Source: Promethearchaeia archaeon (lineage in GTDB: Archaea > Asgardarchaeota > Lokiarchaeia > Sigyniarchaeales > SOKP01). Taken from it: 64,000 nt of DNA. Location: assembly GCA_029856045.1 (NCBI GenBank), contig JAHQWG010000035.1:1-64000 (forward strand). Direction: 5' to 3'. Numbering within the stretch: the first letter of the stretch is position 1; every line of letters begins with the position of its first letter. A model generated the notes under the pieces. It saw only the letters and a program-made list of their open reading frames with translations. It was not told the origin of the DNA and ran no database searches. A program made the translations under genes and the position numbers. Shown piece after piece: positions 1-64,000 of the stretch.

Positions 1-175
1 TGTGGAAGGAGCTGAGACCCAAAATCCCTTAGCAGTGTGGGGGATTCACGTTCATTTTGGTTTAGTCCCAATGATCATTATGTGTTTCTCAGTCCTCATA
101 TTTTGGAAGTTTTATAACCTAACACCTGATAGAGTGAAAGAAATAAAAGATAAATTAATAGAAATTGGACTTTAA
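1..175 (+). CDS. MFS transporter, GPH/MelB-like sugar:cation symporter, 3' end only
   Basis: Manual translation of frame 2 gives VEGAETQNPLAVWGIHVHFGLVPMIIMCFSVLIFWKFYNLTPDRVKEIKDKLIEIGL*, typical of the last TM helix and 'Y-x-L-T' tail of GPH-family MFS proteins. Not in the ORF track. Confidence 0.75.
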   Translation, partial: VEGAETQNPLAVWGIHVHFGLVPMIIMCFSVLIFWKFYNLTPDRVKEIKDKLIEIGL

Positions 176-485
176 ATTAGTGTTTTGAGTCTTTTTAGGA
201 CCAATTTCCTTTTTTTATTTTAATTTATTATACTTAATTTTAATGAAAGAAATATTTAGAGAATATCATAAGCACCTATTATGTTTTGATATACCTGAAT
301 CTTTTTGGTTCGAGTCGAATTGTTATTTCTTACTTATTTCTTGTCAATTAATTCCTATAGAAATTTTAATTGCAATCATTTACATAATAAGATCAAATAG
401 ACCACTTACGTAATCTTCAGGAGCTGAGCAAAGTCAAAAAAGTTTAAATTTTATTTAATCAATCCTATATAAAATAAATAACGAA

Positions 486-2066
486 TTACTCATCTTGGAT
501 ATAATATTTACCTGATTTTAGGCAAATTTCTGCTTTTTTTAACTCTCGTCCTAAATAATTAATATGAAATTTATCAACAGTTAGATTTAACTTTATGATT
601 TTTTTACTTATATCTTCAGCATTCTTGCCAACTATTGTATTTAAAAGATTATGACCATTTGAAATATGAAGCACGTATATTTCATTAGTATATGGGTTTG
701 TATAAATTTTAAAATAACCATTCGAATCAGGTTTATAGTAATCATCTGAATCTTTTATTAGTACTGCTTGATTTCTATTTATTTGTGGCAATTCAACTTT
801 ATTTTTACTTTTTGCACTAAAAATTTGTATTCCTTGATTAATAGGAGGCATTTTTTTATATTTAGATAAATATGCTAGTTTAATTCCCTTCTTCAATTCT
901 ATAACTCCGTTAAATAATTTTGCACTATGTTCAACCGTAAATATTACACCAATATCAAGCTCTGCAGCAATGCATGCTAAAAGCCCATTAATTCCTATAG
1001 AATCAATATCCATTAACTCAACAACGTTAGAAATTCCAAAAAATAAGGGAAATTCTAATTCTTTATATTTATCTTCTTTAACTTTTTTGTTATATAGTGA
1101 ATATGCACTAATGGAGTTTATAAATCCTGGATGAATTGGTGTTTCTAAAAGAGGATCCAAAATGAGTTTTTGAAATCCTTTCTTCTTTAAAATTTCTGTT
1201 AAAGCAAATAAACGTTCAATTCTAACTTCTGGCATCCTTGGCATAATTGCCTTTGTTGTATCAGTTGGAAGAATTACAAAGGGTAGATTTTTAGGTGCAT
1301 CTAAGTGATTCTCATAATTTCCATAATCTAAACTCAATATTAAGTCGATATCTGCATCAATAGCAGCATTAATTTCGGCTGAATTTAGAGTATCTGCACT
1401 TAGTAGAATATTATATTTACTTTTAATGTATTCAATAATTTCTTTTAATCTTGAAGGGTTCGGTTTATTCGATACACATCCGAGATCAATCATATCAGCT
1501 CCTGAAGTAATATAATGTTCTATTTTTCTATCTAATTGCTCAAGACTCTTTTCTGGTGCATTTATTATCTCAGCAATAATTAAAGGGGGTAAATCTCTTC
1601 CGATAATTTTGTCCGGAAATTTTTCATTAATGGTAAAAGTATGAGTAGAAATCGATTTTCGAGCAAATTCTATTCTATTCTTTACTATTTCTTCATATTG
1701 ATCTTCACCGGAAAATTTTAATAAATCACAAGCAGGAATTGTATTAGATAAATTTAAATCTTCTATTTTTTGTAAGATTGAGTGTAAATCTGATAAAAAT
1801 CTCGGACCTTTACGTATGGGAATTGAAAATTTTTTTTCTAAATTACTTGTATCCCATTGAATAAAACCTGGCAAAAGAACAATATCGTATTGATTTAAGT
1901 TCTCTTCTAAAAGAAGTTGGTTTGTTAAATCTTCGGTTAAAAATGCAGATACGGAGATAGGAGCTTTAAGAACATCTATAACACAATTCTCTGTTTCATT
2001 TGCGATTCTTTGTGCAGTTTGAAGGCTTTGTATTCCGGTAATTATTAAAATGTTTATATTAATCAC
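486..2066 (-). CDS. Dihydropteroate synthase-like protein with C-terminal DUF4346-like domain
   Basis: Pterin-binding TIM-barrel motifs (IIAEI, GADMIDLG, LSADT, ILDPLL, FFGISNVVEL); C-terminal 'HINYLGRELKKAEICL...YIQD'. Confidence 0.85.
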   Translation of the reverse strand: MININILIITGIQSLQTAQRIANETENCVIDVLKAPISVSAFLTEDLTNQLLLEENLNQYDIVLLPGFIQWDTSNLEKKFSIPIRKGPRFLSDLHSILQKIEDLNLSNTIPACDLLKFSGEDQYEEIVKNRIEFARKSISTHTFTINEKFPDKIIGRDLPPLIIAEIINAPEKSLEQLDRKIEHYITSGADMIDLGCVSNKPNPSRLKEIIEYIKSKYNILLSADTLNSAEINAAIDADIDLILSLDYGNYENHLDAPKNLPFVILPTDTTKAIMPRMPEVRIERLFALTEILKKKGFQKLILDPLLETPIHPGFINSISAYSLYNKKVKEDKYKELEFPLFFGISNVVELMDIDSIGINGLLACIAAELDIGVIFTVEHSAKLFNGVIELKKGIKLAYLSKYKKMPPINQGIQIFSAKSKNKVELPQINRNQAVLIKDSDDYYKPDSNGYFKIYTNPYTNEIYVLHISNGHNLLNTIVGKNAEDISKKIIKLNLTVDKFHINYLGRELKKAEICLKSGKYYIQDE

Positions 2067-2073
2067 TTTCTAT

Positions 2074-2625
2074 TTATGCTAGAATTATTCTTTTTATTTC
2101 ATTCAAATCAGAAAAAAGTGTAATTCCACCCATCTTTTTTAATCTTTTAATGTTTTCTAACTCGACTTCTCGAATCTTTAATATAAGTTTTTCTCCACTT
2201 GGTCTATTTGTCTCAATTGGTTTATCTTCTTGATCAGATGGATTTAAATAAACTGGAACACCACCTTTAATTGTTTGTGCAACGCAATTCGTTATAAGCG
2301 TGTCAGCTATACCATAAGCAATCTTTGCTGCTGAATTAGCACTTAAAGGGCACACAATTAACATTTTATATTTACCGGTCTGTAGAGGTCCCGCAAGAAA
2401 TGGGTTATTTGGAGTTTTCTCAACTTGAACTTTTTGAATGGTTTCTTTTAAATATAACCATTGGCGATACCACTTTACAACCACCACTCCTTGAGAAGAG
2501 AGTATTACTGTAAAATCTATTGAATATTTTTCTTGTAGTTCCTTCATTAGATCAATTGATTCTTTAATTAAATAGCCTGAACCAGTTATTCCCCATACAA
2601 TTTTTATTTTTTTCTTGTTATCCAT
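2074..2625 (-). CDS. Archaeal flavoprotein, AfpA/dihydromethanopterin reductase-like
   Basis: WGITGSG and PLSANSAAKIAYGIADTLITN, HFCD flavoprotein motifs; no ferredoxin insert. Confidence 0.85.
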   Translation of the reverse strand: MDNKKKIKIVWGITGSGYLIKESIDLMKELQEKYSIDFTVILSSQGVVVVKWYRQWLYLKETIQKVQVEKTPNNPFLAGPLQTGKYKMLIVCPLSANSAAKIAYGIADTLITNCVAQTIKGGVPVYLNPSDQEDKPIETNRPSGEKLILKIREVELENIKRLKKMGGITLFSDLNEIKRIILA

Positions 2626-2630
2626 AGTTT

Positions 2631-3701
2631 TTATGCCTTTCTTTCATATGGTATATAGATATGATCCAAAACAGAGCCTGATGAATCTTTTAATTTTAAA
2701 TTATCAATTATTGGTTTAAATTTGCCGCCAAGAAGACCATCCGCAATAAATGCTGCACCTTGAGCTGAACGCTTAGCAATCTGACTATAGGTTTTCATTT
2801 CTCTTACATTTGCAATCTTGTGCAGAGTATTTTTAAGATCATCTTTAATAACCTCTAAATCAATCCCTCTTCCCGCTAATAAGATATCTTTAATCTTATT
2901 CTTTTCAGAGAAGGCAGAAGTTATTGCAAAGGTTGCTTTTTTAATACTATCCATAAATGCTTTTATCGCTAATTTGGATTGTGCATCCTTTTTAGCTAAC
3001 TGAACAACTTCTTGAAGACTTAAATTCGCATAGCCAGCAATTGAAGCTACACCGCCTTGATAATAATGTTTTTTTTTGATTTCCCCAATTAAGTAAGCTA
3101 ATTCTCCATCGACACTTCCACAAGCATGTATTCCCATGATATTTGAACCACCAATGCCATCAATAATTTGTCCATTTTCAATAGCTAAAACAGCTGTAAA
3201 ACCAAATCCGATTTCAATAAGAATAAAATTTGTTTTTTCTGCTGTGATATTATAACTCTCAATTTGATCACGAATACCAACAACAGCCGTGCAAACTTTA
3301 TCAGCCGTTCCCAGATCTATTTTATTGACTTTTTTATATGTTGGTACTGTTGGTAAATGTTTGACGCTTGGCACAATTACACTTGGATAATTTTGAACTT
3401 TAATTCTTCTTAAAATTTCTCCTAATCCTACTATTTTTTTTTCTTTATCTCGTTTAAACTTTAATAAAATCTGAAACATATCATCTTCTGTTAAATCTTG
3501 AACCTTTTTTAAGGGTAGACCAAATCCACTTGGAGCCACCATTAAATCGAAAGGTTTCACACCATCTATTACTTCAAAAAATTTATCTGGGTCTTCCATT
3601 AAATTGCTTGTCAAAATTGAAGTATCTAGAAAGACTGAATTGTTATCCAAACCAAAGAAGTCCCAGCTCTTTGACCCAGGGTCAATTCCAATTACTCTCA
3701 A
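2631..3701 (-). CDS. DUF1464 family ASKHA-fold kinase-like protein
   Basis: GIDPGSKSWD, APSGFGLP, NKIDLGTADK, GQIIDGIGG; TTG start. Confidence 0.85.
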   Translation of the reverse strand: MRVIGIDPGSKSWDFFGLDNNSVFLDTSILTSNLMEDPDKFFEVIDGVKPFDLMVAPSGFGLPLKKVQDLTEDDMFQILLKFKRDKEKKIVGLGEILRRIKVQNYPSVIVPSVKHLPTVPTYKKVNKIDLGTADKVCTAVVGIRDQIESYNITAEKTNFILIEIGFGFTAVLAIENGQIIDGIGGSNIMGIHACGSVDGELAYLIGEIKKKHYYQGGVASIAGYANLSLQEVVQLAKKDAQSKLAIKAFMDSIKKATFAITSAFSEKNKIKDILLAGRGIDLEVIKDDLKNTLHKIANVREMKTYSQIAKRSAQGAAFIADGLLGGKFKPIIDNLKLKDSSGSVLDHIYIPYERKA

Positions 3702-3809
3702 GATTCTAGATCATAAAAGAATTTAAACTAGATAATTATAATTTTTATAAATATAAAGTATTATGTCTTTTTCTAATTAAAGAATCACTTTAATAAAGAG
3801 AAAAAAATT

Positions 3810-4007
3810 TTATTCTTTGAAGTAGCCTAGTAACTCAAGGTTTTTGTATTCGTGTTGAAGAAAATTTCTAATAGCAAGCCTTACGCCTTCTGATCTACTT
3901 GGTATCATTCCAAGTTTTTGAAGCTTTAAAAGATTTTTATCATAAATATCGGGTATATTAATAGTTATGTTGCGCATGTGTCTTTTCTTTTCCTTTTTAT
4001 CATCCAT
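3810..4007 (-). CDS. Ribbon-helix-helix (CopG/Arc/MetJ) regulator
   Basis: 'NITINIP...LQKLGMIPSRSEGVRLAIRNFL' RHH pattern. Confidence 0.8.
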   Translation of the reverse strand: MDDKKEKKRHMRNITINIPDIYDKNLLKLQKLGMIPSRSEGVRLAIRNFLQHEYKNLELLGYFKE

Positions 4008-4314
4008 TTTTTATGAGACCTAAGTATTTCGTATTTGTTCAATTAATCATTTATATTTAATAATATTAATTTATACAATTAAATATTAAATTAAATCCTC
4101 GATTAAATGCAATTGACCCTTAAATATATTATATTTGAATTAATCCTTGTATAAATTCTATGATGGATTAATAATGATATATAAAACAAACTTATATTTA
4201 AAGCTATTCTCAATTTAGAAAGGAAATAATAGATTTTCGCTTTAAACATAATTATTTCATGATTTTAAAAATATTGTGTGCCAAAAATGAGTAATCCATC
4301 TATTTCCTTTAAGT

Positions 4315-5001
4315 TTAGTTTTTTCGTTTGTTTTTTTCAATATATCTCCCCCGAGATTCGATAGTTTCAATTCGATCAATAATTTCATCTGATTTACTTC
4401 CATATTCTAATTTATAGCTATTTATTAAACTTTCAAAACATTCTTCGAAGTATTGCCCGTGTGTGCTTCGTAAAACCCTTTTAATTAAATGTAAATCCAC
4501 GCTTTTATCTTCAATTTTTATCGATTTCGTCGAAAGTCCAAAATCAACAAAAAAAATTTTTTCATTTCTGGTAATAATTATATTAGATGTTGTTAGATCA
4601 CCATGGATAAAATCATTTTTATGCATAAATGCAATATATTTCCCAATTTGTTCAAAATACCATTTTCTCTTAGATTTATCGATTTTTCCTATAAGATCTT
4701 TAAGTTTTTGACCTTTAATATACTTCATAATAAGCCAATTATTATTAAGATCCACTTCAAATACTTGGGGGACCGGAACATTACATTTCTTTACAGAAAT
4801 AAGCATTTTTCCCTCTATAATTGTTCGGGTTCGCCTTAATTTTTTATCTAAATCTTCTATCCGATACTTTTTAGGTCTACGATGTTTCACCAAAACCTCC
4901 TTATCAAACCATTTACCTTTATAAAGTGTCGCTTCCGCACCTGTATATATAATTCGATCAAGATCGATTACTGGATTATTATTCATATTTAACTCCTCCA
5001 A
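4315..5001 (-). CDS. bud32: KEOPS kinase Bud32
   Basis: GAEA, KHRRPKKYR, HGDLTTSN, DFGL; overlaps kae1. Confidence 0.95.
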   Translation of the reverse strand: MEELNMNNNPVIDLDRIIYTGAEATLYKGKWFDKEVLVKHRRPKKYRIEDLDKKLRRTRTIIEGKMLISVKKCNVPVPQVFEVDLNNNWLIMKYIKGQKLKDLIGKIDKSKRKWYFEQIGKYIAFMHKNDFIHGDLTTSNIIITRNEKIFFVDFGLSTKSIKIEDKSVDLHLIKRVLRSTHGQYFEECFESLINSYKLEYGSKSDEIIDRIETIESRGRYIEKNKRKN

Positions 5002-6005
5002 GGTATTTCTACATTATCCATTCTCCATTTAGGATTGATTGTGGTATCTTTGATATTATCAGCTCCAACCTCTTTATATTTTAGTATCCCAGTCCAACCA
5101 ATCATAGCACCATTATCTCCCGCATATTTCAGGGGTACAACACTATATTTTGCATTGTGCTCATGGCTTATATACGCAATCATTTCTTGTAATCTCTTAT
5201 TTGCTGCAACCCCACCGGTCAATAAGACCTCGGTTTTATTAGTATGCGCTAATGCTCTTTCAGTTACCTCCGTAAGCATTGCAAAGGCAGTTTCTTGTAA
5301 GGAGTATGCAATATCACCTAAATTATATCTCCTATTGTAATCCTTGGATTTTAACAGATTTTTTACAGCTGTATATAATCCTGAAAAAGATAAATCCATA
5401 CCTTTTACAATATATGGTAATGGAATATATTTCTTAGACTTTTGTGCAAGTTTCTCAATCTTAGGACCACCTGGATGTTGTAATCCTGCATCTCGGGCAA
5501 ATGCATCAATAAAATTCCCCACAGCAATATCTAATGTTTCCCCAAATATTTGATAACTCTCTGATTCAAATGCACTAATAATAGTATTCCCCCCAGATAC
5601 GTATAACGTTAATGGATCTTTTAACCCGCATTTTAGCCTTCCGATTTCTATATGCCCAATACAATGATTTACCCCAATTAGAGGGATTTTTAGCTCTTGA
5701 CTCAGAAATCGAACGATAAGAGCACCTACTCTCAAAACAGGACCAAGACCGGGTCCTTGACTAAAAGCAATTAAATCAATATCCTTCATTGAAAGATTTG
5801 CTTGTTTTATCGCTATTGTTATGGTTTTATCAAAACATTCAAGATGATGTTCTCTGACCTCTCGAGGATGCAAACCACCAGTTTCTGGAATATATGTATC
5901 ATTTACAATACTAAGCACATTTCCATCAAAGTCTAAAATACTAACACCGAAGGTATGGGCTGTACATTCAATGCCTAAACAAATTTTCCTTTTTAATTTC
6001 ACCAA
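4989..6005 (-). CDS. kae1: tRNA N6-threonylcarbamoyltransferase Kae1
   Basis: GIECTAHT, SQGPGLGP, VNHCIGHIE, YVSGGNT, GGVAAN, DNGAMI. Confidence 0.97.
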   Translation of the reverse strand: MVKLKRKICLGIECTAHTFGVSILDFDGNVLSIVNDTYIPETGGLHPREVREHHLECFDKTITIAIKQANLSMKDIDLIAFSQGPGLGPVLRVGALIVRFLSQELKIPLIGVNHCIGHIEIGRLKCGLKDPLTLYVSGGNTIISAFESESYQIFGETLDIAVGNFIDAFARDAGLQHPGGPKIEKLAQKSKKYIPLPYIVKGMDLSFSGLYTAVKNLLKSKDYNRRYNLGDIAYSLQETAFAMLTEVTERALAHTNKTEVLLTGGVAANKRLQEMIAYISHEHNAKYSVVPLKYAGDNGAMIGWTGILKYKEVGADNIKDTTINPKWRMDNVEIPWRS

Positions 6006-6042
6006 AAAATCACAAAAAAAGTAAAAACAAAATCAAAAAAAT

Positions 6043-6261
6043 TTACACTGCTTTCTTTCTTTGCCGTGGAGCACGCCTTCCTCCTCTTGCAGGAAGAATT
6101 GCAACACCTTTCTTCCCCTTCCTTTTAAATACGGTATAGCCACACTTACCACAAGAGAACCTGTCATAATGATTGGCCAGGAAATAGCCAGGACCACATT
6201 TAGGGCAAGATCGATGATTTCTTTTTAATTGATCGCCCTCAATTTCATAAAATTTTGACAC
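6043..6261 (-). CDS. rps27ae: Ribosomal protein eS31 (S27ae)
   Basis: [23 protein letters not shown] zinc finger; follows eS24. Confidence 0.95.
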
Positions 6262-6291
6262 AATTTCTCACAATCATTTCAAATATATAAT

Positions 6292-6666
6292 TTACTTTTT
6301 TTTATTTGCTTTTGTTGAATTAAAAAGATTTTTGTATGGCTCACCTTTTCTTTTTGCAGAATAAATTGGTTCTCTTTTCTCTTTTTCAATATTTCTAACC
6401 CTAATATGAAATGGCTCAAAAAATCTTAAAGTCTCTTTATCCTCATAAATATGAGCAAGCCCTGATACTGAAGACGTCCCAAAATGAGTTTTAATATTTC
6501 TAATAATCGTTAAATTTTCATCTACTGTCTTTTGAGCAGCGATCTCCTTTTTGAAATCCATACGATTTGGAGTCCCTTTTCCTTTAGTATCTAATTTGAA
6601 TTTTAATTCAAGTCGATTGACGAGCTCGTTTTTCTTTTCTTCAATTATTTCAATACCGAGAACCAT
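6292..6666 (-). CDS. rps24e: Ribosomal protein eS24
   Basis: KNELVNRLEL, GTPNR, IKTHFG, GLAHIY; conserved operon position. Confidence 0.92.
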   Translation of the reverse strand: MVLGIEIIEEKKNELVNRLELKFKLDTKGKGTPNRMDFKKEIAAQKTVDENLTIIRNIKTHFGTSSVSGLAHIYEDKETLRFFEPFHIRVRNIEKEKREPIYSAKRKGEPYKNLFNSTKANKKK

Positions 6667-6735
6667 ATCTAAAATCTAAATCTTTTTATCTACTCTATTA
6701 ATATTAGTTAAAATAAAGTATAAAATAAAACATTT

Positions 6736-6993
6736 TTGGTCACAATGAAATATAATTATAAAAAAAATCTAAAGAAGTTGATAATTTTTATCATTTGTGA
6801 GATTATTGTCTTTTTATTACTTTTTATCTTTTTCTTGAATATTAAAAATATACTAACTGGAGGATGGATGCTTCTATTTATCCTGGGTATCGTGATTCCT
6901 TATTTAATTGGAATTGAAATAACCATAAGAAATATATTTCGCATATACAGATGGAAGAAACAAAAATCAGAGTCTTTAATTCGGGAAGAATAA
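6736..6993 (+). CDS. Small two-TM membrane protein (hypothetical)
   Basis: Two hydrophobic stretches; lies antisense within the operon and fills the gap between genes. Confidence 0.5.
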   Translation: MVTMKYNYKKNLKKLIIFIICEIIVFLLLFIFFLNIKNILTGGWMLLFILGIVIPYLIGIEITIRNIFRIYRWKKQKSESLIREE

Positions 6994-7001
6994 TTCATTA
7001 C

Positions 7002-7595
7002 CTAATATTTTTCCATTAGCTTAATAAGTCTAGATACCATTTTCTTAATTTGCGTAGTCACCTCAATACAAACCAGACCTTCAGGAATAGGTTTTTCGGA
7101 ATCTGTAACAGGAGGTTGTCCATAAAAAACATAGGATTTAATACCTTCTAAAAGCGAAAATCCGGAAATTAATGGGATTACTAATAAATCCTCTTCTCCT
7201 TCAACAATTTTTACTAATACTCTTCTATTATTTTCGATTAACTGCTTTAATTTTGACCACATATCCTTAGATATCGTCCCCGTGGGATTTTCTAATTCAA
7301 TAATCTGCTCAAAAAATTCCGTGAAAGGAGTATCAATCTTTTGTCTTTTTGTCTTTTCATCAATAATACAAATTTTTATCATTTCCCTCAAATAAACATT
7401 TTCTAAAAAATCTTTAGTAACAATATCCCCCACGCAATAAACTCTATAATCTACACCCTTATTTATTTTTCTTTCTTTCTTAAAAAAAGAAATAACCTCT
7501 CCAATAGTATCTTCCCTTTTACCTGAGAATAATTTGCCTAATGGTTGTGTGAATTTTTTTCTTTGAGTTATAGGGAGCCGAAGATCTTTCATCAT
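7002..7595 (-). CDS. GTP-dependent dephospho-CoA kinase (DUF359)
   Basis: VGDIVT, IIDEKTKR, NPTGTI, VEGEEDL, YGQP. Confidence 0.9.
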   Translation of the reverse strand: MMKDLRLPITQRKKFTQPLGKLFSGKREDTIGEVISFFKKERKINKGVDYRVYCVGDIVTKDFLENVYLREMIKICIIDEKTKRQKIDTPFTEFFEQIIELENPTGTISKDMWSKLKQLIENNRRVLVKIVEGEEDLLVIPLISGFSLLEGIKSYVFYGQPPVTDSEKPIPEGLVCIEVTTQIKKMVSRLIKLMEKY

Positions 7596-7715
7596 TATAA
7601 ATATGACTTTAATTAAAAATAAATCTTTAAGAAAAATAAGGCATGAGAAACCAAATCTGTAAAGTCTTCAGAAGTTTACCAAAAAGTGGAATTGAGTGCA
7701 GAAGTAGCACAATCC

Positions 7716-7913
7716 TTATCTCACGCGAAGGGCATACTTTCCCTTTATATTAATATTCATGTACCTTGCAATTTTTGAATTAGGAGGATCTAAAATGATT
7801 ACTTCACCCGAAAAATCATCACTAAGTGTGTGAGTTTTACATTTTGGGCACATTGATTTATCTTTTTTGGTAATTAAATGGCAATTTTTACATGCCTTTT
7901 CATCAGATGCCAT
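7716..7913 (-). CDS. spt4: Transcription elongation factor Spt4 (RpoE'')
   Basis: ACKNCH...CPKC, SGEVIILDP, GKYALRV. Confidence 0.95.
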   Translation of the reverse strand: MASDEKACKNCHLITKKDKSMCPKCKTHTLSDDFSGEVIILDPPNSKIARYMNINIKGKYALRVR

Positions 7914-7963
7914 TCTTCAGCAATCACCTTTATTTTTAATATATTTAATATAAATTTATCAAT

Positions 7964-8590
7964 CTATTTCTTTTTTTTCTTTTTGGATGCTGTTTTCTTC
8001 TCCGTCTCCTCCGCCTCTCCTTCGGAAGTTACCTCTTCTTCTTTATAATATTCCTCAAGATCTCGCTCAATCCAATCTTTTTTACCCAAAAATGGTTGTC
8101 TCATTGTCAAACCTAATTTAGCAGTGCGACCGCCCCCCAAGCTAACAGCTATTATACGTGCGCGAACTGTATCATTTACCTCTAAGATCTTTCCGGTCTC
8201 TTTCCCTAAAAATCTATACGCACTTTCTTCATATACAATATAATCATCACATATCTGGCTTACATGCACAAGCGCATCTAAAGGACCAAGTCGAATAAAT
8301 GCACCAAAATCCACAATCTCAACGCAATCACCTTGCACGATCTCCGAGATTGTAGGTTTAAATGCTAAAATTCTAAAAATTACCTTATGAAATGTATTAG
8401 CTGAACTAGGGATTACTATACCTAACCCAACGTCTAATACATCAATAACTGCAATGATAAAACCAAATTCTTTGGTAACCGTACCTTCATAATCATCGCT
8501 GAGTATGATTCTAGCTGAAGTCTTTTTATCTTGCGAGTAAAGAAATGGAGGAATTTCAAGCGTCGATTCAAGAGTTATAAGCTTAAACAT
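7964..8590 (-). CDS. rpoE: RNA polymerase subunit Rpo7 (RpoE')
   Basis: IPP, FGAFIRLGPLDALVHVSQI (S1 domain), GLTMRQPFLGK. Confidence 0.96.
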   Translation of the reverse strand: MFKLITLESTLEIPPFLYSQDKKTSARIILSDDYEGTVTKEFGFIIAVIDVLDVGLGIVIPSSANTFHKVIFRILAFKPTISEIVQGDCVEIVDFGAFIRLGPLDALVHVSQICDDYIVYEESAYRFLGKETGKILEVNDTVRARIIAVSLGGGRTAKLGLTMRQPFLGKKDWIERDLEEYYKEEEVTSEGEAEETEKKTASKKKKKK

Positions 8591-8765
8591 GTTTTTATTT
8601 TCTCTTAATTTATAAGCTTAAAGCACAATAAAATAAATATTTTATTATATTAGAGAAATCATACATACAAAATAATCATTTTACAAAATAATTACTTATA
8701 AGATTGCAATGTAAAACTTAATCCACACACCCACTGAAACACATCTAAATTTTGTTATTAGTTTA

Positions 8766-8880
8766 ATAACAAAAAAATATATTTTTAAAATAATAAAATA
8801 ATAATATATTTAAAGAATACTCATTAATACTCTTAATTTCTAGATTTATAACAAAAAAATATATTTTTAAAATAATAAAA
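8766..8880. repeat. Exact 33-bp direct repeat (8766-8798 and 8848-8880) in a divergent promoter region
   Basis: ATAACAAAAAAATATATTTTTAAAATAATAAAA occurs twice with an 82-bp period. Confidence 0.85.
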
Positions 8881-8894
8881 CAATATCTGGAAAA

Positions 8895-9260
8895 ATGGAC
8901 AGTATCGAAACATTAGACTCTATTCTGAGACAATTGCTTTCATCAATTCCTGAGATTAAAGCTGCAGCCATCGTTAGTGCGGAAGGACTTCCAATCGCTT
9001 CGGCTTTAGAGGCGGGAATTGATGAAACAAGAATCGCTGCAATGACTGCTGCAATAATTTCACTTGGCGAACGTGCCGCAATGGAGTTAAACAAGGGTAT
9101 ATTGGAACATATCCTTGTGAGGGGGACAAATGGCATATTATTAGTTATGTACTGTGGGGAGAACGCCGTTCTAACTGTCTCAACAACCATAGATGTGAAA
9201 CTCGGATTAATAATGCTAGATTGCAAACGATCTGCTGCGAAGATTGCTCAATTAATTTAA
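8895..9260 (+). CDS. Roadblock/LC7 (MglB/LAMTOR-like) protein
   Basis: AAAIVSAEGLPIAS, DETRIAAMTAA, LGERAAMEL, VKLGLI. Confidence 0.93.
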   Translation: MDSIETLDSILRQLLSSIPEIKAAAIVSAEGLPIASALEAGIDETRIAAMTAAIISLGERAAMELNKGILEHILVRGTNGILLVMYCGENAVLTVSTTIDVKLGLIMLDCKRSAAKIAQLI

Positions 9261-9465
9261 AAATTTAGAAGTTACATGTAAAATTTAATTGTTATAGGAA
9301 CTAATTTTCTTTTCTTTGTATTATTTATGGTAAGCCGATTTTTGGGTTTTAAATAATTTACTCCAAGCAATATAATAATGGACAGAAAAGTTAGATTTTA
9401 GAGAAAACAAATAAAAATCAAAAGTTTTATTATGTGCTTATAGAAAGAAATAAATTTAAAGTATT

Positions 9466-10509
9466 TTGCACGAATTAAATGATTTCATACTCGGTTTATT
9501 CTTTGCAGATGAGAATAATATAATTTATGAAAATATTAAATTCTCTAAAGAACTTACTGAGTTAAAAAGACAAGAGTTAATGGTACTTCCATTAAAATTT
9601 TTTGGTCCAGTTTTTTTAACTAAGGCATATTCAAGATCTTTTAATTGGGTAATTAAATTTATAGAATCCACACTATCTTTTAAAACGCAAGATACTGAGG
9701 ACACGTCGATTATCCAATCAACGTTTAATCTTAACTCCTCAATTATCACGGATAAAGGGGTTACAAATCTTTTTTCAATTATTGCTTCACCCTATACTGA
9801 AGATATTAATTTTATTTATAAAAAAATGGCAGATTATATTCATCCCGTTTTGCTTCAAGTAAGATCTATGTATCGACAAGAGCTAGATTCAGAAATTAAA
9901 GTTCAAAATTATTTAGATCAAGAGTTAGAGCGAGGTATTAATTTAATTGAATATTCTCTTGGATCCACAAGAAAAATATATTGGAAAGAGCAATTAAAAT
10001 ATTATTGTGTTGGTGTTATAGAGAGAAAGATATCTCGAGATTTGAGTGTAAAAGAATTGAGCATTTATACATTTGATAAAGATGATCCAATGAGAAGGAA
10101 ACATCTAGAAGATATCCCATCCTATTATGTTATGGTCATTTTAACAGGATATTATGAAAAGATGACAAATTTGACTTTGAATATTTTTGAGATGGTAAAT
10201 GTGAATTCCAGCATAAGGCAAATCGAAATAGGTTCAGAAAATAAAAAAGTTTTATATTTAGAAGAATATTCTGAAGACAATGATATTAAAAAGAGTTATG
10301 GTGTCATTTTAATTCCAATGGAAGAAGAATCCGAACATGTTAAAAATAAATCCTTTTATAAGAAGAATTTAAGAAAAATGTTGGATGGAAATATTTCTTT
10401 TGAAAATTTTATCAAACTTATTAATTCTAATTTTACCTTAGAAAAATGGGGAGCGACTTCAAATAAAGAACTTGAAAAAATTCAGGAAATTCTTGATAAA
10501 AAAGATTAA
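9466..10509 (+). CDS. Hypothetical protein, possibly tandem longin-like domains
   Basis: 347-aa ORF with two beta-beta-alpha-beta-beta-beta-alpha-like segments; fold inferred only. Confidence 0.55.
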   Translation: MHELNDFILGLFFADENNIIYENIKFSKELTELKRQELMVLPLKFFGPVFLTKAYSRSFNWVIKFIESTLSFKTQDTEDTSIIQSTFNLNSSIITDKGVTNLFSIIASPYTEDINFIYKKMADYIHPVLLQVRSMYRQELDSEIKVQNYLDQELERGINLIEYSLGSTRKIYWKEQLKYYCVGVIERKISRDLSVKELSIYTFDKDDPMRRKHLEDIPSYYVMVILTGYYEKMTNLTLNIFEMVNVNSSIRQIEIGSENKKVLYLEEYSEDNDIKKSYGVILIPMEEESEHVKNKSFYKKNLRKMLDGNISFENFIKLINSNFTLEKWGATSNKELEKIQEILDKKD

Positions 10510-10522
10510 GGGAGGTTAAAAG

Positions 10523-11131
10523 ATGGATAAAACAGATAATCCTTATAATATTGATAGAGCGCGACTTTTGGATAACTATCGGATTACTGAAAACATTTTA
10601 AAGAGTTCGGAAAAAAATGAAATCAAAATAATTGCACAATGGTTAGTTAATAATCAATCAGCAGGACCTTCTCAAGAAATTAATGTAGAGATAATTAATT
10701 ATTATAGTAAATATTTAAAAAAAGATAAAACTCTTTTAGATTTTGCTCTTGAATGGATTAGAGCGCAAAAGATTAGGAGAGAATATATATTAAATTTAAT
10801 TAAAACGAATTTTCCTAGTAATAACTTAAATCTTGTAATTGACCATTTTATTTCGTCCTTCTTTCTCAAGTATTATGAAATTTTAAGGGATTTATTTACA
10901 GATACGATTCAAGAATACGAACTCAGCGCACTTTTAGAAATTTTATTTGCCTCGGAAAGAGAGCAAAATTTTATTTTTGAAAATCACATGGAAAAGCATA
11001 AAAACAATCCACAATGTCCTACACTTTTTAAAGGTTCAGAAAGAATTGATACAAGTATTCTAACGCTAAGATCTGGACTTGCAAACATAATTCTAAGAGA
11101 TTATGAACCGATAGTTCAAATTCCTCCTTGA
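10523..11131 (+). CDS. Hypothetical helical protein
   Basis: 202-aa ORF with a GGAGG RBS upstream; co-oriented with the previous gene. Confidence 0.7.
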   Translation: MDKTDNPYNIDRARLLDNYRITENILKSSEKNEIKIIAQWLVNNQSAGPSQEINVEIINYYSKYLKKDKTLLDFALEWIRAQKIRREYILNLIKTNFPSNNLNLVIDHFISSFFLKYYEILRDLFTDTIQEYELSALLEILFASEREQNFIFENHMEKHKNNPQCPTLFKGSERIDTSILTLRSGLANIILRDYEPIVQIPP

Positions 11132-11199
11132 AAAATTACATATTCTGTAAAGAACTTAAGATAAGTAACTATAACTACTACTTATCTTTATAGGTAAAT

Positions 11200-12309
11200 A
11201 TGATTATTCCTTTATATGAAAAGTTAGCACGATTAGTTGTTGAATATTCATTAGAGATCAAAAAAGGTCAGAGAATTATAATAAGGGGTCCAAGTAATGC
11301 AGAAGCTCTCTTTCAAGCTCTTTATTTGGAAGTTGTTAAGGTTGGAGCCCATCCAATGCTTGAAGTAGAACTTGAAGGAACACATGAGCTTTTCTTAAAA
11401 TATGCTTCTGAGGAGCAGTTGTTATATGTTGATAATCTTGAAAGATTAGTAAGGAAAGAATTTGATGGCTTTATTGTAATACGTTCAGATTATAATACAC
11501 GTAGATTAAGTACTATTGATCCCAAATTAATTGCGACCTATACAGGAGCACCGGCAAGAAAAGAATTAAGAGATATTTTTGAGACTAGAGTTGTGAAAGG
11601 GGAGTTGAAGTGGGCTTTAATTCCATTTCCATGTCATGCTTATGCTCAAGAAGCAAATATGGATTTATTTTCATATACAGAGTTTGTAGAAAAAGCATTA
11701 TTATTAGATAAAGAAGACCCGGTTGAGGAGTGGAGAAAAGTAGAGAAGGAACAAGATAAAATTGTGGATTACTTGAATAAAGTTGAGGAAATACATGTAA
11801 TTGGCGAAGATACCGATTTAACTCTATTAGTTAAGGGAAGAACATGGATAAATTGTTGCGGGCGCCTTAACTTACCTGATGGAGAGGTTTTTACGGGTCC
11901 AGTGGAAGATTCTGTGAATGGACACATTCGTTTCACTTATCCCGGGATTTATGCTGGCAATGAGATTGAAAATATCTATTTAGAATTTAAAGATGGAGAG
12001 GTAGTGCGCGCTACTGCTGATAAAGGTGAAGGATTGCTTAACGAATTACTTAATATTGAGAATGCTAGAAGATTGGGAGAATTTGCAGTTGGAACAAATT
12101 ATGGTATTACCCAATTTACCCGAAACATGTTATTTGATGAGAAGATTGGTGGAACCTTGCATTGTGCGATTGGATTGGGATTTAAGCAAACAGGTTCGAA
12201 AAATATGTGTGCTTTGCACTGGGATATCTTAAAAGATATGCGAATTCCTGGTTCGCAAATATATGCTGATGATAAACTAATCTATGAAGAAGGAAAGTGG
12301 AAGATTTAA
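11200..12309 (+). CDS. Aminopeptidase, M29 (AmpS/AmpT) family
   Basis: NLPDGEVFTGP, ARRLGEFAVG, LFDEKIGGTLHCAIG, HWD. Confidence 0.93.
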   Translation: MIIPLYEKLARLVVEYSLEIKKGQRIIIRGPSNAEALFQALYLEVVKVGAHPMLEVELEGTHELFLKYASEEQLLYVDNLERLVRKEFDGFIVIRSDYNTRRLSTIDPKLIATYTGAPARKELRDIFETRVVKGELKWALIPFPCHAYAQEANMDLFSYTEFVEKALLLDKEDPVEEWRKVEKEQDKIVDYLNKVEEIHVIGEDTDLTLLVKGRTWINCCGRLNLPDGEVFTGPVEDSVNGHIRFTYPGIYAGNEIENIYLEFKDGEVVRATADKGEGLLNELLNIENARRLGEFAVGTNYGITQFTRNMLFDEKIGGTLHCAIGLGFKQTGSKNMCALHWDILKDMRIPGSQIYADDKLIYEEGKWKI

Positions 12310-12325
12310 ATAAGCAATAAAAAAG

Positions 12326-13969
12326 TTATTCCATAAAAACTGAATATTTTTGGACAAAATATTTTTTTACTAGATAGCTAGTAGGTTTAAAAGGATTAAT
12401 GTGTCCTTTAAAATTTTTTAGTTCTTTCTCAAATTTTTGTTCAAATTCTTTTGAAAAATCATCGAGTTTTTTCAGTAATATTGGTAAATCCATGCTTGAG
12501 ATTAAAGCGGCGATATGATATTTTCCGTAGGAAAAAAACAAGTTTACTCCTTCTTTTTTAATCTTTCTAAGTTGTTTTTTACTCATTGTTATTTCATTAA
12601 TTATAGTGATTACTCCAGTAAGACCGCCAGAAATCAGATCTTCGTCCATTTCAAATCGTTCGATTTTTATTTTGGATTTACTATCTTTTTCTAAGTTATG
12701 AAAATAAAGACAAATGCCATCATAATTGAATATATAAAGATTTTTAATAGTGGAAGCCCATTGAAGTTCTTTAGAGACTAAGAATTCTTTCATTCCCATC
12801 ATCCAAACGAGAAGAATAACTAGAAGAAATGAGTTTATTCGATCAGGGAACTCAGGTATTATCAGATTCAAATCGGGGTTGGCGTTATATAATCCATTTA
12901 TCCATTTACTAAAAACATATCCAAGGACAATTCCAATGAACATTAAAGACATTAAAAGCCCATTAATTCGCCCTCTGTATTTTAATTTCCCTCTTTCTGT
13001 TGAAAAATCTCCGGATACTGTAAAAATGGCGAGTAAAAGCGGTGTAATTGAGAACCCATAATGTATTGAGAGATAGATTTTTTTAGGTATGCCATATATT
13101 ACTTCTGCTTCAACAAATGAACCATAGGATATAAGGAAAAATGAAAGAACTAAAATTCCCAAGACAATTGCATATTTTCGACCAATGTTATCTAAAAACC
13201 AGCCTGCCGCCAGTAAATAAAAAAAAGAGGCGATTGCGAATGTTATAATATCCAAGTCAAAACCATAACGTGCGAGTAAATCACCTAAAATAAAACTTAA
13301 TACTGTGAAACTGGAAGAGTATCGAAAAAAATGCTTCTCAAAAATAATTTTCATATATTTTTCATCAGATATAAGTCTTTCTTCAGTTTCTATATACTTA
13401 TAAGATCTTGAATACCAATAAATAATAATTAAAAGAACAGCTTCTACAATGAAAAGATAGGGATATAGGAACTCAAAGAATATAAAAGCAATTCCAATTA
13501 AACCTACAATGGAACATGAAATTATCAGAAAAGCCGTTACTCTTCCTCTATTAAGGATATTGGTTTCATGAATTAATGTTGTAAACCATAATACAACTAG
13601 TTGAGGTAATGTAAAAAGTATAATAAATAAACCAATATAATCAAAAATGGTACCAGTAAAATTAGTTAAGAACAGTCCTATAATGCAAATTAGTAAGGTT
13701 ATATTATAAAACCTTGTTTTATTCTTTATTTTATCACCAAGACAACCAGAAGCAAGAAAACTGAGAGAAACCACAATTAATAGAGTGATTCTTTCAGGAT
13801 CCAAAGCAAACCCCTCCCCAGTTAAGGCAACATATTTGAAGAGAAGAACTTCGGTGATTATTATAATTGCAAAACTAGAGAGTATTAAATAAATAAAAGA
13901 AATCTTAGGCAAATTTATATCTCTTATAAATGTTTTTCTAATCCAGGTCTTGATGGAATCTTTATTCAT
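12326..13969 (-). CDS. MFS-like 12-TM protein fused to a C-terminal longin domain
   Basis: About 12 TM segments with MFS loop motifs (GCLGDKI; GWFLDNIGRK; YRGRING); C-terminus LYIFNYDGICLY...DLISGGLTGV...IKKEG...F...F matches the Asgard longin pattern. Confidence 0.75.
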   Translation of the reverse strand: MNKDSIKTWIRKTFIRDINLPKISFIYLILSSFAIIIITEVLLFKYVALTGEGFALDPERITLLIVVSLSFLASGCLGDKIKNKTRFYNITLLICIIGLFLTNFTGTIFDYIGLFIILFTLPQLVVLWFTTLIHETNILNRGRVTAFLIISCSIVGLIGIAFIFFEFLYPYLFIVEAVLLIIIYWYSRSYKYIETEERLISDEKYMKIIFEKHFFRYSSSFTVLSFILGDLLARYGFDLDIITFAIASFFYLLAAGWFLDNIGRKYAIVLGILVLSFFLISYGSFVEAEVIYGIPKKIYLSIHYGFSITPLLLAIFTVSGDFSTERGKLKYRGRINGLLMSLMFIGIVLGYVFSKWINGLYNANPDLNLIIPEFPDRINSFLLVILLVWMMGMKEFLVSKELQWASTIKNLYIFNYDGICLYFHNLEKDSKSKIKIERFEMDEDLISGGLTGVITIINEITMSKKQLRKIKKEGVNLFFSYGKYHIAALISSMDLPILLKKLDDFSKEFEQKFEKELKNFKGHINPFKPTSYLVKKYFVQKYSVFME

Positions 13970-14125
13970 TATTCTCTTTTAAAATTAATTTGTATATTAT
14001 CTTTTCTGTATATCTTTTATTTAATATTTATGTCAAAATGAAAGTAATTATTCAAATAATTAATTATTTTGTCAAATAAATGATTATTTCAAAAAGACAT
14101 TTTTAAAAAAGTAAAAATGGAAATT

Positions 14126-14998
14126 TTAATTCTTGGGCATTTTCTCTTTACTTTTTTCGATTTTAATTAGTAGATATCCTACAAGCCGATGGCTTATTAC
14201 TTGTATGAATGATAATAACCACCACCAGCGAGGAATAAATATTTCTCTTTTATATTTACGTGATGCCTTTAGTACAAGTTTTGCTATATCTCTAGCTTCA
14301 ACGTATTTGTATAAAAAACCTCTTTTTTGGTATTTTTCAACCCATTTTTTCAATTCTGGAGATCTCTCCCAAAACTTGGTACTTGCCGGAGCAGGACAAA
14401 TAGTGATTACTTGAATATTATGATTTTGCATTTTATACTCCAATCGAATTGAATCTGCCATTCCAACGATTGCATATTTGCTCATTGAGTAAGCTGCCAT
14501 ATTAGGAATACCTGCCTTTCCCGCTGAACTTGAAGTGAAAATTAGTTGACCTTCTCGTTTATCAGGAAATTCTTCAGTTGGAGCAGAACGACCAATGTAA
14601 GGAAATGCTGCTTGAAGAACGAGCCATATACCATCAACATTTACGGACATTATTCTTCGATATTCTTTAAATGTTCCACCATTTGTTATGGAACAAATAT
14701 CACCAATTCCAGCATTATTATATAAAATATCTATATACTTCTCTTTTTCACCAATGCTTTGAATAACCGATTCCACCTGTTCAGGATTTAGAACATCAAA
14801 TGCAAATGCTTCCACATACTCAGCTCCGAGTTCTTTTATTTCTTTTACTAATTCATTAAGCGCTGGACCTGGTAGATCTAACAAATACATCCGCATTCCT
14901 AATGGTGCAAAATGACGGCAGACCTCACTACCAATATCTCCACTTGCTCCAGTTATTACAAATGTCTTTCCTTTATACCATTTCTTTTTCATAATCAT
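14126..14998 (-). CDS. Short-chain dehydrogenase/reductase
   Basis: TGASGDIG, NNAG, SS, YSMSK. Confidence 0.93.
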   Translation of the reverse strand: MIMKKKWYKGKTFVITGASGDIGSEVCRHFAPLGMRMYLLDLPGPALNELVKEIKELGAEYVEAFAFDVLNPEQVESVIQSIGEKEKYIDILYNNAGIGDICSITNGGTFKEYRRIMSVNVDGIWLVLQAAFPYIGRSAPTEEFPDKREGQLIFTSSSAGKAGIPNMAAYSMSKYAIVGMADSIRLEYKMQNHNIQVITICPAPASTKFWERSPELKKWVEKYQKRGFLYKYVEARDIAKLVLKASRKYKREIFIPRWWWLLSFIQVISHRLVGYLLIKIEKSKEKMPKN

Positions 14999-15199
14999 AA
15001 ACTTTTTTTAATTTTAAGATCTTATTTTTGTGTAAGAATCTCTATAGCATATTTTTTAGTGATTTTATTTAAACTTAAGAGTATTTAAAAATTTTGTCAA
15101 AAAGACCTTTTATTATTATTAATTACTTAGATGAGTGAATTAGTCAATAATACTAACAATTACAAAAGATTTTTTATAAATCAATGGCTTCAATGATCA

Positions 15200-16297
15200 A
15201 TGGCTTCATTAATTGATTTATTCATAATTTTACCTTTTATTGCTCTTTTAATTTACTTTCAAGTAAAAATTATAAAATATTCCCGCGATAAAAACGCAAA
15301 ATTTTATTGCAAAATACTATTAGTGCTCTATATTATTATAGTTTTTACCTTTTTCTTAAATGTAGATTACAAATTTCCAGCAGGTTTTGCAATGTGGTTA
15401 GGTATGGGGATAATTCTTGGTTATTTTGGTCTTTATAATTTGATAAATATAAAATTCCTTCATAGACAACAAGAAATAAAAGAAATTGACAAGGAATTTC
15501 AAGAATTCAGAGCTAATACACATGAGTATATAAGAAAATTTTTTCATTTCTTCTTTTTTGGAGGGGTTTTATTAGATGTTATCATTTTTAACACAATTAC
15601 TATTGCTCTATTAGAAAATATTCCAGGTTTTGCAGAATTTTGCAATATAAATCCATTTTGGCCAGGTTTTGATTTTTTAATTACACCAAAATATATATCA
15701 CCAACTCTAGTTGATATCAGTGTAATGGTATTTTTTATGATTGGTGTACCTTTTGCGATAATTTTAGAATTTTTTAGGTTAAGTCCAAATATGGGTATCC
15801 CATTTTATAGGTTATTTAAGAAAAGTTTAAGACCTTCAGAACAATACAACGTTGGGCACTATTATTACTTCATATTTGGTATTTTTATGGCATCTATTTT
15901 TCTACCAATTGCTTGTACATTTGGAATACTCTGTCTCCTATGTTTTGGTGATACATTTGCCTCTATAATTGGTAAAAAGATTGGAAAGCATAAGATAAAA
16001 TGGGAATCTGAAAAATCATGGGAGGGAACTATAAGTGGCTCCATAATAACATTTATTACTTCTTACTTCTTTATTGGCTGGGAATTAGCAATTATATTAA
16101 CTCTAATTTTTGGTATTTTTGATATGATTACGCCCAATTTACTAAAGATATCTGATAATTTATTATATCCATTATTAGCTGGCATCATCTTGTACTTAAT
16201 AGTTGTAATATTTGGTTATCAAATTCACGCGCCGATTGCAGATATTTTCGCACATTTTAATGAATGGTATGCAATGTTTTACCCGGAGTGGGCTTAA
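15200..16297 (+). CDS. Dolichol/phytol kinase-like CTP-dependent kinase (SEC59/DGK1 family)
   Basis: RKFFH, LRPSE, GDTFASIIGKKIG, KSWEG, SDNL; multi-TM. Confidence 0.85.
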   Translation: MASLIDLFIILPFIALLIYFQVKIIKYSRDKNAKFYCKILLVLYIIIVFTFFLNVDYKFPAGFAMWLGMGIILGYFGLYNLINIKFLHRQQEIKEIDKEFQEFRANTHEYIRKFFHFFFFGGVLLDVIIFNTITIALLENIPGFAEFCNINPFWPGFDFLITPKYISPTLVDISVMVFFMIGVPFAIILEFFRLSPNMGIPFYRLFKKSLRPSEQYNVGHYYYFIFGIFMASIFLPIACTFGILCLLCFGDTFASIIGKKIGKHKIKWESEKSWEGTISGSIITFITSYFFIGWELAIILTLIFGIFDMITPNLLKISDNLLYPLLAGIILYLIVVIFGYQIHAPIADIFAHFNEWYAMFYPEWA

Positions 16298-16460
16298 TGT
16301 CCGGAAATTTTTCTAATTTCTCTTTTTTTAAAAAAGAAGTTTAATTTTTCTTTAGATGATAATTTTCCTTTAAAAAGAGGATAAAAACGAATTTTTATTA
16401 ACCTTTTTTTAATTTTTAATATTATTTATTATTTGAAAATAATTCTCTCAAAATAATTCT

Positions 16461-17279
16461 ATGATTGAAGAATTAAACGATATTGCTTTATTTATTTTTG
16501 ATTTAGATGGAGTCATTTATCGAGGAGATGCCTTGATAAAACATTCAAATTTAATCATAAAGACTCTACGTAATAAAGGTATTGATGTAGTTTTTAATAC
16601 AAATAATTCCACAGCCACACGGGAGATGTATGTTAAAAAACTTAAAAACTTTGGAATTCAAACCATTAGAGAAGATATTTATACAAGTGCTTATATTACT
16701 GCTCAAAAATTGTCTAAAATAAAAAATAATTCAAATATTTTCATTATAGGAGAAATTGGGCTTAAATTGGAGTTAGAAGCTCAAGGACATAATGTTTTTA
16801 CTGATAATTCTCTCTCAGATGAGATTGATTTTGTGGTTGTTGGTTTAGATAGACATTTAACTTATGAAAAAGTGAGTATTGCTCAAGAATGTATATTGAA
16901 TTACGGAGCAAAATTTTATGCAACCAATTCAGATGCTACACTTCCAACAAAACAGGGAATCTTACCTGGAGCTGGAGTTATGGTTAAGGCAGTTGAGATC
17001 GCGACAGGTCATAAGCCGTTAGAGATCTTTGGAAAACCCCAGATTACGGGAATTGAGTTGATATTAGAGAAGTATGATACGCCTCCAGATAAAGCAGTAT
17101 TTGTAGGTGATAGATTAAATACGGATATTGTTGCTGGTAATCGAGCAAAGTTAAAAACAATTTTAGTCCTTACTGGAGTGACTAACAGGAAAATGCTGAA
17201 AAACATTAGCAGCGAATTGAGTACCCCAGATATTGTAATCAATACATTAAGCGATTTATTTATACATCAAAAGCTCTAA
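16461..17279 (+). CDS. HAD-IIA hydrolase (NagD-like)
   Basis: FDLDGV, TNNS, GKP, VGDRLNTDI, VLTGV. Confidence 0.93.
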   Translation: MIEELNDIALFIFDLDGVIYRGDALIKHSNLIIKTLRNKGIDVVFNTNNSTATREMYVKKLKNFGIQTIREDIYTSAYITAQKLSKIKNNSNIFIIGEIGLKLELEAQGHNVFTDNSLSDEIDFVVVGLDRHLTYEKVSIAQECILNYGAKFYATNSDATLPTKQGILPGAGVMVKAVEIATGHKPLEIFGKPQITGIELILEKYDTPPDKAVFVGDRLNTDIVAGNRAKLKTILVLTGVTNRKMLKNISSELSTPDIVINTLSDLFIHQKL

Positions 17280-17407
17280 TTTCTTATTTTTATCTTTAAA
17301 GAAAATATTGGAACCGAAACGAAAATTTCCAATTTTAATAGTTTTTAAATAGTTAAAAGTTGTAGTAATGATCATAAAAATAATTATAATTTAATCGGGT
17401 TGGGATA

Positions 17408-17944
17408 TTGAGCATTAATGAATTTGAAATTGAAAAAACTAATGAAAAAATTAAAAACAGTAGAGAAGAATTAAATGCTTTAAGTGGATATGAAATTATT
17501 ACTGAATCCTTAATTCTAAAAGTATATGATGTATTCGGGCGCAATGCTCTTCTTAGTATATTATATCAAGTTGGAACAGCCCCAGGATTGTCAATTGCAA
17601 AAAGATTAAAAGAGAAATATAATAAGGAAGTATTTGGAATACTTGAATCCATTGAACTTCTACTTGGAGAATTAAAAGAATTTTACTCTGTTCAAATTAC
17701 AAACGTTGAAGAAGATGAGAAAAAAATTAGGTTTGTTATTTTCAATAAATGTTTTCTTCGGGATTCTTATAAACATCGTAAGAGATTGAAGCCCGGGAAA
17801 GCTTTTTGCAGAGTTAATAAAGGGTATTTTGAGAAAGCTTTAAAAGAAATGCTTGGAGAAACGGTTAAGAAAATAGAGATTAATTTTTTAGATGACAATG
17901 TTGAAAAGGATGTTTGTGAAGAAGAGATAATCTTCTTTAAGTAA
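17408..17944 (+). CDS. V4R / Bet3(TRAPP)-like fold protein
   Basis: LYQVG..PG..IA helix, CF, FCRVNKGYFEKAL, terminal C-x-x-x-I. Confidence 0.7.
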   Translation: MSINEFEIEKTNEKIKNSREELNALSGYEIITESLILKVYDVFGRNALLSILYQVGTAPGLSIAKRLKEKYNKEVFGILESIELLLGELKEFYSVQITNVEEDEKKIRFVIFNKCFLRDSYKHRKRLKPGKAFCRVNKGYFEKALKEMLGETVKKIEINFLDDNVEKDVCEEEIIFFK

Positions 17945-17963
17945 ATTTTCTCTTAATTAATAT

Positions 17964-19364
17964 TTACTCCAAGAATCTACTATAATTATTGAGAAAATTC
18001 AAGTTAAAGATTTGAGCATCAATTAGAGAATCTAATTGTACGAATTCATTCGGTGCATGAGCAAAACCCCCGATCCCAAGGCCACCTACAATAAAATTTT
18101 TATTCAAATTGGTTTTAATAATACTTAAAGGGGCTGCTGCTGGGCTTAAAGGCCATATCTCAGGTTCCAAATTTATATCTTTACAAGTCTTTAAAAAAAC
18201 TTTGCTAATTGTAGAATCTATTGGAACTCGAGAACCTGAATATCCCATATTGTATTTTAAGTCGAATTTTGAAGCTGATTTTATAATAAATTTTTGTAAT
18301 TTATTTTTAATATCGTTAAAAATCTGTTCAGGGGATATATCATGGGCGAATCTAATATCTATGTTTGCCAATGCAGAATTAGCGACCATATTTTTATAAC
18401 CATTTTCCAAATATCCGGATTTTAACGAGGAAATATTAAAAGTTGGTTGAAAAAGATATTTCAAAAAAGCTGATTTGACATCGGAATCTATTATTCGATT
18501 AATACCTGCTTTATTAATAACATCATCCATACTGATTTTTTCAATTAAATTTTCAAAAATAACCTTCTCTGAGTTGTTATACTTATAAGGTTCAACTAAT
18601 ATTTTGATTTTAAATCCTGTTTCATCATAAAGTTTATTTAAAAATATGTTTAAATCTCTCGCTGGATTTGCTATAATATTACTAAACGCGGAGTGGGGTT
18701 CCTTATTTTCTGAATAAGCCTTTATTGATAAAGAGATAATGCCTTTATAACCCATTTTAATTACTGGTGTCTTATCCAAATTTTGTTTTGCAGAAGGGTA
18801 ATAACAATCAATACATTGCTTTAGTTTTGTTCTATTTTGATTCAGAAATTCACGGAATGTGGGAGAACCAATCTCTTCTTCTCCATCGAATACTAATATT
18901 AATGAAATTGGCAATAAATTTTCTCTTTTTAATATTTTTACAACGTTTAGGAACGTCATTAATGGAGTTTTCGAATTATATGCACCTCGGGCAATTATAC
19001 AGTCTCCTAATTTTTCTAAAGGGGGATTTAATTTTGAAATTTCAGCTGCAAAGGGGGGTGATATCCAATCCTTTTCCTTACTTATTGGTTGCGTGTCATA
19101 CATCATATAGATTAAAAGTTTTTCAGGACGATTTCCCTTTACTTCAGTAAAAATAGTAGGATTAATTTTATGCTCAAAAATATTTATCTCTTCACAAAAC
19201 TCAGAAATATAATTAATGATGAATTTTTTTGCTTGCTTAATCCCATTTGAATTTAAAGAATAACTTGGAATTCGTAAAAATTCTTGTAAATCATTAGTTA
19301 TGAATAGAGCGTTTTCTTCCTGAATTTGGTTTCGAATATTTTCTAAATTAATACTATTAGACAC
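17964..19364 (-). CDS. M20 family metallopeptidase
   Basis: YDTQP, PPF, ARGA, GEEEIGS, HS, DIRF, AHAPNE. Confidence 0.88.
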   Translation of the reverse strand: MSNSINLENIRNQIQEENALFITNDLQEFLRIPSYSLNSNGIKQAKKFIINYISEFCEEINIFEHKINPTIFTEVKGNRPEKLLIYMMYDTQPISKEKDWISPPFAAEISKLNPPLEKLGDCIIARGAYNSKTPLMTFLNVVKILKRENLLPISLILVFDGEEEIGSPTFREFLNQNRTKLKQCIDCYYPSAKQNLDKTPVIKMGYKGIISLSIKAYSENKEPHSAFSNIIANPARDLNIFLNKLYDETGFKIKILVEPYKYNNSEKVIFENLIEKISMDDVINKAGINRIIDSDVKSAFLKYLFQPTFNISSLKSGYLENGYKNMVANSALANIDIRFAHDISPEQIFNDIKNKLQKFIIKSASKFDLKYNMGYSGSRVPIDSTISKVFLKTCKDINLEPEIWPLSPAAAPLSIIKTNLNKNFIVGGLGIGGFAHAPNEFVQLDSLIDAQIFNLNFLNNYSRFLE

Positions 19365-19490
19365 GTTCTGATGACCTTAATTTATAGATAAATATCTATT
19401 AATTTTATACAATTAAAAAATGATTCAAAATAAAATAAAAAAATTTTTTGAATAATAAAATATTTGTATTTTGAAAAAGAAGAATAAGAA

Positions 19491-29649: not shown

Positions 29650-30504
29650 ATGGTGAAAGAAATGTCTTTACAACAAAGAAGAGATAAAAAAAAATCAGAA
29701 ATAGAAGAAAAATCAATTGATAAAGTTCAAATAATTAAAGAAAAAGTTGATATAATTGAAAAAATTTCTGATTTTGAAGAATTATCTCAAATTGAGAAGG
29801 ATATTCTAAAAATTGCCAAAAAAACATTGAAATTAAAAAAATTTGATTCAACAATCTCTGTTGAAAGAGTTGAGAATTTACCTCCATTAGTAGAAAAGCT
29901 ATATGCAGATTGCATTGCTAAATTATCTTATTCAAGGGGATATAGTAAGGAAGAATTATTTTTAGCGATTCGTTCATTAGAACAGAAAAAATATATTGTG
30001 ACTAATGAGAGAAGAACAAAAGAAGAGATTTTAACTAATCTAAAATATCAAGAAGTTATTAGATTTGTTAAATCTAATCCAGGCATTCATGGTAGAAGTA
30101 AAAAGATAGAATCAGATCTTAAAATTACAAGAAATCCTTTTATAAAATATATGATTGTTCTTGAAAAATTTGATATTGTAAGATCAAAAAAATTTGGAAA
30201 AACATTATATTTCTTTTTAAAGGACGTTCCTGAAGAATACGAGGTTTTGGTAATATTGTTTCAGAATAATTTAATACCTGCCATTCTAAAAGCCTTTATC
30301 CAAGAACCTACTAAAAAAATTACTACAATTGCTAATGATTTAGAAGTTTTTCATGGGACAATTCAATACCACATAAAACGTTTATTAGATTTCGAAATCC
30401 TCAAGTCAGGGGAAGAGAAGGGGAAAAACATATATAATGTAAATTTAAGTCTTTTAAAGCAATATAATCAAAATTTTCAAGAACCAAAATTTATTGAAGC
30501 TTAA
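29650..30504 (+). CDS. Tandem winged helix-turn-helix regulator
   Basis: FVKSNPGIH...KFGKTLYFF and IANDLEVFHGTIQYHIKRL. Confidence 0.75.
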   Translation: MVKEMSLQQRRDKKKSEIEEKSIDKVQIIKEKVDIIEKISDFEELSQIEKDILKIAKKTLKLKKFDSTISVERVENLPPLVEKLYADCIAKLSYSRGYSKEELFLAIRSLEQKKYIVTNERRTKEEILTNLKYQEVIRFVKSNPGIHGRSKKIESDLKITRNPFIKYMIVLEKFDIVRSKKFGKTLYFFLKDVPEEYEVLVILFQNNLIPAILKAFIQEPTKKITTIANDLEVFHGTIQYHIKRLLDFEILKSGEEKGKNIYNVNLSLLKQYNQNFQEPKFIEA

Positions 30505-30528
30505 TTTTTTTAAAAATTTTAGTATAAT

Positions 30529-31413
30529 TTAAAGAATGTTTTTAATTTTTTTTAAAGATTTAATAACAATATCAATAGCTCTATCAATTCCGGTGAATGT
30601 TTCTGGATGTATATAATTTGATTTAAATATATCGTATTTATTATGCCCTACTACATCTGAAACTGAAATTACAGAAGCCGTTTTAATATTAAATAATTGA
30701 CCTAACAAAAACAATAAAGAGCTTTCCATATCGACTCCAATTATCCCCTCTTTTATCCAGGATTTTGCAGCATCATCCGTCTCTAAAAATAAAGCGCCAG
30801 TAGTCCAAATTGGTCCGGTTAATATCTTATTTGAATATAAGCTTTCAGCAGTATTTAATAAAATTTCATTCAACTCATTTGATGGAGAAATTTTATATAC
30901 CCTTTCGTTTCCTGCTTTAATTTTATGTATTCCTTCAATAGGATTTTTTATAAATTCTAAATCCTTCAGTTCTTCATAATATTTGAGAATATAATAGGGA
31001 GACACACCATCTCCGCAGAACGCACTCTCAGGAATTATTATTTTTCCCGGCTCAATTGATCGACCAATAATATTTAATCCACCACAAAAATCGGTTCGGA
31101 TAATCACCTTACATTTTGTAAATTTCAAACACTCCAATTTTTCAGCAATATAAGGAGTACCTATTAGACTTTGAATTACACTAACTTCTACTTCACCTAA
31201 TCTACCATTATAGACATTTCCATATCTTATTTTATTTTTTAATCTTTTAACGACTTTTTCCATTACAAGCTTTACAGCGGGTAAAATCACAATTTCATTA
31301 ACCTTAGTTGGTGAAGTCTCTAAAAACATTCGGAATAATTTCTCTTCAGTAGAGATGAATTTCAATCCCAAATTAAGTAAGCTGGATTTGATTTTTTCAA
31401 CCATTATAATCAC
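30529..31413 (-). CDS. Nucleoside phosphorylase (PNP/UDP family)
   Basis: FCGGL, GDGVS, WTT, GVDMESS, VSD. Confidence 0.8.
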   Translation of the reverse strand: MIIMVEKIKSSLLNLGLKFISTEEKLFRMFLETSPTKVNEIVILPAVKLVMEKVVKRLKNKIRYGNVYNGRLGEVEVSVIQSLIGTPYIAEKLECLKFTKCKVIIRTDFCGGLNIIGRSIEPGKIIIPESAFCGDGVSPYYILKYYEELKDLEFIKNPIEGIHKIKAGNERVYKISPSNELNEILLNTAESLYSNKILTGPIWTTGALFLETDDAAKSWIKEGIIGVDMESSLLFLLGQLFNIKTASVISVSDVVGHNKYDIFKSNYIHPETFTGIDRAIDIVIKSLKKIKNIL

Positions 31414-31509
31414 ATTTGATTAGATTTTAATTTTAAGGCTAGTAATAAATATTCATTTTTTCTCTAAAATACTTAATTTATATTAATTAAAATACTTAAA
31501 TTAAATTAG

Positions 31510-32790
31510 ATGAGCACAGAAAAAAAGTGGAAAAATGAAATATCGGAACAATTTATACAAGATTATCTAAAATCTAATTATAGAATTGTTGGAAAAAACA
31601 GACACTCAGCTATAAAGCCATGTCACTGGTTAGAACAGCGATTAATGACCGGGAGGGATAATCAAAATTGTTATAAAGGTGTTTTCGGGGTAAAAAGTAA
31701 TTTATGTTTGCAAAATACGCCATCTGTTCCTTTTTGTAATCATCAATGTGTATTTTGTTGGCGAGATCTTCAGAGTTCATTGGGGCCTACCTTTAATGTT
31801 GTACCAGATGAACCTAAGGAATTAGTAAATGAAATGATTCGACATCAAAAAAATCTTATTCAAAATCATTTGCCATTAAAGAGATACATTGAGAATTATC
31901 ACATTATGATTAAAATTCTGAAATATTTATTTAAAAATAATAAATCTGAATCAATTCAATCGGTATCAAGAAAAATAGATGCCAGTAAAACCAAAATAGA
32001 TCGGGCTATGGTATTACTAAAAAATATGAGATTTTTGGAGTATATTGAGGGTGATATTAACCATTATTGTATAAAGAAAAGTATCAAAAAACAAATAAAG
32101 TCTGATGTGGATATTGAACCTTTAGTAAATAATAATATCACAACTTTAAGAGAAATTGAAAAAGTTCATGAAGAATCAATGAATCCAAAACATGCGGCAA
32201 TATCACTTGATGGGGAACCTTTTTTATATCCTTTACTCTCTGATTTTGTGGCAGAATTTAAAAAACAAAAAATGACAACTTTTATTGTTTCAAACGGCAC
32301 GTTTCCTGAGAAGATCGAATCAATGGAGTATTATCCCTCTCAATTATATATTTCTTTACCAGCCTCAAATGAAAAAACTTATAAAAAAATTTGCAGACCT
32401 ATGCTTAAAAATGGATGGAAAAATATCATGAAAACAATGGATTTATTCAGTTCTATACCGTGTAGAACCGTTTTAAGAATAACTGGAGTTAAAAATTTAA
32501 ATCTTAAGCATGAGGCTATAGATGAATATTTGAAAATTATAAAACGAGCAAATCCTAACTTCTTAGATATTAAAGGATTTACACTTCAAGCTAAAGCGTT
32601 ATTAATTAAAGAACGTCTAAAATCTTCCAAAGATCTCCAATCCTTCTTTCCAGAATTTGAAGATATAAAAGAATTCGCAGAAAAAATAAGTAATTTAGGA
32701 AATTTCTCTATTTTATACAAGAACGAGAGAAGTCGTGATGTGCTTCTTGGAGTTAATTGGAATAAAAAAAAATTAGAAATAAGTAAGTAA
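31510..32790 (+). CDS. taw1: Radical SAM 4-demethylwyosine synthase Taw1/TYW1 with inserted wHTH
   Basis: HSAIKPCHW, CYK, CLQNTP, CNHQCVFCWR, PKHAAISLDGEP, SNG, QLYISL. Confidence 0.92.
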   Translation: MSTEKKWKNEISEQFIQDYLKSNYRIVGKNRHSAIKPCHWLEQRLMTGRDNQNCYKGVFGVKSNLCLQNTPSVPFCNHQCVFCWRDLQSSLGPTFNVVPDEPKELVNEMIRHQKNLIQNHLPLKRYIENYHIMIKILKYLFKNNKSESIQSVSRKIDASKTKIDRAMVLLKNMRFLEYIEGDINHYCIKKSIKKQIKSDVDIEPLVNNNITTLREIEKVHEESMNPKHAAISLDGEPFLYPLLSDFVAEFKKQKMTTFIVSNGTFPEKIESMEYYPSQLYISLPASNEKTYKKICRPMLKNGWKNIMKTMDLFSSIPCRTVLRITGVKNLNLKHEAIDEYLKIIKRANPNFLDIKGFTLQAKALLIKERLKSSKDLQSFFPEFEDIKEFAEKISNLGNFSILYKNERSRDVLLGVNWNKKKLEISK

Positions 32791-33087
32791 TTTTATTTCC
32801 AGCAAATTTAATCCGCTAAGACATGAAATAATTCTAAAATATAAATAGATTATTTTATTATTTTCTCTGATTGTATTATTTTACTATTTTTACTTCAAAA
32901 AGAACCAACTACGAATAAGTCAAAAGGTTTAATAAAATTCATTAGTAAAAAATTTTTTGCACTATTTGTATTTGCTTTTTGTTCATTTTAAAAAAAAAAT
33001 GTAAACAAATCTTATTAAACCATATTTTTATATAATCGTTGTAACCAAATATTCAAATTATTAATTAGCAAGGTTTGAGGATCATAA

Positions 33088-33204
33088 TATTTTATAGAGA
33101 AAATAATAATGGGTTATAAAGGGGAAATTTGGGTTGAGGATAGTTTTCAAGGGGATTCCTCAAAGGGAAGTAATTTTATCATAACTATTCCAGAGGTTGA
33201 GTAA
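33088..33204 (+). pseudogene. Remnant of a sensor histidine kinase (HATPase C-terminus)
   Basis: Frame reads YFIEKIIMGYKGEIWVEDSFQGDSSKGSNFIITIPEVE*, preceded by in-frame stops at 33076 and 33085; overlaps the response regulator start. Confidence 0.75.
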
Positions 33205-33568
33205 TATAACTACGATATTTGTTGTCGAAGATGATCTATCATTACAACGTTTATATAGTGAAATTTTAAGTTTGCATGGATTTCACGTTGTTGGTGCTGC
33301 GAAAAATGGAAAAGAAGCAGTTGAGATATTTAAAACGTTTTCAGAAAAACCTGATATTATTCTGATGGATCATAGGATGCCTGTTAAGAATGGAATTCAA
33401 GCAACAAAAGAAATTCTACAGTATGGAGATCAATCAAAAATTATTTTTATTAGTGCAGATATAAGTATTCGAGAAAAAGCGCTTTCAATTGGGGCGATTC
33501 ATTTTATTGAGAAGCCTTTTACTTATGATCAATTGGTTGATCATATCAAAAAAGTATTGCTCATATGA
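33197..33568 (+). CDS. Single-domain response regulator (CheY-like)
   Basis: VVEDD, ILMDHRMPVKNG, ISA, EKPF. Confidence 0.93.
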   Translation: MSNITTIFVVEDDLSLQRLYSEILSLHGFHVVGAAKNGKEAVEIFKTFSEKPDIILMDHRMPVKNGIQATKEILQYGDQSKIIFISADISIREKALSIGAIHFIEKPFTYDQLVDHIKKVLLI

Positions 33569-33613
33569 AATTAAATGAGATTTTCATACAAAAAAAATTT
33601 CTTATCTCTACTA

Positions 33614-34264
33614 TTAAGGAGTAATTTTTTTGAGCTGAGATTCAACTATTTCTTTCAATTCTTTAATGCCAATTTTTTCAAGAGTGGAAGTCATAAGAAC
33701 TGGAAAAACATCACCATCAAAATCTTTAAATTCATTGAATTTAACTAGTTTTAGACCAAATTTTGTAGCACTATTAAGAAAGAATGTTTCTGTTTTTTTT
33801 CTATCAATTGTATTTAATTTATCAATTTTACTTAATACAACTAATACTGGTGTATTAAATTCTTTGAATAGATCAATAAATTCAAACGTTAGTGGTATAG
33901 TCTCCTCACTTTTATAAAACCACTTTTCCAACTCATCCCTAATCCTGAGGACATTTACTACAACGATTCCTAAAAAGAATTCTTTATAATGTTTTTCTAA
34001 ATGGATTATAATCATTTTCTTTATATGTTCTGTTCTTCTTCTACTCGTTTTCTTCATAAACCCGAAACCTGGTAAATCCAAAATGTCAAAAGGCATTAAT
34101 GGGTCTTGTATTTTTTTTAATAATAAAGTAGTACCAGGGATTTTACCAGTTTTCCCCTTAAATTTTTTGGGATTACTAACTAAAAAGCGTGTAAGACTAG
34201 TCTTTCCAACATTAGAATTTCCAATAATTATTAAAACAGGTTTTAATTCTTTCTCTGAAGTCAT
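33614..34264 (-). CDS. engB: EngB/YihA-family GTPase
   Basis: GNSNVGKT, PGTT, DLPGFG, SKID. Confidence 0.85.
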   Translation of the reverse strand: MTSEKELKPVLIIIGNSNVGKTSLTRFLVSNPKKFKGKTGKIPGTTLLLKKIQDPLMPFDILDLPGFGFMKKTSRRRTEHIKKMIIIHLEKHYKEFFLGIVVVNVLRIRDELEKWFYKSEETIPLTFEFIDLFKEFNTPVLVVLSKIDKLNTIDRKKTETFFLNSATKFGLKLVKFNEFKDFDGDVFPVLMTSTLEKIGIKELKEIVESQLKKITP

Positions 34265-34311
34265 TACTCATCTTAATATATATGCAATTAAAGCAATAAA
34301 TAAATCATTGA

Positions 34312-35208
34312 TTAAATATCATTAAAATCATCTTTTAGAAAGTTAGAAATCATTTTATCCTGTTCTTCTTTTGGTATAATTGGACGTCGGCTTATGGGTT
34401 CTCCATTTTCTTTCAAAATTCTCTTTAAAAGATCTACATTGAGATTAATTTTAAATTTCCCCCCTTTATATCTTATAATATCTTTATCATATAATTTTAA
34501 TCTAAGGAGATAACCTAACCCAAAATAAAATTGCTGTTGGGGAATATTATCAAATGGGCTTTTGCTTGTTACCTCCTTTAAGAGATCATATAATCCTTCT
34601 TTTGAAGCGCTGTGATCTTCCGTCTCGAAAACAAGATGATATAAAGAATGATACCATATTTTATCGCGTTTATCTTTAATATAATTTTGAAAATCCTCAG
34701 CAGTAACTTCTTTCTTTTTTTGAATTTCTTTCCTTTTTTCTAATTCTAATCGGATTTTTTGTTCTAATCCTTCTGAAATAGGTTGTTCTGTTTTTTCTAT
34801 AGATTCTACATCTTTAGCCTCACTTTTCATTGTTGCTATAGCCTCTTTCATGTCCCTTAATTCATCTAAATCAAGTTCTTGAAGATCTGAAAAGTTTTGG
34901 GATAACTGTTCTCTTTCATCTAAATATGTCATTAACTCTGAATTTTCGACAGATATTTCTTCAGAGACTTCTGCTTCCTCTATTTCATCTTCTGAAACTT
35001 CCTCTTTTGATTTTCCTTTCCTAACTTCTTCAACAGCTTCTTTAATATCCTGCAACTCTTCCATATCTAAATCACTTAAATCAGAAAAATCTTCTGAAAG
35101 AATATCAATTTCTTTTATATAGGCTTTAAGATCAGTATCTTGCTGTTCCTCATCCTCAGATTCACCAAATTTTTTATTATTTTGCTCATTTTGCTCTTCA
35201 TCTGACAT
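34312..35208 (-). CDS. Hypothetical protein with an acidic repeat N-terminus and folded C-terminal domain
   Basis: 298-aa ORF with a repeated FSDL-x-x-LD motif. Confidence 0.75.
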   Translation of the reverse strand: MSDEEQNEQNNKKFGESEDEEQQDTDLKAYIKEIDILSEDFSDLSDLDMEELQDIKEAVEEVRKGKSKEEVSEDEIEEAEVSEEISVENSELMTYLDEREQLSQNFSDLQELDLDELRDMKEAIATMKSEAKDVESIEKTEQPISEGLEQKIRLELEKRKEIQKKKEVTAEDFQNYIKDKRDKIWYHSLYHLVFETEDHSASKEGLYDLLKEVTSKSPFDNIPQQQFYFGLGYLLRLKLYDKDIIRYKGGKFKINLNVDLLKRILKENGEPISRRPIIPKEEQDKMISNFLKDDFNDI

Positions 35209-35547
35209 CTAAATATACCATATTCCTTATTTCTTAGATATTTAATTTCTAATTCAAATCAATAAATAATAAGTATATTTTCTTATTGAATATTACTTTA
35301 CAAACTGGATAACTAATAAAAAATTATTAAAAGAAAAAATAAGAATGAGTAGAAAAATCTTAATGAGGGTTGGAAGATTAAAACCAATTTTTGAGGGTAT
35401 TGATGAATTATATGCTAGAATAAATATTAAACTCTAAGAAGTAATTCAAACCTTTAAATAATTAACTTATTTTATTAAATGTTAGAGAAATTTATTAGAG
35501 TTAAAAAAAATAAATATAAAAAATTTTTAATTACTTTCAAGAGATAG

Positions 35548-35886
35548 GTTGGTATTATCATAAGTAGAAAATTAAAATTCTGTCTATTTGCAATAATTGG
35601 ATTAATTTCTGGGATATATCTTATAATTTATTTAAAAACAGCAAATCGTCTATTAGATTACTTTTTGATGCCAATTTTACTAATTGTCGGATCATCGGGG
35701 CCTTTTTTTATTTATGTTGCTCCTCAGAGTCTTAATAACATATTATTGAGCTTGGGGTGGAAGAAAGAAGAAAAGATTAAAAAAAAATGCACTATTTGTA
35801 AAAGAGTTATACCTTCTTTTCAAAATAAGTGTCCCTACTGTACAAAAAAATCTAATCCAATAGAATATAATTATCAACGCTATTAA
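35548..35886 (+). CDS. Small membrane protein with C-terminal zinc ribbon
   Basis: CTIC...CPYC; the frame is open back to 35548 and adds a further TM segment, so the start is uncertain. Confidence 0.55.
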   Translation, partial: VGIIISRKLKFCLFAIIGLISGIYLIIYLKTANRLLDYFLMPILLIVGSSGPFFIYVAPQSLNNILLSLGWKKEEKIKKKCTICKRVIPSFQNKCPYCTKKSNPIEYNYQRY

Positions 35887-36014
35887 TATTTTAGATTATA
35901 AAAGATAAAATGGTTTCAGCTACTTCTATATTTCTTAAAGTTTTCAATGATTTTTAATATAGTATAGAGATTTAAAATAAATGAAAAATAAGAAATTAAA
36001 AAATTATAAAAAAA

Positions 36015-38258
36015 CTAAGTCTGTTTATAGATGAATCTCTCCCATGGCTTAGGATTCGGTAATTCGACCTTCATGCCTTTTCTTTTTCTAATATTCAAGA
36101 TTAATTCTTCTTGCATTTTGGTCGGAACTCGCTCAAAGGCTTTAAATTCATAACCAAAAAAGGCACGACCTTGTGTAGCACCTCTAAAATCGTCATCAAT
36201 TCCTAGCGTTTCCGAAGCAGGAATTTCGCCATGAACAGTCACATAATCATCATCAGAACTAACATTCACAATTTTTCCTCGATGTTGGTTTAAAATTGAA
36301 ATTATACCCGATTCCGTCCCTGCGGGAGTTTTAATATCTACCCTCTGAATGGGTTCATACATTTGTGGATCACCTTTTAGAAATGCTAATGAAAAACCAG
36401 AAAAAATCATCCCGGCTATTTGATTATACTGAGTATGTCTCGGATCTTCATGGATTACCATATCTGTAAAAATTACTTTTAAACCTAAGGCAGGTTCTTT
36501 AGCTAAAACGCAACTTTGAGTCCAATCGCGAAATGCCGCAACTAAATAAGATTTAACTCTATTAAATCTTTGCAATCCCATTGTTCCATTGATTAGAACA
36601 TTTCCTTTATATATATCTACAATCCTTCTAGCTTCTTTTGTATCCCATCCAGCCTCTTCTCTTAAGATTTTTGCTCTCTCTTTCTCAGGCATATATTCTC
36701 CAATTTTGCCTGACATAATTAGTTCTAAGGAAGTATTATCAAGAGGTTCAATATGCATAAGAAATTTATTGTGAGTATTTGCAGATTTTGTATGAACGTC
36801 AGAAGTTAATTTTTCGATTTTCTCACGATATACAATAATCGGAGCTCCAACTTCGATTGGTACTTGTTTATCAATACGTTTTGTTAAAATATCTATCTGA
36901 AGAGGGTCAATACCAGATAATATATATTCGCCAGATTCTTCATCTAATCTAAATTCGGCAGTAGTATCAGCCATTAACCATTTTTGCACAACCTCTCCTA
37001 ATTTTGCTAAATCTTGATGATCCTTTGGTTTTATACTTCGCGATACTACAGCTTCACAAGCATATTTAATTTGCTCAAATGATGGGATATATTCCCCCTT
37101 ACCTGGTGCCATTTTTGCTGCAATGAAAGTTTCTCCAGTAGGACAAATAAAACCATATATTGCGAAAAGATTACCTGCGGGGATTTTTCCAGTATCTAAA
37201 ATATCGGTTATTTCCATAACACCTAAACGTTTTATCCGTACTTTCTCTTTTTTGCCTAATAAATATATTGAATCTGAAAGATCTAGCGTCCCGGAAAATA
37301 CTCTACCTATTAAAGTTGCACGAAAAGACTTAGGATCAATAAATATTTTCGTTATCATTCCATATAACGGCCCATTTGGATCACAATTTAATAAAGCTTG
37401 GCCTAGTTCTGAATCTAAATCACCTTCAGACCAGATTTTCGGAATTCGATATTTTGATGCTGTTAATGGATCTGGAAGATGATCTACAACCATTCTTAAT
37501 AGAGCCTCATCTAATCTGAGATTTTTTCTCAAATATGCAATATCTCCTTCGTTGTATTTCTCAAAAACAAAGGTTGGTTTAATATTGTTTTCCTTAAGAA
37601 TTTCAAGGGTGAAACCCCAACCATCCTTCGCGGAACCAATTGCAACACTATTATTTGGAAATGAAACTCTCCAATCAATTCCTTTCGGGGAGATCTTTTT
37701 TATTAATTCATTAACCTCATTTTGAATCTTATCTATTCTCTCATAAACCTGCTTGGGACTGAGTTTTAATTCGTTAATTAATCTATCGACTTTATTAATG
37801 AATAAAACGGGCTTACATAATTCTTCTCCAACGCTTAATCTAATATTCGTTTCTGTTTGAGTCATTACTCCTTCTAAAGCATCTACCAAGATTATACAAC
37901 CATCTGAAGCCCTTAATGCACGTGATACTTCGCCAGTAAATGAAATATGTCCGGGAGTATCATTAATTTGAAAGATATAAGGTTCCTTATCGTCTGGGGT
38001 TCTTGAATCATTAAAAGCAAGTAATACAACGCTTGTAAATATCGTAATACCCCTTTCTTGTTCTTCTTCATCCGAGTCAGTAGCAAGGAGTAGGCCTGCA
38101 TCCTCTTCACGCATGAGCCCCGCCCGCTCTAAAAGGTAATCTGTAGTTGTTGTTTTGCCATGATCTATATGAGCAACAATTGAGAAGATCCTTTTCTTCT
38201 CATAAGGTCCACCAATTACAAGATTCCGTATTTCTTCGGGATTTTTTACTTTTACCAT
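36015..38258 (-). CDS. Elongation factor 2 family GTPase, probably the divergent paralog aEF-2p
   Basis: AHIDHGKT, ERGITI, DTPGH, NKVD; diphthamide loop reads HEDPRHTQ instead of HED-x-x-HRG; not in an rps12/rps7 context. Confidence 0.88.
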   Translation of the reverse strand: MVKVKNPEEIRNLVIGGPYEKKRIFSIVAHIDHGKTTTTDYLLERAGLMREEDAGLLLATDSDEEEQERGITIFTSVVLLAFNDSRTPDDKEPYIFQINDTPGHISFTGEVSRALRASDGCIILVDALEGVMTQTETNIRLSVGEELCKPVLFINKVDRLINELKLSPKQVYERIDKIQNEVNELIKKISPKGIDWRVSFPNNSVAIGSAKDGWGFTLEILKENNIKPTFVFEKYNEGDIAYLRKNLRLDEALLRMVVDHLPDPLTASKYRIPKIWSEGDLDSELGQALLNCDPNGPLYGMITKIFIDPKSFRATLIGRVFSGTLDLSDSIYLLGKKEKVRIKRLGVMEITDILDTGKIPAGNLFAIYGFICPTGETFIAAKMAPGKGEYIPSFEQIKYACEAVVSRSIKPKDHQDLAKLGEVVQKWLMADTTAEFRLDEESGEYILSGIDPLQIDILTKRIDKQVPIEVGAPIIVYREKIEKLTSDVHTKSANTHNKFLMHIEPLDNTSLELIMSGKIGEYMPEKERAKILREEAGWDTKEARRIVDIYKGNVLINGTMGLQRFNRVKSYLVAAFRDWTQSCVLAKEPALGLKVIFTDMVIHEDPRHTQYNQIAGMIFSGFSLAFLKGDPQMYEPIQRVDIKTPAGTESGIISILNQHRGKIVNVSSDDDYVTVHGEIPASETLGIDDDFRGATQGRAFFGYEFKAFERVPTKMQEELILNIRKRKGMKVELPNPKPWERFIYKQT

Positions 38259-38555
38259 AGTATTTTTTCAATTTATTTATTCATTCATCTAATTAAATTT
38301 TTAAATATGAAGAAAAATAAAAATTTTGCGATTTTTAAAAATAAGAACACTCAAATAATGCTATGCTTTTATATCAACGCGAGTATTCCAAAATAACAAT
38401 TAAAAAATTAAAGTAAAAATTATTTAGATATGATATTTAAACAATTTATAATTTGTAGGTAAAATCCATGTAAATTGATTACCAAGTAAGAATTCAAAAC
38501 AATATTTCTTAAATTTTAGTTAGGTAAAAACTTTGGAAAAAACAAGTTAAATTAA

Positions 38556-40010
38556 TTATTTGATGTAAGGAAGTACCATTTCCTTTAGAATATAGACACA
38601 TCTCTTTCCAACATCGGTTTTTGCATGACAACAATTTGAAACATTAATTAGATCAAACTCTTTCGGCGCTTTATTTTCTGAAATATCATTTAAAAAGTCT
38701 AAAAATTTTATGAATCTTCGCTTCTCTTCTATATAAAGAAAGTTTTCTTTTAGAAGATAATTAGGGTTTTTCTTTTTAAATTGTTTCGCATGTAATTTTT
38801 CCTTAACTGGTGGACCACGCCTAAGAAATTTCTCTGAAATTTTTGGTTTTTCACAAAAAAATGAGATTGCATAAAGATTTTTATCAGTTTCAAAATAAAC
38901 TTCAAAAGTAATTTTTCCAAATCTAGGGTCTTTAGATTTTTCTATTTCGCCACTAATTTTTACCTTTTCTCCAAAAGAATATAATTTATCTCTTAATTCT
39001 GTATAATGAACTTCTAGATTTTCATTTTTGAATTCAATTAAAAAAAGATGGTCAAATATCGCTTCTTTCTTTACCAAATTAAAATCAACAATTGGTAAGG
39101 ATTTAAATTGAAAATATGAAATGTCAGGATCTTTTAAAAATTGCTTAACTTTATCTTTACAATAATAATATGCTTTTTTTGATATTGCAGCTGCTACATT
39201 TCTGTTTTTGTCTGTGGGATCAATTATTATTAGAAAATCATTAATAAATCGAGGCTTTTTTTTTAATTGTTGGGTATTTCTGCCAAAAAAATCGATAGGC
39301 TGATTTTCCAATTCATCAAAATGCTGAAATAAATTTAATAAATTTCTGAAATGATAAATTAATAATTCTGAACTGTATCCTATGAACCCTATCCTTCCAA
39401 CAGGACTTTTATCTCCATAGGAATAACAGCATTTAAAAAATTGTTTTAATAATCTTACTTCATTCTTTTGTTCCTTAGTTAAATTATCTCTAACAAATCG
39501 AGTATGCCAAGGAGTTCTATCAACAGCCGTTATTGGACCATTTTCCAATAAGTATTCCTTAGATAAAGCAAAGCAAAGAACAATATCAATTTCAGTTATT
39601 CCTTCTGAATCAATATATTCCGCAGAGACATAGGGATGTTCTGCATAAAGTAATATAATATTCTTAAAATCGTGCTTTTCTATAGCTTTAATTATCCAAG
39701 TTTCACAGAGTTCTCTAAATTTACTTTTCAATTTTTGTTTTAATTTAGTTTTACTTATTTTTTCTTCCATAAACGATTTAAAATCCATTCCAATAAACAA
39801 ATCAATATCAGATGTGTTTCTCAATTGAGTTTGTTTAATTCCTGTTGAACCTTGAGGCTCAATAAATTTAAAGGTAATTCCCAATTCTTTTGCCTTTTGT
39901 GTTAGTAATTTGGTCAAAAAATCAATAATTTCTTTATGTTTTTCTATTTCTTGCTTTGTAGGAAGAATTTCATTGAGAGCAGCTTTAAATATGTCATCAA
40001 ATTGAGTCAT
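38556..40010 (-). CDS. cca: CCA-adding enzyme, class I
   Basis: GS...DIDLF, YAEHPYV, DIV, AVDRTPWH, EVRLLKQF, DPTDKNRNVAAA. Confidence 0.93.
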   Translation of the reverse strand: MTQFDDIFKAALNEILPTKQEIEKHKEIIDFLTKLLTQKAKELGITFKFIEPQGSTGIKQTQLRNTSDIDLFIGMDFKSFMEEKISKTKLKQKLKSKFRELCETWIIKAIEKHDFKNIILLYAEHPYVSAEYIDSEGITEIDIVLCFALSKEYLLENGPITAVDRTPWHTRFVRDNLTKEQKNEVRLLKQFFKCCYSYGDKSPVGRIGFIGYSSELLIYHFRNLLNLFQHFDELENQPIDFFGRNTQQLKKKPRFINDFLIIIDPTDKNRNVAAAISKKAYYYCKDKVKQFLKDPDISYFQFKSLPIVDFNLVKKEAIFDHLFLIEFKNENLEVHYTELRDKLYSFGEKVKISGEIEKSKDPRFGKITFEVYFETDKNLYAISFFCEKPKISEKFLRRGPPVKEKLHAKQFKKKNPNYLLKENFLYIEEKRRFIKFLDFLNDISENKAPKEFDLINVSNCCHAKTDVGKRCVYILKEMVLPYIK

Positions 40011-40035
40011 GTGATCCGCCTTTTAGAACTAATTC

Positions 40036-41850
40036 CTACATGCCCCACCAAGGGTTTTTTTCTTTTCGCATTAAGACAATATATTCTCGTAAAATATCTT
40101 TTTGTTCTGAGGTTAATTCTTCCAGAAATTTACCTATTAATTGTCTTACATGAGATTCAGGAACATTTATATAAAGAATCTCATCTTTTTCAAGATCTCT
40201 ACCAATTTCAACACCTTTCATTGAAACTGCTACCTCCATATCTTTAGTTGCTTTTTGAATATTTTGTCCTTTATCTTGAACTTTATTTATACGCCCTATG
40301 TATTTCCCATTATTTTTGATTATAGGAATTTTGGAAACCAAATCACCACCAATTACCCTAACTCCAAAAACAGCAGGATTCGAGTTTCTAAAGATAAATT
40401 CAGGCATCATTTGAAGCTTTCCCGGTAAGATTAATTCACCTAATTCTTTTGCAGTATCTTCTGCTTTTCGAGTTTCCTTATATTCAATATAATCCTCTGT
40501 CAATCTATAAATGACATCATTAGTAAAAATTCTTACATTTTCATTGTATGCCATCTCTTTTGCTTCATCTAAGATATTTACATTAAAGCCAAGAACAACG
40601 GACGAATATAAATCAAAATCTCTCACTACAACTGCACTCAATATATCGGCTTTTTTTATCGGACCTACATCAGCCCGACTAATATCAATACCATTTTCGG
40701 ATAAATGTTTCCCTAATGCCTCTAAAGACCCTAATGTATCCGCTTTTAGGACGATCCCTGCCTTATCTGTATGAATTCTTATACTATTAACTTCATCTTC
40801 AACTTTTTTATAAATTTCTTCTTCTTTCGAATCATCTTCAATTACATAAAGTGGAGCTCCTGCAATAGAATCTTCTAAATCTGATGCTAGGATTTTTATT
40901 CCAGCAGATGCGTGAACTTCATTAACTGAATCAAATTTTTGACGAGGATCCCTAATCTCATCAAGTGGTTTTGGCTGAAAAAGGGCTCGTATTTTTGTAA
41001 CTATTGGTTTATCTAATCCTCCAACAACCATTTTTTGCCCTTTTTTAATAATTCCATCATATATTAAAGTATCAATTGTATATCCGTATCCAGCTTCCTT
41101 TTTAACCTCTAATACTACACCTTTTGCTGGACCTTCAGAATAAAGCAATTTATCTTTTAAAAATTGTTGTGCTAATCCTAATAAAACGATAAGCATTGAA
41201 GATATACCTTCCCCAGTGATCGCACTAGTTGGCACAATAGCTAAGCTTTCAGTAAAATCTTTTATTTTGTCATATCTATCACACCCAGGAAATCCCTCTT
41301 CTAAAAAATCTCCAATAATCTTATATAATCTCTCATTAAAATCTTTTTTAACAAATTCAGTTTGCTTATTATAGGTTTCAACAAAGTCAGCATTTTTATT
41401 TGGTTTCCAACCTGGAATTCTGTCTATTTTATTTGCTGCGATAATGAAGGGGACTTTTCTTTCCCGAAGTATATTTACAGATTCCCAAGTAATAGGCATT
41501 GGCCCATCCATTATATCAATTACTAAAATTGCAATATCTGCAACAGCTCCTCCCCTTTTTCTCAAGTTCATAAATGCTGCGTGCCCTGGAGTATCCACTA
41601 TTAAAATTCCTGGAAGAAAAATATCTAAATCTGCAAATTTTTGGCCGCAAAAATTTTTAATCGCTTCTACTGGAAAATAACTAGCTCCGATATGTTGAGT
41701 TATCCCAGCAGCCTCCCTTTTCTGTACAACCGTTCCTCTCACATAATCTAATAAGCTTGTCTTTCCATGGTCAATGTGGCCGAGTATTGAAGCTATCAAT
41801 TCTCTAGGTTTTTTATCTTTATTGATAGATTGCGTCATTAAAAATCCCAC
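40036..41850 (-). CDS. infB: Translation initiation factor aIF5B (IF-2)
   Basis: GHIDHGKT, GITQHIGA, DTPGH, NKID, DTLGSLEA, C-terminal WWGM. Confidence 0.96.
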   Translation of the reverse strand: MGFLMTQSINKDKKPRELIASILGHIDHGKTSLLDYVRGTVVQKREAAGITQHIGASYFPVEAIKNFCGQKFADLDIFLPGILIVDTPGHAAFMNLRKRGGAVADIAILVIDIMDGPMPITWESVNILRERKVPFIIAANKIDRIPGWKPNKNADFVETYNKQTEFVKKDFNERLYKIIGDFLEEGFPGCDRYDKIKDFTESLAIVPTSAITGEGISSMLIVLLGLAQQFLKDKLLYSEGPAKGVVLEVKKEAGYGYTIDTLIYDGIIKKGQKMVVGGLDKPIVTKIRALFQPKPLDEIRDPRQKFDSVNEVHASAGIKILASDLEDSIAGAPLYVIEDDSKEEEIYKKVEDEVNSIRIHTDKAGIVLKADTLGSLEALGKHLSENGIDISRADVGPIKKADILSAVVVRDFDLYSSVVLGFNVNILDEAKEMAYNENVRIFTNDVIYRLTEDYIEYKETRKAEDTAKELGELILPGKLQMMPEFIFRNSNPAVFGVRVIGGDLVSKIPIIKNNGKYIGRINKVQDKGQNIQKATKDMEVAVSMKGVEIGRDLEKDEILYINVPESHVRQLIGKFLEELTSEQKDILREYIVLMRKEKNPWWGM

Positions 41851-41952
41851 TTTAAATCTATTAAACTTCTTAATTTATAATATTAAAAATAATCTTATAT
41901 TAATTATCATTACGATAAAGTTATAAAAAACTAAAAAGAATTAGAAAACTCA

Positions 41953-44850
41953 TTATTGCAAATATTTCTTTAAAAATTTTCCCGTATATGAATGGACATT
42001 TTGAATGATTTCCTCAGGTGTGCCTTGAACGACTATTTCCCCTCCTTTTTCTCCTCCTTCTGGCCCTAAATCAATAATATAGTCCGTTGATTTAATGATT
42101 TCCATATTATGTTCAATAATTATAACAGTATTTCCTTTATCAGTTAATTTTTGAAGCACATTTATTAATTTTTTAACATCATCAAAGTGTAATCCAGTTG
42201 TTGGTTCATCAAGCAGATATAATGTGTTTCCTGTACTAACCTTTCTTAGTTCTCTTGCAATTTTTAATCGCTGTGCTTCACCTCCACTTAGAGTTGTAGA
42301 GGATTGTCCTAATTCAAGATAACCTAAACCCACATCTATAATTGTTTTGATTGTTCTTTTTAGATTAGGGATATTTTTAAAGACTCTGTAAGCCTTAATG
42401 AATGACATCTTTAAGACGTCTGCAATGGAATATCCTTTAAATTTTATATCTAAAGTTTCTTCATTAAATCTTTTCCCTTTACACACATCACATCTTATAT
42501 ATACATCGGGAAGAAATAACATCTCTTTGAGAATATAACCAGTGCCTTGACATTTTCCACAACGACCTCCTTTAACATTAAAAGAGAAACGTCCTTTTAG
42601 GTATCCTCTTTCTTTTGCTTCTGGTAAATTAGCGTATATTTCTCTAATATAATCTAATGCTTTTGTGTAAGTTGCTGGAATTGAACGTGGAGTTCTCCCT
42701 ATAGGACTTTGATCAATATTAATGATTTTATCAATGTTTTGAAATCCAAAAATATCATCAAAATCTCCAACTTTATAAAATCTCTCTTCGGAACCCATTA
42801 TTTTTTTGAGACCTTTATAAAGGCAATCTACAAAAAGACTCGTTTTTCCGGCTCCTGAAACACCAGTAACACAAACAAAAACTCCTAAGGGTATTTTTAC
42901 ATCAATGTTTTTTAAATTATTCTCTCGAGCACCTTTTATTCTTAAAAATTTATTATTTAATTCCCTTCTTGAAACGGGAAGTGGAATTGTTAATTGACCA
43001 TTTAGATATTTTCCCGTAATTGATTTTTCATTGGAAATTATTGCTTGCAATGGTCCCGCTGCAACTAAATAGCCCCCATTTTCTCCTGCAAATGGTCCTA
43101 AGTCGATTATATGATCCGCATTCCTTATAATACTCTCATCATGTTCAACAACTATGACGGTATTCCCTAAATCTCTTAATTTCTTTAGCATATTTATTAA
43201 TTTTTTAATGTCTCGAGTATGAAGTCCTATAGTTGGTTCATCAAGCACATAAGTAACGCCAACAAGATTAGAACCCAATTGTGTTGCTAGTCTTATTCTT
43301 TCGCTTTCTCCAACTGATAACGTCTGAGCTTTTCTATTTAATGAAATATAATCCAATCCTACATTAATTAAAAAAAATAATCGATCCTTGATTTCTTTTA
43401 AAATGTCTTTAGTGATTTTTTTTTCAGATTCTGTTAATTTTAAATTATTGAAAAATTTTAATGAGTCTTTAACTGCCAAATCACAAATTTCAGCAATGTT
43501 TTTTCCCCCTATTAATACCGATAGACTAAAAGGATTTAACCGTTGTCCTTTGCATTTTGGACATATCACTTCGATCATAAAGTGACTATAAGAAATTCGT
43601 TGCTCCTTAGAAGTTGTTTCGACATATCTCCGATAAAATAATGGAATTAATCCTTCAAAAGCTCTTTTAAATCTCCATTGATAACTTGCATTATTATTTT
43701 TCTCTCTTTTATTAAATTTACTCTCATATTCTTCTTTTCTTAAATCAAATTGTATTTCATCATATCCTGTACCATATAGTATTTTTTCTAACAATTCAGG
43801 ATCAAGATCTTTAATCGGAGTTTTCGTATCAGCTCTATAATGTTTTAAAACTTGCTTTAAGATTTGCCAAGAATAACCATTTGTACTCTTAAATCCTGAA
43901 ATTTTTCTGATATTGCTTTCTTCCAATGTTTTTGTTAAATCTTTTCCAATAATTAAACTTGGAAGGAATTGTAAAGCACTTCCTAGTCCATTACACTTCT
44001 GGCAAGAGCCATGAGGTGTATTAAAGGAAAACATACGCGGCTTTAAATCGGAAAAGGATAATCCACATTCAATACAAGCATAATGTTCAGAAAATGTTTG
44101 TTCTGTGCTACTATCCTCGTCTAAGGTTTCTATTTTAACTATTCCTTCTCCAAGTTTTAGTGAAGTCTCAACTGAATCCGATAATCTTTTTCTAATACCA
44201 TCCGAAATTACTAACCTATCAACAATTACATCTATATTATGTTTTTTATATTTATCAAGGACGATTTCTTCAGAAAGTGAATATTGAATACCATCAATTT
44301 CAACCCTTGCATAACCCTGCCGCTTTAATTTTTCTAGTAAATCTTGGTATAACCCTTTTCTTGCTCTTACAACCGGAGATTTAATAATAATTTTTGAGCC
44401 CTTTTTATGTTGCTTAATTATTTGGGACACTATCTCAGTAGCAGTTTGAGGTGATATTTTTCTTCCACAATTTGGACAATGAGCAATACCGATATTTGCA
44501 TAAAGAACTCTTAAATAATCATAAATTTCAGTAACTGTTCCCACCGTACTTCTTGGATTTCTCGATATCATTTTTTGTTCAATTGCGATAGAAGGGCTGA
44601 GCCCTTCAATAGAATCTACATCTGGCTTTTCCAATTCACCCAAAAATTGTCTCGCATAACTTGATAATGATTCTAAGAACCGTCGTTGGCCTTCAGCAAA
44701 AATTGTATCCATTGCTAAACTTGATTTTCCACTCCCTGACACTCCTGTAATTACAATTAACTTATTATGGGGTATCTTTACATCTATATTTTTAAGATTG
44801 TTCTGACGAGCTCCTTTTACATAAATCATAGTATTACCCATCCTAATCAC
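41953..44850 (-). CDS. uvrA: Excinuclease ABC subunit A
   Basis: GARQNNLKN, GVSGSGKSS, two ABC modules, LSGGEAQR, DEPTTGLH. Confidence 0.98.
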   Translation of the reverse strand: MIRMGNTMIYVKGARQNNLKNIDVKIPHNKLIVITGVSGSGKSSLAMDTIFAEGQRRFLESLSSYARQFLGELEKPDVDSIEGLSPSIAIEQKMISRNPRSTVGTVTEIYDYLRVLYANIGIAHCPNCGRKISPQTATEIVSQIIKQHKKGSKIIIKSPVVRARKGLYQDLLEKLKRQGYARVEIDGIQYSLSEEIVLDKYKKHNIDVIVDRLVISDGIRKRLSDSVETSLKLGEGIVKIETLDEDSSTEQTFSEHYACIECGLSFSDLKPRMFSFNTPHGSCQKCNGLGSALQFLPSLIIGKDLTKTLEESNIRKISGFKSTNGYSWQILKQVLKHYRADTKTPIKDLDPELLEKILYGTGYDEIQFDLRKEEYESKFNKREKNNNASYQWRFKRAFEGLIPLFYRRYVETTSKEQRISYSHFMIEVICPKCKGQRLNPFSLSVLIGGKNIAEICDLAVKDSLKFFNNLKLTESEKKITKDILKEIKDRLFFLINVGLDYISLNRKAQTLSVGESERIRLATQLGSNLVGVTYVLDEPTIGLHTRDIKKLINMLKKLRDLGNTVIVVEHDESIIRNADHIIDLGPFAGENGGYLVAAGPLQAIISNEKSITGKYLNGQLTIPLPVSRRELNNKFLRIKGARENNLKNIDVKIPLGVFVCVTGVSGAGKTSLFVDCLYKGLKKIMGSEERFYKVGDFDDIFGFQNIDKIINIDQSPIGRTPRSIPATYTKALDYIREIYANLPEAKERGYLKGRFSFNVKGGRCGKCQGTGYILKEMLFLPDVYIRCDVCKGKRFNEETLDIKFKGYSIADVLKMSFIKAYRVFKNIPNLKRTIKTIIDVGLGYLELGQSSTTLSGGEAQRLKIARELRKVSTGNTLYLLDEPTTGLHFDDVKKLINVLQKLTDKGNTVIIIEHNMEIIKSTDYIIDLGPEGGEKGGEIVVQGTPEEIIQNVHSYTGKFLKKYLQ

Positions 44851-44853
44851 CTT

Positions 44854-46842
44854 TTATTTGATATTATTTTTAAGTTTTAGGTCTTTGATCTGGTCTCTTA
44901 AGTATGCTGCATCTTCAAACCTTAAATCTTGAGCTGCACGATACATCTCACTTTCAAGATATCTTAATAAATCCTTTGTATTTATAGACGCTTCAATTTT
45001 TTCTACAATTTTAAATTTTAATTTTTTAGTTTCTTTTTCTTTCAATTCTTGTTCTTCAGCCAGAGATTCCAAAATTTTCTTATGAATTGTTTTTGGAGTA
45101 ATATTATTTTTTTTATTAAACTCAATTTGTTTTTTTCGTCTACGAGTAGTCTCGTCTACAGCAGCTTTTATTGATCGTGTTATTTTATCAGCGTATAAAA
45201 TAGCCCTTCCATTTATATTTCTAGAAGCTCTTCCAATTGTTTGGATCAAAGAACGAGTGTTTCTAAGAAATCCTTCCTTATCTGCATCAAGGATTGCCAC
45301 GAGAGATACTTCTGGTAAATCTAACCCCTCTCTTAACAAATTTATACCAACTATAACATCAAAAACACCCTCTCTTAAGTTGCGGAGTATTTCAAACCTT
45401 TCTACGGTGTCTATCTCTGAATGCAGGTAAGTTATTTTAAGACCCAATTCATTATAATAATCTGCAATATCTTCTGACATTCTTTTCGTTAGAGTTGTAA
45501 TTAAAACACGTTCATTATTTTTAATTACTTTTCTAATTTCTCCTAAAAGATCATCAATTTGGTTTTTAGTTGGTCTTACTTCAAGGATGGGATCCACAAG
45601 ACCTGTAGGTCTTATGATTTGTTCAGCTACTTTACCATTTGATTTCTCTATTTCATAATCCATTGGAGTGGCACTCATAAAAATGACTTCATTGATCTTT
45701 AGTTCCCATTCTTCAAATTTTAAAGGCCTATTGTCATAAGCGCTTGGGAGTCTGTAGCCAAAGTCAATTAGGTTATTCTTCCGGGATATGTCTCCTCTAA
45801 TCATTCCATGTAGCTGAGGAACGGTTATATGAGATTCGTCTACAATCATCAAAAATTTTTTAGGGAAATAATCAATAATCGTCCTTGGAGGGACCCCAGG
45901 TTCTCTATTGTCCAAATATCTTGAATAATTTTCAATAGCTTTACAAAATCCCATTTCTCGTAACATTTCAAGGTCAAATTTTGTCCGGGATTCAATTCTT
46001 TGTGCTTCAGCATATTTTTTTCCTTTTTTAAAATATGCAACCCTTTCTTGCATCTCTTTTTCAATTTTATCGATTGCAGTGATTTTATTTTCCTCCGGAA
46101 TTATAAATTCACTGGCTGGGAATATTCTACAATTAGGTAAGTTATTTATTGTGTTGATAGAGACAGGGTGAATTTCTTCAATTGATTCAATCTCATCACC
46201 GAATAGAGATATTCTTAGAGCTGTTTCTAAATAAGCAGGGTATATGTCAATAATATCACCCTTGGTTCTAACAGTAGCTCTTTTAAATTCCATGTCCTTA
46301 CGTTCATATCCCATTTCAATGAGCTTTCTGAGAATATTGCTCCTTTTGACTTTCTCTCCCACTTCCAGAACAATAGAAGCATCTTCCCAGTCCTCCGGTC
46401 GTCCCATTCCATAAATACAAGAAACCGTGGCGACAACTATTACATCAGTCCTTGTTCTAAGTGCATGAGCTGTTGCTAATCGATGTCTTTGGATTTCTTC
46501 ATTAACGCTAAAATCCTTTTCTATATATAACCCACTAACTGGAACGTAAGCCTCAGGCTGGTAATAATCATAATATGACACGAAATAACGTACTGCATTA
46601 TTAGGGAATAAATCTTTTAACTCATTGTATAATTGTGCGGCCAATGTTTTATTCGGAGCCATTACAAGTGTTGGTAATTGAATTTCTTGTATAACGTTAG
46701 CTACTGTGAAACTCTTGCCAGTACCCGTAGCACCTAAAAGGGTTTGAAAATGATTTCCTCTTTTGATTCCATCAACTAAAGCATTAATTGCAGTAGGCTG
46801 GTCTCCAGTGGGTGAATATTCACTTTTTAATTCAAATTTCAA
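44854..46842 (-). CDS. uvrB: Excinuclease ABC subunit B
   Basis: PTGDQP, GATGTGKS, YYDYYQPEAY, DESH, GINLLREGLD, C-terminal UVR domain. Confidence 0.98.
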   Translation of the reverse strand: MKFELKSEYSPTGDQPTAINALVDGIKRGNHFQTLLGATGTGKSFTVANVIQEIQLPTLVMAPNKTLAAQLYNELKDLFPNNAVRYFVSYYDYYQPEAYVPVSGLYIEKDFSVNEEIQRHRLATAHALRTRTDVIVVATVSCIYGMGRPEDWEDASIVLEVGEKVKRSNILRKLIEMGYERKDMEFKRATVRTKGDIIDIYPAYLETALRISLFGDEIESIEEIHPVSINTINNLPNCRIFPASEFIIPEENKITAIDKIEKEMQERVAYFKKGKKYAEAQRIESRTKFDLEMLREMGFCKAIENYSRYLDNREPGVPPRTIIDYFPKKFLMIVDESHITVPQLHGMIRGDISRKNNLIDFGYRLPSAYDNRPLKFEEWELKINEVIFMSATPMDYEIEKSNGKVAEQIIRPTGLVDPILEVRPTKNQIDDLLGEIRKVIKNNERVLITTLTKRMSEDIADYYNELGLKITYLHSEIDTVERFEILRNLREGVFDVIVGINLLREGLDLPEVSLVAILDADKEGFLRNTRSLIQTIGRASRNINGRAILYADKITRSIKAAVDETTRRRKKQIEFNKKNNITPKTIHKKILESLAEEQELKEKETKKLKFKIVEKIEASINTKDLLRYLESEMYRAAQDLRFEDAAYLRDQIKDLKLKNNIK

Positions 46843-47009
46843 GATATCAGACTCACAGATTGCTACTTCTATTTATGAAAAAAACATTATTAATAATTAA
46901 TAAGCAGTGATTTATCGTAAAAATTAATAATTCTTAATTTCTTAAGATTTTTACTGTTATAAATATAAAGGAATAAATGGTAAAAATAAAAATAAAAGTT
47001 TTGAAGATA

Positions 47010-50000
47010 TTAAGCCACAACTGTAATTACGCGAATATCTTCTGCTCCTTCTTCAGTTCTAATTAATATCTCAAGAGTATCATCTATATTAATTGTTCCA
47101 ATTAATAATCCGAGATCTGTTAATGTTATTGTTAATGATATTTCCTCACCTGTTTCGATAGTTAGATCAACACTATCAACAATTGTGATTGTACTCCATG
47201 GAATATATGTATTATTTACATACACTGCATCAACTGTTAGATTATCATCGCCTATGTTTTTAAGATTGAGTGTTAATAGATCTTGACTATCATCTGCTGA
47301 GGATATATCTAAGATATCAATGCTGTATTTCTCCGGATTCGATGCAGGGTTAACTTCAGCTGTAAATGATCGTTTTATTGACATTCCAGATTTAGTAGTT
47401 ATATTTATTTCTACAATATTTGATTGATTTATATTGTATTGAGTTGAATTGAAAGAGAATATTGCTATCTCTTGGAGATCCAACGTTTTAATGTTATGGT
47501 TAAAAATCACATCATCAATAGAGATGCTTTCTGTCCCATTTATTATCACACTATCAAGTTCAATAAGAATATTTCCTGTATTTTTAAGTGCAACCTCTAT
47601 TGTCTCATTAGCCCATACATGTGTTATGTTAAGTTCAGATTCAGAGATAAATCTAAAATTTGCAGAATTTCTAATTGGATACAAGTTTCCTACATCCGTA
47701 GCTGCAATATATCCATCCAAGCCAGATGCTGCGACAATTACTTCAATTTCTTCATTATTCTCAATATCCGGATAATCAATTATTAGATCTTTGATCTCAT
47801 CTTCGGAGAGAAGATAATCATCGTCAACTGAATCATATTTTTCAGGATGACCATTTATATAAACAAAATTAGTTAGTCCAATTAATTTATTTCCAGTATT
47901 TTTTACCTTAATGAAAATTGAGCCATTATCATATGCACAGGCACTATTTATATCTATAGGAATTTGAGTTCTATTTTTACTAGATAATATTTTTGATTCA
48001 TCAGAAAGCACGCGGTCTTCAGGGATTATTGAGATTTTATATTCTTTTTTATTATAAGTAAAAATTGTTTCATCAAATATTCCTTCAGATGCAACAACTC
48101 TTATTGTATCACTTAATTGATCCATTGCATCTCCTAATGTAGATTTATTAACTGGAGATTCAGGAATATAAATCGTTGTTTTTGATCCTGATTCCAGTAA
48201 GGAATTACTTAATTGATAGGTGCTTTGGTTGAATTCAATTCCATTTATATAGGTTGTGTTTAAATTAATATTTCCTTCGCCTGTATTTTCAACTTCTAAA
48301 TAAAAACTTGTATTTAAATTATCTTCATTAATTATTGCAATACTATTTTCTCTATTGATTTTTATTCCATAATTAGGAGCTGGGTCAACCAAAATATTAG
48401 TAGAACTTGCTTCAAAAGTATATTTTGTATCTTCTAAAGCCTCAGCTTCTATACTAACTGAAATATTAACTACATCATTTAATTCAAAGCCTGCATTTTG
48501 GGCATCTATCCAAACGAGTTTTTCCTCTCCTGGTTCAACTTGATAGTCGTTATCTTCAATAGTAAAATCATAAGAATCTTCTTTTATGAAAACATTATCT
48601 AAGGTTACCTCTTTAATTCCTGTATTTATTAATTTAAAATTAGCAAAGCCATTATCATAAACCTTCGGATCGCTAACTTCTACTGAGGAATCTAATGCAG
48701 TATAATCAACTCGAAATAATTTGACTAATCCTTGTGTAGAAAAGAATATAGGCTTAAACACTTTGAAATCATAATAACCATGGTAAGGAATAAATTCAGA
48801 CCATAATCTGCCATCGTCAAGTTTACTAGGTTGGATATTTTGAGAAGAATCACCTGCAACTTTTTGGGCATAATAATATTCAAATTGTGTTGTGACTTCC
48901 TCTAATACAGTTGGTAATCCAGAAAACATTAATCTAACTAATTGACTTTGAAACCATTTTTCTTTATATGCACCCGTAGTTGGATTTTGATATTCAGATT
49001 CATCAAATACACCATTTTCTTTCCAATTATAAGCTTCCCATCCAAATCTTTTATACGTCTGATAATTATCATTACAAATTCTGAGCATCCAAGGCCATTT
49101 TCCCTCATCTCCTCCAAGTTGGGTAAACATCGTAAAATATACGAGAACATAATCAGCTTGCAAGTTACGCAGTATTTTAGCACTCTCTAATTCATCTGTT
49201 TGCATAAATGCCATACCTGTGGCACCTATTCGTGTTTGGTTTATTGTTCCGTTATCATTAATCGTTGTAGCATTACCAATAGGAGTTATCCAATAACCAT
49301 AATCCCACCAGCTTACTACTACAGTCCCGGGAGGTAAATTAGTCCTGATCCAAGTCATACTTTCTTCCCAATCATGAAGAGTACCCCCTGGAGTAATTTG
49401 TGAGTAAGATAAAGAATTAATCGAAATATCTGCTGCGTGAGAGACTTGAGCAAACATTAGAAATCCGATTATGGCATAAATTCCAAAAGATTCCCAACTC
49501 CCAATGGTCGTTTTTACTTGTCTTTTCCTACGTCTGGTTATCATACTCTTTTCTTTACCAATAAAACTCCCGAACAATTTTAAAATACTCGATAACCCGT
49601 AAGAGCCAATTAAAACTACTGCAGGAGCAAATAATAAAATAATTCGAATCATACTACCTGTAAAATAGAATAAAGTGAGAACATAGATTATAATTAAAAA
49701 ATCCTCTTCATTTCCTCTTTTAATACAGAAATAAATCCCTACAGGTACTAATAAACTCGGAATTAATGTATTATAATAAAATACACTCCATGGGCTTGGC
49801 ATATGCTCAGCAACCGAAGCAACTAACTGCAAATCTTGCCTTAACAAAGGAGAAAATACACTTGTAAATCGTGCATCAAATCCAAATGGAATTATATTAG
49901 GAAATAACCATAGAACTATTGCCCCAATTAAAATTACAGGGATTATTGCCCAACGCAAGAAAGTTAATACAGCGTCATAAAATTTTGGATTTATTGTTTT

Positions 50001-50888
50001 TTGTCGATAAAAGAGATGATATATGATTAATACTACTGAAAAGAGAAAAACTGCTAAAAATTCAAAATCGTTAAAAAATCCTTCGGGGGAAAATTTAATA
50101 AATAAGGAGTAAATAAGGATTCCGACCCCTTCAGTTCCCGCATAAGCTATAAATAATCTTGGTGAATATTTATCAACTATAATTAATATCCCTGTTAATA
50201 AAGGAATTATTAATAACGTATAAACATAACCACCCCAACTAAGTGATAAATAACCTAATGATAATCCAGCAAGAATTGCATGATGGATCTTTCCTGTTTT
50301 TACTGCTTTAACAAAAAATAAAAGAGTTAATAATGTTCCGAGAATACCAATAGTTTCATTATCGAAAAATCCAGCAACTGTTCGTTGCATATGTCCAGGA
50401 TTGAATGCTAAGAAAAATGCAGCAAGTAGACCAGTTCGTTTATCTAAAATTTCCTTACCCAAAAAGTACATAATAAAAACTGTTAAAGCTCCAGCAAATG
50501 CAGGAAAATAATAGCAAACATCATATAATTGAATAGGAATTCCAATTCCATTCAATACCCAATAAATTATTGAAACTGTAAATTGTAGTCCTGGTCTCAG
50601 TCTAAAACGATCAATTCCCTCAGGATACCAAGATTTAAAATCATGCCAATGAAAATATTCATAAATCCCGTTTTGACTTAAATATTCTGCCGAATAATAT
50701 TGTATCCAAGGATCGAACGCTTTTATCAAAGGAGGGCCCACAAATATTGGACTTAGCCTTATCAAAAGCGCAACAATCACAATTAAGATTAAAGCAATTA
50801 TAAAAACAAAGTTCTCTTTTTTTACTCTAATTTTTGTTCTAATTTTATCGCGAAAATCTAAAAATCTTGATTTCAATTTTAATTGCAT
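47010..50888 (-). CDS. aglB: Oligosaccharyltransferase AglB/STT3 with long C-terminal Ig-like repeats
   Basis: FDPW, FFDNE, SVAEH, WWDYG, DNGT, GDEGKWPWM; C-terminal extension of about 560 aa. Confidence 0.93.
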   Translation of the reverse strand: MQLKLKSRFLDFRDKIRTKIRVKKENFVFIIALILIVIVALLIRLSPIFVGPPLIKAFDPWIQYYSAEYLSQNGIYEYFHWHDFKSWYPEGIDRFRLRPGLQFTVSIIYWVLNGIGIPIQLYDVCYYFPAFAGALTVFIMYFLGKEILDKRTGLLAAFFLAFNPGHMQRTVAGFFDNETIGILGTLLTLLFFVKAVKTGKIHHAILAGLSLGYLSLSWGGYVYTLLIIPLLTGILIIVDKYSPRLFIAYAGTEGVGILIYSLFIKFSPEGFFNDFEFLAVFLFSVVLIIYHLFYRQKTINPKFYDAVLTFLRWAIIPVILIGAIVLWLFPNIIPFGFDARFTSVFSPLLRQDLQLVASVAEHMPSPWSVFYYNTLIPSLLVPVGIYFCIKRGNEEDFLIIIYVLTLFYFTGSMIRIILLFAPAVVLIGSYGLSSILKLFGSFIGKEKSMITRRRKRQVKTTIGSWESFGIYAIIGFLMFAQVSHAADISINSLSYSQITPGGTLHDWEESMTWIRTNLPPGTVVVSWWDYGYWITPIGNATTINDNGTINQTRIGATGMAFMQTDELESAKILRNLQADYVLVYFTMFTQLGGDEGKWPWMLRICNDNYQTYKRFGWEAYNWKENGVFDESEYQNPTTGAYKEKWFQSQLVRLMFSGLPTVLEEVTTQFEYYYAQKVAGDSSQNIQPSKLDDGRLWSEFIPYHGYYDFKVFKPIFFSTQGLVKLFRVDYTALDSSVEVSDPKVYDNGFANFKLINTGIKEVTLDNVFIKEDSYDFTIEDNDYQVEPGEEKLVWIDAQNAGFELNDVVNISVSIEAEALEDTKYTFEASSTNILVDPAPNYGIKINRENSIAIINEDNLNTSFYLEVENTGEGNINLNTTYINGIEFNQSTYQLSNSLLESGSKTTIYIPESPVNKSTLGDAMDQLSDTIRVVASEGIFDETIFTYNKKEYKISIIPEDRVLSDESKILSSKNRTQIPIDINSACAYDNGSIFIKVKNTGNKLIGLTNFVYINGHPEKYDSVDDDYLLSEDEIKDLIIDYPDIENNEEIEVIVAASGLDGYIAATDVGNLYPIRNSANFRFISESELNITHVWANETIEVALKNTGNILIELDSVIINGTESISIDDVIFNHNIKTLDLQEIAIFSFNSTQYNINQSNIVEINITTKSGMSIKRSFTAEVNPASNPEKYSIDILDISSADDSQDLLTLNLKNIGDDNLTVDAVYVNNTYIPWSTITIVDSVDLTIETGEEISLTITLTDLGLLIGTINIDDTLEILIRTEEGAEDIRVITVVA

Positions 50889-51088
50889 ATATATCTGTCC
50901 AAGCTCTATTTTTTTTGAAGATATTCTATTTCAATATATATATTAATTTTCAATATTCGACTCAGATAAATATGATACCAAGTTCTAATACATCTATATA
51001 TAATATAATTATGAAATTTATATTACTAAAAAACCTTTTCAAGAATTTTAATATCAAACTTAAAATCAAATATTACTTTATATAAACT

Positions 51089-51241
51089 ATGAGTAATGAT
51101 ATAAAACTACTAATTAATGAGAAAGAGATACCTATGAATCCTTTTGTTACAAAAATCATCAGAGATGTTAATTTAGCAATAATTAATCACTTACGAGAAA
51201 TGCCAGATGTGGTTAAAAAAATAACTATTGTTTTAGATTAG
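51089..51241 (+). CDS. 50-aa small protein resembling the MobB C-terminal domain
   Basis: MSNDIKLLINEKEIPMNPFVTKIIRDVNLAIINHLREMPDVVKKITIVLD*; below the ORF-track length cutoff; 30 bp upstream of truA. Confidence 0.7.
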   Translation: MSNDIKLLINEKEIPMNPFVTKIIRDVNLAIINHLREMPDVVKKITIVLD

Positions 51242-51270
51242 AAATAGTTTAACTAATAAATCAGAGTTCT

Positions 51271-52110
51271 ATGAAATCAGCGCAACGATATTTTATTAAG
51301 ATGTATTATTTGGCTGATCATTATCTCGGATCTCAGCGTCAAAAGGAAGAAAATACCATTGAAGGTATTTTAATAAAGAAACTTATTGATAAATCCTATA
51401 TTGAAAATGAAAGCAAATCTGGTTTTGAAGCAGCAAGTCGAACAGATCGTTTTGTTTCTGCAAGAGGAGCTGTTTTTTCTTTTATAACTCAGAAAAGTTT
51501 TTATCCTGAGGAATTGAATAGTGCTCTCCCGAATGATATAGGAGTCTGGAGTGTTGCAAAAATTCCAATAGATTATAAACCGAGACGGAATGCAATTTGT
51601 CGGCATTATAAATATATTTTTGAGTATCCTATATCCTATCTCGTAAAAAATTCAGAATTTGATATCGATTTAATTAAACAAGGATGTGATTTATTACAAG
51701 GTAGACACGATTTTATTAATTTTACTAAAAAAGAGAAGGATAAAAATACAGTCAGAGATCTGGTGGATATTAAATTATCGATTAAAAATGAATTTCTCGT
51801 TATGGATTTTTATAGCAAAAGTTATTTAAGACAACAGATACGAAAAATGATTAAAAAACTGATTGAACTAGGAACTAGAAAAATAACACTAAAAGAGTTT
51901 AAATTTTTATTTAACCCAATGAAATCATTTTCTTATAAGCCTCACTCTCCTAATGGATTAATTTTATGGGATGTTAAATACCCAAAAGAGGTTAATTTTA
52001 TAGAAAATAAAAAAGGGAAAGAGCGTATGTTTAATTTTTTTGAGGAAAAATTAAACTATAATATTTTTAGATTAAATTTTTTCAACATTTTAAAAGATGG
52101 AAGAGGTTAA
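51271..52110 (+). CDS. truA: tRNA pseudouridine synthase A
   Basis: GSQRQ, ASRTDRFVSA, RHYKY, GRHDF, YLRQQIR. Confidence 0.9.
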   Translation: MKSAQRYFIKMYYLADHYLGSQRQKEENTIEGILIKKLIDKSYIENESKSGFEAASRTDRFVSARGAVFSFITQKSFYPEELNSALPNDIGVWSVAKIPIDYKPRRNAICRHYKYIFEYPISYLVKNSEFDIDLIKQGCDLLQGRHDFINFTKKEKDKNTVRDLVDIKLSIKNEFLVMDFYSKSYLRQQIRKMIKKLIELGTRKITLKEFKFLFNPMKSFSYKPHSPNGLILWDVKYPKEVNFIENKKGKERMFNFFEEKLNYNIFRLNFFNILKDGRG

Positions 52111-52210
52111 AATGAAATTATTTTTTTCCTCTAAAAGATTTTAACCATCCGTTTATAAATATATAAAATGAAGAAAATTCAAAAAGAAGATTATATTATA
52201 TTTAATAATT

Positions 52211-52813
52211 ATGCACATTATCTGTTTTGACCTTGAAGGGGTCTTCACACCAGAAGTTTGGATAAATGTATCTTTAAAAACAGGAATTGATGAGCTCAAA
52301 CTAACTACTCGTGATATTTCTGACTATGACGTTCTTATGAAAAGAAGGTTAGAAATTCTTAAAGAACATAATATTACCTTAAATGAAATCAAAACTGTGA
52401 TCTCAGAGATGGAACTTTTACCAGGAGCCAAAGATTTTTTGGATTGGGTTCGTTCGATAGTACAAGTGATTATAGTTACTGATAGTTTCATCGAATTTGC
52501 TATGCTTTTTATGAAAAAACTCGATTATCCCCTCTTATTATGCCACAATCTTGAAACAGATGAGAAAGGTATAATTACGGATTATAAATTGCGGATTAAT
52601 GATATGAAAAGAGAAACTGTAAAAGCTTTTAAAAATATGAACTATGATGTAATTGCTGTAGGAGATTCATATAATGATACTGCGATGTTGTTGGAAGCAA
52701 AACATGGTATATTATTTCGCCCACCAGAAAAAATAATTAAAGAATTTCCACAATTTCCGGTTGTAACAGAATATGCTGAATTTAAAAAAGTTTTATTAAA
52801 AATTCTTCAATAA
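52211..52813 (+). CDS. thrH: Phosphoserine phosphatase/homoserine phosphotransferase ThrH
   Basis: CFDLEGV.PEVW, TTRDISDYDVLM, GDSYNDTAML. Confidence 0.92.
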   Translation: MHIICFDLEGVFTPEVWINVSLKTGIDELKLTTRDISDYDVLMKRRLEILKEHNITLNEIKTVISEMELLPGAKDFLDWVRSIVQVIIVTDSFIEFAMLFMKKLDYPLLLCHNLETDEKGIITDYKLRINDMKRETVKAFKNMNYDVIAVGDSYNDTAMLLEAKHGILFRPPEKIIKEFPQFPVVTEYAEFKKVLLKILQ

Positions 52814-54151
52814 ATAACTTTTAAAATCTTCATATTTTTCGATTTCAATAGGATTTGGAAATTCTACTCTGTTTTTAATTGCTTCTAAAGATTTTGGTAT
52901 CTTTGGAGTGATTTCAATTAATGATATTATCTCATCGGGAAACTTCGCGGGATCTGCAGTTTCTAATGAGATTGCTTTAATTTTATAAAATCTAAGGTTA
53001 TCTTTTCGATATTTTTGTAGAGCCGCCCAACCAACCGCTCCATGAGGTTCAATTATTTTATTATATTTCTGATAAAATGATTTAATTGTTCTGCGAGTTG
53101 ATTCATCATTAATAGAAATCGCAAAAATATCCTCTCTTATTTTTTCTAAATCTGGATTTTTATGAATTAAACCTGTCTCATCAATAATGCCCCCATATAA
53201 ATCAATAAGTCGCGCAAAATTAGAAGGATGTCCAACATTCATTGCACTTGATATACAATGCTTTGAGGGTTCAACTTTCTGGTAAATTCCTCTTCTTAAA
53301 TAAAGTGGAAATTCATCATTCTCATTGACAGCAGAAATAAATTTTTTAACAGGTAAACCCATTCTATATGCAATCAATCCACCAATTAAATTTCCGAAAT
53401 TTCCAGAAGGTACAACAAATATTACTTTTTCGTTTATTTCTTTTACTACTCGTGAATATGCCCAGAAATAATATAAAGTTTGAGGTAAGAGTCTTCCAAC
53501 ATTAATTGAATTTGCTGAAGTTAAATTAAGAAATTGTAAATTTTTATCAGCAAACGCAGTCTTTACATAACGTTGGCAGTCATCAAATTTTCCATCTATT
53601 CCAATAGCGATAATATTTTTTCCTAATGTAGTCATTTGTTTTCTCTGCAGATCGCTTATCTCATTTCTAGGATAAAGAATTATTACTTTTATTCGTTTTT
53701 TTTTATAAAATGCAGAAGCAACCGCACCTCCAGTATCTCCACTAGTGGCTGTTAAAATGACCATATCCTTCTCCTCTAAATTTAAAAAATATTCCATTAC
53801 TCTTGCTAACGTTCTAGCCCCAATATCTTTAAAACTACAAGTCGGTCCCCTATCAAGAAACATAATATAATCAAAATTATTGATTTTTTCTACTGGTATT
53901 TTAAAATCTAAGGCATCTGCTATGATTTTTTTTAAATCTGTTTCTGGAATAACTTTTCCAAATAATTTTAAGAGAATAATATTTGATATTTGATTAAATT
54001 TTAAATTAATAAAGGAATGAATTGTGGATTCCGATAAAATAGGAATCGTATTTAGCATATATAAGCCTTTATCGAAAGCTTGTCCCTTAAAAATTGCTTC
54101 TTTTAAGCCCACATCGGGAGTATTATAATTGGTTGAATGAAATAACACCAT
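52796..54151 (-). CDS. thrC: Threonine synthase
   Basis: GPTCSFKD, ATSGDTG, SANSINVGRL, PSGNFGN, SAMNVG. Confidence 0.95.
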   Translation of the reverse strand: MVLFHSTNYNTPDVGLKEAIFKGQAFDKGLYMLNTIPILSESTIHSFINLKFNQISNIILLKLFGKVIPETDLKKIIADALDFKIPVEKINNFDYIMFLDRGPTCSFKDIGARTLARVMEYFLNLEEKDMVILTATSGDTGGAVASAFYKKKRIKVIILYPRNEISDLQRKQMTTLGKNIIAIGIDGKFDDCQRYVKTAFADKNLQFLNLTSANSINVGRLLPQTLYYFWAYSRVVKEINEKVIFVVPSGNFGNLIGGLIAYRMGLPVKKFISAVNENDEFPLYLRRGIYQKVEPSKHCISSAMNVGHPSNFARLIDLYGGIIDETGLIHKNPDLEKIREDIFAISINDESTRRTIKSFYQKYNKIIEPHGAVGWAALQKYRKDNLRFYKIKAISLETADPAKFPDEIISLIEITPKIPKSLEAIKNRVEFPNPIEIEKYEDFKSYLLKNF

Positions 54152-54344
54152 TTTAAATTTTTTTAAATCCCCTTTTTTTTATTAACAGAATATAATTATA
54201 AGCAAAATTATTATTATTAAAAAAATATAATGCTTTAAAAAAAATATTACCTAAAATGCAAGAGAAATTAAAAAATAATCCAAAAAGTAATCTTTTTTTT
54301 TTCCCCCACAAAAGATTTTAATCATCTGTTTATAGATAGATTAT

Positions 54345-55838
54345 ATGAGTAATACGTCTTTCTCGGAGAAAATTGATTTTGAGAGACTTTTTTTCCCAAG
54401 AGCTGTTGGGATTGTAGGGGCATCACAAAACCCAGCAGGTGGAGGTTATTTTGTAAGAATTTTATTGGGACGATTTCGAGGTTCTATTTATTTGTTTAAT
54501 CCTCGATTAAAAGGGCAAAAATTGTTCGGTATAAAAGTATATGGCTCAATTTTGGAAATTCCTAAATCAGAACCTATTGATTACGTAATTCTTGCAGTTC
54601 CGGCTCGATTATGTCCTAAATTACTAGAAGAAGTTGGCAGAAAAGGAGTTCCATTTGTTACAATATTTTCATCAGGCTTTTCAGAAGTTGGAGACAGAGA
54701 TCTTGAGAAAAATGTATTGGATATCGCAAAAAAATACAAAATAAGAATCCTAGGACCAAATTGTTTGGGAGTATATAATCCAAGCAGCAATCTCTATATT
54801 AACGCTGTGCAATCAAAAAAAGCAGGAAATTTTTCAGCGATTTTTCAATCAGGTGGTCTTTCAGTAAATGTTAGTAATCTTGCTGTTTCCTATGGTTGTT
54901 TCATATCAAAATTAATTTCCCTAGGTAATGCAATAGACTTAACTTATCCAGATTTTTTAGATTATTTTTTAACTGATCCTAAAACAGCAATTATTGGATT
55001 GTATCTTGAAAATCTTAAATCTCAAAAGATTGGTCGTAGATTCTTAAATAGTGTTAAAAATTTAAATTTAAATAGGAAGCCTGTGATATTATGGAAAGTT
55101 GGTTATGGTGAAGCAACAAAAAAAGCAATCATGTCTCACACCGGTGGATTAGCGGGTAATAGTAAAATATTTAAAGCAGTTGCAAAACAAACTGGTTGTA
55201 GTTTAGTAAGTAGTTCAAAAGAACTTGCAGCATTGGCATCCGGATTTAAATTATTAAATTTACCTAAAACTCGTGATCTTGGCGTAATCGGAATAGGTGG
55301 TGGTTCTTGTATCGAATTAGTTGATATATTAGAAAAATTTAATCTTAGAATTCCACAATTAACTCAAAAAACTACAGCAAAGTTAGGGAGATTTCTTCCA
55401 GATGTAAATACGAATCTTACCAATCCAATAGATCTTGGGGCAATGGGAATAATGCCAAATATTTACTATCGAACAATAGTTTCACTCGATAAAGACCCAA
55501 ATATTTCAGCAATTATTTTTGTAAAAGATCCTGAGCGGTTTGGAGGTTTTGAAGAACAAGTTATGGAAGAACATGGTAAACTTGATAAAATCGATTTAAA
55601 TAAAGTTTTCTTAAAGTATATGAGAAAAGTAAGAAAAGTTTGCGAAAAGCCTATAATTTGTATTATGTTAAAAATAAATGAAGGTTTTAATGAATATAAG
55701 AGCAGATATAGATTTAAATTAAGTCTTTTAAATCGGGCTATTCCTGTTTATGAATCAATAGAATTAGCGGGGAAAGTATTAAATTATCTGAATACTTATA
55801 GGGAATTCCTTCAAAATCACAATAGATTTCCAAGGTAA
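54345..55838 (+). CDS. Acyl-CoA synthetase (NDP-forming) alpha-subunit-like CoA-binding protein
   Basis: VGAS, GFSE, LGPNCLG, QSGG, SHTG (phospho-His), NPIDL. Confidence 0.88.
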   Translation: MSNTSFSEKIDFERLFFPRAVGIVGASQNPAGGGYFVRILLGRFRGSIYLFNPRLKGQKLFGIKVYGSILEIPKSEPIDYVILAVPARLCPKLLEEVGRKGVPFVTIFSSGFSEVGDRDLEKNVLDIAKKYKIRILGPNCLGVYNPSSNLYINAVQSKKAGNFSAIFQSGGLSVNVSNLAVSYGCFISKLISLGNAIDLTYPDFLDYFLTDPKTAIIGLYLENLKSQKIGRRFLNSVKNLNLNRKPVILWKVGYGEATKKAIMSHTGGLAGNSKIFKAVAKQTGCSLVSSSKELAALASGFKLLNLPKTRDLGVIGIGGGSCIELVDILEKFNLRIPQLTQKTTAKLGRFLPDVNTNLTNPIDLGAMGIMPNIYYRTIVSLDKDPNISAIIFVKDPERFGGFEEQVMEEHGKLDKIDLNKVFLKYMRKVRKVCEKPIICIMLKINEGFNEYKSRYRFKLSLLNRAIPVYESIELAGKVLNYLNTYREFLQNHNRFPR

Positions 55839-55910
55839 ATTAATACAGTCTCTATGTTTAAAAAGAAAATTAAAAATAAAAAAGTTAAATTAATAATTAT
55901 TTAGATTATT

Positions 55911-56780
55911 TTAACCAATCTTTTCTAAAATATCGCTTACTCTAGTTCTATGAAACTTAGTTCCCAACTCATCTGCAGGAATGCCCATTCCAAGAGCGAT
56001 TAATTCAGAAATGTAAAATATTGGGATTTTAAATTCCTCCTCGAATTTCTTAGATAAATCTCTCTGTTTTCCATCAAATTGTTGAAAACATGCAGGACAA
56101 TTGACAACCAAGCAATCAGCTCCTGCTTTTTTCACGGCATCCATCTTTTTCTTCAAGATTGCCATGCCATGATCCTCATACGCATTTGAAACTGATGAGC
56201 CACAACATAATGTTTCTTCTCCATAATCAACTACTGTTGCCCCACAAGCAGCAACAATCTCTTTAAGATCTATTGGATGCATAGGATCGTCAGTTTCCAT
56301 AACCTCAGAAGGACGCATATAGTGACAACCAGGATGACATGCGACTTTTAAACCTGATAATGGTTTCACTGTGGAATTTTTAATCTTTTCTAATTCACCT
56401 TTAAGCACACTAACAAAATGCTTTACATCAATAGTTCCTTTATATTCCTTCCCGATTTTTGATAATTCTTTATTAATTTTGTCCTTTTTCAGATTATCAT
56501 GTTTTAATGTATGATTAACTAGTTTTAATGTATTTGAACAGCCATTACAAAGAGAGATAATATCTTTTCCTTCAGATTCGGCTAATGCCAAATTACGAGC
56601 ACCTATTGCTAACCATCCATCATTATCAAAATTTGCAAAACCGGTTGGGTCAGGACAACACGAGAACGGAGCCTGAGAAGTTGCTATACCTAATTTATCA
56701 AAAATTTTTCTACAAGATGCTTCTATAAAAGGAATCCTATTGCCAATCAAACAACCTTCAAACATTTTATACTCTGCCAT
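55911..56780 (-). CDS. hdrB: Heterodisulfide reductase subunit B
   Basis: GC, SCCP, CNGC, HPGCH, LCCG, CPAC (CCG domains). Confidence 0.95.
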   Translation of the reverse strand: MAEYKMFEGCLIGNRIPFIEASCRKIFDKLGIATSQAPFSCCPDPTGFANFDNDGWLAIGARNLALAESEGKDIISLCNGCSNTLKLVNHTLKHDNLKKDKINKELSKIGKEYKGTIDVKHFVSVLKGELEKIKNSTVKPLSGLKVACHPGCHYMRPSEVMETDDPMHPIDLKEIVAACGATVVDYGEETLCCGSSVSNAYEDHGMAILKKKMDAVKKAGADCLVVNCPACFQQFDGKQRDLSKKFEEEFKIPIFYISELIALGMGIPADELGTKFHRTRVSDILEKIG

Positions 56781-56786
56781 TTTTCT

Positions 56787-57293
56787 CTACTCTCCTTTCA
56801 ATTTCTTATCAATTCCCATATTCTTCAATAATGTAGAAAGTTCATTTACATCAGGTGCAGCAACCGCTGGTAAACCAAGTTGTTCACGTCGTCTTTCTAT
56901 AGCAGGTTGAGATGGAATTGCTTTAGCATTTTCAAAAATTGTCTTTGCTTGGAGATAATAAAAATCTGGCGCATCTCCATTAGCAACGCTATGATTCTTT
57001 AATAATTTGAAAATCTCGGTTAATTCGATATTCTGTGGGCATACTTCATCGCATGTATCACAAATTGTACAACCCCATATGGCAATTTTTTCTGCTGAAA
57101 ATATTGCATCTTTAAAGCCAAGCAATGCATTTAAAATATTTTGTCTTGGATTGTATGCATTATCAGTAACTTCGGCAACGGGGCAATTATCAGTGCATCG
57201 ATTGCATTGATAACAATATTTGATCACACCACTCATATGCATATCAAGAACTTGCTTTCTAAATTCAAAATCTGTTGCCATTTTTTCACACAC
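56787..57293 (-). CDS. hdrC: Heterodisulfide reductase subunit C
   Basis: CYQCNRCTDNCP and CTICDTCDEVCP; likely start is MATDF near 57281. Confidence 0.95.
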   Translation of the reverse strand: MCEKMATDFEFRKQVLDMHMSGVIKYCYQCNRCTDNCPVAEVTDNAYNPRQNILNALLGFKDAIFSAEKIAIWGCTICDTCDEVCPQNIELTEIFKLLKNHSVANGDAPDFYYLQAKTIFENAKAIPSQPAIERRREQLGLPAVAAPDVNELSTLLKNMGIDKKLKGE

Positions 57294-57327
57294 GTTTTTT
57301 TATTTTTTTCCTGTTTTTTTATTTTTA

Positions 57328-57397
57328 TTGGTTTTAACCCATGCAAGGGCAGTTATATCTAATCTATTTTTTTTATTAGATATTCATCCTAAACCAA
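57328..57397 (-). promoter_or_regulatory. Candidate SECIS-like hairpin overlapping the vhuU stop codon
   Basis: mRNA reads AUGA-AUAUCUAAU-[AAAAAAAAUAG]-AUUAGAUAU-AA, a perfect 9-bp stem with an A-rich loop; outer UUGGUUU/AAACCAA pairing. Confidence 0.55.
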
Positions 57398-57533
57398 CAT
57401 TTAATTCACGTGAGTAAATTTCTTTACCGTCCTCATTCACTACGGTGATGTGGGCGGCACACGATAGTCAACAATCATAACATCGGACTATCATTTCTAA
57501 GAGATTTACCACTCCTTCAGGAATATCTTCCAT
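57384..57533 (-). CDS. vhuU: Selenoprotein VhuU, the small C-terminal subunit of the split [NiFeSe] hydrogenase
   Basis: MEDIPEGVVNLLEMIVRCYDC-U-LSCAAHITVVNEDGKEIYSRELNVGLG*; in-frame TGA at 57468-57470 lies at the first Cys of the DPCxxCxxH motif. Confidence 0.92.
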
Positions 57534-57595
57534 ATTTTTTTTCACTTTTCTCCATTTATTTTAATTATTTAGAGTAAAAAGATCCTCAATTATTT

Positions 57596-58903
57596 TTATT
57601 TTATCCAAGGGTCTGGCAATTTTAATCCCTCCAATGCATTATCCTCAAATATCTGCTTAGCTACATGCATCAACGACTTCTCAATGCCAGCAATATTATG
57701 ATTTGTTGCGACTAACAGATTCAATTTCTTACAAATCCCATCTGCATCAGACCATATATGATATAACAACAATCCTCGAGGCGCTTCTGTAATTGCAATT
57801 CCTTCTGCTTCTCTTGGTTCAATATCTAATGTTTTACAATCCGGGTTGCATATGTCAGAATCACCAAGTAAACTCCCAACTATTTCTATTGCCTCTACTG
57901 TTTCAATTAATCGAGCCCAATGATATGCAAACGTATGATGAATAAGATCAGTTCCAATTTTAGCTCTCATAGCTTTTAATGCCTCATCCGCTAGTGGAGT
58001 AGCCATTTTATCAACACAATTAATCCTTGCTAAACAATTAGCACGATATATTCCATCTGGATAACCAGCGGGCTTATAATACATATGAGTTGCATATGAA
58101 TGAGCTGGAACATGTTCTCCTAAGGCATCTAAATAGTTATGAACATCATAATCTATTTTTTTACCTTCTAAATCAACTATACGAATATCTCCTTCGTAAA
58201 TATCATGAACTCCATTATTTGTCATCCCAAGATAATAAGTTGGAACGACCCCGACATTTGCTATTACATCCCAATAATCTTCTACTACTTTTAATCCAAT
58301 CTCTACAGTCTTTTTTGTAAATTCAACTTGTTCTGGAATTTGTTTAAGAAACTTTTGTCGAACATCCTCATCCATCGGTTTTTTCATACCTCCGACGATT
58401 GCTGAAATAGGATGTACAGATTTTCCACCAATCTCGGCACATAATTTCTGTCCGAAATCCATCATCTTTAAAGCCATTGCCCCAACATCAGGCATCTTAT
58501 TAATGACATAAACTATATTTCTTAATGCTGGATCTGCAAATGGACCAACTAAAAAGTCAGGTGCAGCTAATGCATAGAAATGCAATAAATGCGAGGAATA
58601 TTGTTTTGCATTTATCAATAATTTTCTCAATTTTAATGCTGGTGTTGGAATTTGAACATTCCATGCATCCTCAACAGCCTTAGTTGGAGTTAAATGATGA
58701 GGTATTGGACAAATACCACAAATTCTAGTAGTTATTCTGGGTACATGCTCACAATATCGCCCTTCACAAAACTTTTCAAAAAATCTAGTTGATGTGACAT
58801 TAAATTGAGCATCTTTAACTTTTCCATCATCTCCAATAACGATCCTGAGTCCTCCGTGTCCCTCAAGCCGAGTTATTGGTTCTACTATTATTTCTTTTAC
58901 CAT
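57596..58903 (-). CDS. vhuA: F420-non-reducing [NiFe(Se)] hydrogenase large subunit lacking the C-terminal L2 motif
   Basis: PITRLEGHG, RICGICP, EAPRG, VATNHN; ends ...PDPWIK with no DPCxxC. Confidence 0.93.
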   Translation of the reverse strand: MVKEIIVEPITRLEGHGGLRIVIGDDGKVKDAQFNVTSTRFFEKFCEGRYCEHVPRITTRICGICPIPHHLTPTKAVEDAWNVQIPTPALKLRKLLINAKQYSSHLLHFYALAAPDFLVGPFADPALRNIVYVINKMPDVGAMALKMMDFGQKLCAEIGGKSVHPISAIVGGMKKPMDEDVRQKFLKQIPEQVEFTKKTVEIGLKVVEDYWDVIANVGVVPTYYLGMTNNGVHDIYEGDIRIVDLEGKKIDYDVHNYLDALGEHVPAHSYATHMYYKPAGYPDGIYRANCLARINCVDKMATPLADEALKAMRAKIGTDLIHHTFAYHWARLIETVEAIEIVGSLLGDSDICNPDCKTLDIEPREAEGIAITEAPRGLLLYHIWSDADGICKKLNLLVATNHNIAGIEKSLMHVAKQIFEDNALEGLKLPDPWIK

Positions 58904-58906
58904 TTA

Positions 58907-60223
58907 TTATTCACCTAAATTAAAATCTCGATTTGATGCTAATGTAAATTTATTAAATGTTCCGATTGGGTCCTTTACTTGTATAAAAAATTCTTCCTTA
59001 CTTAATTCTACATTGAAACTCTCTTTAATAGTTTTATAAAATCTTGTAGCTTGATCAATTACCCATTCTGTTTGTCCATAGCATCCTGTGCAAGGTGCAT
59101 TTACTTTGATACATAAACCTCCACAACCAGCTTTAGTTATTGGACCAACACATATATAACCTTGCTCTATAAAGCAATCTTCTTGATTTGGAATCCCCTC
59201 ATAATCTCTTTTTACTTTTGTCATTGTTCCTTTTCCTATTATTCTAGGACATGTTTGACAAACATTTGAGATCTCATGGAATTCGGGATGCATTGCTAAG
59301 AATCCGAGTAAATTCGTTGCGATTTCAGTGGTAATTGAAGGAATAGTTGCTAATGGTGTATCTGGTTTTCCTCTTTTTTTAATTTGCATCATAATATCAC
59401 CTGAGAGGTCAAATCCAGCCATTAATGGTACATTTAAGAATAAGGATAAAAACTCGAATAAATTCTTTTTATTACCAGAGCTGATATAATCAAGAGATTT
59501 TGTCATATCTAGTAGTTTTTGCGCTTTATCTGAAGCGTTTTTTGCTGGACCCATACATCCAACGCAAGGATCACCTTTATTTGTACATTTTAAAGAACAG
59601 CCTATACTAGTAACTGGTCCATAACATAAGACTCCATTATCCAATAAACAACCACTCTCTTTTAATACACAATCCTCACAAAAGGACTTCTCATTCATTG
59701 GAAAACCTTTTTGTCCTAATAAGAATTGAACAACTCCAACTATTTGCTCTGTTCTTGGTGGACAACCTGCAAGAAATGCATCTACTTTGATAACATCATC
59801 AACATTTACGACTTTATCTTCAAAACCAGGAACGTGTTGATCAGGAATTCGTTTAGTAGTTGCTGACTCAACCTCCATAAATTTTCTCATTTGAACTTCA
59901 TCTATGGGCCATTGGTTTGCCAATCCAGGAACATTACCATAACAAGCACAACTTCCAAAAGCAATAATTATTTTTGATTTTTTTCTTATCAATTTTGTGT
60001 TTGCCAAATCTTCTTTGGTCCTTATCATTCCTTCAATAAAGCCAACAACAATTTCTTCATCTTCTCTCGCAACTAAGGAATCATGTTTAAAATCTACAAC
60101 AGCAGGCCAATATACAATATCTAATGCTGGGAGTACTTGAAGTAAACCTAGATGTGCGTTTAATAGGCTCTGGTGACAACCCCAGCACGAACTTAATTGC
60201 ATAAAAGCTACTTTTACTGTCAT
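58907..60223 (-). CDS. vhuG: F420-non-reducing hydrogenase small subunit with a duplicated FeS C-terminal domain
   Basis: CWGC, GSCACYG, GCPP, then two C-x-x-C...CxGP...GC...C...PC-x-GC modules. Confidence 0.9.
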   Translation of the reverse strand: MTVKVAFMQLSSCWGCHQSLLNAHLGLLQVLPALDIVYWPAVVDFKHDSLVAREDEEIVVGFIEGMIRTKEDLANTKLIRKKSKIIIAFGSCACYGNVPGLANQWPIDEVQMRKFMEVESATTKRIPDQHVPGFEDKVVNVDDVIKVDAFLAGCPPRTEQIVGVVQFLLGQKGFPMNEKSFCEDCVLKESGCLLDNGVLCYGPVTSIGCSLKCTNKGDPCVGCMGPAKNASDKAQKLLDMTKSLDYISSGNKKNLFEFLSLFLNVPLMAGFDLSGDIMMQIKKRGKPDTPLATIPSITTEIATNLLGFLAMHPEFHEISNVCQTCPRIIGKGTMTKVKRDYEGIPNQEDCFIEQGYICVGPITKAGCGGLCIKVNAPCTGCYGQTEWVIDQATRFYKTIKESFNVELSKEEFFIQVKDPIGTFNKFTLASNRDFNLGE

Positions 60224-60427
60224 TTTTCATCTACTTTTTATATATAGTTTAATTTTATTTTTAATTGTAGATGATTTTATCTATATATAATCTAATATAA
60301 GATTCACGATTATATTGTATTTATGTATATATATTCATAACTTTATTTTAGATATTTAATAAATTCGATTAATAATCTTTAATCTTTAGATTAAATCTTG
60401 TGAAAAGAAGAGGATTTATTTTGAAAA

Positions 60428-61396
60428 TTATAAATTTAATAGAACTATTTTTGCTAAAAGAGCATTTAATTGAATAATTTCAGTTCCTCCCTGGCTTAGT
60501 CTATATTCAATTTCCGCTAAAATCTTTATAATTTCTATCTTCTGCTCTTCAGATATTTTTAAGTTATAGACTTCTCGGTGCATTTGTCTAATCAGATTAC
60601 TTCCAGATAATCCATATTCTCTAATTAATTTATCTAAAGTTAATTTTGAAAGTTGCAATTCCCCTTTTATTGAATAATTTAATATTTTTTTAATTTCTTC
60701 AGAGGGTACTTCTCCAGCTATTCTTAATATGATATCTTCATTAATATCATCAGATAAAGTGCTGCTTGATTGCAGGTAATTTATAGCCCTTCTTAAATCG
60801 CCTATACTTACTTTTATAAGCGCGTTTAAACCGCTTTCGTCAATTTTAATATTTTCTTTAACTACAATAGATTTTAATCTTTCCTTGATATCATTATCAG
60901 ACAATTTTGAAAATCTAAATACAACTGCTCTTGATTGGATAGGGAGGATTATTTTATTTGAGTAATTACAAATCAGAATCATTCGACAATTTCTTGTATA
61001 TTTCTCCATAGTTCTTCTCAATGCCTGTTGAGCTGGTGCAGTCATATTATCCGCTTCATCTAGAATTAGAATTTTAAAAGGGATGTCTAGTGGAGGTTTA
61101 GCTTTCGCAAAATCCTTAATTATTGTTCTAATTACATTAATACCTCTTTCATCACTTGCGTTCAGCTCTAAAAATGTAATATTAGGAGTCATTTTTCTGC
61201 CATATATTTCTCTAACCATTACTAAAGCACATGTAGTTTTACCCGTTCCGGCAGGTCCAGCAAATATTAAATGTGGCATTGCCTTATCTTTAATGAATTG
61301 TTTAAGACGTGAAATGATTTCTGATTGATTTACAACATCGGCCAATTTCATAGGTCTATATTGTTCCACCCAAGGTTTTCGTAATTTTTCAGTCAT
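60428..61396 (-). CDS. rfcS: Replication factor C small subunit
   Basis: PWVEQYRP, GPAGTGKT, ELNASDERG, DEAD, QSR, GDLR. Confidence 0.97.
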   Translation of the reverse strand: MTEKLRKPWVEQYRPMKLADVVNQSEIISRLKQFIKDKAMPHLIFAGPAGTGKTTCALVMVREIYGRKMTPNITFLELNASDERGINVIRTIIKDFAKAKPPLDIPFKILILDEADNMTAPAQQALRRTMEKYTRNCRMILICNYSNKIILPIQSRAVVFRFSKLSDNDIKERLKSIVVKENIKIDESGLNALIKVSIGDLRRAINYLQSSSTLSDDINEDIILRIAGEVPSEEIKKILNYSIKGELQLSKLTLDKLIREYGLSGSNLIRQMHREVYNLKISEEQKIEIIKILAEIEYRLSQGGTEIIQLNALLAKIVLLNL

Positions 61397-61520
61397 AATA
61401 GGTCAGATAAATAACTTAGAAAAATTAAATAATAATTATTAAAAATATTAGTTTCGTAGGTTATATTTAATAAATCTTTAAAATTAATATAAAATTTTTT
61501 AATAACAATAAAAAAAAAAT

Positions 61521-62840
61521 TTGAAAGAGAAAAAGATGCCAGAATTTACTATAACAAAAATAAAATCACGCTGGATTTTAGACAGTAGGGGAAACCCAAC
61601 AGTAGAAACAGAAATCTATAGCGGTGATGTTTTTTCTCGTGCTGCAGTTCCATCAGGAGCGTCAACGGGCTCTTCAGAGGCGTTGGAATTAAGAGATGGT
61701 GGTAATGCTTTCTTAGGAAAGGGAGTAAAAACCGCGGTTGCAAATGTTAATGACATTTTAGGGAAAAAAATGATTGGATTTGATGTTAGAGAGCAGAAAA
61801 AAATTGACGAAGAAATGATTAGACTGGATGGAACAGAAAATAAAAGCAAGTTAGGAGCTAATGCAATCTTATCTGTATCTTTAGCAACTGCCAAATTAGC
61901 AGCAACTTTACAAAAAATTCCATTATTCGCACATTTGTATCAAATGAGTCACAATAAATCAACTAATTCTTACTTAATGCCTATTCCTTGTTCTAACATT
62001 ATTAATGGTGGAAAACACGCAGGAAATGCATTGGCAATCCAAGAATTTATGATTTTACCAATCGGTGCGAAAACTTTTGATGAAAGCATACAGTTTTTAG
62101 TTGAAACTTACCACACTATGAAAGACCTTTTAATGAAGGAATATGGAAAAAATTCAATTAATGTGGGGGATGAGGGCGGGTTTGCTCCATCAATGCAAAA
62201 AACAACCGAAGCTTTAGATATTATTGTAGAAGCGATAAATCGAAGTGGATTCACACCTGGAATTGATTTTGTATTAGGGCTTGATGCGGCAGCAAGTGAA
62301 TTTTATAAGGATGGTGCATATCATATTGATGGGAAAGTTTTAGATCCAAATGAAATGATTCAATATTATATTAATCTTGTTGAAGATTATCCAATAAAAT
62401 TGATTGAGGACCCATTTGATGAGAATGCTTTTGATTCTTTTAGGAAATTAACGAAAAATGTTAATGATAACGTGATAATTGTTGATGACGACATAACAGT
62501 AACAAATGTTAAAATCTTAGAGAAAGCCATCGGTATGGAAGCAGGAAGTGCGCTTTTATTAAAAGTTAATCAGATAGGAACACTAACAGAGGCAATTAAC
62601 GCCGCAAAAATGGCTTTTGATAATAATTTCAATGTTGTAGTTTCCCATCGCTCTGGAGAAACTGAAGATACATTCATTGCAGATTTATCTGTAGGTTTAT
62701 GTACTGGCTTGATAAAAACAGGTGCTCCATGTAGAACAGATAGAAATGCTAAATATAATCAACTATTAAGGATTGAAGGAAATAATCCAGATAAAGTAAC
62801 ATATCCAAACTCATTTAATGATTGGAAAAACTTCCAATAA
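61521..62840 (+). CDS. eno: Enolase
   Basis: DSRGNPTVE, PSGASTG, GDEGG, LLKVNQIG, SHRSGETED; likely start is the ATG at 61536. Confidence 0.98.
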   Translation: MKEKKMPEFTITKIKSRWILDSRGNPTVETEIYSGDVFSRAAVPSGASTGSSEALELRDGGNAFLGKGVKTAVANVNDILGKKMIGFDVREQKKIDEEMIRLDGTENKSKLGANAILSVSLATAKLAATLQKIPLFAHLYQMSHNKSTNSYLMPIPCSNIINGGKHAGNALAIQEFMILPIGAKTFDESIQFLVETYHTMKDLLMKEYGKNSINVGDEGGFAPSMQKTTEALDIIVEAINRSGFTPGIDFVLGLDAAASEFYKDGAYHIDGKVLDPNEMIQYYINLVEDYPIKLIEDPFDENAFDSFRKLTKNVNDNVIIVDDDITVTNVKILEKAIGMEAGSALLLKVNQIGTLTEAINAAKMAFDNNFNVVVSHRSGETEDTFIADLSVGLCTGLIKTGAPCRTDRNAKYNQLLRIEGNNPDKVTYPNSFNDWKNFQ

Positions 62841-63485
62841 TTATTTTGTTTTTATTAATCGATATAAATCAACCAAGATATTTTTTCTTTTTTTAGTGTG
62901 AAATTGAAAAGTTTTCTCTAATATCAAATTTAATGAGAAAATATCATCAACCACCCAATTTCTTTTTTCTATATATGACGTTAGAAATTCTCGAGTGTTT
63001 TTATTTGACAGATGAACCGAATAAATAATATCTGAAATGGTTAAGGCAGTATCTAAAAATAATCTATCTGCCTTTCTCGTTTGAACTCCAAATGGAGGAT
63101 TCATAATAGTTGTGATATTGGCGCTCCCTCGAAAAAGATCATCCCTAAAAGGTAAATGGTTAATATCTGATGCAATTGGATGATTAAGATGATATAGATC
63201 TAATTTATCACAATTATTCTTTAATATAATTAGCGCTAAGGGGTCTATATCAATATTTAATACTAATAACGCTTTAAGATAGGTAGCGGCAATCGATAAC
63301 CTTCCAGTACCAGCTCCTAAATCAAGAACTATCTTGTTTTCAATATCATTATGTTCAAATCCGGCATAGAACATTATATCCACTGCAGAAATTGCATTGA
63401 TACAATATTGTTCTAAAGATAAATTAGGATTAGTAAAATGTTTTGTTTTCTGAATAATGGTAACTAATTCTTTTTTTCTCATCAA
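62841..63485 (-). CDS. METTL5-family N6-adenine methyltransferase
   Basis: LEQY, DLGAGTG, MNPPFG. Confidence 0.9.
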   Translation of the reverse strand: MMRKKELVTIIQKTKHFTNPNLSLEQYCINAISAVDIMFYAGFEHNDIENKIVLDLGAGTGRLSIAATYLKALLVLNIDIDPLALIILKNNCDKLDLYHLNHPIASDINHLPFRDDLFRGSANITTIMNPPFGVQTRKADRLFLDTALTISDIIYSVHLSNKNTREFLTSYIEKRNWVVDDIFSLNLILEKTFQFHTKKRKNILVDLYRLIKTK

Positions 63486-63617
63486 AAATCCAGATAATAT
63501 TTTCTTCCCTTATAAAAAATATTGGAAACCATTATTTATTATAGATCATTTTTAATTGTAATATTAAGAGAGTGTTACTAAGAAAATTAATGAAATAATT
63601 AAAAAAAATTGATTTGA

Positions 63618-64000
63618 ATGACAAATAATACTAAAAACGGGGAATATGCTTCTATTGGGCAGAGATTGGGTGTAGTTGAAGAATATTTACCTGATAAGAA
63701 TTCTACTTATGCAGACAAAGGGGTAATTTATGCGACTAGATCAGGAGCAATACATATTGATTCCCACAAAAAGAAGATCTCTGTTAAAGAACCTGACGAA
63801 AGTAAGAGACAAAAAATGAAAATCGGTGATATTGTTATTGGAATAATAAATTTTGTGAGAAAGTATTCTGTAGGTGTAAAGATATATATAATTAATAATA
63901 ATGTTAAGTTTTTTTCGGGAAATCTAGGAAATGTTCATGTATCTCAAATATCAAGAAATTATGTTGAAAAAATAGAGGATGCTTTTCAAAAAACAGATAT
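63618..64000 (+). CDS. csl4: Exosome subunit Csl4, 5' part
   Basis: Manual translation gives MTNNTKNGEYASIGQRLGVVEEYLP...IYATRSG...KIGDIVIG...NVHVSQISRNYVEKIEDAF, running off the window end. Confidence 0.88.
   Translation, partial: MTNNTKNGEYASIGQRLGVVEEYLPDKNSTYADKGVIYATRSGAIHIDSHKKKISVKEPDESKRQKMKIGDIVIGIINFVRKYSVGVKIYIINNNVKFFSGNLGNVHVSQISRNYVEKIEDAFQKTD

Follow-up and report, generated by a model that had tools for sequence, protein, structure and literature searches.

A vhuU gene with an in-frame UGA and an adjacent cysteine codon probably completes a split group 3c [NiFeSe] hydrogenase in a Lokiarchaeial genome

The window, i.e. the whole stretch of 64,000 nucleotides that was analysed, corresponds to contig C35 of a 3.34-Mb genome of 29% G+C. 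On its minus strand a cluster of hydrogenase and hdr-like genes was found, within which the small gene vhuU lies between the large subunit gene and hdrC:

58907-60223, minus strand: vhuG-like gene of the small subunit (438 aa, longer than usual), Pfam Oxidored_q6 at residues 13-165
57596-58903, minus strand: vhuA, large subunit (435 aa), N-terminal nickel ligands in R-I-C-G-I-C
57384-57533, minus strand: vhuU, predicted selenoprotein gene of 49 codons, the TGA stop being included in the span
57468-57470, minus strand: UGA, codon 22 of vhuU, predicted Sec codon, aligned with the first Cys of D-P-C-x-x-C-x-x-H, the terminal nickel ligand
57450-57476, minus strand: L2 nickel-ligand motif D-C-U-L-S-C-A-A-H, with Cys where Pro is usual
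57387-57449, minus strand: tail of 21 residues past His28 (codons 29-49), presumably removed by a maturation protease
56787-57293, minus strand: hdrC-like gene directly 3' of vhuU (TIGR03290, E 1e-24, below cut-off; Fer4 families)
55911-56780, minus strand: hdrB-like gene (TIGR03288, E 8e-82, below cut-off; CCG domains)

The vhuU reading frame begins 62 nt past the vhuA stop, with an ATG at 57533-57531, and closes with a TGA at 57386-57384. It encodes M-E-D-I-P-E-G-V-V-N-L-L-E-M-I-V-R-C-Y-D-C-[TGA]-L-S-C-A-A-H followed by the tail, Asp20 being located at 57476-57474, Cys21 (TGT) at 57473-57471 and His28 at 57452-57450; residues 18-25 contain four Cys/Sec. A C-terminal CxxC..H pair was not found in the 435-aa large subunit. 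An initial annotation had placed a 49-aa frame with RCYDC-UGA-LSCAAH, UGA as codon 22 and a 21-aa tail in front of hdrC, which proved exact to the base, and its description of four Cys/Sec within eight residues and of a large subunit that carries RICGIC but lacks the C-terminal pair agrees with the genes found here. In the small subunit, the best stretch of the VhuG model spans only residues 3-234, and a second Cys-rich block resembles the first; it would represent a duplicated Fe-S module.

VhuA was aligned over residues 4-419 of its 435 residues to residues 3-417 of the 418-aa VhuA chain in the structure of a split methanogen hydrogenase (9sfi_g, 374 bits), and it also aligned with residues 4-416 of the 473 residues of an unsplit MvhA (5odc_F). 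The VhuU peptide matched the C-terminus of this MvhA (5odc_F residues 421-451, E 8e-6) as well as the 27-residue VhuU chain 9sfi_M. In these alignments the TGA of codon 22 stands opposite Cys in 5odc_F, 7t2r_D and 9sw2_F and opposite X (Sec) in 9sfi_M. VhuA and VhuU jointly cover MvhA, and the split point is the same as in the Vhu structure 9sfi, so that the earlier proposal that VhuU completes a split hydrogenase, which was to be checked against the C-termini of VhuU and MvhA, was borne out with the TGA on the first Cys of the motif. Assignment to group 3c follows from the best matches of VhuA to Mvh/Vhu, its R-x-C-G-x-C-x-x-x-H motif and the linked hdrC and hdrB downstream.

The top NCBIfam matches were VhuA NF041785 for the large subunit (423 bits, below the cut-off of 800), VhuU NF041786 for the peptide (E 2e-14; 53.1 bits against a cut-off of 70) and VhuG NF045875 for the small subunit (239 bits, below the cut-off of 450). 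These thresholds appear to be set for relatives at the level of the methanogens, and an equivalog cut-off is a threshold and no biological feature; if the cut-offs suit close methanogen relatives, scores below them are expected for distant Asgard orthologs. Pfam yielded no family match in the VhuU peptide, and Rfam at permissive thresholds yielded no SECIS element in 55000-61000. Both misses reflect the limits of the libraries and are no argument against vhuU.

At the 3' end of vhuU a lokiSECIS-type element of the Asgard type I eSECIS-like class was found, which is supported by its fold (z-score -3.0 against shuffled sequences), by covariation and by its match to published features:

57326-57399, minus strand: lokiSECIS-type element, full extent
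57399-57391 paired with 57334-57326, minus strand: outer helix
57387-57384, minus strand: AUGA, the UGA of which is the vhuU stop
57383-57375 paired with 57363-57355, minus strand: perfect 9-bp stem
57374-57364, minus strand: A-rich loop of 11 nt
57354-57353, minus strand: AA following the stem
57350-57337, minus strand: small, G+C-rich side hairpin

The element reads AUGA, stem AUAUCUAAU, loop AAAAAAAAUAG, stem AUUAGAUAU, AA. Among 34 Lokiarchaeial sequences, compensatory double changes were observed at all 8 predicted stem pairs, and the three-helix layout with main stem and outer helix was regained in 55 of 71 single-sequence folds of distinct Asgard vhuU 3' regions. The distance from the Sec UGA to the AUGA was 83 nt at every locus that uses the UGA within the AUGA as its stop. 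As described in the available text of PMC4989117, the lokiSECIS consists of a 9-bp stem preceded by AUGA, with an apical loop of 11 nt that starts A-rich and has G at its last position; the stem is followed by GA (AA in VhuU), the element is sited near the end of the coding sequence, and in VhuU.1 of Lokiarchaeota the AUGA at the same time provides the UGA stop. All features given there, including the VhuU-specific AA and the overlap with the stop codon, are present here.

The outer helix, in which compensatory changes are visible, arises by pairing of the five terminal vhuU codons with a segment located 55 nt downstream, and it encloses the SECIS stem and the side hairpin. The available text of the published accounts (PMC4989117, PMC11227280) gives only base preferences for the lower stem, without a side hairpin or an outer helix. 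A hairpin just past the Sec codon (57405-57475, minus strand) was also considered as a recoding signal and was rejected, as it gave a z-score of -0.39 and 63 of 200 shuffled sequences folded as well.

The components for Sec synthesis and insertion were found on other contigs of the same genome:

C1, 2268-2356: tRNA-Sec with anticodon TCA (61 bits, cut-off 47)
C1, 885-2183: SepSecS, adjoining tRNA-Sec (483 bits)
C1, 5689-6582: EFSec/SelB (268 bits)
C44: SelD with one in-frame TGA (185 bits)
C20: PSTK-like gene (147 bits, below the cut-off of 290)

The genes for SepSecS, tRNA-Sec and EFSec/SelB lie within approximately 6 kb of each other (G000:C1:885-6582). The search for this machinery, which the initial annotation had put forward as a check, thus recovered tRNA-Sec, SepSecS, EFSec/SelB and SelD, with PSTK represented by a match below its cut-off.

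When the VhuU peptide was used as query, the small frame was matched in 56 of 61 related genomes, nearly always as a short frame containing a single TGA. Across the phylum, matches were obtained in 147 of 201 genomes, and the strong ones were frames of 50-60 aa with one TGA. The relatives named include Promethearchaeota (Lokiarchaeota), Thorarchaeota, Atabeyarchaeia, Helarchaeota and Ca. Lokiarchaeum ossiferum; the last of these, which has been cultured, has a vhuU with D-C-U (L046/L168). The homologs retain L-S-C-A-A-H and the tail past the TGA, and of 129 distinct Asgard genes 122 have 21 residues after the His. No random stops or frameshifts past the TGA were seen in the relatives, the sole exception being a TAA six codons past His28 in one locus (L038, G014:C49), where the SECIS element is still placed 83 nt from the Sec codon; this TAA fits a dispensable, cleaved tail or an assembly error. 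The alternation of UGA and Cys that had been suggested as a check in Asgard orthologs was found in two loci with Cys at the Sec position, one of them split (L050) and one fused (L201). The latter (G053:C211:3550-3666) is a natural unsplit open frame of 536 aa with D-C-C-L-S-C-A-A-H, so that a Cys before the ligand also exists in a fused, selenium-free enzyme.

Taken together, the Sec machinery, the covarying SECIS element, the alternation of Sec and Cys and the conservation of the frame past the TGA support codon 22 as a Sec codon, as was initially proposed. Decoding of the UGA without Sec-tRNA, either by a genome-wide reassignment to Trp or Gly or by near-cognate read-through as Cys or Trp, is very improbable. 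Some pipelines have translated relatives with TGA as Trp (P0002, P0003, P0012), but TGA closes 112 of the 847 open frames of at least 400 codons in the genome (13%) as well as vhuU itself, demonstrating that the genome has not reassigned it; in addition, the long Sec-machinery genes SepSecS and EFSec/SelB contain no internal TGA, and the residue in the homologs is Cys, in line with a Sec/Cys pattern at a metal-ligand position unsuited to Trp or Gly. A nonsense mutation or a sequencing error as the origin of the TGA, in the decayed 3' end of a once unsplit mvhA, is hardly conceivable: table-11 gene calling does halt at the TGA and fragments of this kind occur in the protein library, but a TGA stands at this codon in about 125 distinct genes from different Asgard classes, the frame behind it is conserved as amino acids, a covarying SECIS element follows and the Sec machinery is complete (with PSTK matched below cut-off). 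The initial annotation had named a lack of Sec machinery and of conservation past the TGA as the findings that would speak for such an error, and both are contradicted. Conservation, Cys homologs, SECIS covariation and the 83-nt spacing make nonsense mutation, sequencing error and alternative decoding untenable. The gene is thus, with high probability on sequence grounds, the vhuU of a Lokiarchaeial (Promethearchaeota) group 3c [NiFeSe] hydrogenase, the large subunit of which consists of two parts, VhuA (435 aa) and VhuU (a 49-aa precursor).

The motif around the predicted Sec was compared among relatives. In 129 distinct Asgard vhuU genes, D-C-U was found 122 times, D-P-U and D-F-U twice each, D-N-U once and D-C-C twice. 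A Cys therefore precedes the Sec or Cys ligand in 124 of 129 genes, encoded by TGC in 99 and by TGT in 25, and the use of both codons indicates that the amino acid itself is conserved. These genes belong to at least six families spread over several Asgard classes. The motif loci had been collected through similarity searches with a D-C-U query or through patterns allowing C, P or N at this position; the sampling bias is expected to be small, since one residue adds little to match scores. In contrast, D-P-C was found in 135 of 140 motif-bearing hydrogenases among the best 150 representatives of a library of 1.8 billion proteins, all solved relatives have Pro before the ligand (D-P-X in 9sfi_M), and 17 of 19 unsplit Cys-type hydrogenases examined from Asgard genomes have D-P-C. 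As the unsplit Asgard enzymes keep D-P-C, D-C-U is a signature of the VhuU clade and not a peculiarity of this gene, and Pro is not a defining feature of the Asgard branch. The motif had initially been called atypical, with Cys replacing the usual Pro. The replacement is evident against D-P-C and D-P-Sec of the relatives, and atypical is apt in comparison with other hydrogenases but does not hold within Asgard VhuU, where D-C-U is the rule.

What the Cys does is a separate question from the identity of vhuU. On balance, it is probable that the exchange of Pro for Cys is a neutral or purely structural marker of the lineage without a redox or ligand role. In some Lokiarchaeia the position can be taken by P, N or F, and a few other hydrogenases have L, N or Q there; the Cys also persists in Cys-type forms and is hence not tied to Sec; and VhuA has no invariant extra Cys that might serve as a partner. 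The presence of Cys in 124 of 129 genes, in both codons, in at least six families and several Asgard classes, while other hydrogenases keep Pro, argues against neutrality and points to selection for Cys itself. Among 65 distinct Asgard VhuA sequences no conserved partner for Cys21 was found, the only invariant Cys being the two nickel ligands. Two candidates in VhuA were rejected: Cys46/Cys51 near L1 vary freely (L/V/C and M/A/C, respectively) and are uncoupled from the VhuU motif, and Cys155 (82%) also occurs in D-P-U lineages and is missing from 12 D-C-U ones.

A functional role of the Cys beside Sec in a variant [NiFeSe] site is unlikely. It might, for instance, shield selenium on oxidation by a reversible selenenylsulfide, or act as an alternative nickel ligand in maturation. 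In the Gly-Cys-Sec-Gly sequence of mammalian thioredoxin reductase, adjacent Cys and Sec form a reversible selenenylsulfide. This general analogy is confined to the adjacent Cys-Sec, as the fold is unrelated and the pair of thioredoxin reductase is a C-terminal redox centre, whereas the Sec in VhuU is a putative metal ligand. If Cys21 were functional, the Asgard enzyme would represent a distinct active-site subclass. A literature search found no discussion of hydrogenases with D-C-U or with a Cys-Sec pair, although the supplementary alignments of the 2016 paper may show the motif; the searched text on Lokiarchaeota and Asgard VhuU (PMC4989117, PMC11227280) does not mention the Cys before Sec.

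For expression and maturation of the split enzyme, the following sequence of events is proposed. The vhuG-vhuA-vhuU-hdrC-hdrB operon would be transcribed into a single mRNA, on which EFSec/aSelB would bring Sec-tRNA(Sec) to the UGA of codon 22, directed by the eukaryote-like lokiSECIS that starts 83 nt downstream. The AUGA of the SECIS core holds vhuU's own UGA stop, which would terminate translation because it is too near the SECIS for recoding. The precursor would then join VhuA, with Sec22 as terminal and Cys25 as bridging ligand of the Ni-Fe site, together with Cys62 and Cys65 of VhuA. After metal insertion, a protease of the HycI type may remove the 21 residues past His28, leaving a subunit of 28 residues. 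Cleavage at this site is suggested by methanogen VhuU, by the general maturation of [NiFe] hydrogenases, by the conserved tail and by a gene for a HycI-family maturation protease in the genome (G000:C14:9860-10135). VhuU of Methanococcus voltae was reportedly found by Sorgenfrei et al. in 1993 to be processed at the equivalent His position. The mature enzyme would partner with HdrBC, encoded downstream, and with HdrA/VhuD; the latter two are absent from the vhuU operon and would be encoded elsewhere in the genome.

VhuU of Methanococcales (NF041786; 9sfi chain M with VhuA chain g) resembles the Asgard gene in that the large subunit is cut at the same place and Sec takes the place of the first Cys in the C-terminal motif, with x-S-C-A-A-H behind it. 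The tail found here resembles those of methanogen VhuU (P0012), with a similar composition after the His, and of unsplit MvhA-type proteins. The two differ in the residues before Sec (R-A-Y-D-P-Sec in the methanogen, R-C-Y-D-C-Sec here) and in the recoding signal, which is an archaeal SECIS of the GAA_A type in the methanogen gene and of the eukaryote-like kink-turn type here. The unsplit Cys-type MvhA of Mvh-Hdr complexes (5odc_F, 9sw2_F) is the same group 3c large subunit and has a tail past the His as well, but it is a single polypeptide in which Cys takes the place of Sec and the motif reads D-P-C, not D-C-U.

Within the phylum, the system is already known. A VhuU selenoprotein gene of Lokiarchaeota and its SECIS element, including the overlap with the stop codon, were published in 2016 (Mariotti et al., 2016; PMC4989117), a survey of Asgard selenoproteomes lists FrhA/MvhA/VhuU (Huang et al., 2024; PMC11227280), and the feature in the Asgard phylum is covered by a review (PMC13188914). 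Judged by the available text of PMC4989117, the VhuU.1 peptide of Lokiarchaeota likewise has a length of about 50 aa, a single Sec, the same SECIS layout and VhuA and VhuG alongside, and nothing substantive differs; the gene described here is another member in another metagenome-assembled genome. The analysis adds no new kind of system. It supports the use of Sec and a complete Vhu-type hydrogenase for this genome, which matters for annotating the hydrogen metabolism of Asgard archaea. The clade-wide Cys-Sec pair, so far a sequence signature only, would be of note to hydrogenase chemists if it changed oxygen sensitivity or maturation.

Because of its one UGA predicted to be read as Sec, gene finders mis-call vhuU. 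In the protein library, fragments ending at the Sec codon (P0053, P0101, P0143) were found alongside versions with TGA as Trp that run on through the SECIS element (P0002, P0003). The expectation that standard gene callers would miss the gene was thus right in that it is mis-handled, although what they produce are truncated or read-through forms. One Asgard-type vhuU with D-C-U was found on a 2.7-kb contig binned as a Bacteroidales metagenome-assembled genome (L164, SLSH01000336.1), which is probably a mis-binned Asgard contig. Finally, 11 FlpD/VhuD homologs were detected in the Lokiarchaeial genome, four of which carry two in-frame TGAs each (G000 C44:56775-57143, C46:84961-85329, C15:27149-27514 and C32:28886-29254). 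By their sequences, these four would be the two-Sec VhuD selenoproteins expected in Lokiarchaeia, and they fit the published HdrA-VhuD selenoprotein pairs.

Follow-up and report, generated by a model that had tools for sequence, protein, structure and literature searches.

A conserved mRNA hairpin under synonymous-site selection just 3′ of the selenocysteine codon of Asgard vhuU

The short selenoprotein gene vhuU of an Asgard archaeon carries, 8 nt after its selenocysteine (Sec) codon, an mRNA hairpin that is a genuine cis-acting structure, maintained by selection on synonymous sites in two distant lineages. An earlier note, made from the sequence alone, had proposed a UGA-proximal recoding signal that acts as well as, or instead of, a 3′ SECIS. 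A conserved and selected stem-loop does exist at this place; of the two forms of the proposal, ‘as well as’ is the best supported and ‘instead of’ is refuted. We see an even chance that the hairpin acts as a helper by making termination at the UGA less efficient, in a manner similar to Sec redefinition elements (SREs) and to type II readthrough signals, and is not the insertion signal itself.

SREs are gene-specific, non-essential stem-loops that lie a few nt after Sec UGAs and enhance recoding (PMC5727441). Type II readthrough signals, found in alphaviruses and several plant viruses, combine UGA-CUA or UGA-CGG with a stem 7-9 nt after the stop codon; the stem increases readthrough by a factor of about 3 to 14 that varies with the virus and the assay (PMC3159437). 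For the pseudoknot of MuLV, which is also 8 nt from the stop codon, action at the unwinding site of the entrance channel has been proposed (PMC3159437). In mammalian genes, UGA-CUAG is a weak-termination context (bioRxiv 10.1101/2021.04.18.440353). Archaeal Sec decoding has been tied only to the SECIS in the UTR, and no UGA context requirement was found in M. maripaludis (PMC9622424). Mariotti et al. applied RNAz to VhuU coding sequences with 200 nt on either side and reported the SECIS alone (PMC4989117); Huang et al. 2024 described eukaryote-like SECIS elements in Asgard archaea, with SREs, hairpins and stem-loops near the UGA unmentioned (PMC11227280). A full-text literature search for ‘Sec redefinition element’ together with archaea returned none described in Archaea.

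The vhuU gene

The window is the whole 64,000-nt stretch of DNA that was analysed. The features of the vhuU coding region are as follows.

57384..57533, minus strand: vhuU coding sequence, 49 codons and a stop codon, MEDIPEGVVNLLEMIVRCYDC-U-LSCAAHITVVNEDGKEIYSRELNVGLG and then the stop
57468..57470, minus strand: Sec UGA (in-frame TGA) of vhuU, aligned with the first Cys of DPCxxCxxH
57465..57467, minus strand: CUA (Leu), immediately 3′ of the Sec UGA, a rare Leu codon here (9%)
57486..57494, minus strand: 5′ strand of an upstream 9-bp helix, AUGAUAGUC, codons -8 to -6
57461..57469, minus strand: 3′ strand of the upstream 9-bp helix, GACUAUCGU, the G and A of the Sec UGA and then CUA UCG U
57425..57459, minus strand: UGA-proximal hairpin, 13 bp, with two 1x1 internal loops, a bulged A and a 4-nt loop
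57403..57420, minus strand: weak third coding hairpin, AAUUUAC-UCAC-GUGAAUU, doubtful

The product of vhuU is the separately encoded C-terminal piece of the large subunit of a [NiFeSe] hydrogenase. The gene is flanked upstream by vhuG and vhuA and downstream by hdrC and hdrB. Although the mechanical open reading frame opens at GTG 57545, translation probably starts at ATG 57533, which matches the initial Met of the orthologs. The C-terminal motif of NiFe hydrogenases, DPCxxCxxH, reads D-C-U-L-S-C-A-A-H in the vhuU of the window. The same reading (57476-57468 in the window) is found in nearly all Asgard vhuU genes, with Cys replacing the usual hydrogenase Pro; a few Asgard lineages have D-P-U or D-N-U in this metal-binding motif.

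Within the class to which the window belongs, vhuU is present in 134 of 161 genomes, nearly all with a single in-frame TGA, and we retrieved 125 Sec-type loci for analysis. We refer to the window’s own vhuU family as f1 (107 unique members in the codon-resampling test described below), to a GC-richer Asgard family outside this class as f31 (30 unique Sec-type genes) and to other families of the class as f3-f7 (18 Sec-type genes). In one f1 member (L094, G056:C49), an in-frame TAA interrupts the part of vhuU that carries the hairpin (CAAHITVVDE-stop-GT), the mark of either a pseudogene or an error in the assembly. A single 175-nt Logan contig, from an RNA-seq library and belonging to a relative, covers the stretch from the SECIS to the Sec UGA; it is mute on expression level, transcript ends and structure.

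A hairpin 8 nt after the Sec codon

The mRNA segment that had drawn attention to this site (reverse complement of 57426-57458) occurs exactly as quoted in the earlier note, with 20 of its 33 nt being G or C compared with 29.6% GC in the window, and folding confirms the pairing described for it (-11.1 kcal/mol). An extra U-A pair lengthens the hairpin to 57459..57425 and brings it to -12.1 kcal/mol. In codon terms, it runs from the third base of Cys+3 through Ala-Ala-His-Ile-Thr-Val-Val-Asn-Glu-Asp-Gly to the first base of Lys. A spacer of 8 nt (CUAUCGUG) separates the UGA from the first paired base; counted to the first G of the stem as originally described, it is 9 nt.

Relative to dinucleotide shuffles, the fold of 57426-57458 has a z of -2.24 (7 of 200 shuffles are equally good); an 81-nt context that takes in the hairpin and the adjacent upstream helix folds at -24.9 kcal/mol (z -3.9), with none of 200 shuffles as good. 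The mean stability of the hairpin across the 107 f1 members is modest (-9.5 kcal/mol), and 87% of f1 cells are paired in the structure originally described. Spacer lengths were taken from consensus stems, as those obtained from minimum-free-energy folds of the downstream 54 nt alone are noisy because weak outer pairs form. A search of 4 kb against Rfam (E<=10) returned chance miRNA/snoRNA matches only.

Constraint on synonymous sites

The observation that the hairpin uses G/C-ending codons against the local bias is correct: they account for 7 of the 11 hairpin codons compared with 15 of 49 in the whole gene. Within their synonymous sets in the open reading frames of the window, the codons concerned are minority choices (GCC 8%, CAC 19%, ATC 13%, ACC 11%, GTG 11%, GAG 25% and GAC 11%). 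We used a codon-resampling test in which the same peptide was encoded with synonymous codons drawn from local or genome codon usage and then refolded. Against such codon-shuffled controls, which the earlier note had named as a check, the hairpin of the window stands out clearly (z = -5.0): not one of 1000 recodings reached its stability. The 107 unique f1 members have a mean z of -3.37; 94% lie below -1 and 87% below -2. The same test on vhuA, used as a control, gave a mean of means of -0.12 (sd 0.42, minimum -1.27) over 102 aligned windows from 12 genomes. Codon usage in vhuA equals genome usage, and the C-ending codons of the hairpin are therefore local and not expression-linked.

The codon choices follow the structure position by position. 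Stem codons shun the A-ending codons that the genome favours (GCA in 4/49 and 1/49, GGA in 1/49 and ATA in 3/48) and prefer CAC (42/49), ATC (38/48) and GAG (37/49); these preferred codons provide bases that match partners whose identity is dictated by first and second codon positions. In the loop, codon usage at Thr+8 and Val+9 follows the background (KL 0.01 and 0.08, respectively). At four-fold sites of vhuA, divergence between genera has reached saturation (median identity 0.41 versus 0.37 expected), and the stem codon pattern therefore reflects constraint and not inertia. Synonymous-site analysis of this kind reveals functional RNA in very short selenoprotein genes that standard screens have overlooked.

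Covarying pairs in two families

The earlier note had made its proposal hinge on conserved and covarying pairing among Sec-type orthologs, and such pairing is present in both f1 and f31. In f1, the register of the apical pair shifts with the identity of residue +11. In 72 of 74 Asp-type sequences, the G of GAY lies opposite the third base of the Ile codon (C or U); Asn- and Lys-type sequences lack this G, and there the Ile base lies opposite the third base of Val10, as C-G (10), A-U (9) or U-A (6). On a tree built without the three apical-pair columns, these columns underwent at least 15, 19 and 12 changes (at least 46 in total), and 103 of 106 tips are still paired. Independent-pair sign tests on the apical pair are concordant in direction and, with too few supported pairs, give p >= 0.125 and no tree-corrected significance.

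In the second family, RNAalifold finds a hairpin at the corresponding position, composed of different base pairs, with a solid stem that begins 6 nt after the UGA. The codon-resampling profile of f31 is two-peaked as in f1, with maxima before the UGA (z -2.2/-1.6) and at codons +3/+4 (z -1.7/-2.2), and all f31 sequences are below -1 at codon +4. Where the Ala codon GCC has become the Gly codon GGC, the partner, which is the third base of a downstream Gly codon, switches accordingly (C-G in 7 sequences, G-C in 11 and G-U in 12, with none broken).

A lokiSECIS that begins at the stop codon

The idea that the hairpin stands in for a 3′ SECIS is refuted by a canonical, strongly covarying lokiSECIS at 57387-57353, which begins at the stop codon of vhuU. 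Its parts are as follows.

57326..57399, minus strand: lokiSECIS domain, a three-way junction
57399-57391/57334-57326, minus strand: lower helix, 5′ strand formed by the Val-Gly-Leu codons, GUUGGY/RCCAAY
57387-57384, minus strand: AUGA, containing the stop UGA (57386-57384)
57383-57375/57363-57355, minus strand: 9-bp stem, AUAUCUAAU / AUUAGAUAU
57374-57364, minus strand: loop AAAAAAAAUAG, 11 nt, A-rich, ending in AG
57354-57353, minus strand: AA
57350-57337, minus strand: third arm, GCCC-UUGCAU-GGGU, after the AA

The published definition of the lokiSECIS comprises AUGA, a 9-bp stem, an 11-nt loop (A’s first, G last) and then GA, or AA in VhuU (PMC4989117), and the element at 57387-57353 has all of these features. 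In VhuU.1, the AUGA is known to double as the stop codon (Mariotti et al. 2016, PMC4989117). The SECIS thus overlaps both the coding sequence and the stop codon of vhuU, at a distance of 83 nt from the UGA. Compensatory changes occur at 7 of the 8 stem pairs scored in 50 f1 members, and the lower helix covaries as well (UA 30 and CG 17 at one pair; UA 46 and AU 4 at another). The data set is therefore able to show covariation where a real structure exists. The published descriptions consulted cover only the AUGA/9-bp/11-nt hairpin (PMC4989117); the lower helix and the third arm go beyond them.

The CUA codon and an upstream helix

The Sec UGA is followed by CUA in 102 of 107 f1 members and 27 of 30 f31 members, compared with 3 of 24 in the other Sec-type families and none of 6 Cys-type genes. 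UGA-CUA and the hairpin are combined only in f1 and f31.

CUA also takes part in the upstream 9-bp helix, which ends 1 nt ahead of the hairpin. In 50 f1 members, 97.8% of the cells of this helix are paired and third positions are limited to pair-compatible bases; its mean codon-resampling z in f1 is -2.72, and the pair probabilities in the window are 0.9-1.0. It is absent from the Cys-type genes L052 and L213. The helix accounts for part of the choice of CUA, AUA, GUY and UCR codons in f1, and it must be melted by the translating ribosome before the UGA is reached.

Downstream, the doubtful third coding hairpin (57403..57420) is 87% paired, with a mean z of -1.9 versus -0.12 in the controls and a mean energy of -2.4 kcal/mol; it shows no covariation in the family. 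It would explain preferences for TAC (43/49) and CGN codons.

Families without the hairpin and Cys-type genes

The link between the hairpin and Sec is imperfect, as there are Sec-type families without a hairpin and Cys-type genes with one. The 18 Sec-type genes of f3-f7 have no consistent hairpin at this place (mean z -0.2 to -0.9), f9 shows almost no hairpin signal and in f21 (loci L270-L272) the codon-resampling peak is displaced to +6/+7. The hairpin is therefore not required for Sec decoding. Strong codon-resampling signals also follow the Sec UGA in L048/L049 and in L231-L234, in one group at +9 to +11 with z down to -7. These offset signals, like that of f21, may represent alternative downstream structures or parts of the SECIS domain.

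Stand-alone vhuU genes of the Cys type are rare (one in f1, one in f31, four from metagenomes that represent three lineages, and one from f4), so that the Cys-type control comprises six lineages only. Three of the four Cys-type genes that belong with f1 and f31 have no hairpin: L052 (z ~0), L213 (z +1.8/+1.4) and L266 (z +0.8/+0.9). L213 lies at about positions 401-700 of metagenome contig SDBV01067372.1 and is a TGC vhuU that closely resembles f1. Its lokiSECIS hairpin and third arm after the stop codon look intact, and the CUA, the upstream helix and the GCC, CAC and GAG codons are gone. The retention of a recognisable SECIS marks it as an apparent, fairly recent Sec-to-Cys convert. L216, another Cys-type gene, still has a hairpin in this position (z -2.8 to -3.8). 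L225/L226, also of the Cys type, have a strong hairpin that begins at the Cys codon.

Among the 19 Sec UGAs of the window’s genome, only that of vhuU has clear downstream structure, and one other, an hdrA site, is borderline; the vhuU site (S = -5.0) is at the 0.6th percentile.

Comparison with known recoding signals

The hairpin resembles an SRE in being a stem-loop within the open reading frame, a few nt 3′ of a Sec UGA; the spacer is 6 nt in SEPN1 and 8 nt in vhuU (PMC5727441, PMC3159437). Like SREs, it shows conservation with synonymous-site constraint and compensatory change (in f1 and f31, but not in f3-f7 or f9), it accompanies a 3′ SECIS in a subset of selenoprotein genes only, as do the SREs of SEPN1 and SELENOP (SRE1), and it is non-essential, with hairpin-less vhuU orthologs still encoding Sec. 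It differs in being archaeal, shorter and weaker (13 bp with mismatches and about -10 to -12 kcal/mol, compared with the 16-bp stem of SEPN1) and in not being universal among orthologs; moreover, its stimulation of Sec insertion is putative.

With the type II signals, vhuU shares the hexanucleotide UGA-CUA and the position of the stem, which starts 7-9 nt after the stop codon in the viruses and 8 nt after it in f1 (6 nt for the solid stem of f31). The viral signals, too, were found through peaks of synonymous conservation and compensatory changes (PMC3159437). Viral stems, however, enclose long loops (about 100 nt), whereas the vhuU hairpin is compact, at 35 nt with a 4-nt loop, and the viral signals act through readthrough by near-cognate tRNAs on eukaryotic ribosomes, whereas vhuU would involve a SECIS-delivered Sec-tRNA on an archaeal ribosome.

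The bacterial SECIS is likewise a coding-region stem-loop right 3′ of the UGA, but it is the sole essential signal and has specific loop bases that are bound by the C-terminal domain of SelB; the free positions of the vhuU loop are unconstrained and the gene has a separate SECIS. Unlike the lokiSECIS, the UGA-proximal hairpin lies inside the coding sequence and lacks the 5′ AUGA core, the 9-bp stem and the 11-nt A-rich loop. We considered a K-turn or SECIS-like core within the hairpin and rejected it: the AUGA of its 3′ arm is on the wrong strand and lacks tandem G.A geometry. This AUGA is there because the coding sequence demands it (AAU/GAU-GAG).

Possible roles of the hairpin

The analysis establishes the structure and its maintenance by selection, and shows that the hairpin has a fixed position, occurs together with CUA, is specific to this gene and is accompanied by a SECIS. 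It is plausible that the hairpin raises Sec insertion over termination. Because the link between hairpin and Sec is imperfect, a role alongside the SECIS is something that we infer. In such a role, the ordinary lokiSECIS downstream would remain the essential signal and supply the Sec-tRNA. While the UGA occupies the ribosomal A site, a spacer of 8 nt would leave the foot of the stem at the entrance channel for the mRNA. A stable stem there, combined with UGA-CUA as a context of weak termination, could then slow the ribosome or hinder the release factor, and the delay at the UGA would give more time to the Sec-tRNA complex recruited by the SECIS.

The hairpin might instead be part of a general mRNA architecture that is unrelated to Sec, as one module of a vhuU cistron folded almost end to end, which could stabilise the 3′ end of the transcript or control the rate of translation or the coupling to vhuA. 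We regard this as rather unlikely, although structure signals do occur upstream of the UGA and further downstream, and both the strong hairpins of some Cys-type genes (L216 and L225/L226) and the several Sec-type families without a hairpin would suit it. A stability element would be expected to show neither a fixed 8-nt spacer nor an association with CUA; three of the four Cys-type genes from hairpin families have z values around or above zero throughout this region, and vhuA, in the same operon, has no comparable window. A further role would be in the service of the SECIS, with the hairpin compacting or insulating the 80 nt that separate the Sec codon from the SECIS core. This could draw the SECIS complex close to the A site, protect the SECIS through ribosome spacing or keep the GC-rich CAAH codons from mispairing with the SECIS; the very short distance from UGA to SECIS, the overlap of the SECIS with the coding sequence and stop codon, and the restriction of the hairpin to vhuU among the Sec genes of this genome are in line with it. 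We nevertheless consider it improbable, as the hairpin is missing from other families with equal gene length and a stop-overlapping SECIS, and the predicted SECIS stem probability is 0.839 for native sequences versus 0.833 with the hairpin recoded (15 sequences). An insulator finds no support here, the SECIS stem probability being unaffected by recoding.

The position of the hairpin, just 3′ of the UGA and within the coding sequence, would suit a SECIS of the bacterial type or a substitute insertion signal to which the Sec elongation factor binds, the stronger form of the earlier proposal. Such a role is most unlikely in the presence of a canonical, strongly covarying lokiSECIS: third positions of the loop drift freely at background usage, the hairpin has no match in Rfam at E<=10 and many Sec-type orthologs do without it. 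Archaeal SelB, moreover, has a short C-terminal extension that is unrelated to the SECIS-binding one of bacteria, and it left its cognate SECIS unbound in vitro (PMC8211752). Chance, or a compositional artefact of the conserved C-A-A-H...E-D-G peptide, deserves mention since the codons for Ala, Gly, His and Asp are by nature richer in G and C and the dinucleotide-shuffle z is only -2.2; we give it almost no credence, as it is refuted by the same-peptide nulls, the operon control, the site-specific exclusion of codons, the covariation and the independent second family.

Termination and Sec insertion in Asgard archaea

If the hairpin is such a helper of Sec decoding, Asgard archaea may use a eukaryote-style two-part signal in at least one selenoprotein, with a kink-turn-type 3′ SECIS and a UGA-CUA/stem module that antagonises termination; we advance this only tentatively. 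A UGA-proximal module of this kind is otherwise known only from the SREs of eukaryotic selenoproteins and from the readthrough sites of eukaryotic viruses. Archaeal aRF1 and eukaryotic eRF1 are homologous. Were the two-part reading true, the sensitivity of aRF1/eRF1-type termination to the UGA-CUA context and to structure at the entrance channel would predate eukaryotes. The UGA-proximal hairpin and UGA-CUA, present in a Loki-type and another Asgard lineage, would be a second eukaryote-like feature of Asgard recoding. Together, the hairpin and CUA offer a compact element for studying the competition between termination and Sec insertion on archaeal ribosomes.

The only other Sec UGA of the 19 with an unusual codon-resampling value downstream is that of an hdrA gene (G000 contig C46, open reading frame start 82916, Sec residue 34), with a minimum z of -4.1, at the 1.4th percentile of the background.
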